DNA of 64,000 bases from Octopus vulgaris (lineage: Eukaryota), in contig OX597822.1 of the NCBI GenBank assembly GCA_951406725.2, forward strand, positions 91,078,001-91,142,000. Reading direction: 5' to 3'. The position numbers were made by a program, and so were the translations under genes. A model generated the notes under the pieces. The model did not search any database, was not told where the DNA came from, and saw nothing but the letters and a program-made list of their open reading frames with translations. Shown piece by piece: positions 1 through 64,000 of the stretch; the first letter of the stretch is position 1; every line of letters begins with the position of its first letter.

Positions 1-1077
1 AATGATAAAAGTGAAATAGAACCAGTGCATATGGTGGGAGAGGCATAACTACCTTCTCAAGGTGTACCAAAATATTTTTTATTATGAACTTGAATTTAAT
101 GTTACCTTCCTGTTAAGTATATTCCCATCAGTTGAAAATGTTCAATATAAGATAGCCTGTTTTTATTGAGTGTCCAAACTTATATTACACCTTCTTGACC
201 ATTGGTTAATATGCAGTTAAAATCCTCAAAGTCCCTACAGATGCTTCTCCTCACAATAAAATTGTTTTGCAAAATTGTAAATTCCAATAGCACAAACGTA
301 GTAATCCAAAGCATTTTCTACATGTTTTGCATAATGGCGGTGCCACAGCTCGTGAGCTGAAACTAGAATCAATCAATCATATGAAATCTGAAGAAATTGG
401 GTGGGGTAAAATTGAAATTTTGAAATGCTGGTTTTTGCCAAGGGTATAGGGTGGTCTCAGTCTCGAGTTGGACAAAAAGAAGTACTCCAATAGAAAGTTT
501 AAACATATACTCGAGAGAAAACAAAGCCTATGTAATCCGAATTCCCACCATATGAAGAACATATGTAGAAAATTTTATTTAAAAATATTCATTTTTCTGA
601 AAGTTATGAGGAAACAAAAGTTGAGGGGGCACACTTGTGTAGGAGTGGCTACAATGTAGTTAGTTGGAGGTTTGGCTGTTATTTCTAGCATGTGGAGAGA
701 TTAAATAGGCTTTGAAGCAATGTGTGGGTTGGAAAACCCTGGCACGTAAAAAGCACCCACTACATTCTGAGTGGTTGGCATTAGGAAGGGCATCAAGCTA
801 ACCCTGGCACGTAAAAAGCACCCACTACATTCTGAGTGGTTGGCATTAGGAAGGGCATCAAGCTGTAGAAAGATTGCCAGATCAGATTGGAACCTGGTGC
901 AGCCACTGGCTCTCCAGACCTCAATTAAACCATCCAACCCATGCCAGCATGGGAAATGAACATTAAACAATGATGCTGATTGGCACAAGGACCAAAAGGG
1001 TTTTGAAACTGCTTCCCAACCACATGGTTGGTCCTGCATAGCACCTTGGGCAAGTGTTTTCTACTATAGCCTCAGCG

Positions 1078-1108
<31 letters not shown>

Positions 1109-3137
1109 ATTTGTATGTCTGTGATTGTCCCCACCACACACCATCATTTTGCAACCGATGTTGGTGTGTTTACATCTTTACTGTGGCAGTTCAGCAAAAG
1201 TATCTGATAGAATAAGTACTTGGCTTGCAAAGAATAGATCAGTACACTGTTGATGGGTGGTATGCAGCAGTGGCCATATATAGTTTTGCAAGCTTCATAA
1301 GTGATGGGGAAGCGAAATTATATGAAAAGTACAATAGTCAGGCTTATGTGATACTTAGAATATAAGGGCGGTTGCATAATGTCCCTTTAATCAAGGTATG
1401 AAGCGGGCCTGAATTTGTCAGAAAATGTTTTGTATATAGAATATTTTTAATGCTGAGTATATATTATAAAGAGTGACATGTTTCATCTTTGTGAATATGT
1501 GTGTGCGGGTGGCACGTAAAAAGCACCCACTACACTCACGGAGTGGTTGGCGTTAGGAAGGGCATCCAGCCGTAGAAACACTGCCAGATCAGACTGGGCC
1601 TGATGAAGCCTTCTGGCTTCACAGACCCCAGTAGAACCATCCAACCCATGCTAGCATGGAAAACGGACGCTAAACGATGATGATGATGATGTGTCAGTAT
1701 TGAGCTTGTTAGATTTTATTGTATAGATGTGGTATTGAGAGAGTGGCTAGCTGGGCTGTTTGAAAAGGAGACCAGTTAAGTACCTCTTTTGGCTCTGCAT
1801 TTCAGGTTAACCTTTTACCACAGTATCTTTTTATGTAGCAGTCATCCTTCATTACATACCTATACCAAGTTCTCTCTTGCACACTACATCTGATTTTCCT
1901 TATAATCATTTTTTCTTGCAGTTCAGTTGTACTGTGGTATTTATGCACACTGATATTGCACATTTATTGGAACACGATTGATTCATTTCTTTCTGGCTTT
2001 TGCAAATCTGCATTCAAAATCCACATCTCACTACCCTGCAGCATTGCAGTTCAAACAATCTACTCTTCTCTCTGTTGGAGAACGCTGCTCACTATTACTT
2101 TTTCCTTTTCTGGTTAGTGTTCAGTTAGAATGTCTGCATGTTGAAATCTATAGAAATAATATTATTTAGTTTGTATATGGATAAATGCAGACAGGTAACA
2201 TAGCTGTGTTGTTGAAAGTTTGCTTGTCAACCACATGGTTTCAGTTTTTAATTCAGTCTTGCTGCATAGCACCTTGGGCAAGATTCTTCTATTATAACCC
2301 CAAGCTAACCATGGCCTGTGAATGAATTTGGTAGGTGGAAGCTAGGTGTTATTACCATCCTTGGAAACAGGTATGAATTTGAGTTAGTAACAAGAAGGAC
2401 ATCTGGGCATAGAAAACTTGCTTAAATAAACTTCATCCAACTCATGAACATGAAGTGGATGTTAAAATGATGATGGATGGCACCTTTAAGTTATTGAGCA
2501 CAGATTTTGTTTTATAGATGCATGTAGTCAGTTATTAACATTAACAATGTACAGGCAAGACTATACACCAAATGGTGAGTTGAACCTATGGGCTAGCAGT
2601 TTTGCTTGTGTGTTGTATATGACAAAGGCTTTGCTTGGTATCAAAGGTGTAAGCATTGCTTTTGGCAAAATTAAGCAGCTGGTACAATTGGCTTTTTAGA
2701 TTTGCTCACCATTTTAATTGGAAGAGCTTGTATTTGTGGTGATTGCTTTGTTAATATGGTTCAAGGACAAGGGGTTAGTTATTGAGTTGGTGGCCAGATC
2801 TGACAAAAATGGCAGGTTTAGAAATCCAGTGTAATTGAAGATATTAGTTACTGCAGGCAGTTCAGATAGCAAATGGTTTGGTGTCCCCATAGCAGTTGTG
2901 TCTATATGAGAAATGATATAAGAACAAAAGTGAAGTCTGCTAGTGTTTGCAGAAGTTAGATCCTACCTATTCCACTTAGGCACTAGGGGATGTTGTAGCT
3001 TGTGTTTGTCATAAACCAAGTTCACTGAAGAAAGTTTTCAGGATTTGAGGGAATCCCCCACCCCCAAGAAAAAATTGTTTGCTCAACATTGTCCATTTGT
3101 CAATCATTTTTATTCATTTTGGATTTCTCTTTATTAG

Positions 3138-3220
3138 GATGCTGTGAAAAGGAAAGCTGTTGGTATCTGGAATTGTAAATCTTGTAGAAAAATTGTAGCT
3201 GGAGGTGCATGGTCTTATAG
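3138..3220 (+). CDS. RPL37A: 60S ribosomal protein L37a (eL43), penultimate coding exon
   Basis: ttattAG acceptor at 3136-37. Translates DAVKRKAVGIWNCKSCRKIVAGGAWSY(S), the eL43 zinc-finger half. GTAAGG donor at 3221, phase 2. Upstream exons were not found in the window. Confidence 0.95.
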
Positions 3221-3418
3221 GTAAGGTTTTGTTTTTGTTGTTTTTTTTATAGTTGGAGGGGTGCAAATTTTAAAAATGTATATATTCTCAAATTCCAATG
3301 CCAAAGGGGGTTGTTTTCTAAATATTTAATGGGGTTTTAAAGAATGGACTCAGCTATGTGTATATATGCACACATTTCAACCTGAGCTGCTTAGTGCTCA
3401 ACGGGTTGGAAGAAATAT

Positions 3419-3567
3419 TACCTTAAGATCCATAAATATTCGTGTGGTGTATCTTAATCTTTCTCCATGAAGGGGCAGATGATTGCTATTCTAGCTACAC
3501 ATACACTGTGTCCATTAACCCCTTACTGTTTATAATGCAGGGGACATTGTATTGGTAATAGACAAGT
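3419..3567 (+). ncRNA. Candidate intronic H/ACA snoRNA in last RPL37A intron
   Basis: Hairpin, then H-box AGATGA (3477-3482), then a second hairpin (CTATT/AATAG, GTGTCC/GGACAT), then ACA (3562-64) + 3 nt. Folded by eye only. Confidence 0.3.
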
Positions 3568-3803
3568 CAGAGAACTAGAGTTCTTCATTTAAAAATCTTG
3601 CCTTCAAAATGTTAGAATTTATTCTTCCACTGTTTCATCTGACACATGCATGAATTGAAAAATAGATGCTAAAGTGTTTATCCTTCTAAAATATTCAGGT
3701 ATTACACTCCATAAATCAGTCAGTTAAATTTTGTAAAATGTATTCAAGTATTATAAAAGTTAAGACAGATTTATAGAGCATTATTTTTTTTTTGTTATTT
3801 CAG

Positions 3804-3867
3804 TACAACAGCTGCAGTTACAGTTCGTAGTGCCATAAGACGTTTGCGGGACATGAAGGAATCCTAA
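3804..3867 (+). CDS. RPL37A: 60S ribosomal protein L37a, last coding exon
   Basis: Poly-T + CAG acceptor. Translates (S)TTAAVTVRSAIRRLRDMKES*. Phase matches the previous exon. TAA at 3865-3867. Confidence 0.95.
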
Positions 3868-3887
3868 ACTTAATGGTTTTCCTGATC

Positions 3888-3893
3888 AATAAA
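3888..3893 (+). terminator. Polyadenylation signal of RPL37A
   Basis: AATAAA 20 nt after the stop, followed by GT/T-rich sequence. Confidence 0.75.
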
Positions 3894-4689
3894 TATTTAA
3901 AAAATTATATACTTGGTGGGTTTCATTTTCTTTGAGTATCATCAGATAACCAGCATGTGTGGACAATACTAAGTAGTCCAAAATAAGCAAGAAAATATGT
4001 GTACAGCAAGGTTCATCTTAGCTTTGCAAAAGTGTCCTGTATATGAAAATTCATATAGATATTGAATTGTCCTTATTTGTTCTCTGCTCTTGAAGTTACT
4101 ATGAACTCAATGTGATTACTCTTTGAATTTATATGTCCAGCCTGTCAAGTGGTCTTCTGGGTACTGACCTAAAGCTATAGTTGAATGCACATGCCCATAA
4201 TGTTAGTAATGGAATAGAAACTGGGATCTCTTAATTGTGGAGCAAGCCTACTCATGTCTACATGATTCCTGAAATAATAATAGAGCATAGTTTTCTGGTA
4301 TGATAGTAAACTAGGTTTCTGAGATATAGGCAATATAAAGTTAGAATTTGGTGATAATATTGGATAGATACTTAAATTGCTCTGTCCAAAATCATTTTGA
4401 TTGGTTATATTTGTGTTGTCATTGACACTGTATGGGCAGTGAGGTAATGTACCTTATTTAAAAGAAATCTTGCTGCCAACTTCGAGAAAGTTAATACAAA
4501 ACCAGTTATGGTGGAAAGCCGCCTATTCGAACCTGATGTTTCCAGAATTCTTGTATTAACTAAACCCACTTGGGTTAAGCAACAGTATGATTTCATGTTC
4601 ATTCCTGCCATGAAACTATAGCAAATGTTTTGTATGGATCAATGCTACACAAGCTTCTCTGGTGTGCACACTGCTGCTGCATAGGCGGC

Positions 4690-4900
4690 CGTGTCATAAG
4701 TCCCGTTAAGAGTTTGGAAAGTTGGGTCTCTAGCAACAATCACTTCCAAATTGGTGTGAAATTTCGTTCCTTTGAGATGTTTCTTCAGTTGTTGAAAGCA
4801 GTGATAGTTGGAGGGGGCCACGTCAGGAGTGTAAGGTGAGTGGTCTACCAATTCAAATCCTGTCATATTCTCCATAGTTTCATTTGTTGATGCATTGTCC
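4690..4900 (-). mobile_element. mariner transposase relic
   Basis: FELVDHSPYTPDVAPSNYHCFQQLKKHLKG (YSPDLAPSD motif). Confidence 0.75.
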
Positions 4901-7614
4901 TGCGGGATACGATAGCATCTCTGCTATAAAGCTTTACACAGTTCATCCACACATAGACGTATTCTGCATTGCTGGTGTAACCCTTTGGCATGTATTTTAT
5001 GAGGGGTACTCCATCTTAACTCCAGTATCTTTCCAGCTGACTTGGGATGCAGTGAACCATTTATATCGCACCAGCACACGACTCGTGCAGACTAATCCTC
5101 TTCACCAGGAGATGTGGCCTTAACATTTCTGTGGAGGATGGGTTTTCTTGAGTACAGCAAGGCACCAGATGCCTCGGTCCTAGAATAGCTGTTTCTATAC
5201 ATGCATCATATAATCTTTCTCTCACTCCAAGAAACATTTGGTTGCCAATTGAGGTGAAAGTGCTGAATTTTCTCGATCCTATTCTTATTCTAGCTATTAC
5301 TCTGTACATCCTCCTCTACTACTAATTTGGTCCCCTAAGTAGCAGAAATTATCCACTACCTCTAAAGAGCCTCTGGGGTATTTGAGAAAATTGATTTCTC
5401 AAGTGTCTAGTTTTTATGGCTCTAAAAACATCCAATTGAATAGGCCATCATGCTTAAGATTTGGGAAATGAGAGCTGATAACAGGAAGGGCATCCAGCTT
5501 TAGAATACTGTCTCAATGAGTGTTGTCCAACCCATACTAGCATAGGAGAGGGTGCAAAAGTGGTGGTGGCTAGCAAGCATCACAAAAAGCTGCTAAAGTA
5601 ATTGAAAGAAACAGAGCATCTTAAAATAAATAAGGTAACAAGAGGCTTTAAACAGTTCAAATCCTTGCTCTCTCTCTCTCTCACAGTAATTATTGATTCC
5701 TCAGATTGAGCAGTATATATTTGGAGGATAAAAGTAATTTGCAGCCCTTTTTCGAATGAAAGGAATAACATGAACTTATTTATCTGGTGTTGGAACTGTT
5801 AAAACTAGTTGGAGTAAGATGCAAAGAGAACATGTAAACGTTGTTGCATGTTTGTAAACATAAAAAACAAATTACTGACAATTTTTGACCATGAAAGATT
5901 TAAATGCCATGGAGTGAGCTCTCCGAACGAATGATTTTTTTTAAAGAAAATCATTGGAAACAAGGGAGAGAAATCAAGTCATTTTTTTTATTTATTTATT
6001 TTTCTTTGCAAAGGTATCACAATACGTTTTGTTAATCAACAGTAGATAATTAAAGTGCTATCTTCTACATAAATTCATCTAATAAGGCCTTCTTTTTAAA
6101 TTCATAAGATGGTTGACTAAGTCTGAAATAGTAAACAATTATTTCCCAAAACATTACAAGGAGTATGTATATATCTGCCTTATCCTTATTTTAATTGACA
6201 AAACAGAACAGCATTTTCTACAAAAATGGCTTGAAACCATGGCCAAGTAATAAATTTTGTTTATAGAAAATAAACCTAATGTAGATTGAAATAATTTTTG
6301 GGAGATGAAATTTAAATAGCTCAATGGTAAGGTGAATAAGGAAGCTTATATGTTGATACATAGACATGTATAGAGATAGTTGGCTATGGCAAGTATGTTA
6401 GAGAAATGTCTATATTTGTCTTACAGCAGAAACTTTACATTTTATTTATAGAAATTACATTCAAAAAGTTATTAAATCTAACTTTAGAAAGTATTTTGAA
6501 CTATTGGCAAATACTACCATGATAATTATTTAACTTTTCTGAGAGGTTACACAAGGCCATATTAAGATACTAGCTTTCTCATTTCTTTCATGTGCTTACC
6601 CATCTTCTCACAAACATATATATATATATTGTTTATGAAGTTAAAAATAAACCGAATGGAGAGAAGATTAGTGTTAGTACTTTTAAATCTTCAGAAAGGA
6701 TAACAAAATCTTCACAATTTGGAGAAACATCTTACAAAATAGGATCAGCAACAATGCATAAGAGTGAGTGACTAACACTGGTTATCACCTTTCTTACAAT
6801 AAAATTATTATTCCAAAAGCTATTGTGCCAGGGATATTAAAATTAAAAGTTCAGGACTGACAGCTGTTTTATTTTGACTCTGTAATCAACTTCACTAACA
6901 AGGTCCTAACAAACTGAGATTTCACTCCAAAGGTAGATGCTTGAATTTTATGCCAGTCCAATGACAATAGGAATAGGATTTAAATTATAATTTCCTCACT
7001 AGTGTTATTAGGTTTTGATGTTGAATAACACTTCACAATCTTCCAAAAAGGTTCACTCAGAGTGAAATCTGAATTGAAGACGAGTCCTTTCCTTATAAAT
7101 TTCAAACTTAAATATACATTGCATATTTTCATTAATAATAAAGTTCATTTTAAAAATCTATTTACAATTTTAAAAAATTATTTTAAGTGAAAATGCCCAA
7201 CTTGAAATTATTTGAAAAACATTAAGAAAAGGTATTATCATGTACAACAGGGAAAAGTTCATATCTTACATTAAAAATAAATGGGGATTTTTTTCCCAGG
7301 TGAATTTGATAGCTGCTTTTAAAAAATAGTCACCATTTGGTAATTGGAAAAGCAAATTTTCTTTCATTTTGTTTAACATGTATGAGAATACACACCTGTA
7401 CATGCACATACGCAAAAATATATATTCACAACTATACATACATGTACATATATACATGGTTTTAGGTGCATGTGTATATATACACACAACATGTTAATAT
7501 ATATATGTATATACATGGTTTAAATACATATCAACAAAGCATGAAATTTATCACAAGATGCTGTCATCTGGGTGTTGTAATTTAAATTGTTGTGGCATTT
7601 GTTTATAATATTTG

Positions 7615-8099
7615 TCAGTGGTCATCAAGCTCTGTTGAATCAAGGAACTCAAAGTCATCAGCCAACTCTGTGTCACTATGTTCTGTATAATCTTGTGTAG
7701 CTGTTGGTCGAACTTTCCTTCTTCGTTTAACTGTTGCAGTTTCATACTCATGTAGTTCATTCTCTTCATCTGACATTTGCTGATCTGGACCAAGTGCCTC
7801 AGGATTTGAGAGACCCTTTAAAGCCATTTTCATCATGGATCCCATTGCTTGTGCTACAATATTTTCTGCAATATCCCGTTCAATGTTTACACTATTATCT
7901 TTTTGTGATGTACCACCAGTTCTTGTATCTAAACCAAATTCTCCATCATCAGAATCAGAATCAAAGTGTGTTGGCACAAACTGAATTACATCTGATGATT
8001 TGTTATCTAGCAATTCATCATCAGTGTGGTCATCAAATGAGGGCATCTCTTCTCCAAGACCTTCAGCCAAATCTTGCTCTATATCAGTTTCATGGTCAT
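7615..8099 (-). CDS. RETREG: RETREG/FAM134 exon 8 (last coding exon, with LIR)
   Basis: ttttgCAG acceptor, phase 1. Acidic tail ending ELADDFEFLDSTELDDH*; DDFEFL matches the FAM134 LC3-interacting motif DDFELL. The 8 exons sum to 1350 nt = 449 aa + stop. Confidence 0.92.
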
Positions 8100-9190
8100 C
8101 TGCAAAATACAAATTCATAAACACATATCAGCATATAAAACATTTTCAGCAGTACCAATGCTGTTATCAACCTCATTATCATTTCAAGGTCCTCTTTTTC
8201 AATATTGTGTATTTCTTTATTACCCACAAGGGGCTAAACATAGAAGGGAGAGACAAATGGATTGAGTGGATTACATTGACCCCAGTGCGTAACTGGTGCT
8301 TAATTTATCGACCCCGAAAGGAAAGGTAAAGTCGACCTCGGCAGAATTTGAACTCAGAACGTAGTGGCAGAGGAAATACGGCTACGCATTTCGCCCGGCG
8401 TGCTAACGATTCTGCTAGCTCAATATTGTGATAGACACTTTAATATTTGTCAATATAATCAATCCTGTACATTGTACAGGAGATGCAACAAAGAATATAG
8501 CAGCGAATATCCTTCCTAGCACCAACTGTTATGATGAAGCAATCCAAATATTTTTATTGTAATATCAGCATCTTAAGTTCTGTCTTCTCTTGATTTTGAA
8601 ACAGTTAGGCATTCCATCACTGCTATGTTTTGATGAAATGCCAAAGATTAAAACAGAGCAGAGCACTTACTAGTTCGGAATGTAAAAAGCTGGCCATGCA
8701 ATATATTTTGTGTGCATCAAAGAGATCAGATAATATAACAATAATAGGCTAAGTTTCAATAAAATAAAGTTTATTAAGTAGTTGGTGATTTTCTGACAAG
8801 GGTGTAATATTACAATAGTTGAAGGTGTATCATCCTAAGTATAAAAACAGTACTGTAAGGAATATATTTGTTTTATATTTTGGCACAAGGCCAACAATTT
8901 CAGAGAGGGGATAAGTCAACTTCATCAACCCAGTATTCAACTGATACTTATTTTATCAACCCCGAAAGGATGAAAAAACATAACAGATGAAAGCATTTTG
9001 CCCAGCATGCTAATGGTTCTGCCGGTCGCCGCCTTGCAAGGAATATATTTAGGTATTCTAAAGTGTTAACTGCAACTTAGGGATTTAATTCTATGGGAAG
9101 AAAAATCCAAAGCATATTGTAAGAATAAAAGATTTCTAGATCTTGTTAGCAACTTAGGTGAAACTATATTCCTAAGTATATAATACTTAA

Positions 9191-9405
9191 CCCTTTCGTT
9201 AGCAACCCAGCCAAAACTGGCTCTGTAGTACAAATGTCTTGTTTTCATAAGTTTTGAATTAAAATCTTCCACCAAACCTTAGTCACAATTTATGTTCCTA
9301 ACACTAGCTTAATTGATAACTAAGTTATTTTACTAAATTCTTTGTTATATTTAAAATTAACTGAAAGAAACAGAGCATCTCAAAATAAATATGGTAACAA
9401 AAGGG
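9191..9405. mobile_element. piggyBac-like MITE
   Basis: TTAA|CCCTTTCGTTA...TAACAAAAGGG|TTAA. Confidence 0.8.
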
Positions 9406-10064
9406 TTAATTGTCCAAACCATGTTTATATATTTTAATTATTGATTTTTCGTCTATCTTTTCTGTATACAAATAGAAATAAATTATATGCAAAATGTGAC
9501 ATAATTGATGTCTGTATGGAAAGCTTTTCCTTTTACAACTTTGTTACTGTACTGCCAACATTCATTTAAACTAAAATAACACAAGCCTGCCACAGCTCTC
9601 TTACATAATCTATACCTGGCTCCAATCTTTTTTTTTTTTTTTTTTATTAAACAATATATTCGATATAATAGAATTTGCAATAAATCAAAGATATATCATT
9701 TAATAAAATATCATTAATAAACAAAACATCATAATTAATTTACTAAAATAATAATATATAAACATACATATAAATTCAAAATTATACATATATATATATA
9801 AAAGATTTATTTATCAATATTAATTTATATTATATTATACTATAATATCATCATCATTTAGCGTCTGCTTTCCATGCTAGCATGGATTGGACGGTTCATC
9901 TGGGAAGCCAGAAGGCTGCACCAGGCCCAGTCTGATCTGGCAATGTTTCTACGGCTGGATGCCCTTCCTAATGCCAACCACTCCGTGAGTGTAGTGGGTG
10001 CTTTTTACATGCCACCGGCACAGGTGCCAGACAGGGCTGGCAAACGGCCACGGATGGATGGTGA

Positions 10065-10530
10065 ACATAATATAACACATAGATTACAGTGATTATCAGC
10101 AATCTTATAAGATCTAGCATGACTAAGTATTTGCCATTTAAGCTTATATAATTTATTATTATCGTTCAACTTCCATATAAATTTACTTAAACTGGTAATA
10201 CTTAACTTATCCACGATCCTAGCAGTACATTTGTGATTTGCGATACGTTGTTTAATAAAATTTTCAGTTGGCTCAATGTAAAAATAATTAGTCCCTTCAG
10301 ATTCTACCCTACATCTATACACTAGGTTATTTTGCATACATAAATATTAAAATAAGATTTATCTTTAAATCTACAATTGCAACTTTTAGTTCTATCATAA
10401 TTACTATTAGGTCCAGTATTAGAGTTAACAGATTCATTAGCATTTCTATTTTCATACAAAATATTCAAACTTTTGTTATTAATTGAAGAGATAATTCTGA
10501 ATATATTTTTAGATACTGAAAATGCTTATT
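10065..10530 (-). mobile_element. Penelope-like GIY-YIG endonuclease fragment
   Basis: CNC...NNLVYRCRV...FYIEPTENFIKQRIANH...TSLSKFIWKL...CNLC. Truncated by a short retroposon at ~10060. Confidence 0.8.
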
Positions 10531-10598
10531 TGTCGAATTGAATCATATCAAAATATATACTACACATACAATCACAATTTTTTTCCATTCTTCACCAC

Positions 10599-10640
10599 AA
10601 CTGCCCAATGAACGGGAACGCCAAACTCTGAGTAGCAGTT
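10599..10640 (+). ncRNA. Degenerate hammerhead motif (same family as 34394-34435)
   Basis: AACTGC-CCAATGA-ACG ggaa CGC-CAAA-CTCTGAG-TA-GCAGTT; adjacent to a GIY-YIG fragment. Confidence 0.45.
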
Positions 10641-10692
10641 TTTTGTGATGTTTTTGCAACTTTAATAATTAAAAAAAGCATACATACATATA

Positions 10693-11043
10693 GGCGCAGG
10701 AGTGGCTGTGTGGTAAGCAGCTTGCTTACCAACCATATGGTTCCGGGTTCAGTCCCACTGCGTGGCATCTTGGGCAAGTGTCTTCTGCTATAGCCTCGGG
10801 CCGACCAAAGCCTTGTGAGTGGATTTGGTAGACGGAAACTGAAAGAAGCCTGTTGTATATATGTATGTGTTTGTCCCCCTAGCATTGCTTGACAACCAAT
10901 GCTGGTGTGTTTACGTCCCCGTCACTTAGCGGTTCGGCAAAAGAGACCGATAGAATAAGTCCTGGGGTCGATATGCTTGACTAAAGGCGGTACTCCAGCA
11001 TGGCTGCAGTCAAATGACTGAAACAAGTAAAAGAGTAAAGAGT
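10693..11043 (+). mobile_element. tRNA-derived SINE family A
   Basis: GGCGCAGGAGTGGCTGTGTGGTAAG (A box)...GGTTCAGTCCC (B box)...GACTGAAACAAGTAAAAGAG tail. Decayed copies also at ~990-1240, 12285-12590, 19300-19560 and 61345-61460. Confidence 0.85.
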
Positions 11044-11383
11044 TTATATATATATATATATATATATATACATACATATTTACATATATATAACTCTCTC
11101 TCTCTTTTGGAGAGGCACTGACCAGCTATACACACACAGCAGTAACTCCCGCCTACCGAATTCAATCACAAAGCTCCGGTCAGCTCGGGGCTATAGCAGA
11201 AGACACCTACCCAAAGTGCCACGCGGTGGGACTGAACCCGAAACCATGCAGTTAGGAAGCAAGCTCCCTAACCACATATACATATGCATATATATTATTT
11301 GGTTAATAAGAGGCTTACACAAATGAAATAAAATAACAGTAGAGTTTGAGCAGATAAAGTTAGAAAGAAACTGCCATACTTAC

Positions 11384-11587
11384 CATCACTATTCTCAATT
11401 GAGTGGTTTTCAGAAAGAGCTGGTGTCAGATGATCTGGAGTCCTTTCACCCTCACTCTCAGTTGCTGTTGTAGACAGTGCTGTAGGGTCAGCTTCGGGAT
11501 ATAAATCACTTATCTTAATTTCATCAGAAGGCAGTCCCACATGTGAATTAATTTCATTTTCAGTAGTGCAGCCATCACCTCTGATTG
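11384..11587 (-). CDS. RETREG: RETREG/FAM134 exon 7 (disordered region)
   Basis: 204 nt, phase 1 to 1, tttCAG/GTAAGT. (A)IRGDGCTTENEINSH...LTPALSENHSIENSD; lies within ORF 11295-11705. Confidence 0.82.
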
Positions 11588-11624
11588 CTGAAATATTAAA
11601 TGAGAAAGACAAGAGTAAAATCAT

Positions 11625-11888
11625 GCCGAGAGTTGCTGAAGCATGGAACAAACTGCCGGCATCAGTTGTTAGTTGTCGGAGCACTGCATCCTTCAAAACT
11701 TCCATGCTTTCTGAGATTCACCAACACTACACCTGATTTTCTCCCCTCCATACACACTCAAGCATGTATCTGACTCATGCATTATTCGCTTTCCAGACAT
11801 TTGTACATTACTGCATATACTCTATACGCACTTTCTGACAAGTTGTGGTGCACTGAGCACTGTATACAATAATTTCATTATTATTATA
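11625..11888 (+). mobile_element. CR1-like LINE short 3' fragment
   Basis: RVAEAWNKLPASVV + 3'UTR + (ATT)n; matches 45670-45840. Confidence 0.8.
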
Positions 11889-12649
11889 AAATATAGGATT
11901 CTACAAAAAAAAAAAAAAAAGAAGAGGAGGAGGAGACATTACAAAGAAAGTTACTTGTTTGATGAATATACTCAGCTCAAAAATTTGACAGTTATTGTAC
12001 AAATGAAAACAATTAACCTACCTCATTGCAAGTAGATGATAAAAGATATAGATTGCTGTTCTTAAAAGTAGTGATTCTATTTTTAATAAATTTAAATTCC
12101 CCTGCCTTACTTGACCGAAATATTTATTGAAATAATGATCATTTTTCTCTTTAATAAAAGTTTAATCTTAATTACTTTAAACATGTTATTACTAACTTTA
12201 CTTTTGCTTTTCAGATAATTGACATTTCTGTTCATTTTTTTATCCCAGTCACTATCTTATAAAATAACTAGGTTGTTTTTTGTAGCTGTGTGGTAAGAAG
12301 TTAGCATCCCAACCACACAGCCCTGGGTTCCGTCCCACTGTGTAGCAAACATTTTCTACTATAGGAAAGCCTTGTGAGTGGATTTGGCAGACAAACTGAA
12401 AGAAGCCAGAGAGAGAGACTACCGCTTGACAACCAGCGTTGGTATGTTTACATCCCCATAACTTAGCAGTTCAGCAAAAGTGACAGAACAAGTTACCAGG
12501 CTTAAAGAAATAATAAGCACTGGGGTTGATTTGTTTGATTAAAATCCAACATGGTCCAATGACTGAAACAGGTAAAAGATAAAAGATAGTGTAGCACATG
12601 TAGACAAATGTTCAATGATGTTAGTAAAGGTCATTGAGTATTCTGAGTC

Positions 12650-13200
12650 TTTCAACAATCAACACACCCCAACCAGGATTGATTGGGCTCTAGCCGGTGT
12701 CCAGTTACTGCTACCTCATCCAGAGCTCATACTTCCTGATCCGTAGCCACCTCAAAGCAACCACTGACCTTTATAGCCAGCTTGATGGTCTTATACTGAC
12801 TTTTATGATTTTCAATGTCCAGCATTTTGTAGGCGCTGAAGAGAGACTGGCCTAAAACCCATTGTATAACCACCTGTTGTCTTGACATAACACTACCAGC
12901 TCAGCATATTTTTACCTGCTCCTCTTATTTTCTTCCTCATTGCAATCTTCCACAGAAATGGAGCATCTCTAGGCAGTTTCTGAACAACTCTAACATACTT
13001 CATTCAGTTGTGGGGTTGAACTTGTCTTTGCCCTCTTGACTACCTCCAGGATCTCTTTCCAGCTGGGTTCCTTCTCATCAAATTCTAGAGCAAGTGTAGC
13101 TAAGTTTGATCAATAACTTACCATGGCCTAGGTCTAAGTCCCTGAATTAATCACTGAACGTGGCTTTGAGGTAAATGTCAATTTCACCTTTGAAGTAGGA
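12650..13200 (-). mobile_element. Internally deleted RLE-type non-LTR retrotransposon relic
   Basis: EKEPSWKEILEVVKRARTSS (pre-RT region) joined to an EE...KYAEL restriction-like endonuclease remnant. Confidence 0.45.
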
Positions 13201-13389
13201 GGCAAAGTCAGTAAATGTTTAAAAAACATTTACAAGAATATGCCATTGGTATAATAACAATCAAACAACACTGAGTTTATGACCAACTATCTCTATGTTT
13301 CGCTCAATATTTAACTGAAAGCATTAACAATCCATTGACATTTTCATCTAACTATAAATAGAATGTGACACACATCAAAAAGTACTTAC

Positions 13390-13524
13390 CACGGATAATA
13401 GTCCAAAAAATACTGAAGAATGACATCACATACATAATCCTGCTGGTGACTGGTTCAAGTTTCTGTCTGAATCTCTGAGGCACACGATAATATATTACAG
13501 GTGGACATAATAAAAATATTATAC
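13390..13524 (-). CDS. RETREG: RETREG/FAM134 exon 6
   Basis: 135 nt, phase 1 to 1, GTAAGT donor. (G)IIFLLCPPVIYYRVPQRFRQKLEPVTSRIMYVMSFFSIFWTIIR. Confidence 0.88.
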
Positions 13525-14139
13525 CTATGATTAAAAGAAAACAAAGAAAGATTTCTGATCCACATTGTTTTTAAATACACTCTATTTCAAAAAGATATGT
13601 GTTATGTGAGACTTACTGTAACAATATTCTACAACCACATGGTCACTAATATTTTACAAATATGGTATTTTTCACAGGTAGAAACAGATGAAAATGCTCA
13701 CCTGTTTCCAGATAAAAGACATTGATAGAATAAGTACTAGATTTAGAAAGTATAAGTCCTGTGGTCAATTTTTTTTACCAAAGGTGGTGCTCCAGCATGG
13801 CCACAGTCACATGATTGAAACAAGTAAAACAATAAAAACACTATGCCGATTTATTCCTGAGCAAGGTTACAGAAAAACAATATTGGCCTTAATTTCTCTA
13901 TCTGTGTGTATTGGCATATCCCAGAGTATGGTTGCTTTCTCGTTTTCAACCATACTCTGGGATATGCCAATACACACAGACAGAGAAGTTAAGGCCAATA
14001 TTATTATTATTATTATTATTATTATTACTGTTGTTGTTGTTGTTCAGGTCACTGCTTGGAATCAAACTCAGAAACTTGGAATTATTTATAAACCCTAAAT
14101 AATGTACATAATTCCTCATCTCTTAAATATAGAACTGGA

Positions 14140-14700
14140 GCATGGTTAGTGTCGTGGATGTGTGAGGGGAGGGAAGCCACTAGGGAGGCAAGGACACGGT
14201 TGAGGTATTTTGAGATCAATTCCATAGGAAGTTACAGGCGGAGGCGATGGTGTGGCCAGGGTTGTTGGGCTTGTAGGATTTGGGGAAGGAAGTAAATGAT
14301 GGGCGTGCAAGGAGTATGAACAATGAGGTTGGAGATGGAAGGAGGAAATGAAGTCATAAATAGTGGAGAACACAGTCTGTTGGTAGCTAGGCTTGGGGTT
14401 GGAGGGCAGAAGGCAATAGGAGGTGTCTTGAAGTTGGCGGAGAGCTTCAGTCTTGTAGAGGTCTGCACGGCTCCACCCTTGTTGGCTGGTTTTATGATCA
14501 GAGACATCAACGAACCAAGAGTTCGGCTGAGGAGATTTTCAGATGTCAGGGACACCTGTGAAAGTTAAACTGGTCCACAACATGTTGGCAGAAGCCTGCA
14601 AAATGATCAACTGCTTGGAACTAGCCAGGAGCTGGCATCCAGTGGGATGGTCAGCGGCCTAGGTCAGTGAAGCAGTCCTCTTCATTAGATGCAGGTGGAG
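14140..14700 (-). mobile_element. Penelope-like element RT N-terminal fragment
   Basis: IIKPANKGGAV (ADKG motif), PIIYFLPQI; similar to 29460-29640. Confidence 0.7.
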
Positions 14701-14836
14701 TGTTGTGGAATAGTGCATATAGCCTGACATGGCACACAAACCTATGAATATTTGCGCAGTAGTTTGAAAAGTTAAGATATACATACGGCTAGTTTACATG
14801 TGGATCTAGTTGTGTATATATTTGAAATCTAAAGGC

Positions 14837-14908
14837 TTCCTACTGATGAAAACTAGCCTCAATAAATATTTTTTTTACTGGAATTAGTCAGAAACCATGG
14901 TCTGGGAA
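14837..14908 (+). ncRNA. Type-I hammerhead motif with long, decayed stem II
   Basis: TTCCTA-CTGATGA-(41 nt imperfect hairpin)-GAAA-CCATGG-TC-TGGGAA. Intact core and palindromic helix III; next to a Penelope RT fragment. Confidence 0.6.
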
Positions 14909-15228
14909 CTAAATGAGATGGTAAACGTTTTTAATTTTCATTCCTTTCAAGAATTTATCCCAAATTAGTGGTTTGAGTTTTCTACTGCTCTTTCTAGCAC
15001 AAGGCTTTCCTATTTGGAAGCCTCTTGATTTGTTTTAATGTACACGATATTTTTATGTGAATAATATATAGTCTATTGACTAATTCTTTTTTTGTGCTAG
15101 GCCACTGGTAATAATAATTATATAATTCTTATTACCCTAATATTATTTATTATATATATGCTTGTATGTTGTACATTGTATGTGTTACATTGTCAAAAGC
15201 AAATATGGATGCAATGATTTATACTTAC

Positions 15229-15313
15229 CTATTATGTATGATACGATAATGCCAGGTACATAGCACCCTACTATTGCCAAGTTCATACATATATAAGTAT
15301 TTGTTAGACAAAA
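15229..15313 (-). CDS. RETREG: RETREG/FAM134 exon 5
   Basis: 85 nt, phase 0 to 1. FCLTNTYICMNLAIVGCYVPGIIVSYII (FCL...G.YVPG..SY motif). Confidence 0.92.
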
Positions 15314-16105
15314 CTGAAAAAAAAATTAAATTAATGTATAATAGCTGGTATGTCATACAAATTTACTTTTAAAACTGCTCTATTAGACCCCACTTTTTTT
15401 TTTTTCAGTTGGGTCTTCAGTTAATCATTCTCAGTAAAAATCAATGCAAAATTATCTCTTGCAGATGTAAGACTAAATACTTTACTGTAACTATTACAAT
15501 AATCACAGAAAAGTATCTAATTCTACATCAATAAGATTGTGCACACTTAAATATACTTAATATTTCACTCCTTAGACATTTACTACATAAAATGTATTTT
15601 ATCAAATATTATAAAGTTAAATTTTTAAAAATGCTATTGATGCAATTAACAAATCTCAAAATGTTATATATAAAATATCGAGTAAAACAAAGAAGTAGTA
15701 TTCCTAGTTGTAATCATCGTAATGTTCAGAAATAATCAATTTGATAACTGGATAAGTTTAAATATTTACAGAAATCTATTATATAAAAAAAAGGTTGGCT
15801 GGGCAAAACAACTGGGCACTTAACAGTTTGAAAGATATCTACCTTTATTTTTGGGCCCAATCTATCTAGCTAAAAATGAACATTTTGGCAAGATTCCACA
15901 TCTATAACATGGTGAGTTGAAAAATTACTTATTAAAAGAATATTCATGCTGTCAACAGACAAAATCTCCCACCAGGAGTGTTCAAAAGCTAAAAACAAGC
16001 AAGGTAAGATAACTCCAATAAAATTAACTAAGGTTATTTGAATTATCCCCTTGGTTTTCTTTTTCCCTGTCTCCCCTTCTGTGTATATGTGTGTGTGTGT
16101 GTATA

Positions 16106-16397
16106 TAGTGAAATTTATATGCCAACAGAATTTGGCCATCCTATAAAGGATGGTGTTACTGTTGTTTTAGCCCCAGGAAAACATCTTTTCCAGCTGGCCA
16201 TCGACACACAGTCGATGTGTATCACTTAAAGAATATACAGTATTTGCAAGTGGAGAGAGCTTTCATCACTAGCTAGTGGTTTTCTCACAATGAGGACAGG
16301 TCTGTGAATATCATGTAAGTCTAGAGATGGGGCAAAAACAACAGTAACATAGTCCTTTATAGGACTGCCACATTCAGTTGGCATATAAACTTTACTA
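16106..16397. mobile_element. Inverted-repeat mini-element related to 33118-33566
   Basis: ~70-bp arms (16106-16176 / 16329-16397). The arm shares GCCAA..AAT.TGGCAGTCC..AGGA..GC.CCA with the 33118 element. Confidence 0.7.
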
Positions 16398-16915
16398 TTC
16401 AGTAGTGTTACTGTATATCTCTCACTCAGATTTTTAAAACAAATTATATATATATATATATACACACATACACTTATATGAAATACAAGGAGCTTTTTTG
16501 TCACTGTACGAATAATAAAAGTTTTTTTAGCTTAGTATATTACTATGTGAAACCCTACTATGCATAATTAGTATGCAGAACAACTTCACTGAGGTACTCC
16601 CTTCCGCCACATTATTCACAATAAACTCTGCTGGTAGCAGTACCACTTTAAACTAACAAGTGGCTCATTAGTTTGCACTGGGAGTAAATCCAACTCCTAT
16701 TGTGAGTATAGCTTAGCAAGGAATGGGAGTTGCTTCAAATAAGCAACATGCAGATAATTTTTTAGTGGCAGGAAACACCCAATGGATTACTAAAAAAGAA
16801 AATTTTGTATATGCAAGCTCGTTACATAATATTATATTCTAGATAACATCAAAATACTTAAATGTCTTGTTTTCATTATATTTATCAATGTGAAACCAAG
16901 GATTTACAAACTCAC

Positions 16916-17042
16916 ACGCAATGGATGCTCCCTTCGAAAATTCAGCCATCGACGCAAAGTTGATTGTATACAAGACATAGATTGGTTAAAGTGCTGGCAC
17001 AATTCAGGCACAGTGAGTAAGTGAGATTGGACAGAAACCTGA
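16916..17042 (-). CDS. RETREG: RETREG/FAM134 exon 4
   Basis: 127 nt, phase 2 to 0, GTGAGT donor. QVSVQSHLLTVPELCQHFNQSMSCIQSTLRRWLNFRREHPLR (LLsVPELC family motif). Confidence 0.92.
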
Positions 17043-19699
17043 CTGGATAAAGAAATGAACATTGATGAAAACATTTAAGTAAGACAAAGCAATGGAAATT
17101 GCAGAAATTATACTGAAATCTACAGAATACACACAAGAAATTTGCAGACAACCAAACTAAAAAGATGAAGATATTTAAAATTCCAACATGAAGGAATAAC
17201 CCCAGTTACTTATAACTCCAACAGTTAGACCTCTAACTGTAAGATAGTTTTTCATTCATCCAAATCTGTAATGAAGATTAACAGCATCTTTAAATCCAGT
17301 GTTGTCTACTTTGATCAAAGATAAACTTTATCATTGTAGATGGCTCTCTTCCAAAGTAGAGTAGAGCATACGATCGGAATGTAGTTATGTCCCTTACTGA
17401 CAAAACTACCAATTTCAAGAATTCATTAAAATTTGTGTACGTGTGTGTGCACACACATATTTGTGCAAAGATTACATGCAGTGTGATAAGGTTATTCTTT
17501 TGCTTATCTGTTTTGTGAACTTTATTGGGTTGATTTTTGTTACCAGTTTCCTCACACTCTGATGTCTAACTGTACTTTTTATTTCACTGCTTTTTGCTTC
17601 CAAGTGATAAAACTGATCTAAAATCATGCTGAAGAACCTCTGGAGCACTTACTGTCTTATGCAATGCAGCTAAGGCAGTAGAGTTATAGCCTCCATGCCC
17701 CAAATGCATATGCAAACATCTAAATTAATTTGCTATATGAAAAAGAAATGTTTTCTGGTGACATTTCATATTCTGACAGTTTTAACCTCATTGTTAAGAA
17801 ATCAACCTACTTTTATTTTCCAAACGTAGAAGCTCTCTTACTGATTTAATCTAACCTTGTTGTAATAGCCTGATTGCCCTGGAAGACCCAATTCTCTAAA
17901 GCAAAATTATAATGTTTATATCACATTAGAAAACACTGATATAGACATTGGGTCATCTAGGCAACTTGGCTGACTTCAAACTAAAATGTTTACACATCAA
18001 CATACAGTAACTGCTGAAATCATTTGTTTACTTACTCAATCTCTCTCTCTCACAAACACACACACACACACATAAACCTGAAGGGGATGACCCTAAAATA
18101 ACTAAAATAAAATAAGGGGATGACCCTAAAATAAAAGTAAAACTTTCTGATGAAACTTCAATATCCTCAGATGATTTTATATATTTTGAATAGATTTGTT
18201 ATAATCTACATTTTCATTTAGTAGAAATGCCTATGCACCATTTTGCATATATATAACTGGTGTCATAGGAAATTTCTAGGATGAATCCTCTGCATTTCTG
18301 AACTTCTGTCACTAGATATCAATATCTTATATGATACCAACATTCAACAAAATGCACCAAACTTCTTGACAACTTGAAAGAATTATCCATAATCCAAGTC
18401 ATTAACAAAGCTAATCATATGAAAGGCAATGCAACAAATGTTCTTCTTCCAGACAACATAACAAACAGATAGCAGCAGCTCATTGAATGATATCAAAATA
18501 AATCATACAGTGACCACAGCCAAATATTCTTTAAAATATATATACAGCATATATCCTTGACAGGTATAAATCCTTCTCAGTAACTTCTGAATCTCAATGA
18601 TGAATACATACCCTACATCAGTAACAAATAAAAGAGTACATATATACTTTACAATCTACATCTAATTTAGAAAGAATTAACACCTTGGCTCTTTATAACT
18701 TGATTGATCAAATCAGTTCCCAAGCAACAGGTTTGATCTTCCCCAGACTATAATTTTCAGTTTAGGTCACCAGATATTATATGTAAGAAACACTATATGT
18801 TCTAAAACATAATACACACTACCTATTTCTTTATTACCCACAAGGGGCTAAACACAGAGGGGACAAACAAGGACAGACATAGGTATTAAGTCGATTACAT
18901 CGACCTCAGTGCGTAACTGGTACTTAATTTATCGACCCCGAAAGGCAAAGTCGACCTCGGCGGAATTTGAACTCAGAACCTAACGGCAGACAAAATACCG
19001 CTAAGCATTTCGCCCGGCATACTAACCATCGGTATTTGGAAATCTTCAAATATCTTGAACTACAAAAGGAAGCAAAAAACTTACTGCTAGAAGGGTATTA
19101 TATAATATTTTTTAAAAACCTATAAGTTTTAGCATTTTGTAAAAACTGTACAATATTGTAGAACCATACTCAGTTTAGAAATGTCAACAACAGCGTAATA
19201 TGACATTTTCTCAGCATCATCATATATTGACACACTTAATAATAATGTGTGTGTATATAGACTGAAACATGCATGCTTGTATGCAAGGATATCATAACCT
19301 TTTACTTGTTTCAGTCATTAGACTGCAGCCATGCAGGGCTCCACCTTGGAAAAAATTTAGTCAAACAAATTGACACCAGTGCTATTTTCTTTTTTAAGCC
19401 TGGTACGTATTCTATCAGTCTGTTTTACTGAATCGCTAAGTTACAGGAACATAAACAGAGATACAATGACACACACATGCATACACACACACACATACGA
19501 TGAGCTTCTTTCAATTTCTATCTATCAAAAACAATAGAAGACAACCGCCATGGAGCCACAGTATATATATATATAAACTTGGAATTTTTTGTAAATCTTA
19601 TTTTTTTATGTAGCATTGATCTATTATAACAAGTTTTTTTTTACCTTATCTTCAACATTAGGTCTCATAGTAACAATTTCATTTGCTTTTTCAGGTATA

Positions 19700-20110
19700 A
19701 GTTCAACTATGTCAGCTCAAGAAGCAAAAAGAGAACACATTTGTTGATTTGCTCTGTGCAGGAATTAACATCAAGTGAATTTCTGAGTTGATTAATGTAC
19801 CATTAAGCACAGTTTACAATGTCGAGAATCATTTGAACAACACCAGAGGCATTCAAAGCAAGCAAAGTACTGTAGAACCAATAAAAAGCAAGATCTAACA
19901 TTCCTGAAGGCCCTCAAATCTAGAATTTCAAAGGACCCAGTCACATCTATGATGAAGCTGACAATTAACATGAAAGTTGATGCCAAGACCGTAAGAAATG
20001 CTGCTCACTGTGATTTAGTCCTACAATCCTTTGCGCAAACTCCAAGACACCTCCTGATCAATTCAGTGAAAATCAGGAGGCTTGAAAGGACAAAAAAAGT
20101 GTTGTTCTTC
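19700..20110 (+). mobile_element. Tc1/mariner transposase N-terminal fragment
   Basis: FLKALKSRISKDPVTSMMKL...VDAKTVRNA...TPRHLL...RRLERTKK (HTH region). Confidence 0.6.
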
Positions 20111-20119
20111 CTCATCTTT

Positions 20120-20455
20120 TGGAAGGATCAGAATTCGATTTTAGACAAGGGCGAAAATTCAAAGTTAAATCCAACTTCACTTACACCTCAGAAAACCTCA
20201 TTTATGTTATCAGATGCTCGGACTGCCATAGAGTTGACAGGATTGTCAATCAGATGGAGATGTATGCTCCACAGACAACAGATATCCTCCTCGCAATATC
20301 GCCAGATATATCTCAATGAACACATTGACAGATGTGCAGAACAACTGCAACCACAATTCCTAATCTTCCCATTATATCAATTTGCTATTTGGATCTCAAC
20401 ACAAATATGACTAAACAAAGAGGTGTCATTTATCAAAAAATATAAGACGTAATTA
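20120..20455 (+). mobile_element. Second GIY-YIG (Penelope-like) fragment
   Basis: KFKVKSNFTYTSENLIYVIRCSDC...; frameshifted. Confidence 0.65.
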
Positions 20456-21447
20456 AATTAGAAACCCATATTGAAAATTTAGAGATTTACCTACTGTAAA
20501 ATACCTTGGTTACCAATTATCCCCACTAGCAATCAAAATGTCTAACTCAGAAATTCATCTAAAATTCATAATTTGAAAAGCGATAACAAACCTCAAGACA
20601 AGAAAAAATACAATGATCGCCCATGTCCAATTTATATTATAGAAATACATACACACACACACACACACACCTATATAAATATATATATATATATTTTTAC
20701 ATTCATTCATTTGTTTTTGCTGGCATAGGTTAAACACAAACTTATTTGAGGAAGCATTTTTACAGTCAGATACCCTTCTTTTTACCAACTCTTTCCTTCT
20801 TTCAAGGGAGATTTTATTCTTCTATTCTAAGACAACAGAGGTATGGGATGTAATGTTCACAGGGAACGTAAATAAATACATCACTTTTCACTCAAATGAT
20901 CTCATGCAAGAAGCAGAGACAAAAACTTACCAGATACACACATAAAGGCATACATAACAGGCTTTCAGAGTTTCAATCAAACAATTTCACTCACAAAGCA
21001 ATGGTCAGCACAAAGCAATAGCAGAAGGTTCCATGTAGTGGGATTGAACCTAAGGCCATATATTTGCAAAACAAACTGCTTCCAACCACATAGTTTCAGG
21101 TTCAGATCCACTGCATGGCACCCTAGGTAAGTGTCTTCTACTATAGCCCCAGGTGGACCAAAGCCTCATGAGTTGACAGAAACTGGAAGAAGACTGTCAT
21201 ATATGTAGGTATATATGTAAGAATATGCGTGTTGCCTTATCTTGACATCACATGATACATGTAAATAAGTGTCACCGTCACACAGAAGTGTCATTCATTT
21301 CCAATATTCTGGGGAAACATGTCTGGACATGCAGAAATAATATCTTGCTTGGAAACAGGAAAGGCAACAAACCATAGAAAATCTGGTTCAATAAACTCTC
21401 TCAGACAAGCATAGAAAAATTAAAGCAGTGGTGCCACCGCTGCCCCA

Positions 21448-21490
<43 letters not shown>

Positions 21491-22282
21491 CATTGCGCTA
21501 GCACAAGTTGGACGGTTCGACCGGGGTCAGGGAAGCCATGGGCTGCACCGGGCTCCAGTCTGATCTGGCAGTGTTTCTACAGCTGGATGCGCTTCCTAAC
21601 GCCAACCACTCCGCAAATGTAGTGGGTGCTTTTTACGTGCCACCAGCACAGGTGCCAGGGGAGTCTGGCAGCGGCCACGATCGGTTGGTGCTTTTAACGT
21701 GCCACCAGCACGGAAGCCAGTCAAGGCGGTGCTGGATTCGGCCACGTTCGGATGGTGCTTTTTATGTGCCACCGGCACAGAAGCCAGTCGAGGCGGTGCT
21801 AGCATCGGCCACGTTTAGATAGTGCTTTTTACATGCCACTAGCACAGAAGCCAGTCGAGGCAGCGCTGGCATTGGCCACGTTCGGATGGTGCTTTTTACG
21901 TGCCACCAGCACAGAAGCCAGTCGAGGCGGCACTGGCATCGGCTACGTTCGGATGGTGCTTTTTATGTGCCACCGGCACAGGTATGCACACACATGCCAA
22001 CCAGAGAGCATTAAAACTCACTCAATCTTCTAAAAATACCAACTGAATTTCCCTCAAATCACTTCCTACTGTTTTAAGAAAGACATCCCAGATTATAAGA
22101 CGTCTGTACCAAGTTAAAAAAGTAAATGGTTATAGCTGAATCACCTTTAATCACTGGTCAACTATTTGAGAACAGATATACAACTAAGTAACAACAGTAA
22201 CCACACACACAACTTTATTTAAAAAAATAATCTTATCTAGACTATGCTTGCAAACAACAGAGTTGGTGATAGGAAAGCTTAC

Positions 22283-22343
22283 CTCTCCGGAACTTTGATT
22301 TTAAATCTATTACAAAATCTGGTTCTGATTCTAAGGAAGACGG
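22283..22343 (-). CDS. RETREG: RETREG/FAM134 exon 3 (short linker exon)
   Basis: cttcCAG...GTAAGC, 61 nt, phase 1 to 2 as needed to join exons 2 and 4. (S)VFLRIRTRFCNRFKIKVPE(S). Supported by splice sites and phase, not by recognisable homology. Confidence 0.65.
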
Positions 22344-22640
22344 CTGGAAGTAAAAACAACAGATAAGAAAATTCAATATGAAACAAAACATGTGATGATA
22401 AACTAACTAAATAACTAAATGAAGTAGAGAAAAAAAATTGTTAAAACAAATGTGGAAATGAGGAGGTCAGCTTACTAATCAGTGCCACCCATGTGTGTAT
22501 GGGAACAAACATCAGACAGGGATGATCAATTTGAATGGCATTAATGGTAGTGGTAGCAACTGTGCAGTTGGGAAGAAGGTTAGAGGCTTGAATTTTGCTC
22601 ACATAGCCCACCACGAGTTTCTCTGGTCTCTAGTTTTTTG

Positions 22641-23056
22641 GGATCTTTTCGGTTTGAACGGCAGTTTTTTCTAGCGGTGTCATATGAAATTGTCACCCAT
22701 AATTATGACCCTAGTATCGATCTACTGCATTTCAATCTGTTTTAGGGTTAGGGTTAGGGGTGGGAGGAAGGGTATCTTTTTTTCTTCACAAATGTAAATA
22801 AACCCAATCTGTTTCTTAAACGAGGGACATATTCATACGGCACAGAATGTTTTTTACCTCAATAGAGGTCAGTGATTGGTTGAAATTGCAGAAATTGAAG
22901 AAAACAACAACAAATATCTTACAAACTCTAGAATTTTCTCAATAAAGCCAAGAGAAAAAGATGTTTTATAACCACATTCTACCAGTATACGAAGTTTAAA
23001 ATTTTTTAGTTACCTAGAATTTATGTTAAAAACTGCCGTTCAAACCGAAAAGATCC
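22641..23056. mobile_element. MITE with 29-bp TIRs and 8-bp TSD (Merlin-like)
   Basis: TIR GGATCTTTTCGGTTTGAACGGCAGTTTTT at both ends; TSD GTTTTTTG (22633-40 / 23057-64). Confidence 0.9.
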
Positions 23057-23464
23057 GTTTTTTGTTTGCTATTCACGCTTTCTCAACCATATTGTATTGA
23101 AAGTCAATTTATTGTCCAGCTGTCAATTATGTGTATGTCAATTAAGGCAACGGGCAACTCAGGATATCACAATAGCCTTTCTATTGTAAAAATGAAACAT
23201 CAGGTAGTCGCTCCCCTATCTTTGAATGCATCCCTGTAGAAGATACCAGTTCATCACAAAGATAACCCTAGATATTGCTGCAGGTATTCATTTTCAGCTG
23301 AAAAGACTGAAATGCCTTGCTCAAGGAAACAACATGCAGTCCAAGAATTCAATGCACAACCTTATGATCATGGCCCCCAACACACCAAAAATTAGCCCAT
23401 GCAACCTTCACAAAGTTATTAACATTCCCATCCCAAGGACCAAATATTTTAATAAGTTGTCTTC

Positions 23465-23862
23465 AGCGCAGGAGTGGCTGTGTGGTAAGTAGCTTGCTAA
23501 CCAACCACATGGTTCCGGGTTCAGTCCCACTGCGTGGCATTTTGGGCAACTGTCTTCTGCTATAGCCCCGGGCCGACCAATGCCTTGTGAGTTGATTTGG
23601 TAGATGGAAACCGAAAGAAGCCTGTCGTATATATGTATATATATGTATGTGTGTGTGTTTGTGTTTGTTCCCCTAGCATTGCTTGACAACCGATGCTGGT
23701 GTGTTTACGTCCCTGCCACTTAGCGGTTCGGAAAAAGAGACCGATAGAATAAGTACTGGGCTTACAAAAAGAATAAGTCCCGGGGTCGAGTTGCTAAACT
23801 AAAGGCGGTGCTCCAGCATGGCCGCAGTCAAATGACTGAAACAAGTAAAAAAGAGAAAAGAG
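23465..23862 (+). mobile_element. SINE family A, full length
   Basis: Closely similar to 10693-11043 and 62572-62972. Confidence 0.88.
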
Positions 23863-23959
23863 AGCCTACTATAATCACTAGCTTAGGAAGGAGACCTTAA
23901 TGTACCGCTACGTAACAGTGCAATAGTCAGTTTCTATGTTATATAATTAAGTTCTTTAA

Positions 23960-25812
23960 AAGGGCATTATAGTGAAACGTACAAGAATGCCATACAAACA
24001 AGGCTAGCAGCATAAGATACTATAGAAACTGCTGGTGGTGAGTGTTATAGTGAAAGCAACACACGAATGCCATACAGAAACATGGCTCAGATAGGTGATA
24101 AGATGCTAGAGACACTACTGGTGATGAGGGCATTATAGCCAAAACAAACAAGAATGCCATATACACAACATGGCCACGAGGATAAACTGGTTGTGATGAG
24201 GGTATCATAGTGAACAGGGCGGCAAGGTGGCAGAAACGTTAGCACGCCGGGCAAAATGCTTAGCGGTATTTCGTCTGCGTTACGTTGTGAGTTCAATTTC
24301 CGCCGAGGTCGACATTGCCTTTCATCCTTTCGGGGTCGATAAACTAAGTACCAGTTATGCACTGGAGTCGATGGAATCGACTTAATACCTATGTCTGTCC
24401 TTGTTTGTCCCCTCTGTGTTTAGCCCCTTGTGGGTAATAAAGAAATCGGTATCATAGTGATGAACAAGGTACTACAGAAACTATTGGTGATGGGGACTTA
24501 ATAGTGAAACCACCAAAAATGCCATACACAGAAGATGGCTACAAGGCGAAGATAGTACAGAAAGTGTTGGTGGTCTGGGTATTCCAGTGTAACTAACGTG
24601 AATGCCATACAGACAACATGGCTAAAAGGAAAAGATATTACAGAAACTGCTGGTTGTGGGGGCATTATAGTAAAACCAATGCGAATGCCATACAGAGAGC
24701 ATGGCTCAGATGATAAGATACTACAGAAGCTATTGGTACTGTGGGCATCATAGTGAAACCACAGCATCAGTGTGAAACCGATAAGAATGCCATACAGACA
24801 ACGTGACTAAGAGGATAACGTACTACAGAAACTGTTGCTAGTGAAGGCATTATGGTGAATCCAATGAGAATGCTATAGACAACATGGCTTAAAGGATGAG
24901 ATAAAATAGGAACTATTCATGATGAGGGCGTTATAGTTGAACCATCAAGAATGCAACGCACACAACATGCCTAAGAGGAAAAGGTACTGCAAAAGCTGTT
25001 GGTGATAAGGTCATTGTACTGAAACCAATGTGGATGCCATACAGACAGCATGGCTAAGACGGTAAGATACTACGGACACTTAATGATAAGGGCATTGTAG
25101 ATGAAAAAGCCATACAGACAACATGTCTAAGAGGGAAATATACTACAGAAACTGTTGGTGATGTGTGCATTATACTGAAACCAATGACAATGCCATACAG
25201 ATAACATGGCTAAGATGATAAGATACTATGGAAACTGTGGCAGGTGAGGTCCTTATGGTGAAACCAATGTGGACGCCATACACACAGCATGGCTAAGGGG
25301 ATACTACAGAAAGCATTGCTGGTAATGGTACTACAGGGAAACGAACAAGAAATCCATAGCAACAGCATGGCTAAGATGATAAGATACTACAGAAAATGGT
25401 GGTGGTGACGGTATAATAGTGAAACAAACAAGAATGCCATACAAACAGCATGGCTAAGGAGATAAGATACTACAAAAAACTCATCACAGTGCAACCAACC
25501 AAAAAGCAATACAGACGACATGTCTAAGAAGAGAATACACTACAGAAACTGTTGGTGATGTGGGCATTATAGTGAAACCAAAATGAATGCTATGCAGACA
25601 ACATGGCCAAGATGATAAAGTACCACAGAAACTATTAGTGGTGAGGGCATTATATTGAAACCTACGAGAATGCCATACAGACAACATGGCTAAGAGGATA
25701 AGATACTCCAGAAAATTTTAGTTTGAGGGCATTATGGTGAGGAATAAGGTACTACAGAAACTGTTGGTAATGAGGGTTTTATAGTGAAACCAATAAAAAT
25801 GCCATACAGAGT
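23960..25812. repeat. Diverged ~83-bp tandem satellite (~19-20 units)
   Basis: Unit ~GGGCATTATAGTGAAACCAATGAGAATGCCATACAGACAACATGGCTAAGAGGATAAGATACTACAGAAACTGTTGGTGATGA. GCCATAC recurs at e.g. 24521, 24604, 24687 and 25109, 25192, 25275. Confidence 0.92.
24214..24447 (+). mobile_element. SINE family C with 13-bp TSD, inserted in satellite
   Basis: TSD GGTATCATAGTGA (24201-13 / 24448-60). Same family on the - strand at ~8210-8420 and 18822-19030. Confidence 0.88.
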
Positions 25813-26900
25813 CATATTTCTAGATCAGATGTTTAATTACAAATTCCTTCAGTTCATTTTGCTGGTAGGAATTAAATATTAGACTTCTCTGAGAAAATTC
25901 TTTGTGATAAAATAGTACGTTGGTGAAGGTGAAAACTAGTAGATATTTTATCAACCACAGAACTTGACTGGTTGAATATTTTATCAGTCCCAGTACTTGA
26001 GTGATATGCATTTTACCAAGTCCCATGCTCACTTGGTATGTATTTTATCCCAGTTTTGACTAAGGCATATATTCTATCAACCCAGATTTTATAAAAAATC
26101 AAAGTCAAGCAAGGTGGCTTTTGAAATCAGAATACAATGGATAGTAAATACAACCAACACCATCTATTCTGCTGTGTGCCACTTTTTCTGTAAATACATA
26201 AATACATACACAAACCCCAGCCTCTATAACAACTGTCATTTCAACACATTTCATCATAGATGGTCAGGTTTTCTATAGTGTTTTGTCAATTCCCCTGAAA
26301 GAAGCAGCACTGTCAAGTTAGCTTTCCCTGCTTCCTCCAAAGTGTTCTTCAGTCTCCTAGTTCCATACCAATGCAGCCTTCTCTTTTGCACACTATTTTT
26401 GGGGAAGCTCTTTTTTTTTTTTAAGTATAAATAAACTTAGCTCATAGTCATCATTATCATCAGTTTACATCCACTTTCCATGCTAACATAGATTGAATGA
26501 CGGCGATGTACTTGCATAGCAAGTGATTTGATCTCAGATCGTGTGCTGAACAGTTTGCGGTCTTAAAGTGACGAAAATATTTTGACAAATTAAACTTAAA
26601 TGTTGAAGTGAATCAAACGGCTTTTGTGTGTTTCTTAAATGGCTTACAAACACCTTCCACGCTGCAATAGATTGAATGAGTTATCAGAAACCATGCCCAT
26701 CTTCATTGGAGTTACTGCTCTACTTGATTCCCTATATTTTATATTTATTTATTCAAAGAGACACTTATATGAGATTTCAAAAAGTGTGTGGTGGAGTTGG
26801 GAAGAAAAGGTAGAAAGAGTAAGGGGAAAAGGAGATGACAAAAATCAGACAGAAAAATACAAAGTAAATAAAAATTATGTAGAAATTAAAAAGCACTTAC

Positions 26901-27007
26901 ATGTTATTTTCTTCCAAATTTTATTTATTAAAAGATCAAGGATGAAAAGAACTATGACAGAACAACAGCAAAATGAATAGAAATTAAGGGGTATGTTATA
27001 GAAGAAC
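26901..27007 (-). CDS. RETREG: RETREG/FAM134 exon 2
   Basis: tttgCAG...GTAAGT, 107 nt, phase 2 to 1. FFYNIPLNFYSFCCCSVIVLFILDLLINKIWKKIT (hydrophobic segment + NKIW motif). Confidence 0.88.
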
Positions 27008-28904
27008 CTGCAAATAGAAAAATAAAGTAGATCAGGGTCAGTTTTCATAAGAAATATCAAAGCATTATCAAAGATTGTCAGTGAACAAAGTAAGCTAATC
27101 TCTCAGTTTTTCTTTTAGATAAACACACCAAGCATTCATACACATCCATTTACATACAAATGTCATCACCATTTTATGTCTACTTTCCATGTCAGCATGG
27201 ATCGCAGGTCATCATGGTTAGTGTTAGTTGTTTGAGATTACTCTCCTCCTCAGCCTACCTGCTCTGAAGACCACACCTCACTTGTCTGTTTCAACTTTGG
27301 TATAATTTCTATGGCTGGATGCCCTTCCTAATATTAACCACCTTACAGAGTGTACTAAGTGCATTTTTCCATGGGGCAAGCACTGTAGAAGTTGTCATAC
27401 TGCCAAGACATCCCCAAGGGTCCTCTCAACCTTATATCTCCATTCATCCACTATTTAACAAAATGTACTGGATGCACTTTATCAGAACATCTGTACTTCT
27501 GAAGCTGCCATGTCACAGAATCTTCACAGCTCTATCTTGTGTCTATTAATTCAGGATAACATGACCATCAGAATGGGTGGGAAAGAGCAATTGCAGAAGG
27601 ACTAGTGAGAAGAAAAGAAAGAGATGCAGAAAAGGAAAAGATAGTACTAAAATAATAATAAATAGTAAAGGGAGGATGTAAAAAGAGACGTAGTAGCTGC
27701 ATTTGGTAAATGGGAAGAGTGAGTGGTGGGTAAGTGAAGGAATGGTCAGTGGTGAGAGAATTTGATGAAAGAGCAATGTTGGAGTGAGAGAGTGATGACC
27801 AACAGTATAGAAGTGGGAGGTAGTGTTAGCGAGTAAGAGAGAGCATTGGAAATGGCTAATCAGGATAGCAGGGAGAGTAAGGAATATCAAAAAAAAAAGA
27901 GTGACTAGAGAAGACAATGGTAGTGGTAGGCAACTGAGGAGTGCAAGTAGTAGAATGCTCCAGATACCAAGATATATGATGCAATCATTCCCTGATTAAG
28001 CATCATAATTCAGAAGGATATAGGAAGGAGAAAAATGTAGATGGTGGAAATGGGGGGGGGGGGATTGAGTGCAGACTGAATTAATGCTTTCCTCTCAACT
28101 TACAGGTGGCATGGTAAAGTGAATAGAAGACATAAGGAGATGTGAAGATACAGAACATGGATGGATGGATAGAAGGAGGGAGGGAGGGAGGAGGGAGTGA
28201 ATGTATATCTATATTTACACACATATATAAATATGCATGCACACATACATGTATGTATACATATACATATTCACACATACATGTATATATACACATACAT
28301 ATGTTCACATACCTGTACAAATATATACCTACACACACTTATGAAGCAAGTTTATGGCCCTAAGAACTCTGCATCAACTCCTTTGCTTTCCAAGGAGTCT
28401 TCTACTCTATTTACTAAATCAACAGAAATCACAGTTCACTGGATTGAGCACTTCTCTGAACTCCTGAACCAAGACTTATCATTGGCTCCTTAAATTCCAT
28501 GCCCTCAATAAGGTAATGACAGCAATAAGTAAATTGAATTTTGGTAGAGTACCTGGAAGGGATGGAATTTGTGCCGAGGTCTCACAATTTACAGTCTCTT
28601 CATAAACTTATTAGTATAGTCTGAAGGGATGGTGCAATGCCTAAGAACTAGAAGAATGCAATTATTCTTCCTCTCTATGGTGGCACGTAAAAAGCACCAT
28701 CCGAATCGTGGCCGATGCCAGCGCTGCCTTGACTGGCTTCCGTGCCGGTGGCACGTAAAAAGCACCAATCCGATCGTGGCCGTTGCCAGCCTCGCCTGGC
28801 ACCTGTGCAGGTGGCACGTAAAAAGCATCCACTACACTCACGGAGTGGTTGGCGTTAGGAATGGCATCCAGCTGTAGAAACACTGCCAGATCAGACTGGA
28901 GCCT

Positions 28905-29640
28905 GGAGAGCTTGGTGTGGGTAGAGTGGGAAGAAAAGAAGTTAAGGTATGAGTGTGAATTGGTGTGTTTGTAGTGGATGGAGGTAGTGAGAGTGGAGTG
29001 GTGTATGCTGACTGAAATGTCAAGAAATGTGACAGAAGTGTTGCAAATAGTGTAGGAGAATTTGAGGGCAGGATGGAAGAATTGAACAAAAGAGGGGAAG
29101 GAGTCTAATTGTTCGCAGGAGTGTGAAGTCACACTAATACAGTCATCAATATAACGACTATATAATTTGGGAGTGGGACCAGTGAATCATGAGAATATTT
29201 GAGCCTCAATGTAGCCAACAAAAGGTTCGCACAGTTGGGGTCCATTCTCGTTCCCATGGCCACTCCCAAGATCTATTGAGGGAGAGAACAAGTTTGGCCA
29301 AATGAAGAAGTTTGAAGATGTCAGGTTGGGATTGGGTCGAAAATGTAGAAAGTGTTTGAGTGCAAGAAGTCCTTCATTGCATGGGATCACCATACATAGA
29401 CTCTCAATATAAAGAGTGAAGAGAAGTTTAGAGGGATCAGGAGGAAAGGAGAAAGAGTTGAAGAAACAGAGAACATGGTTAGTGTCATAGAGAGTGGAGG
29501 GAAGCCACTAGGGGAGCACGGACATGGTCGAAGTATTTTGAGTTCAATTCTGTGGGGCAGTTACAGGCAGAGACAATAGGGCAGCCAGGGTTGTTGAGCT
29601 GGTGGATTTGGGGAAGGAAGTAAATGGTGGGGTACGTGGG
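28905..29640 (-). mobile_element. Penelope-like element RT fragment
   Basis: RYIDDCI, FLDISVSI...TTSIHYKHTNSHSYLNFFSSH; similar to 14140-14700. Confidence 0.75.
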
Positions 29641-29644
29641 GGTG

Positions 29645-32340
29645 CATCAGCCACAACTACAATCTCACTTGGCTTGATGCGTCTTCTCAAGCACGGCATA
29701 TCTGCAAAGGTCTTGGTCTCTCGTCATTGCCTCTGTGAGGCCCAATGTTCAAAGATTGTGCTTCACCATGTCTTCCTGGGTCTACCTCTTCCACAGGTTC
29801 CCTCCACTGTTAGTATGCAACACTTCTTCACACAGCTGTATTCACCCATACGCATCACATGACCATACCAGCGCAGTCACCTCTATTGCACACCACATCT
29901 GATGCTTCTTATGTCCAACTTAAACTTTGTCATGCATGCACACTGACATTATACATCCAGTAGGGCATACAAGCTTCATTTCTTACAAGCCTATGCATGT
30001 CCTCAACAGTTACAGCCCATGTTTCACTACCATGTAAGATGGCTGCTCACACACAGGCTTCATAGTCTGCCTTTCACTCTGATTGAGAAGCCCTTTATTA
30101 CCAGCAGAGGTAGGAGCTCTCTGAACTTTGCCCAGCCTATTCCTATTCTAACAGCTATGTTCTCAGAGCATCCACCCCCACTACTGACTTGGTCACCTAG
30201 ATAATAGAAGCTATGAACTACTTTTAGTTTTACCGCCTAGCATGTGATGGAATCTATTTTCTGTACATTTTTGGTGTTTACTGTAAGTGTACACCTTCCA
30301 CACACAAAAACTAACTTCCCTGTTAACCTTCCTCTGATTGCTGCACCTCTTACATGTCCAAAGCTTACACCAGGTACATCTTATGGAGTTTCTAACCACA
30401 CTTTTTCCACAGATTGAGCAGGGCCATCTACCTGAAAGAATTTGTGAATTGTCCACCTTCCAACTAATAAAGACTTTTGCTTTTGCTAGGATAACTCTAA
30501 GGTCCTTCAATTCTAGACTTTGCTTCCATACCTAAAACTTCTCTAGCTCTGGTAGTGACTCAGCTATAAGAACAAGGTTGTCAGCATAGAGGAGCTCCCA
30601 CAGGCAGCCTGTTTTAAATTCCTGTTATTGCCTGGAGGACTATGATAAACCAGAGGGGGCTGAGGACTGATCCTTGGTGAAGCCCTACTTGTACCCGGAA
30701 TTCTTAACTGTACTAATTGCCAACCCTCACTGTACTGGTAGCATCCCTGTACATGGCTTGTACAGCTCTCACCAACCACTTGCCTATCCCTAGTTAATAC
30801 ATTGACCACCAGATAAGGGATTAGGGGACCTGTGAAAGGCTTTCTCCAAGTCAACAAAAGCCAAGTGTAGGGGTTTATCTTTGGCTGTGTATTTCTCTTG
30901 CAGCTGCCTTACTAGAAATATAGCATCAGTGGTGCTTCTCCCTGGCACAAACCCAAACTGCTTCTCATCTAAACTAACTCTCTCACTACTAAGTTGGGCT
31001 ATGACCCTCTCCATGACTTTTATCACCTGATCCGGCAACTTGATACCTCTGTAATTATTTCTGTCTAAGGTGTCACCTTTACCTTTCTAGCAGTTGACTA
31101 TGGTGCTGCTACACCAGTCATTGTGTATGACTCCTGTGTGTATCACCTGGTTATCTATGTGGATGACTAGACCACAGCCAAATATTTTAAGTGTCTCAGG
31201 AGTGATTCATGATGAACAATTCCTGATGGGCTGGAAGCTTTTCCTGTCTACCAAGGTACTGTCAATTCAGATAGCTGGTTGGGTTAATATTTGGGAGATT
31301 CTCTTTTTTCCATTCATTTTCTTGATTTAGCAACCTTTCATACTGGCGTTTCCAAGTCTCTTTCTTTGCAGTATCATTAAATGCAAGTAAGCCATCAGCC
31401 ATGTGAACACATTTCTCTCCTATAACATCACAATTCTCTCTCACACACTGTCGTGCAATTCGAAACACTTCACATCTCTGTTCCTCAAATCTCTTTTCTG
31501 CTTCACCTCTGGCTAAGTAAACTTGTCTCCTAACTTCCTTTCTGGCTATTTGATACAGTTCCCTACTAGCACCACACTTCCAGTCCTGTTCCTTGCGCCT
31601 ACTGGGCCTGTCAACTACATTGTTCCACCACCATGTCACCTTAGGTCAAGAGGGGACTATGCACCAGCCAGATCTGATCAGTAACCCTCAACAGGTTGTT
31701 CTGTATGAACCTCCATTTATCCTCCTCTATTTCATCAAAAGCATCAAGTAATACATCTCTAAATCTCTGTCCATTCAGAGGATCCTTAAGCTTCCAGAAC
31801 CTTCTTTTCCATGCTGGTCACCTTCTGGGCATCCGTTTAGCCCTAATCCTGAAGTCACTAACTACTAACCTATGTTGTAGGGTGCATTCTTCACCAAGGA
31901 AAGTTTTGACATTTATAAGTATCCATCTTTCTCATTTCCTGGTGAGAATGTAATCAATCTGACTAATGTGCTCACCAGACTGGTAAGTGAACAGGTGAGT
32001 GGCAAGTTTCCTGAAGTTAGTATTACATTTGCATTACAGCACTCCAGCAACCTGGTTCCCTCTTCATTGCAGGAACCAAATCTGTTGATGGAAGATCCCT
32101 GGATGCTGTCTAACATGACCATTGAAGTCACCAGCGACAAAGAGAAGGTCCCTGTCATTCATCAACAAGGTAGTCTGCAAGAGGTTGTCATGAAATCGGT
32201 CTTTCTATTCACCAAATAGATGTAGCTGACAGGCATAGGCCAAGATAATGGTTGCAATTCCATGTTGCAGCACTAGTCTAAGAATAAGTATTCTATCACA
32301 GATTCTGACTACCTCGATTACTTTATCAACCTATTTCTCA
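29645..32340 (-). mobile_element. RTE-clade LINE, decayed (APE endonuclease + RT)
   Basis: GDFNGHV endonuclease motif (~32120); QFGFVPGRSTTDAIFLVRQLQEK...AFVDLEKAF; LLYADNLVL; WPCSIC insert. Confidence 0.88.
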
Positions 32341-32373
32341 GTAATATATACATACACACATATACATATATAT

Positions 32374-32885
32374 ATCATCATCATCATCGTTTAATGTCCG
32401 CTTTCCATGCTAGCATGGGTTGGACGAATGGCAGAGGGCTGGCGAACCAGATGGCTGCACCAGGCTTCAATCTTGATCTGGCAGAGTTTCTACAGCTGGA
32501 TGCCCTTCCTAACGCCAACCACTCCAAGAGTGTAGTGGGTGCTTTTACGTGCCACCGGCATGGGGCCAGCAGGCGGTACTGGCAACGACCTCACTCAAAT
32601 CTTTTACGCATGCCACCGGCACAGGTGCCAGTAAGGCGATGCTGGTAACGATCACACTCGAATGGTTTTTTACATGCCACCGGCACAGAGGCCAGATAGC
32701 AGCTCTGACAACGATCACGCTCAGATAGTGCTCTTTAAGGCGACGCTGGTAACGATAATGCTCGAATGGTGCTTTTAAGTGCCGCTGGCACAGAAGCCGG
32801 TTAGCCACTCTGTCAATGGTCACACTTGTACAGTGCTCTTTGCACCCTGCTAGCACAGACGCCAGTCATCGAATTTGATTTTGAT
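32374..32885 (-). mobile_element. Short retroposon family B ((GAT)n tail, internal ~45-60-bp tandem units)
   Basis: TGGCACGTAAAAAGCACCCACTACACTC...GGCATCCAGCTGTAGAAAC...GATGATGAT. Other copies at ~738-980, 1509-1690, 9848-10062, 21490-21982, 28680-28902, 33690-34250, 44620-44790, 49210-49430 and 63177-63262. Confidence 0.85.
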
Positions 32886-33117
32886 TATTGATTTATGTGT
32901 CTTATAAAACTATTCTGCACATACAATAACAGCCATACCAACAATCCAACATACCTCAATCATCAGCTGCTCCATGGATATCACTATGGTTTCGACACCA
33001 GGGCAGTACCTATCAATCTATCAGTGTCTCACACACACAAACACGCACATATATCTATAATAAAGTATTTATGTTTATATATATATAGATATACATAGAT
33101 AGACAGACAGACAGACA

Positions 33118-33566
33118 GATATTAACAGTTATCGCCAAGCTAATATGGCAGTCCATAAATATAGGATGAAAGCTGCCGTTGATTAGCTCCAATGACACAC
33201 GATTAGCTAAATGACACACGAACCGGTGTCCATTATAACCTCCGAACAGGGGAGATCAGCCGCTTCCCCTTGCTGGTTAGGCATCTGCAGACATGTTTCA
33301 GGGTATTTGCCCTTTATCAATGCAGAGTAGCCAAACCCAGCAGGCGTCGCTGCTGACCGTCTGTTTAAAGGATTATTTACTTAATTTCAGTGGAATACAT
33401 CCACTGGTTTTCAAAAATAGACCTCCCCAGTTCAACGATTATAATGGACACAGGTTTGTGTGTCATATAGCTAGCTAAAGGCAAAGGGCTCTTGGAGCTA
33501 ATCAATGGTAGCTTTCGTCCTATATTTATGGACTGCCATTTTAGCTTGTTGATAACCGTTAATATC
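33118..33566. mobile_element. Inverted-repeat mini-element with central hammerhead
   Basis: ~140-bp imperfect arms (33118-33258 / 33420-33566) around a spacer containing the 33285-33325 ribozyme. Confidence 0.8.
33285..33325 (-). ncRNA. Minimal type-I hammerhead ribozyme, U3-A8 core variant
   Basis: Minus strand reads CTGCA-TTGATAA-AGGG caaata CCCT-GAAA-CATG-TC-TGCAG: 5-bp stem I, 4-bp stem II, palindromic ACATGT helix III, GUC cleavage triplet. Confidence 0.75.
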
Positions 33567-34393
33567 CAGTACCGCTACTGTAGTCTCCTTCAGAGAGAAA
33601 TGCCAAGACAACAAAAGAATGATAGAGACTTTGATATTATTATTATGTAAATAGAGGAATGTATCTGTAAATATATGCATACCTTTCCCCAGGGTGCAAA
33701 GAGCACCATACGAGTGTGACCATTGACAGAGCGGTTAACCGGCTTCCATGCCAGTGGGACTTAAAAAGCACCATTTGAGCATGATCGTTACCAGTATCGC
33801 CTTAAATATATGCATACCTTCCCCACTTATGCATACCTTTCCTTCTTGGGACACAAAACTTTGCTTGTGAAGACCTGTTGAGGCAAGTGAAATCGAAATC
33901 GCTCAAAAATCAATGGAAATTGTAGTTGTGATACCAGTGTTGGTGGCACATAAAAAGATGCATCCGAATGTGGCCATTGCCAGTGCCGCCTTGACTGGCC
34001 TCTGTGCCGGTGGCACGTAAAATGCACCAACCAATCGTGGCCGTTGCCAGCCTCGCCTGTCACCTGTGCCAGTGGCATGTAAAAAGCACCCACTACACTC
34101 ACGGAGTGGTTGGCGTTAGGAAGGGCATCCAGCTGTAGTAACACTGCCAGATCAGACTGGGCCTGGTGCAGCCTCCTGGCTTCCCAGACCCCAGTCAAAC
34201 CGTCCAACCCGTGCTAGCATGGAAAGTGGACGTTAAACGATGATGATGACGATATGTGACAATTATTCGGTAGCCATGCTAAAACTTTATATATACATAT
34301 ATATATAACATAGGTACTTTATTATTAAAGCTTCAAAACATCACAAAAAACTGCTACACTGTGTGTCATGTTCCCATTCGTTGAACAATTGTG

Positions 34394-34435
34394 AACTGTC
34401 AGACGAATGGAAACATGAACCTCTGAGTAGCAGTT
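34394..34435 (+). ncRNA. Degenerate type-I hammerhead motif
   Basis: AACTGT-CAGACGA-ATG gaaa CAT-GAAC-CTC t GAG-TA-GCAGTT. All three stems are present, with two core substitutions. Confidence 0.55.
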
Positions 34436-34570
34436 TTTTGTGATATTTTTGTGATGTTTTGGAAGCTTTAATAATAAAACATATTACTCTACCTCCAGTA
34501 TTTGAGTACTATTTTTTCCCCACCCTGTTTCACATTTATCTGCTTATTCTGGTGTGTGTGTGTATGTGTA

Positions 34571-34611
<41 letters not shown>

Positions 34612-34691
34612 TCCCAGGTTGAGTCGGGGTTAACCACAGTGAATAAGGTACTCAATACATAGCACAGTAAAGTAATTTATTTTATAGAAGG

Positions 34692-34742
34692 AGCTTCTAC
34701 AGGACTAGAACTGTTTCATTTCGATGAAATCTTCAGGAAGCT
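34692..34742 (-). ncRNA. Type-I hammerhead ribozyme motif
   Basis: Minus strand reads AGCTTC-CTGAAGA-tttcatcgaaat-GAAA-CAG ttctagtc CTG-TA-GAAGCT: intact core, 6-bp stem I, stem III, GUA triplet. Stem II is weak. Confidence 0.7.
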
Positions 34743-37026
34743 TTCAGGAAGATTTCATCGGAATGAAACAGTTCTAGTCCTGTAAACTCCTTCTATAAAA
34801 TAATATATATATATATATATATATAAAATCAAGAAGAGCTTTCTCTGAATGTATGTGTTTACTGAAAATATCATCTTCTGGTTCAGTATTTTATTTTCTT
34901 TCTTTGACACAAGCCACACGTTTGTATTAAAAGGACTATAATCGATTGAACCAATATCTGAATATGGATGATGTTTGCCAGAACCTCTAGCTAGTCGTTT
35001 GATGTGCTAAAAATAGCAACCAATTTCTCAAGTCACACTCAAACATCTTAAGGAGACAGACCTGAGACAACGTAGTTTTAGATACATTTAAAGGCAAAAT
35101 AAGCTAAAACAAGACAGTAATATATGAAACCTTTTAATTTGATTAGAGTTGATTTATGATTAAACAACAAAAATAATAATGGGTTTAGGATAAGCATGAA
35201 TGCCATACTTTCTACAAATGTTTACGGATAATCTTTCTTATTGGCGGACTTTCGGAATAGCTATCCCGACCTTATTGGAGAAGGCAAAGGCCCAGGAATG
35301 GATGGTTGTTTTCTTTTGTGAAAGAATTTTGTTATCTAAAAAATTTAATTCCCCCCCCACACACACACACAATATGTACTCTTTTCAGGTAAATAGTACA
35401 AAAATACCTTACTTCCTAGTCTCCACCTTAAGAACAAAATCACAGGCTTTTACGCATGTGTGGAGGAAAATAAACACTATTAACGATTTCAGAACATAAT
35501 CATCAGATATACAATATCAGTAGAATTAAATCAATAACAACCATTGAGTCAAAAAGTGAGACATATTTCAAGGAGGAAGGATTAAAATTTCAAGCTGGGA
35601 GAATAAACTACATATATTGTTCAGTACTATGTTATATGGTGAAGGAATGACTATTATATATATATTTATATATACTAATGTATAGTGTAAACTCCACTCC
35701 CCCACTCACTTTCTTTTTTTCCTTTTGTGAAATGAGTTGGCCGTTTCATTAAAATGTTAGTTTTCTTGTGCGTCGTTGGATGGGGACGAATTAGGGGGGG
35801 GGGCGCTGGTTTTGAGATCAATTAAATTAATTGCTAGTTAAAAAGAATAGTTTAGCCTGGGATTTTAAGGAGCTTGTTTAGAATGGCTTTTAAGTGCAAC
35901 AAAATATCACGTCACCAGATACAAGCAACCAATCTAGCTAATTGTTAACTGACTCGTAAATAAGTAGACAAATTAGCCTGTTTTTATTATCAAATTTAAA
36001 AAAAAAAAAAAGAAAATTCATCAGTTTGTTTCATTTTTTTTTTTTTTCGGTTGCAAAATGCTCTGGACCCAGGTTAAAATAGGTACAACAAATCTAATCA
36101 GAAGAAAATGTCAAGTTAGATTTTTTTTTCTCTCTCTCTCTTCCTTCCACCCTAACTTTGAAGCTCGACTAGAAATCGTGACGAAGTGTAAACAAGATTT
36201 ATTAAGGAAAAAAAGGACTGCTTTGATAAAAACACTTGAAACAAGAAAGGAACCTGTTAAAATAGTCTCCGTTGGTAACAAACCTGTAAATGTTAATAGG
36301 GAGGAGGAGGTAAGTGAAAGATGATCTATTTTTACCGGATACTTTATGTAACAGTTTACCAACCATATTCGGAGGAAACGAAAATTCATTTATACCCTTA
36401 ACTCCGTCACATCGGAATACATTCTGCTTCATAAGATTGGAACACAAAAATAAACACAGCTTATTAAATATAAAGAAAAGAGATTTGTTAATATTCTCCG
36501 CCTCACCAAATAATATAACGATTTTTGGATAAGTTCAGTTTGTCATTAAATTTGTATTTAAACATTTGGCGTATTTATTTATTAATGGAAAGAGAGAGAG
36601 AGAGAAAAAAACAAGCAGTGATATATCTTTGTTTCTTACATCCATATAAGATATCAGATCACCTCAATAAAATGTTAAACAATAAAATGTTAAACGACCA
36701 CCGGCTATATCAAAAACGGAAATAGATTAGGGAGACAAAATTATGTTAGGAATGCTGAGAAGTAAAAAATGAGAGAGGAAGAGCGAATAGAATGTGATCA
36801 TATAGGACACACACACACACGGGAGAATATAAACGGAAATAAATATAAACAGAATCAGCTGTATAAAAATAAACATATAAACACATGAACAGAGAGATGC
36901 AGTTATTGTATTAAGAAAATGTAGTCGCTCACTAAGCTAAAGTAATGCATGGCATTAAAATACAAATACAGGTGTGGTTATGTTTAACAACAGGTATGAA
37001 AGAGAGGAGATGTGTGCAATACCTAC

Positions 37027-37172
37027 CAAAATAGAAGATGAATTAAACATAACCAAACTATAGCCCATCGCGGTTTCTCCCATATTAATAAACTCTGTAT
37101 TCTCAAAATCCATCCTTCCCATGGACTGAGAATGGCTTCCAGTAAGCCTTCTGGTTTAGTGTCAGAGTCCAT
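37027..37172 (-). CDS. RETREG: Reticulophagy regulator (RETREG/FAM134 family) exon 1
   Basis: MDSDTKPEGLLEAILSPWEGWILRIQSLLIWEKPRWAIVWLCLIHLLF(W) resembles the start of the FAM134 reticulon-homology domain (LLxWExP). GTAGGT donor, phase 2, 146 nt. Confidence 0.88.
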
Positions 37173-37261
37173 GGCACGTTCAGAGAATGAACGACGCGTC
37201 GACTGAGGAAAGAACAACACCCAAGAGGAGGCACATCATTTTCTCCCGAGCAGTTCAGATA

Positions 37262-37269
37262 TGACGTCA
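37262..37269. promoter_or_regulatory. Perfect CRE/ATF palindrome near the RETREG start
   Basis: TGACGTCA (within ATGACGTCAT) 90 nt upstream of the ATG, in a locally CpG-rich stretch (~37180-37330). Confidence 0.5.
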
Positions 37270-37731
37270 TTAAATTCGTGGTGTAATCGGCAAACATCGG
37301 CCTTTTACGGGTTTCCATTGCACCGAAAGTTGAATGTACTAGTTTGTCAACAAAAAGTTTTCTTCCTTTTTGATATTAATTAATGACACTGAATTTAGTC
37401 AGAAACTTTAATTGGAAATATTGTGCTTTTCTTGAAGATCCCTTAAAATTAGTCAAAATTAATTATTGGTGGGTGGGATTAATTCCCTTTACTTACATCA
37501 ATTAAAACTCTTCAAACACCTTTGTTAATCTATGATTTTGTACCTATTCAGAAGCTAATATTTTAGTATAATTAAAATAAACATACCAATTGGGCGAATT
37601 TTCTCATTTCAGTATTAACAAGAACTGACAGGGGAAGATATTATACATAGAAAATAGTATGACTGACTAAGCACTGTATTACACATAACAATGTGTAAAG
37701 CATGGCTTGAGACAGCGTGGAGTTAGGCATA

Positions 37732-40700
37732 TGTGGTATGAAGGGGAAATTAGGAAAAAGGAGAATTGAGGTTTTCTTATCTGTTGATTTGGAGGGAGCG
37801 TTCTCTCACCACCCACATGATGATTTTCTTCTGTTGGTCGTACACACACACGTCTTGACTTCATGCTGTCCGAGTGCACTCTGCCCTCTCCCTGTCCCCG
37901 CTGCGCCTGCTCTTTTAAGTACTTCTGTCCTCGGGGACTCCCAACAGGGCCTACCCACTCTCCCACTGCCACCTTTACCACAGCTTCAGCTCAATACCAT
38001 ATGCCTCACTGATCTACCAATTACTATCACATCCCTTCCATAGTCTTCCAGCCACTTAGGTGGACGACGCTCTCTTTGGGATCATCACAAAGATGCAATG
38101 CCAGCCTCTCCCTCTCTTTGTTCTTCATCACTGGAGGAGCTCATGACCTTCCTGACATCTAGGACGTGACACAGCACTCCTTCCACCAACATGTTGTTAT
38201 GTGAGTTCACTGCTGTCACCCTTCCTTTCACCCACACTTCTTCCCTGATTTGAACAATTGCTAACTGTTCTTCTTCCCCAAAGGGTTGTGGTTCTACGCT
38301 CAGGTGTCTGCATTCGTATCTAAACACAGCCTTTTGAGGGACTGTCTCCCCAGCATGTCTTGACCTTGGTGACATGTTGTACCAGAACACTGCTTCAATA
38401 GGGGAAATCTGTCCCCTCTCAGCAATGGCTTTCATTGTGCAATGGTGTTGCTCTACTATCCCATTCCCACCAAGCCTATATGCTGCTCTTAAGAAACATC
38501 TGGTATTCCATTGGTCGCGAATTTCTTTCAACTAAGCTGAGTGAAACACTGCACTGTTGTCCATCAATGGCTCATCAACTGGACCCCTCTCCAGGAATAC
38601 CACATTTAGGACCTCTACAGTTTCAGCTGCAGCACCCGTCCAAATTTCCTTCTATATTGTCATTCTTCCTGACCCCCAGTCAACCACTGAGATGTACTGC
38701 CTTCCCAGATAATTGAGTCATATCTATCGCCAACCTCTTCCAATCTTCTCCAACCTGAATCCTTTCTGCCTCATACACACTCAGTGTGGGGTCTATAGAC
38801 TGGCATCTGATGCAGCTCTGCACCACTTTCCAAACACTTTCCCTAGTAACATTAGGGTCCACTTCCCTGGCCAGGAACATGCTGTGCAACCTCCTCAGCT
38901 CTGAGCCCACCAGGTGACACGCTGCATCCACCACACTCTGTACATCCTCTACTTCCACCAACCAGGGCTTTTTCACCCTGGTTAGCACATCTGCCTTATT
39001 CTTTTCTGAAGGTGAAAACACTACCAAGCCAAACTCAGCGACCAGCTCTCTGAGGATTCCTAACCACTGCTTCACTATCATTTCCGCGTCTCCTTTTGTG
39101 TGGACTCTCCTTTGATTGCTGATCACTGATGCCACCCACCCTCTTACTGTGGCCTAATCAGTTCAAATTTCCAATACATGGAGCTCCTATCTCAGTGCCA
39201 AGTTCATGCCCTTTAGTACAGCATCCAATTCAGCTACATTGATGTGGCTGGAGTCATCCTTTTTTCTGAATCATGCTGCATCTTCCACCTCTACAACCCC
39301 CACTTCCAGGATGACTCCTATTGCGATGCTACTTGCATCACACCAAACAACTCCCTTTTTTGTTTCGAGCACATTCCAGATACCCTCACTGGATCCTCCA
39401 AACTCTCACTCTCTCCAAAACATCTTGCATCATGGCAGTTGTCTTCTCCCCAACTTTGTCACTCCACTTTACTCCTTCGGCATGCCTCTTGATGAAGATA
39501 CATGCTTCCGGAGCCATCCTGCAATTGGATAGTGTCCTACCAACTTTTCACACACTGAGAAGAGTTCTTGTCTACTCATATCTTTGCTCAGGCCTAGAAT
39601 CTCATTTTCTCAACGAAAAACAAGCCTGCCCATCTTATCTTTTTCAATCTTGAGCCTCAGCACAGCATCTCCTTCTATGGCCTCTGGTGGTTTAGCAATC
39701 AGCCCAAACTTCTTCAGATGATCTATAATTACCTCTGCTGTCACTACACTCTCATCTACAAGGATGTTATCAATGTATGAATTAGTTGCTTGCTCAACCT
39801 CAGCCACTTTCCCCAAGACCGTCTTTAAGACCTTTGCCATAACTTTTGGTGCCAAACTCAAGCCAAACCCCAACTGAGCCAAGCAGTGAGTTCTACTCTT
39901 GTACCTCACCAACTAGTACTTCCACAGTTTCTTGGACACATGGAGTTACAGATAGGCCGACTTCAGGTCGACAATTGTAGTTGCTCCTGTCATGCGCCTC
40001 CAAACCTACAAAATTTCCTCACAGACGTCTGCTGCCTCACCACTCATATGGGATGACATGTGCTCATTCCTTTCATGGAAATTGAGTATTGGACAAACCT
40101 TGTTCTTCATGGGCTGGACCACAGTCATTAAGGGCAACACACCATTTTTCTCTTCTCCTTCCATGGCCTCAAAATACTCTCCTCTATCCATCACTCCACC
40201 TCCCTCTCGAATTCATTCCTGGCTCCTCTTTTGAAGGGGTGTTCATAACAGCTCATCCCGTTTCCTTGTCTTCAATGTCACATACATTTCTACATGTGTT
40301 CCATCACTCTTGTAGCCTTCCTCCACCTCTCCATACTCAAAGCACACAGCACATCGGTTGCCGAATTCCACTCCTAGCTGGACAATCGCTCTATTCCCAC
40401 CACTAAGTCAATGCTGTCCACCACTTCATTGACAACAATCACTGGAACCTTCACTACCAACCCTTGCACTATCAATTGTATTCTGATCTCGCCTCTGCAC
40501 CTAACTTTCCTGCTCAGACTTGGGTTACCAGTATTGTAGTGCAACCAGTATCCACAAGGGCTCAAGCCTCTCTCGACCCCACCTGAAAGTTTATTATTGG
40601 TAGTGACCATGAGTGTGCCTCTAATCAGTTGATGGGGTAGCTAGCAGTAGCTACCCTCCATCCATTTCCGTTTGCACTGGTTAACAATGTGCCCAGGCTG

Positions 40701-41677
40701 GTCACACCAGTAGCACACCACTTCCGGTTTTGGTGCCATGCAGTCTCTGACTATATGAGGACCCCGACACCTGAAACATGGTCCCTTCATCATTCACCAG
40801 CTTTTCTCGCCTCATTCTTCTTACAGATAGTTTCCATTCATCTCTTTTTTGTTTTCATCTCCATCATCATACAAACTACATCGTGTGTGTTGTTCTGAGT
40901 CATGACACGAGTTCGCTCTATCAACTCACTCACCAGCAAACTTATTCAGATGTGATTGGGAAATCCAGTCACAAAGGCCAATCTCACAACACTCTCCATT
41001 GCCCCGCAGGAAATCACTGCTAAAGCCACCAATCTCCTAATCTCACTCACATAGTCATCAACCTGTTCTCCAGTCCACCTCACACTTCCAAGTTTACTAT
41101 ACACCTTAAAGGCTCCCTCTGTGTAAGTAACTTTCAGCCATTCCTCGATCTTTAAGATCTTTTGCTGATCATCTTCCAACATCTCTAGATACAAGTTCAG
41201 TGCACTACCTTCTAAATACAAAGGTAGGAGGTTGGCTATGTCCTGTATCCCCTGCAATTTTACTACCAGCTTCACCTTCTTTATCCAGGCCACCACATCG
41301 CCTTGACCAGAGAATGGTTTCAACATGTTGTTGCTGAGTTTAATTTTTGATGCCATATTTTACCATGAATAGTAATTTTTTTTTTCTTTTTGACACTACA
41401 CAATGAGCCGAAATAACTTGTCGTATGAAGGGGGAAATTAGGAAAAAGGAGAATTGCTGTCGATTTGGAGGGAGCATTCTTTCACCACCCACACGGTCTT
41501 TTTCTTCTGTTGGTCGTACACACACATGTCTTGACTTCATGCAGTCCGGCTGCATTCTGCCCTCTTCCTGTCCCCGCTGCGCATGCTCTCTTGAACACTT
41601 CCGTCCTCAGGAACTACCAACAGGGCCTACCCACTCTCCCACTTCCACCTTCACCACAGCTTCAGCTCAATTCTACA
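37732..41677 (-). mobile_element. Full-length but decayed Ty3/gypsy LTR retrotransposon
   Basis: LTRs at 37732-38001 and 41419-41677; TG...CA outer termini; 5-bp TSD GCATA (37727-31 / 41678-82). gag from 41356 with a CYWCDQPGHIVNQC knuckle, then protease LVDTG (~40550), RT YIDN (~39770), RNase H DASS (~39330) and integrase (~38100-38900), in PR-RT-RH-IN order. Many frameshifts. Confidence 0.93.
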
Positions 41678-42660
41678 GCATATCTTTTACATTAATCCAT
41701 AGCTACTAATATGCATAAAGCCTATTCAAAAGTGAGGGTTATCCAATCTCAACAACCAGTTTTATGTTCAGTAACCCTGTCACTTTTCTTTACTTGTCCT
41801 ACTGCTAATGTGGGAAGGAAGAGTCCACAGAATATAACACAAATGTGTCTTACATCACTTCAGTTCCACACAACACTACAACCATATTACCACCATACCT
41901 ACTACTACAGTAGCAAAACTATTACCATATATCACAGCCGACTATTATATATTTCAGTGATAGGGTTAATGCTAGAGTGATTTCTATACAACCTTTACCC
42001 TACGTGACTTATTTGGAGTATGAATTACTACTCACCTTACTCATCTATAGAGGGAATGTCTCTAAAACCTCTTTCACTTCTATTTGCAAATAACCGTTAT
42101 AGCTTTTAGTTTTAGTTAATACCTAACTGGACTTACAACTCCTCTTTCTGTCTCATAAGGATAAAAATGAATCTCCAAAATCCTACTCTACTATTTCCTC
42201 TATCAAGTCCTTTATAAAAAAATTTTGTTTATACTTCTTGCACTAATGAGTACAGTGATATATAATTAAATTAATTTAATTAATTTGATAGTTTCTGTTC
42301 AACCATGAATTTCCATGATTTTTGTATCACTGTTCAAAATGATACTCTGCATAAATTAAACATCTCTTAGATTTTAACATCTTCATTTTTAACAAATTAG
42401 TTGAGTTTTATGGGATCCCTTTCAATAAATTAACAACACACAATATACAAGTATTATTTTCATATTTGCAATTTTACGCCAGTAAGCTACCAGCAAAATA
42501 TGAAGAAACTATATTAGAAATCTATTTTGGAATCCTCCAAATTAAAGGACCAATATCATAGTGATGACGTCTTATCAGCTGTTGAAGACTTGTTTGACTA
42601 ACAGGATAGATTTTTCACAAAGGCAATCAAAGCACTGCAATGCTGAAAGAAGTGTGTAGA

Positions 42661-43050
42661 GGATCTTTCCTGTTTGATTTTCACTTTTCAATTCCTTCAG
42701 TTTTGTTCCAATTAATTTCAAAAATATGTATTGTTCACGTGAACTAAAGCAACAGTATGTTTATCCAACATTTCACAAAATTTTATTCATTAAAACTGAT
42801 TAAAACTCCCATTGTTGAATGTTTTGTCATTGTAATGTTGTCATCACATACAAAATGCCAGCTTCCAATTCCTGTTTTCTGATTGGGTGAAAATGATCAA
42901 ACTTTAAACCTCTGTAATATTTTTCTAAAGATTTTCTGGAACAAGTGAATAACATAAGATTCAATTTGAAAAATTACATCAATATATCAAATTTGAAAAT
43001 TTTCACTTCATTTTAAAGTTTCAAAAAGTGACACCAAGTAGAAAAGATCC
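42661..43050. mobile_element. Older related GGATC-ended MITE inserted in a mariner 3' relic
   Basis: GGATCTTT...AAAAGATCC imperfect TIRs; no clear TSD. Left flank encodes FFTKAIKALQ, a mariner C-terminus-like peptide. Confidence 0.6.
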
Positions 43051-43281
43051 CAATATTTAAAAATGAACTTCATTTGGTCACATTCTATGAGAATGTATTG
43101 GTCAGCCTATAAACTTTTCAGCTAACATCATAATAATAAAAGTTATTATTACTGAACCTGTGTTTGTTTTGATATCAAGATTGGAAAAATCCACCTTGTT
43201 TGTAAAAATTTTGGACATGGGTTTGCACTCCCTAAGCAAATTTTGTTTCCGGGCCACTGTACATACATGTGTGTGTGTATA

Positions 43282-44585
43282 CAGGGTGCGGTGAATATAT
43301 TGCTGTCTAAATTATACAAAAATGAAAATAACAATGACATCTCATTTTAACAGATATATTTACCAAAATTATATAAAAATATCTTGATATACTAAGGAGT
43401 AAATTTATTCAATAAAAATCCCAATTGGCTTCAACCACGCCCTCCAGACAACTTCAGAATCTCCTGCAACTCTTCTGGACAGTCTCCTAGTTTAAGTTAG
43501 TGAATGCTGCCATAATCCTTGTCTTCAGCTCATCCTTGGTGTTACAAGGAATTTTCTTCATCTCTCGATCAATTGCACCCCACACATAATAATCAAGGGG
43601 GTTGCAATCTGGAGAGTCAGGTGGCCAGATGTTAGGGGTGATGTGGTCGCCATGACTGGGTTTTCCAACTTGTGTAGCATGATGCAGAATCCTGTTACCA
43701 GACATAAGGTCTTCCAGCAGCCACTCTCTTGATCCAGGGTAGCACTACCTCCTCTAGGCACATGATATAGGTATCTGTATTGAGTCTGAGGGTGTGTGGG
43801 AAGATGAATGGAGGCATAACATTGCTATCACTAGCGATCACTCCAAACACCATGATGGTGACTGGATACCTGGATACTCTTTTCTCTTTACTCTTTTACT
43901 TGTTTCAGTCATTTGACTGCGGCCATGCTGGAGCACCGCCTTTTTTAGTCGAGCAAATCGACCCCAGAACTTATTCTTTGTAAGTCTAGTACTTATTCTA
44001 TCGGTCTCTTTTGCCGAACCGCTAAGTAACGGGGACGTAAACACACCAGCATCGGTTGTCAAGCGATGTTGGGGGGAGACAAACACAAACACACACACAC
44101 ATATATATATATATACATATATACGACGGGCTTCTTTCAGTTTCCGTCTACCAAATCCACTCACAAGGCTTTGGTCAGCCCGAGGCTATAGTAGAAGGCA
44201 CTTGCCCAAGGTGCCACGCAGTGGGACTGAACCCGGAACCAAGTGGTTGGTAAGCAAGCTACTTACCACACAGCCACTGCTGCGCCTATGTTCGTTTTTT
44301 TTTTTTTCACTCTCAGTACATGTCCTCAGATTGCACAGTCCTCAGACACCCAAAGACTCTGAAATGTTTGTACTGGAGCTTCCGGTATTTCATGCTGTAC
44401 TGCTTGGCAGTACAGCATTGTGTTTCGAAATTTCTAGCAGAGTGAATTCTGTTATGGTGCTGTTTTTCTCACAGACGGTGCCCTACTGACCCTACTACAT
44501 TGTGTATTGACAAAATCAAAAACAAACAACGCACACATGCGAAATTAGAAATATAAAATGGCGACAATTTACCCATTGCACCCTG
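43282..44585 (-). mobile_element. Tc1/mariner element, internally deleted, with nested SINE
   Basis: TA|CAGGGTGC...GCACCCTG|TA termini; WPPDSPDCNPLDYYVWG; SINE inserted at ~43879-44288. Confidence 0.85.
43879..44288 (-). mobile_element. SINE family A, full length, nested in Tc1/mariner
   Basis: Reverse complement of the family A sequence. Confidence 0.88.
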
Positions 44586-44813
44586 TATATACACATGTAC
44601 ATATATATACCTATACATCATAATCATTTAACGATCCCTTTCCATACTAGCATGGGATAGACAGTTTGACTGAATCTGGTAAGCTGGAGGGCTGCACCAG
44701 GTTCCAGTCTGATTAGGGATGGTTACTATGGCTGGATGCCTTTCCTAATGCCAACCACTCTGTGAATGTAATGGGTGCCTTTTACTTGCCACTTACATAA
44801 CACCAGCAACAGC

Positions 44814-44814
<1 letters not shown>

Positions 44815-44850
<36 letters not shown>

Positions 44851-44967
44851 TTCAATCAAACTAACTCATGCCAACATGGAAAATGGATGTTAAATGATGA
44901 TGAAGATGACACACATAGATATATACATATACATATTTATATATAAATATATATATATACACACACA

Positions 44968-45011
<44 letters not shown>

Positions 45012-45071
45012 TATATTATATATATATATATATATACACACACATATTTATATATATATATATATATACAC

Positions 45072-45136
<65 letters not shown>

Positions 45137-45205
45137 GTGCACACAAACATATACATTATATATACATACATATACATTATATATATACATATATATGTAT
45201 ACATA
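44815..45205. repeat. Compound (TA)n/(CA)n microsatellite
   Basis: Long TA runs; source of the YIYI pseudo-ORFs. Confidence 0.95.
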
Positions 45206-45359
45206 AACAGACAAAGATTGCCGACTGCCTGAACAAGCACCTCAAAAATAGTGAAAAGTCCTGCCTGAAGAGAAGTGCTGTAGGCGATTGAGAAAAGTCT
45301 GCATCAATCTCACAAAGAAGAGTGTATAGATAAGGAAGCCTGAATTATAGAAAATATCA

Positions 45360-45840
45360 AGTCAGTTTGGAACCCCTATCTTGCTCAGAACATTGACCTC
45401 CTGGAATCTGTCCAGAGACATGCAACCAAACGCATACCCTCCATCAGACACCTACCATATTCTGAGTGCCTTGTTTCCCTGGGCATGGATTCACTGAAGC
45501 TCCGGCGTCTGGCGACGGACTTGGTAAACACCCACAAAGTTATCAACCACCTCACCAACAACAACACTGAACACCTTTTTGATCTCCATGTGTCTAACAC
45601 ACGTGGACATGCCTACAAAGTCAGAAAACAACACAGCTCCCATGACTTTCGGAAACATTTTTTCACGCTCAGAGTTGCTGAAGCATGGAATAAACTGCCT
45701 GCGTCAGTTGTTGACTGCCATGACACTGCATCCTTTAAGGCCCTCATGCTTTCCGAAATCCGCCGAAACTACACCTGATTATATATACACTTTAGATGAG
45801 TTGTAGTGCACCTGAGCACTGTACACAATTATTATTATTT
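45360..45840 (+). mobile_element. CR1-like LINE 3' end
   Basis: WNPYLAQNIDLLESVQRHATK...TRGHAYK...RKHFFTLRVAEAWNKLP with a (TTA)n tail. Confidence 0.85.
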
Positions 45841-46238
45841 AAACCCTAAAGCTTTTTTAACTTTGGCAAAGAAACAGCCTCAGTACACCACAAGATAGGG
45901 CCCCTCTTCCAAAAAGATAACTCTCTCACAAGAAACCCAATGAGGATAAGTGAGATATGAAACGAAAAGTTCCAAAGGGTGTTCACTACACCTCTGGAAT
46001 ACAAGCAATTGAATAAACCAGCAGAATTCTTTGCCATTTTAGCTGTAACCAAAGAAGTGAAAACTGATTACATCAACACTAGCCGTAGATGAGGTGGACA
46101 CAAACTCAGCTGCTGGCCCTTCTCACATCATGCAAACAAGCCCTTGCAAAACCACTGCAGTTTCTTTTTTGGAACTTTCTTGCAAGTGGTAATCTTCCAG
46201 ACAAACGAAAAGAAGGAATAATATGCTCTATCCATAAA

Positions 46239-46574
46239 AAGACCCCCTTCGGTCATGAATGACCATGGGATTGCACCTAGAAAGTTACCCTCCTAGACAC
46301 AAGTCCGGGCAAGGTTGTTTATGGAAGACCAGTAGTCGCCCATGTATACCAGCCTCCCCTCTCCACGCCACCAGTGTTATCCAAGGGAAAGACAAAGGTC
46401 GATACAGCTTGGCACCAGTGACATCGCAACTCATTTCTACAGCTGAGTGAACTGGAGCAACGTGAAATAAAGTGACTTGCTCAAGAACACAACACGCAGC
46501 CCGGTCCGGGATTCGAGCTCACAACCTCACGATCGTAAGCTCGACGCTCTAACCACTGAGCCATGCGCCTTCAC
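46239..46574 (-). mobile_element. tRNA-headed SINE family D with 14-bp TSD
   Basis: TSD GCTCTATCCATAAA (46225-38 / 46575-88). A box TGGCTCAGTGG, B box GCTCGAATCC, CORE-like CTTGAGCAAGTCACTT. Confidence 0.88.
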
Positions 46575-46910
46575 GCTCTATCCATAAAGGAGGAAGCAGA
46601 GCAGGTGTTAAAAATTATAGCCAAAACAAATCTAGAGAACAGGAAAAATTATTCATGAGTCTCAATTCATGCATCAATGACTGTTATATTTTCCAGTAAA
46701 TGTGATTACTTTTATCTTAATATCAAATATAAATATATGTTCCATACATTGTTTAGTTATATGCATTGTTTACGTGAAATTACGAAATGTCACAAGCAAT
46801 TTACTTTCACTTTTTTTTATTTTACCAAATTGCATGTTAACCACAGTTCAGCAAAGTTCTCCAAATCTTATTATTATTGTTGTTAGAAATACAACCGAGT
46901 TAAAGCTTTA

Positions 46911-47328
46911 GGATCTTTTCGGTTTGAACGGCAGTTTTTAACATGATTTCTAGGTAACTAAAAAATTTTAAACTTCGTATACTGGTAGAATGTGTTTATA
47001 AAACATCTTTTTCTCTTGGCTTTATTGAGGAAATTCTAGAGTTTGTAAGATATTTGTTGTTTTTTTCTTCAATTTCTGCAATTTCAACCAATCAATGACC
47101 GTCTATTGAGGTGAAAACATTCTGTGCCGTATGAATATGTCCCTCGTTTAAGAAACAGATTGGGTTTATTTACATTTGTGAAGAAAAAAAGATCCCTTCC
47201 CCCACCCCCACCCCTAACTAACCCTAAAACAGATTGAAATGCAATAGATTGATACTAGGGTCATAATTATTGGTGACAATTTCATATGACACCGCCTTAA
47301 AAAACTGCCATTCAAACCGAAAAGATCC
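46911..47328. mobile_element. Second copy of the same MITE, opposite orientation
   Basis: Same TIRs; TSD AAGCTTTA (46903-10 / 47329-36). Confidence 0.9.
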
Positions 47329-47599
47329 AAGCTTTATACTTTCTTATTAAGGGTTTTTACCATATTTTAAATTTTTTTATAGGCGTGTATCTATATATAT
47401 AAAGATGAGAATGTGTGTGTGTGTGTATGTCTGTCTGTTTCTGTGTGTGTGTCTGTGTGAATCCCTAAAACTTGAGAACTACACAACCAATTTCATTCAA
47501 ATTTTACATACACATAAATACATACTTACACAAATATACATACACATTTATACACAAATATACATACACATTTATACACAAATATATATTCATGCACAT

Positions 47600-50410
47600 A
47601 AACATATATACAAAAAAGCTATTCATCTGGAAAAGAATGATTCAACCAAAAAGAAAAATTGGTTAATGTTTTACTTTATCTACCGGTCACCAAGGAAAAA
47701 AAAAAGTTTAACAGGTGTAAAAAAATGTGTAGAAAACGAATCGGAAAATTTACAAGATCTGATTTTTCCCTCATAACTTTCAGGAAAATGAATATATATT
47801 AAAGAAATTTTATAGAAACACCTTTCAAACGACATAGATTACGATTATAAAGAAATTTGTGGGGAAAATGTTTTCCAAAGGATTTTGGTAGAGGATTTGG
47901 GAAAAATTCACACAATCTGATTTTTCCCATCCTAACTTTCAGGAAAATGGGTATCTTTTAATGAAACTGTATACAAATACCTTTCAAATGGCATAGATTA
48001 TGATCATAAAGAAATTTGTGAGGAAATTTTTTTCTAGCGGGTAGGGAGAAAAGTTTAGAAAAAAACAGAGTTTCGGATCTGGAAAACCACATAAGTTCAT
48101 TTTTTTTACTCCCTGCATCTCACCCCCAGATCGATTCTGGCCAATATTTTGCACTTAAAAGCTATGGGAGGAGCCTATTTGTTGAAAAAAAAAAAAAAGT
48201 AAATATTTTCAGAGGTAAAAGTATGATTCAAGAGCGATTTGGCTGCCGTTTCTAGCACATCCCAAGACAACCTTACTCATTTCTTTCTCACTCTTGCATT
48301 TATTGATGTTTTTCAATATTTTTCTCCCCATAAACACATTTATACTATAAAAAAAAAATTGGAGAATTTATGAGTTTTTCGATCATACTTTTCACCCCTG
48401 GTTGTTTCTGTTTATAATTTAAGATATTGGAGAGCCTGAGGTCATTTCTGGCATTTTATCCACAGTGATTTTTTTAAAAATAGGTATGTAAACGAAAATT
48501 AATTTTAAATAGCATACTTTTCTGTTAGAATATGTTTTTTTCTTACATACACATGGCCTCACTTAATTAAGGTGAGGGTAAAAATTTAAATTATCATTCT
48601 TTTGTTGATGCTGATATCCCACCAATGGAGCATGCCTGAGGCCCATTGGTATCATCATTAAATGGGGAGGAGAGTAAAAAAAAAAATCATAAATTTTTCA
48701 AACTGCTTTTTCATAAAAAGATGCTCCCCATCATTTTGAAGGCTGTAGTGAAAAGCAATTGGAAAAATCCCAGTCAAAACGGAGAAATTCCAACTTATGT
48801 GGTCTTCTTGATCCAAAACCTTTTTCCCCACCCTCTTGGAAAAACTTTTCCCCTACAATTTTCTTTATAATTGTAATCTATGCCATCTGAAAAGTATTAG
48901 TATAAAGTTTTATTAAAAGATACCCATTTTCCTGAAAGTTAGGAGAGAAAAAATCGGATCATGTTAATTTTCCCAAAACCTCTCCTCACTCCTTCGGAAA
49001 AAGATTTTCCCTGCAAATTTCGGTCAATATACAGTTTAAGACCCGTTAATGAAAATGGAAAAAAAAAACCCGACCTACTAAGTGTTAAAAAATGGGTAGA
49101 AAATGAATGTAAAAAAAAATATGCGCAAACAAACGGGGTGAGTGGGAAGAGGACTTTCGGAAAATTCACAAGATTCGATTCTTCCCTAACTTTCAGGAAA
49201 ATGGATATATCATCATCATCATCATTTAATGTCCGTTTTCCATGCTAGCATGGGTTGGACGGTTTGACCAGGGTTTGGTAAGACATGGAGGCTGCACCAG
49301 GCTCCAGTTTGATTTGGCAGTGTTTCTACAGCTGGATGCCCTTCCTAACGCCAACCACTCTGTGAGTGTAGTGGGTGCTTTTTACGTGCCGCCAGCGCAG
49401 GCTGGCAAACGGCCACGATCGGTTGGTGCTTATATATATATATAGATGAAATTTTATAGAAAAACTATTCAAATGGCACAAAGTACGATTATAAAGAAAT
49501 TTCTTGGAAAATTCACACAATCCGTTTTTTTGCCCCTCATAACTTTTAGTAAAATGGGTATCTTTCTTTTAATGAATTTTTTCAGAAACTCCTCTCAAAC
49601 AACGTAGATTACGATTATAAAGAAATTTGTGGGGAAAATGTTTTTCCGAAGGTTTGGAGAGAGGACTGTCGGAAAGTTCACACGATGTTGTTTTCCCTCA
49701 TAACTTTCAGGATCTAGTTTAGTGCCCGGTCACCAAAACGAAAACAGAAGTTTAATAAATGTAAAAAAAATGTGTAGAAAACGAATGTGAAAACAAAATT
49801 TGGCACAAACGAACGGGGACGGGGTGAGGAGAGGACTGTCGGAAAATTCACAAGATCCGATTTTCCCCTCATAACTTTCAGGAAAATGGATATCTTTTAG
49901 TGAAATTTTACAGAAACACCTTTCAAACAGCATAGACTACGACTGTAAAGAAATTTGTAGGGAAAATGTTTTCCAAATGGATGGGAAGAGAGACAACCAA
50001 GTTATACCTTCCTCTCTTGAATCGTTGCCATCAAATAATTACCAACAAGGATGAAGGTATGTACATGTATGTTTGCACAAATTTTTGTTTCCATATTTGT
50101 TTTCCCCACAATTCTTTTATAATCATAATTTGTGTCATTTGAACAATATTTCTGTTAAATTTCATCGATATATATACCCATATTCTTTAAAGTGATGAGG
50201 GAAAATCGGATCTTGTGAATTTTCCGAAAGTCCTTTCCCACCCACTGTTCGTTTGCGCAAATTTTTTTCATATTCATTTTCCTAACAATTTTTTAAAACC
50301 TGGTAGGCTAGGGGTTTCTTTTCATGTTAATGGGTCTCTATATTGACCCAAATTTTTTCATAATCGTAACCTATGCCATTTGAAAGGTATTTCTAGAAAA
50401 TTTCATTAAC
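47600..50410. repeat. Cluster of ~170-200-bp modules in direct and inverted orientation
   Basis: GATTTTTCCCTCATAACTTTCAGGAAAATG recurs at ~47760, 47920, 49180, 49530, 49690 and 49860 (+) and ~48930, 50190 (-). Related pieces at ~590-620, 52260 and 52690. Confidence 0.75.
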
Positions 50411-50485
50411 CTAGTCTTTTTTTTTGATGACCGGGAGTTGAAGTAAACGTTAACTGAAAAGGTTAAAAGGTTTGGCGGCGGACCT

Positions 50486-51536
50486 GGCGCACAGTCACTC
50501 CCTCCTCCCAAACTGACCTTTCTGATTTTTTTTTTTCCTCCCACCGGATGTTTTCAATGATGGAGATTCCAAATATACAAAAAACCACGTTTTCAAAATT
50601 TTTTATCTCCCGCCCCAATTTTTGATTTTAAACTTTTTTTTTCGAAATTTTCTTTTTCAATCCACGTGGAAAAATATGGAGATTAAGAGTATGAAAAAAA
50701 AAAATCAATTTCAAATTTTTAATGAAAAACTCCAAAATTAATCCGCGCCCCATCGCGCTGACAAAAAGTGAAAATGAACAGCTGTTTTGTCAGTTTCCAC
50801 ATGCGTAGATTCTTAGTGAAACAACAAAAGGACCGCAGCATGTGAAGCCCTTACCACAAAACTCAATATGCTAAAAATAACAGCTAAATGTCTGGAGAAT
50901 TTTTGTGCGCAAGAAACAATTTCTACAGCTTATCCGAATGAAAAGAGAAAAAAGTACACAAAATATATTTTACATACCTTTCGTATACGTCGGTTTTGTT
51001 TTTTCGCATTAAAAGTAAACGATTCTGATAGAAGCAATTATTTTGCTGTCAATTCATTGGATTAATCCCAACAAAATACTACAAGTTTAGTCACTGGCTC
51101 AGCACCTATGTTTATGTTCTTCATTCCAAAACAATAAAAACTTAAACATACTTCTAAAATGGGACTTAATCCATGTGTATCCGCGTGCGTATATGTGGGT
51201 GGAGTGCGCTAGAAAAAACATTTACGGAAATGTAACTCATAAAATTTCTGTTAAAATAAGTTGTCTTTATTTGCTATGCTTGCAAGTCTCCACATATATG
51301 ATAGCAAAGTGGTAAAAATTCACCAAAAGAAATTCAAAGGTGTAACATTGCGCAAGTTCATTTCCATATCGGGGGGTGGGGGTCGAAAAAAGTTAAAAAT
51401 CGGAGCGGGGGATTAAAAATTTTGAAAACGTGGTTTTTGCAATTCGGAATCTCCGTCATCGCAAACATGGGAATCCGATGAAAAAAAAAAAAGAAAGCGG
51501 AAAGGTCAGTTGGGGGGGGGGGGGTGACTGTGCACC
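50486..51536. mobile_element. ~1.05-kb non-coding element with ~135-bp imperfect TIRs
   Basis: GGCGCACAGTCAC...CTGACCTTTC...AAAAACCACGTTTTCAAAATTTTT mirrored at ~51400-51536. Confidence 0.7.
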
Positions 51537-54500
51537 AAAGGGTTTTGTTTTGTTTTGTTGACCAGGAGTTAAACAGAAAAATTAAAGAAATAATTTTTTT
51601 TACGGAAAAAGTTTCAGTGTTGATATACTATCGACGAAAAATCGTCCCCTCTTTTTCGGCCTTGCCTCTTAATCAATGTCATGCGGGAACATTGTGTGGG
51701 TGAATGATATAGTCTACTAATACCAAAAGATAGGCATTAATATTAGTTAAAATGCATGGCCAATTCGACAGCTTTTTAATAAACCAAAGTGAAAGTCAAA
51801 TTTTGTTACTTGACATCCATACACTAAAAAGTATGCGTTACCTTCAATTATAATTCCATGTACCTGTACACGTTACATAATAGGAATCGGTCTCGGACTT
51901 GAATCGTACTTAGTCGACTCTAAAAGTATGAAATGTAAAGTTGACCTCAGTAGGATTTGAACTCAAAACTAAAACGGTCATAACTAAATACACCTTGGAC
52001 ATTTTCCAATCCATCATACACACAAACACACACAGCTTTGAAAACGCTCGTACGCATATGGGTAGGAGAAGTCTCTTTTGCGTGCTTGCATGTTTGTGTA
52101 CATGAAATATCATGAGGGAAAAGTATAATAGTAGTATCAAAATAAAATTCTATAACCAGTAAATTTTTATTTTATTTTAATAAACTTCACTAAGCATCCG
52201 GTTTAAATAACCTTTAAAAATTGCGCATACATTCAGAAATGCTTATCCAACCGATTTTGTTTCTTCATAACTTTCAGAAAAATGGGCTTTTTTTCTTTTT
52301 TAATGAATTTTCTATAAATACATTTCAATCAGAATCTGATGTAAAAAATGTTTTTGGAGCGAGGGAACTTTCAGAGAATTCATACGAGTTGACTTCATTT
52401 CCTCGTACCTTTCTTAAAAGGTGGTATTTTTTAATGGAATTTTCTATAATACCTTTCAGCTGGCGTTGATTACAATTATATCGGAATTTAATGTTAAAAA
52501 AATTGATGAACACAAACACAATTTTTTTTTCAAAATTTCAAGTTTCATTTTGTAGATATCTGATCAGTAAGTATGCGCGCGTGCTCACTTTCTTTTCTTT
52601 TTATCTTTTTTTTTTTACCTTTCATTAAATTTCGATATAATCTACACTATCTGAAAGGTATTTGTAGAAAATTTCGTTACAAAATATCCACTTTTCAGAG
52701 TTATGAGAATAAGTCGGAAGTGGGGCCCACTTGTGTAGGTATGCCAAAACTTCAAACAAAAACGATATGAAAATTAATAGCAATTCAACAAGACCAACAA
52801 ATCAGCTATTACAATGAGTTCTCAAAAGCATTTCATTCCACAGTCGATATCAATTAAATTCGTTTATGTTTCATTTCCCAGTCCAGTATTTGTGGTATTT
52901 TGTCTTAACAACGAAATCAATGCATATTTACATATTCCAAGCTAGGCGAACTTTTTAGAATAGATTCTCTCTTCACTTTTGCTACTCATTCATGAATTAA
53001 AGTTTCTTTTTTATATATAAATTCACACACTAACACATTCAACTGTCGATGCATGCGTAACGAAAAAATACTGAAAAGTTACAATTGACAAAATAAAAAT
53101 CTATTGATACGTTATATTAATGAGATAATTACCTGGCCTTTTTTTAATAACTCAGTGTTTGCTTATAGTTTTTTTTTTCTCATAAAACCGATGGTATAAA
53201 CTATAGAAGAGCACAAACAAAACTAACGCAAAAATTATGAGTTCTGGGGCATACCTCAAGATTGTTTATTTGTGACGTAGATAACAAAAGTAGAAGCATT
53301 CTAGTGAGACATTGGCTAATACATATATAGATACGCATCCAAATTCCGACGCAGTTTTCTGTTAGTATACACCTGTAAACATGGTACAGACTTGAGCGAT
53401 CCTTCAGTTTCTTCTTACTCTCTGATATCGCTGGGCAAGCGTACGTGTATAGGTGAGTGAACAAAGAAGAATCTTTGCAAAGATACTGGTGTTTTCACTC
53501 CACAAGTAATATAATATCTAAAACTCCTTGTCTAAGAGAATGATACAAAAAAATTCTTTTTGCTTGCTTTGGCATTTCAACAAAATAAAGTTGTCTTATT
53601 TTTGTTATTAAACTTGATTTCTCTCCGTAAGGGTATGCTAACTATCTAAAGGAATTTTTTTTTATTGTCCATGTTTTAAATTTATTGAACTATTCTACAA
53701 CTTAATTTCATAAATATTTCATATTAAAATCCAAATCCAAAACCGAAGAAAACACAATCATGAGCGGAAGAAAAAACATCAATTCAACATTAAATACATC
53801 AGCTCTATAACCTTCGTTAGCAGATTATTTCTCTGTGCGCAACCAGAGACTAGTAAATATGGATAGATAGGACTGAAACTTCTTTTCTAGCCTCGTGTGT
53901 ATTGTTTTGTTTGTGTTTTTAAGATTGTTCGAGCTTCGCATATAAATAGATGTACTTTACCCTCAATATGTTAGGCATAATACAATAATACGTATGTTAA
54001 GTGACTCTGAGAATAATACCGTTTTACTTATTTTTATATATATATATATAAGTGAATAGTATATGTGACCTCAGTCTAAAGAATGGTTGAACAGTTGAAA
54101 AGAAGCCAACATAGAACTACATAGTCGCTTGGCCCCTTAATTGTAATAACCAAATTTCTTAAATTCAGTATCATCTATATAATAGATTATTTAAACCTGA
54201 GGACTATATTACCTGATATGATGGTTAAAACTAGGAACAATATTTCGTCCAAACATGTACATGGTACATGGCCATAATTATCCAGGAGATGCCTGTCAAG
54301 GAGACTGAGACAAACTGTCCAAATATGATAATCAAAGAATGGCACAACTCACACAACACATTCTACACAACACCTGTAGTAGAATATTCAGCTATCACCC
54401 AATGTCATGATTTGCTGGAATGTTGCCCATATGATCAGCTAATCTGACCAATTGTGACTTTGCCTGGAAAGAATATTGCCCATGTGATCAGCAAAATCTG

Positions 54501-54625
54501 GCAAGTCACGGCTTCATGTGGAATAGGCTTCAGTGACCAATATCAACTTTTGGCATGTTCCTTTCTGAGTCCATTGATAGACCTAAAAATCCACACATGC
54601 AACTACCACCCAGAGAGCTTTAGGA

Positions 54626-56910
54626 TGTAGCTGAGATGACAAGGCAGATGGATAGTGTGCGGATGAGCCGGAAGAAGAGGGTTATGACATCAATGGTCAA
54701 GGGACTGACCAGAAGAGGAAGTGCAAGAGTGGTGAGGGTCGGCCTGTTCTTGCTTGCCAGAGGCATCATGAACAGACATCAGGGTATTCACTCCTGAGTT
54801 GGTCAGATAGCAGCTGCTTATACTGGGTGACAGGAGTAGGGTAGGATCACCAGAGAGATTACTGCTAGACAGGCAAAGACGAGAGAGGAAGGTAGGTGAA
54901 CCTCTTTTCATTTCCCACACACAAGCTATTTCAGTAATCATATACAGACGTTGTCCCCTTAATATACAATGGCAGTGAAGACAAGGATCAGCAGTGATGT
55001 CATCAGACCTTTCTATGGCAAAGGAGACGTAGTAACCTGAATTTGAAAGGTCGAAGTTGTGACCAGGCTACATGGCATCGACGATGTAGCAAGCCTCATT
55101 TGGAAGGGAGTGTGCTGGCACTGTTCCTCGAAATGGATGAAGATCAACTGAGTGTGGCAAAGATCAAGCAGCACTTGAGAGAGGCTTACACAGAGGGAGA
55201 GTACACTGCTTTTGCTAAGCTGGGAATGGTCAGGTGGACAGAAGAACAGGTTGACGAATATGCTGCAGAGGTACAGAGGCTGGCTATGCTGTCTGGTTTT
55301 ATCAGAGGGAGGCTGGAGAAGGCAGCATGACTGGCTTTTGTGAATGGCTTTCCCAACAATGTGTCGGTGCAGTTGCAACAATTGCCAGGCAGTAACAAAA
55401 TGGCAATGAGCGAGCTCATCATTCAAGCCCGCATGTTGATACAAAACTCTGAGCAGAAGGCAGTGGTGATGGCGACTGCAGAAGCCCGGTGAAAGACAAA
55501 AAGAGGCCTGCTGTGGAATGACAGCGGCCTTTCACAGGCTGGTGTTTTAAGTGCCAGGGACAGCACATGGCAAGGGACTGTGCAGAGCCCAGACCAATTT
55601 GCTACTGGTGCAAACAGACTGGGCATATCGTCCAAAATTGTGACCTGGAAAAAGGCCACGGGGAAGTTGTTGCCTTGCAAACTTCCCCTGCAAATGAGTA
55701 GAGGTGATGATGAAGTTGCTGCCCATAGTTGAGGTCATGGTCAGGGAAAACACATTCAAGGCCCTCGTAGAGACAGGCTGCATGATGACTCACGTGACCC
55801 CAAAGGTGACAAAAAAATGGAAGGGGATGAGTAGTGTTCAGGCGGTTGATGGCAGAAAATCAAATGAAAGGGTAGCAGCGATGTGGAGATAGTGGTGCGA
55901 GGCACAATCCCATCTACCACATGGCTGTGATCAGCCATGTGGTAGATGAGATTGACATGGTAATGGGGATGGATGCAATCAACTGCCTTGGAGGGGTCAG
56001 TGTGGAGGAGATGTGGTTTTGTTTGGTGCTGTGGGGGTGTTGTGCGCTATGAGTCAGGAATGTGAGCGGGGGCAGAGCTCTGTGAGGAGCTGCACGGCCT
56101 ACACCATTGAAGACAAAGATTTTCAGGTGGCGTTCAATGGCTAGTGGTGAATGAAAGAGTGGCGCTGGAAAGAGGAACCCCTGACACTAAAGAACAGGGT
56201 GAGCTGCTACCAGCATACCCTGAAAGGACACGTTAGGAGCAAGTTTGAAGAAGAGGTAGAGAAGTGGATTAAGGAAGGTATCCTTATCTTGAGGAAGGAG
56301 GAGGTGGTGAGCAGAGTGCAAAGTCAAACCGGTACTGGACTTTTGGGAGATGATTGGCCATGTACCATGCCACACAAGTGGTGAGGTAACTGATGCCTTT
56401 GATGAGATGCTGCGCATATGGAGACAGTCAACTAAGGTAGCGACAATCATCGACTTGAAATCAGTATATTCGCAGCTCCATGTGAACGACAAACTAGCAG
56501 TACCAGCTGGTGCGATATAAGAGCCAGACATATTATCTGACAAGGTTGGGTTTCGGGCTGAATTCTGCACTGAAAACCATGGTAGCAATGCTCAAATTCA
56601 TCCTGGGAAAGGTGGATAGGATAAGAAGGGCCACCAATTCCTATATAGATGACATCTTAGTGGATGAGACAAGTGCCTGCCTCAGAGGTTGTGAGACATC
56701 TGAAGGAATTCAGGCTGATTGCAAAGTCACCAGAGTTAATGGCTGGAGGAGCTGCACTGGGGCTTAAGCTTCAGAGAGACAGAACAGGTGTTGATGTTTC
56801 GTAGGGTGAATGAGATCCTGAAGCAGGGTACCAATGTCAGTAGGAGAGGACTCTTCTTGATGTGCAGGAAATTAGTGTGTCACTAGACGATTGCGGGGTG
56901 GCTTCCTCCT
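54626..56910 (+). mobile_element. 3'-truncated Ty3/gypsy element, related to 37732-41677
   Basis: Putative 5' LTR ~54626-54923. gag from ATG 54969 (RPFYGKGDVV, two Cys/His knuckles), protease ALVETG, RT RLGFGLNSA...YIDD. Ends where a LINE fragment begins. Confidence 0.88.
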
Positions 56911-56924
56911 GTTGGTCAGATAAT

Positions 56925-58470
56925 TTCTGTTCGTTTTTTGTGTTTTTGGTTTCCCTGTGTCTTGGTGTGATTCTTGCAGCTTTTAATAAACTTTCTTCAC
57001 TATTACCTACATAACTAACTCCATGCAGTCTTCTGCTGATATTGACCCTCTTCCACCTTCCTTTCTAAGCAGGTATAATCTTGCTACTCCTACCTTTGGG
57101 CGGAAACCTCCATTTGTATTGAATTCCTTCCTAGTTTTTGTCTAGCTTTGCTAATTCAGTTTTTATCCAATCTACAAAAGCTGCCAAGTATCTAAATAAT
57201 GATAGTGCCCAAGTATTTACAACCTTCACTAGATTCTGGCCATCTGGTAATTGGATGCCTTCGCTGTTGACTACCTGTCCCCTTCTCATGAATTATATTG
57301 CATACTTATCTATGTCAAATTCCATGCTTACATCTTTGCTGAAGAGTCTTACATCTGTATTAAAGAATCTCTTTTCATTCTTACTAAAAAGCTTCAGATC
57401 ATCCATGTAGAGCAAATGGTTAATTTTTCCCTTACTATTTCTGAACTGATGCCCTGCTTTTGCCTTCCTTAATACTAAACTTAGGAGGATCAAACATAAG
57501 ATAAGTATTAATGGGGACGAGTCCCCCTGGAAAATTCTTCTTTTGTTATTAACTTTCCCTAAAAGTGTATTACCTGAGTAGAGATCTACTTTCTGTTTCT
57601 TTATGCTACAGCTAATTAATTCTCTTATGTTATCTGCTATAATGAATATACTCAAACTTTCATTTATCCATGAGTGTTGGATCATGTCATAGGCTTTCCT
57701 ATAATCTATTCATGCTATTGTTAGATTTTTCTTTCTAGCTTTTACTTCATTTAGAACTGCTTTATCTATGTATAATAGATCATGCGTTCCTCTAGTCTTA
57801 CTGTTCTTCTGGCAGTAAATTCTGGTTGTCAAGGTGCTTGTAAATGCTTTCTGAAAGTATTCCTGTTAACAGCTTCCACACTAATGGTTAGCAAGTGATT
57901 GGTCTATAGTTGCTAGCTGTATTACCCTTGCTCTTATCTTTTATGATAAGTATTTTCCTCCCTCTAGTCATCCAATCTGGTATTATTCCTCTATTAAGGC
58001 AATCTTGAAGTTGTTCCCTGTTTCCCATGTAAACTACTAAATTTCTTTAGCCAGTACCCTCAAACTAAATCTGGTCCTGGGCCCTTCCAATTTGGCATTT
58101 TTCCTAACACTTTACTCATTAATGCAACTAGTTAATCTTAGATCTGACTGCTTCTCACTTTCTTTAACCATACAGCATCTCCATTATGACTGACAGATTT
58201 ATCCCAAATATTACTCCAGAACTTTCTAGCTTCTTATGCATTAGGTTTCTCATCTTCAGTACTTTGTTCTCCACTATTTATTTGGTTATAAAATCTCCTC
58301 TGGTCTGTCTCAAATAATCTATTCTGTTGATACTGATCCATTCTTTTCTGGTATCTGGAGAGCTTGCCTGCTACTGCTATGATACACTGTTTCAACTCTT
58401 TGATTACTGTCCCAAATCTTTTTACTTTGACGAAATATCTTTACTCAAGGGAAGGTTTGCATCTTGTGTT
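56925..58470 (-). mobile_element. Non-LTR retrotransposon RT fragment (R4/Dong-like)
   Basis: PNWKGPGPD, NYRPITC, DYRKAYDMIQHSWI, IFQGDSSPL and HLLYMDDLKLFSKNE motifs with stops and frameshifts. Clade assignment is from motif memory. Confidence 0.8.
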
Positions 58471-58479
58471 TCCTAACTT

Positions 58480-59050
58480 ATTTTTTCCCAAAAAATTTTT
58501 GAAAAAATAATTTGAAAATTTTCCTCAAAAATTTTTGAAAAATTCCTCAAAAATGTTTGAAAATTTTTCCCAAAAATTTTTGAAAATTTTCCCCTCAAAT
58601 TTTTGAAAATTTTCCCCCAAATTTAAAAAAATTTATCCTAAAAATGTTTTGAAAATTTTCCTCAAAACTTTTTGAAAATTTTCTCCAAAAATTTGAGTTT
58701 TGAAAATTTTCCCCAAAAATTATTGATAATTTTCCTCAAATATTTTTGAAAAATTTCCCCCAAAATTTGAAAAATTGAAAAATTGCTGGCGATCTCCAGC
58801 AACTTCCGTCAATCTTTTTTTGAAAAATTTTTCAAAGTTTTTGCCTAAAATATTTGATAATTTTCCCCAAAAATTTTTGAAAAAATAATTTGAAAGTTTT
58901 CCTCAAAAATTTTTGAAAATTTATCCTAAAAATTTTTCCCAAAAATTTCTGAAAAAGTTTTTGAAAATTTTCCTCACGAATTTTTGAGAATTTTCCCCAA
59001 AAATTTCTAAAAAATTTTTTGAAAATTTTCCTCAAAAATATTTGAAAATT
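58480..59050. repeat. AT-rich ~22-bp minisatellite
   Basis: Recurrent AAAATTTTTGAAAATTTTCC(C/T)C, with one ~35-bp unique interruption near 58783-58815. Confidence 0.85.
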
Positions 59051-59419
59051 ATTTCACTGGAGTATAAGTGATACTAAAAAAAAAAGGAAAATTGAACTTA
59101 CAAATTTCCTGATAAGCAAGTGGTCATATAAATTATATCCTACAACAAACTACAGTACATTTGATTCACCTGCCATCATTGAAAGACATTCCTGTGCAAT
59201 ATTTTCTATAAGTATTTCATCGTGTCCACCTTCTCTTTCATATGAATTGACCCTCGTCTGCATGTAGACGTGTGGGTATAGACAGACATACATACATAGA
59301 TATGTGACTGTGTGTGTGTGTACAGTGATAGATTTGAGGGTTTAGTTTATTTATGAGTTGATTTCTTAATTTCACTGTTCTTAGGTTTCTAATCCTCTTT
59401 TAGTCAAACACTTTCAAAG

Positions 59420-60515
59420 CTTAATTCAGTTCAATTAAAAAGCATGGGTAGGCAACACATTGAAAGCCACACTATAATTTGCAAAAAATTTATCTGTGCG
59501 CAGGGTATGCATTGCCTTTCCAAAGCCATTGTTTTTACTTTTGTTGTCAGTCTTTCCCTTCTTATTGATGATCTGATGCCAGAATTCATCACTGAAATCC
59601 AGATCATCAACAATAGCCCCAGCAGGTTGAAGCATACCATTGCAAGGGAGAAAAGTGTGGCTGAAAAGCTCATCAGGCTGGTGGTAGATGAGGACATTTG
59701 TTCCTTTTCATACAAGATGAGGAAGGGATAATTTCTGATCAAGGTGAAGCATGAAAAATGGCTCAAGCACACCAAGACGCAGATCAACAAGTTGAAACAC
59801 CTGCTGTGGTTCTTCTCCAAGAAGAATAATTTCTGCCAAAACCAGAAGATCAACTTCTAGAACAACACGTGGCTCGCTGTCTCACCCAAGGACATGCCCA
59901 GAGTCATGCAGACAAAATTTTCAATGACAATCATGGCCTTTGGTGTTGTCAGCAATAAAGGTAATGTCATGCCACCCCACATATTCCCTGAGAGCCTCAG
60001 GTTGAATACTGATGGCTTCATCTGTGTTCTGAGTAAGGTGAAGCCCTAGCTCTACTGGTTAGCTGCAGGGAGGCTGTACATGCAGCAACAAGACTGTGCT
60101 TTGCCACACCAGCCAGAAAATCCAAATCTGGCGGTTGGAGAATTTCTTTGATCACACAACACCTGACATTTGGCCTCCCAACTTGCTTGATTGCAATCCC
60201 CTTAATGTCTTTGTGTGGGACACGGTGGAACAAGAGACCAACAAATCCAGCAGCAATATGAAGGGGATAAGCTGAGGGCCAAGATTACCAGGAATTTCAG
60301 GGGTCTAAAACGGGAAATAGTGATGAAGGCCTGTGGCAAGTTCCAAGGATGCTTGGAGGCTGTCATCAAGGCCAAAAGTGGGTTCATCAAGTGAGACCAA
60401 CAGAACATGTTGTGAAGACAAAGTGACCTGAATGTGACAAGTATATCTGAAAAAATAAGAACACTCATTTTTTCCTGAGTTAGTCATCATGTGAATGAAT
60501 ACCATCCACACCCTG
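59420..60515 (+). mobile_element. Tc1/mariner transposase pseudogene
   Basis: WPPNLLDCNPLNVFVWDTVE. 3' end CACCCTG|TA as in 43282-44585. 5' boundary uncertain. Confidence 0.8.
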
Positions 60516-62571
60516 TAACATATACAAGCAATCTAACAACAAACAGAAATAATATAATGTACGTTAGAGAACGCATTTTTATGAGAATAAACTTTAAACA
60601 TTTTTTAAAATTGTCTTAAATAGAAAATGTAAAAAAAATGTATAATATTTATTTTAAAAAATATAAGTCAGAACATGTATGAAAGGAATCAAGTTAACAG
60701 AAATCAGAAATAAATAGGATCGATTCAACAAATGTGTGTAAATATCAGTTTAAGTGAGAAAGACATGCATGTTGAATTACTGTAGAGAACAGTGATATCA
60801 ACAAATCTAGACTTTTTCAATCATAAATCAGTTCTGTGTGTCACAATTTTCTTCTCTTAGACTGGATCAAAATCAGTTATATTTCCAGAGTTACATTTCT
60901 ATGCACTCAAACACCGTCTTTTGATGCCTGAAATTAAAATTTTTAAATATTAATTATAATTTCTTTGTATTAAATATTTAGTATTAATGTAATCTACTTT
61001 CCCATGCTTGCACGAGTCAGAAAATTTGTTGATACAAGTTTACTACAGCTGGATGCCCTTTCTATCACCAACCTTCACATCTTTCCATGTAAGGTAATAA
61101 TCTCCCCATGACTGGACATGCTTCAATGCAAAACTGGAAATGAAGGACACCACTTGTATGAAGGTGGCTCTTGTTTACAACTATTATGCAATGTTAAAAC
61201 AAGGAAACACAAACACAGACCCTTTTATTTTTAATTAAGTCAGTATTGGGCTTCTCAAGAGTTTCACTTAAACAAAATTGTAATCTTAATAATCTCTATG
61301 GTACTGGGTATTCATTCTTCTGACAGTCAACATTGTGTGTGCCTGTATATAGGTTCAGTCTCATTGCACAACACCTTAAGCAAGTGTCTCCTACTATAGG
61401 CCAGGTTGACAAAATCTTTGAGTGGATTTGATAGATGGAAACTGAAAGAAGCCAACCATGTGTGTATGTGTGTGTACCCTAGACCATCACTTGATGGTTG
61501 TAAATGAGTACCATCATCATACAAGGAGAGTTGATTGTTTCCAGTCTTCCAAGAAAAATATGTCCATTATGGGAAAATATTACCTTGCTTGGAAACAAGT
61601 GAAAGTTGGTGACAAGAAGGCCATCCAGCCATTAAAAATCTGCCTCAACAAATTGTCTGACCTATGCAAGCATAGAAAAAAGGGAATTAAATGACAATTA
61701 CATAGGCACATAAATGGCCCTTTGATTAAGAAGCTTGTTTCCCAACTACTAGGTTTCTGGTTCTTTTCCACTGTGTGGCACTTTACACTTGTTCAGTCAA
61801 CATCGACTTGATGGAGAGAGTGTGCTAATGTACAGCACACACACATTTGATCACTATAAACAAATCCTTTGTGCAGGTCATTCAGCAAAAACTGAACACT
61901 CATGTCATCTTGTATAAATGTTTTTAATGGCAATGCAATTAACTCACTGACTGTATTAAACAGGTGAAGGTAAAGAAATATTTTTACTGTAAATTTATAA
62001 TACAAATAAGAAAATGGAGAAACAAGTTTAGTTTGTTCATCAACTTTCGGATATTAGAATTTTGGATTATTTATTCATTCAACAAAATGGAGAAACAAGT
62101 TTAGATTAATTAATCGTAATGTATGCATACATACACACATACCTATGTATACGTAAACAAATATACATACATCCGTTGAAATATATACAAACGTATATAC
62201 CAACTCATATATACACAAACATGCATGCACCCACATACTCTCACAGAACGTCACAGTACACACATACAGTCCTACCTACAATCCACATACACGTACACAT
62301 GGACACATCCAAACATACATACACACATATGCATACATTCTTACATCAACATATACAAACACCTACAGAATCAAATCTATAAGTAGGTTTAGGTCTAAAA
62401 TTAAACAAATAAACTATTTATGAGTTAAATAATTATATACCCAACATTTTTATTAAATGAGTAAACAAAATGAAAACATATCCATGTCCACATGCATACT
62501 CGTATAGATGCAATATTCTCTATATGTACCACTATTCGACAAATACACACCCATACATATCCACACATATA

Positions 62572-62972
62572 GGCGCAGGAGTAGCTGTGTGGTAAGTAGC
62601 TTGCTAACCAACCACATGGTTCCGGGTTCAGTCCCACTGCATGGCACCTTGGGCAAGTGTCTTCTACTATAGCCTCGGGCCGATCAAAGCCTTGTGAGTG
62701 GATTTGGTAGACGGAAACTGAAAGAAGCCCGTCGTATATATGCATATATATATGCGTGTGTGTTTGTGTGTCTGTGTTTGTCCCCCTAGCATTACTTGAC
62801 AACCGATGCTGGTGCGTTTATGTGCCCGTTACTTAGCGTTTCGGCAAAAGAGACCGATAAAATAAGTACTGGGCTTACAAAAGAATAGGTCCCGGGGTCG
62901 ATTTGCTCGACTAAAGGCGGTGCTCCAGCATGGCCGTAGTCAAATGACTGAAACATGTAAAAGAGTAAAAGA
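62572..62972 (+). mobile_element. SINE family A, full length
   Basis: Matches the other family A copies. Confidence 0.88.
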
Positions 62973-63472
62973 ATATACACCCATATGCACATGCATAAAC
63001 TAGTACCTACATATATTATAATATATTCTCCCACATATTATTATAAATATATACACATTCTCTAAGAGCCCTTATATACATAAATTTACATACAAATATA
63101 CATATGCAGATACATATTTACATATCATCCCACCCATACACATACACACATTCACATATACATATATCCATATGTATGGCACGTAAAAAGCACCCACTAC
63201 ACTCTTGGAGTGGTTGGCGTTAGGAAGGGCATCCAGCTGTAGAAACTCTGCCAGATCAAGACTGTTTACAAGATAAAAGTAAATGTAAATTTCATCTTTA
63301 ATTTTTTTTTTTTTTTAAAGTAACAAAAAATAGAGAGGAAGGAAAGCAAATCAGCAACTATTACTCTCCAGAAAAACCAGCAAAGTAAATACGATGCCCC
63401 ATAGAAGAGTCATACAACTAATTACCTCAACAACTATTTTGATAGCAGTTTAACTATTATACCAATATATTA

Positions 63473-64000
63473 CTCTTTTACTTTTACTTGTTTCAGTCAT
63501 TTGACTGCGGCCATGCTGGAGCACCGCCTTTAATCGAGCAACTCGAGCCCGGGACTTATCCTATCGGTCTCTTTTGCCGAAACGCTAAGTAACGGGGACA
63601 TAAACGCACCAGCATCGGTTGTCAAGCAATGCTTGGGGGACAAACACAGACACACACATATATATATATATATATATACACATTCTTTCAGTTTCCGTCT
63701 ATCCATATATATCTTTTATTTTATATCATTTGACTGCGGCCATGCTGGATAGCCGGGACTATATTCTATCGGTCTAACCGCTAAGTAACGGGGACATAAA
63801 CACACCAGCATCGGTTGTCAAGCAATGCTAGGGGGACAAACACAGACACACACACATCGGGCTTCCTTCAGTTTCCATCTACCAAATCCACTCGCAAGGC
63901 TTTGGTCGGCCCGAGGCTATAGTAGAAGACATTTGCCCAAGGTGCCACGCAGTGGGACTGAACCCGGAACCATGTGGTTGGTAAACAAGCTACTTACCAC
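63473..64000 (-). mobile_element. Two tandem, partly deleted SINE family A copies
   Basis: TCATTTGACTGCGGCCATGCTGGA occurs twice (~63498, ~63726); runs off the window end. Confidence 0.8.

What the first reader, a model, noticed from the sequence alone, without database searches (positions are those of the whole stretch)
33118..33566. Inverted-repeat mini-element carrying a hammerhead with a compensatory U3-A8 core
Seen: ~140-bp inverted arms flank a spacer whose minus strand reads CTGCA TTGATAA AGGG-caaata-CCCT GAAA CATG TC TGCAG. Both stems are perfect, but the canonical CUGAUGA is UUGAUAA. Established: C3 and G8 form a tertiary Watson-Crick pair in hammerheads and U3-A8 preserves it; minimal type-I hammerheads with a palindromic helix III (here ACAUGU) are typical of Penelope-like elements and cleave as dimers. 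Inference: this is a non-autonomous, MITE-shaped, ribozyme-bearing element mobilised by Penelope machinery, and CUGANGA searches would miss it. The double change could be selected covariation, although two chance transitions cannot be excluded.
Basis: partly seen in the sequence, partly recalled or inferred. Interest (0 to 1): 0.85.

Follow-up and report, generated by a model that had tools for sequence, protein, structure and literature searches.

The report
Penelope-spread retrozyme with U3-A8 hammerhead
This is one old copy of an abundant family of ~360-base non-coding repeats carrying a hammerhead-ribozyme fold with a known U3-A8 core swap, likely spread as RNA by Penelope-like retrotransposon proteins; the kind is known, but sister lineages in the same genome also spread with that core pair mismatched.

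Summary
The hammerhead is real: minus strand 33326-33284, core UUGAUAA, predicted cut at 33290/33289. The MITE reading is wrong. The unit is a ~360-nt circularly permuted non-coding monomer (non-LTR retrozyme type). The 'arms' are a second, inverted, 5'-truncated copy: 32 of 54 loci have no inverted arm, arm length runs 33-381 nt, and copies end at two fixed sites ~55 nt apart, mostly in TA-rich DNA, the Penelope 'tail' signature. U3-A8 is fixed in this subfamily (0 of 100 listed copies have C3), so it is inherited, not chance decay here. Natural U3-A8 is already published (2011, 2014). Across related lineages (1301 motif matches) helices I-III covary, including the palindromic helix III. Positions 3/8 take all four states (U-A 1038, C-G 120, U.G 88, C.A 55), and a young C.A lineage occupies 17 loci, so 'rarely mixed' is only partly right. 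A young Penelope-like family with intact ORFs carries the same U3-A8 core (1578 matches) and is a candidate helper. Cleavage, expression and helper identity are untested. New member of a known kind.

The parts
33118..33421 (-). Main copy: 304 nt of the ~360-nt retrozyme monomer (unit positions 1-311), 5'-truncated, 3' end at the first fixed end site
   Evidence: BLAST to a natural monomer, 89%; 7.2% from the column majority of 44 subfamily rows, the most diverged of them
33420..33598 (+). Second, inverted, 5'-truncated copy (unit positions 165-343); carries no hammerhead; forms the apparent 'TIR'
33566..33598 (+).
   Evidence: 15 of 22 inverted pairs have one arm ending at each site
33284..33326 (-). 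Type I hammerhead: helix I 6 bp, core UUGAUAA (U3 33320, A8 33315), helix II 4 bp with loop CAAAUA, GAAA, palindromic helix III ACAUGU, C17 at 33290
   Evidence: sequence; descriptor with shuffle control; covariation across lineages
33250..33365 (-). Bulged rod that extends helix I
   Evidence: predicted fold -48.6 kcal/mol, z -4.2
33049..33119 (.). TA/TAGA/CAGA microsatellite flank at the 3' end of the main copy (likely insertion target)
   Evidence: similar TA-rich flanks at most other copy ends

Best explanation
The element is an old, truncated insertion of a ~360-nt non-coding repeat with a type I hammerhead fold (a non-LTR retrozyme), which is likely transcribed as tandem RNA, predicted to self-cleave as a dimer, and likely copied back into AT-rich DNA by a Penelope-like reverse transcriptase/endonuclease. 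Shown: a circularly permuted monomer, head-to-tail partial tandems, scattered 5' truncation, two fixed 3' ends about 55 nt apart, inverted second copies with 3' ends facing outward, and structure-preserving changes in all three helices between lineages. Inferred: tandem copies give multimeric RNA; two hammerheads pair through the palindromic helix III and cut after C17; monomers circularise; a Penelope protein nicks AT-rich DNA and starts cDNA at two internal sites, one per strand, which yields the inverted pair with a one-sided tail. U3-A8 is an inherited replacement of C3-G8 that keeps the Watson-Crick pair, but the pair is only loosely constrained in this radiation. This particular copy has one hammerhead and no tandem partner, so it is probably inert.
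For: Copies: 2210 first-look candidates; 185 exact core-plus-helix-II matches, control 0. Architecture in 54 distinct loci: 32 have one orientation only; 22 are inverted pairs, all with 3' ends outward and arms of 33-381 nt; 26 have runs longer than one unit. L054 holds 2.3 tandem units. In 15 of 22 pairs one arm ends at each fixed site. PMC11167929 (text parts 1-2 of 4 read) shows that two internal RT start sites make this tail in an anole PLE and that the enzyme cuts AT-rich DNA. PMC8557442 (passages) describes the inverted truncated copy and tail. In 16 hand-picked lineage representatives: helix I pairs 1, 2 and 6 are 16/16 Watson-Crick with 2-3 pair types; helix III pair 3 is 16/16 with 4 types; G5, A6 and A9 are invariant, but they were fixed by the search pattern. 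Helix III is self-complementary in 91 of 104 motifs. Two circular monomers fold at z = -6.9 and a third at -2.9. Monomer GC is 0.44 and the longest ATG ORF is 78 codons. Mussel retrozymes are 350-390 bp (PMC7229834, parts 2-3 of 6). Intact 781-aa RT+GIY-YIG ORFs, 96.6-99.5% identical to each other, exist in the genome.
Against: No cleavage, circle or expression datum exists. Mixed 3/8 cores are amplified (U.G 88, C.A 55 of 1301), and 10.1-11.1 is unpaired in 5 of 16 representatives. Both argue that catalysis is weakly selected. A U4C subfamily also exists. No sequence link was found between the monomer's end region and the 3' regions of 15 PLE loci, or between the monomer and 40 PLE loci outside inserted retrozyme copies, so the helper is unidentified. 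Only 1 of 9 predicted Xenopus retrozyme dimers cleaved in vitro (bioRxiv 10.64898/2026.07.22.740005, parts 1-3 of 5). No long target-site duplication was found at this copy. Loci were selected by similarity to the window copy or by an intact core, which biases toward conserved, longer copies.
Confidence: 0.72

Rival explanations
1. Same element and same Penelope-driven spread, but self-cleavage is dispensable. The hammerhead fold is kept as a structural or protein-binding element, or is weakly active, and copies are made from uncleaved tandem transcripts.
For: A young C3.A8 lineage has 24 matches at 17 loci on 10 contigs, against 33 for its U-A sister. It includes a tandem trimer and forms a clade with support 100/99 and mostly <2% branches. 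U.G lineages: about 46 and 18 of 88 matches (hand count). Copy ends lie 180 and 235 nt from the cleavage site. Hammerhead-dead mutants did not impair insertion of an anole PLE in vitro (PMC11167929).
Against: Helix III stays palindromic through at least 7 different sequences, which is hard to explain without dimer function. With the 5' core left free, G5/A6/A9 changes among the 100 listed matches (of 1228) are sporadic rather than lineage-wide (read by eye). 1158 of 1301 cores keep a Watson-Crick 3-8 pair.
Confidence: 0.2
2. The copies are just 5'-truncated pseudo-LTR ends of a coding Penelope element.
For: The insertion pattern is the same as for PLEs, and the local PLE family has the same core letters UUGAUAA...GAAACAUGU.
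Against: Extended copies wrap round into the monomer's own 3' end instead of entering an ORF. Only 1 of 150 held retrozyme loci has PLE protein similarity, and it lies beyond a 3' end. The PLE's own pLTR and hammerhead (A/U-rich helix I, different helix II) do not align with the monomer.
Confidence: 0.05
3. A MITE: a DNA-transposon derivative with ~140-bp terminal inverted repeats that happens to carry a hammerhead.
For: The window copy, seen alone, has inverted arms.
Against: 32 of 54 loci have no inverted arm, arm length varies 33-381 nt, tandems occur, and the ends are asymmetric. No convincing TSD.
Confidence: 0.02

Closest known systems
Non-LTR retrozymes of animals (Cervera & de la Pena 2020, PMC7229834; Li et al. 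bioRxiv 10.64898/2026.07.22.740005)
   Same: Non-coding monomer of 357-366 nt (mussel: 350-390), canonical type I hammerhead with short palindromic helix III, GC <50%, tandems plus dispersed monomers, strongly self-paired fold, co-occurrence with PLEs
   Different: U3-A8 core in about 80% of motif matches and lineage-wide U.G, C.A, U4C and 10.1-11.1 variants, none of which appeared in the parts read (the 2020 supplement could not be read). Frequent inverted pairs with a PLE tail; no long TSD seen here. circRNA and cleavage not shown.
U3-A8 hammerheads of Schistosoma mansoni Cercyon PLEs (PMC4209133) and other natural U3-A8 cases (PMC3088659)
   Same: The same 3-8 covariation; about 1,300 hits reported in S. 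mansoni
   Different: Those were found through PLE minimal hammerheads; this one has canonical geometry (helix I 6 bp, helix II 4 bp) in a non-coding monomer
EN+ Penelope-like elements (PMC8557442; Poseidon PAc, PMC11167929)
   Same: 5' truncation, partial tandems, inverted truncated copy, tail between two end sites, AT-rich targets, hammerhead
   Different: No ORF; tail about 55 nt rather than 30-40; no sequence homology to the PLE pLTRs tested
MITEs (definition recalled, not from a call)
   Same: Short, non-coding, high copy; this copy shows inverted arms
   Different: Arms are optional and variable; RNA-type truncation pattern; no TSD

Membership tests
Type I hammerhead ribozyme | Core N3 U4 G5 A6 N7 N8 A9 / G12 A13 A14 / A15.1-U16.1 / H17 with 3-8 paired | tested here: met
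   U3-A8 accepted as a natural covariant in PMC3088659 section 8
Type I hammerhead ribozyme | Three helices supported by covariation | tested here: met
   (16 hand-picked representatives; related sequences, not independent events)
Type I hammerhead ribozyme | Match to an Rfam hammerhead model | tested here: not met
   C3-G8 relatives are missed too
Type I hammerhead ribozyme | Self-cleavage 3' of position 17 | not testable with these tools
   needs an assay
Type I hammerhead ribozyme (canonical) | Loop 1-loop 2 tertiary contact | tested here: inconclusive
   Loop 2 CAAAUA was fixed by the search pattern; a bulged extension of helix I is predicted; likeness to the S. mansoni loops is recalled, not from a call
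PLE minimal hammerhead (min-HHR) | Helix II 7-8 bp, helix I 4-5 bp, extra base between 9 and 10.1 | tested here: not met
   helix I 6 bp, helix II 4 bp, no extra base versus PMC4209133
Non-LTR retrozyme | Non-coding monomer 150-450 bp, GC <50%, with type I hammerhead | tested here: met
Non-LTR retrozyme | Head-to-tail tandem repeats | tested here: met
   Met at family level: 26 of 54 loci exceed one unit, L054 has 2.3 units, sister lineages have trimers. The window copy itself is under one unit.
Non-LTR retrozyme | Expression as circular RNA | not testable with these tools
   only contigs of runs not on record as RNA were offered
Non-LTR retrozyme | Long target-site duplication when present | tested here: inconclusive
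   only 5-6-nt microsatellite-like matches at the window copy; other copies not tested
PLE-mobilised insertion | 5' truncation, inverted truncated copy, one-sided tail, AT-rich target | tested here: met
PLE-mobilised insertion | Identified autonomous partner sharing terminal sequence | tested here: not met
   only the GIY-YIG top hits were examined (30 loci fetched of 150 scored of 6136 candidates, plus 10 longer stretches)
MITE | Fixed terminal inverted repeats, uniform length, TSD | tested here: not met

The most novel reading that the evidence does not exclude
This genome holds a natural mutational walk through a ribozyme's catalytic core. Retrozyme lineages move between C3-G8 and U3-A8 by way of U.G and C.A states that are themselves mobile, so the 3-8 pair is not needed for spread in vivo while the palindromic dimer helix is. 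The dominant U3-A8/ACAUGU lineage shares its core with a still-intact Penelope helper, which would allow a reconstituted helper-plus-retrozyme transposition system and possibly helper-retrozyme heterodimer cleavage.
Probability: 0.3. Interest if true: 0.68.

Novelty: new member of a known kind. Interest (0 to 1): 0.42.

Why it matters
About 1040 retrozyme-type motif matches and 1578 PLE-type matches in one genome (the latter almost all U3-A8 among those listed) are invisible to CUGANGA descriptors, and Rfam missed the motifs scanned, so ribozyme censuses undercount. Two open questions become directly testable: which machinery mobilises animal retrozymes (the two-end tail signature points to Penelope RT, and intact ORFs are on hand), and whether hammerhead cleavage is needed for spread (natural, recently amplified C-G, U-A, U.G and C.A variants in closely related backgrounds). 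The window copy itself is an ordinary decayed insertion.

Tried and rejected
Rfam scans: no hammerhead hit at the locus or in 10 relative/PLE loci; the microRNA and snoRNA matches are below gathering scores and mostly microsatellite or hairpin noise. Expression: no RNA holder listed. Contigs of four runs (three guessed RNA, one unknown kind) cover the monomer and show the end-to-start joint, but that joint exists in genomic tandems too, so it is no evidence for circles or transcription. Helper link: local alignments of the monomer's end region to 15 PLE 3' regions did not beat shuffles. Shared ACAUGU with the PLE is weak evidence, since only four 2-nt palindromic loops are possible. Direction of 3/8 changes: C-G nests inside U-A in the tree that includes the core (113 rows, 19 dropped by a helix-I filter), but this is unresolved in the downstream-only tree (115 rows; 12 of the first 60 loci kept, 5 chance-like loci dropped). 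Neither bootstrap converged, so no order of events is claimed. The copy-level 2x2 association of positions 3 and 8 was not used as proof of covariation, because copies are not independent. The MAFFT alignment of 16 representatives misaligned helix III, so pairs were counted by anchored parsing. A Pfam family recalled for PLEs is not in the library. Lunse et al. 2017 is not held. Earlier-findings look-ups were empty. Literature searches found no description of this family, but the supplement of PMC7229834 and one file of PMC4209133 were unreadable, and Repbase/Dfam were not available.

Full report
Observation. The motif is as described. The minus strand reads TCTGCA TTGATAA AGGG CAAATA CCCT GAAA CATG T C TGCAGA from 33326 to 33284. 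U3 is 33320, A8 33315 and C17 33290, so the predicted cut is at 33290/33289. A strict descriptor hits once in the window and never in 60 block-shuffled windows. The 116 nt around it fold at z -4.2. The arms (140 vs 147 nt) are 80% identical. Rfam finds no hammerhead here, nor in 10 other loci that include C3-G8 relatives. The genome is 2.8 Gb in 227 contigs. I take it to be an octopus-like mollusc from its size and a flanking repeat I recall; no call names it.

What the element is. The 171-nt middle has 2210 first-look candidates in G000, and the best 40 scored are 93-96% identical. Laid against one natural 362-nt unit, the copies show a circularly permuted monomer: the 3' end runs straight into the 5' start, and L054 holds 2.3 units. 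Among 54 distinct loci (60 fetched, 6 duplicates removed), 32 have one orientation only. The other 22 have an inverted partner of 33-381 nt, always with 3' ends outward, and 26 loci contain a run longer than one unit. 5' starts are scattered, while 3' ends cluster at unit positions 302-313 and about 358-366, mostly into TA-rich DNA. In 15 of 22 inverted pairs one arm stops at each site. This is not MITE anatomy. It matches the Penelope pattern in PMC8557442 (passages read) and PMC11167929 (parts 1-2 of 4), where two internal reverse-transcription starts produce the 'tail' and the endonuclease prefers AT-rich DNA. The monomer is 44% GC, has no ATG ORF over 78 codons, and folds as a circle at z -6.9. 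Size and features fit non-LTR retrozymes (PMC7229834, parts 2-3 of 6; bioRxiv 10.64898/2026.07.22.740005, parts 1-3 of 5). Only 1 of 150 held retrozyme loci has PLE protein similarity nearby, so these are not mere pLTR stubs. The window copy differs by 7.2% from the column majority, against a median of 4.1% in its 44-row subfamily and 1.3% in a younger 19-row subfamily. It has one hammerhead and no tandem partner, so it is probably inert (inference).

Positions 3 and 8. Within the subfamily the swap is inherited. Of 185 exact matches with 3, 4 and 8 left free, the 100 listed have U3 in 99 (one A3, no C3) and A8 in 99. That removes 'two chance transitions in this copy' but gives no covariation signal. 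A looser pattern (YTGANRA N4 CAAATA N4 GAAAC) gives 1301 matches against 24 for the reversed control. Of these, 120 are C-G, 88 U.G and 55 C.A, leaving 1038 U-A by subtraction. These belong to one radiation of ~357-366-nt elements. Two C-G clades lie outside. The window's clade is mostly U-A with a small C.A group. A sister clade has C-G, U-A, at least two U.G lineages, a U4C subfamily and a young C.A clade (15 rows, support 100/99 in a tree built without the core). That C.A lineage has 24 matches at 17 loci on 10 contigs, against 33 for its U-A sister, and includes a tandem trimer. In 16 hand-picked representatives the 3-8 pair is Watson-Crick in 11, U.G in 3 and C.A in 2, and 10.1-11.1 is unpaired in 5. 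By contrast helix I pairs 1, 2 and 6, helix II pairs 2-4 and all helix III pairs are 100% Watson-Crick, several with multiple pair types. Helix III takes the forms ACAUGU, ACGCGU, ACUAGU, ACCGGU, ACUGCAGU, ACUAUAGU and ACCURGGU and is self-complementary in 91 of 104 motifs. So the fold and the dimer helix look selected, and the 3-8 pair only loosely. Both trees have unsettled bootstraps and the direction of change is not resolved.

Helper. A GIY-YIG search finds many 781-aa open frames with RT and C-terminal GIY-YIG domains (the RT score is just under Pfam's cut-off). Four held copies are 96.6-99.5% identical, one flanked by a direct repeat. Their 3' regions carry a hammerhead-like motif with the same UUGAUAA...GAAACAUGU letters but an A/U-rich helix I and a different helix II. 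There are 1578 matches genome-wide, control 0, and 97 of the 100 listed are U3-U4-A8 (read by eye). Another PLE family has CUGAAGA/CCGAAGA cores. No homology links the monomer's ends to any PLE tested, so the helper is a candidate only.

Mechanism. Shown: the architecture, the covariation, and the co-existence of intact PLE ORFs. Inferred: tandem transcription, dimeric cleavage through helix III (PMC4209133, parts 1-2 of 4; low activity in vitro reported there), circularisation, and Penelope-primed reverse transcription from two internal sites. The main rival is that cleavage is dispensable: hammerhead-dead mutants still inserted in vitro in PMC11167929, and the mixed-core lineages fit that. 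Nothing here measures RNA or catalysis.

Known versus new. Natural U3-A8 covariation is in PMC3088659 (section 8) and PMC4209133 (about 1,300 S. mansoni hits linked to Cercyon PLEs). Mollusc retrozymes are in PMC7229834. Searches for this family in cephalopods returned no description; the giant squid paper only counts 235 Rfam hammerheads (passages). Unread supplements, the unavailable Lunse 2017 paper and repeat libraries may hold it. A search for C3U/G8A with hammerhead found nothing, and searches turned up no report of amplified U.G or C.A cores in the listings and passages I saw. Verdict: new member of a known kind, interest 0.42. The noteworthy extra is the four-state core in mobile lineages beside an intact candidate helper.

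Noticed in passing
window 32372-32850 and 33690-34255: Two copies of a very abundant repeat (at least 8 more pieces in the window) lie inverted around the retrozyme, with (CAT/GAT)n ends outward and 63-bp internal tandem units. Either a chance pair or a nested inverted insertion.
   Followed up: no
window 20116-20458 (+): Frameshifted 3' end of a Penelope-like GIY-YIG domain, 40-59% identical to the L161 ORF. No hammerhead seen by eye in the following 1 kb.
   Followed up: partly
window 28905-29426 (-): Degraded Penelope-like RT fragment, overlapped by a copy of the abundant repeat.
   Followed up: partly
window 16121-16209 (-): Old fragment, 74% similar to the sister retrozyme clade; no intact hammerhead core visible upstream.
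   Followed up: partly
L161:406-1482 and 1745-4087 (G000:C16): The young PLE family has a long upstream open frame (333-479 aa in five copies, no clear Pfam match) before the RT-EN ORF, and a CxxxxCxxC linker of Neptune/Nematis type (clade label inferred).
   Followed up: no
L134, L167: A second PLE family has a C3-G8 hammerhead-like motif with U4 in one copy and C4 in the other, echoing the CUGAAGA/CCGAAGA cores of one retrozyme lineage.
   Followed up: no
window 34335-34449 and 34698-34784: Two short foldback elements (56- and 42-nt arms, 3-nt spacers).
   Followed up: no
L020:320-691 (-): A truncated PLE endonuclease end lies 335 nt beyond a retrozyme 3' end; the only such case in 150 loci.
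   Followed up: no
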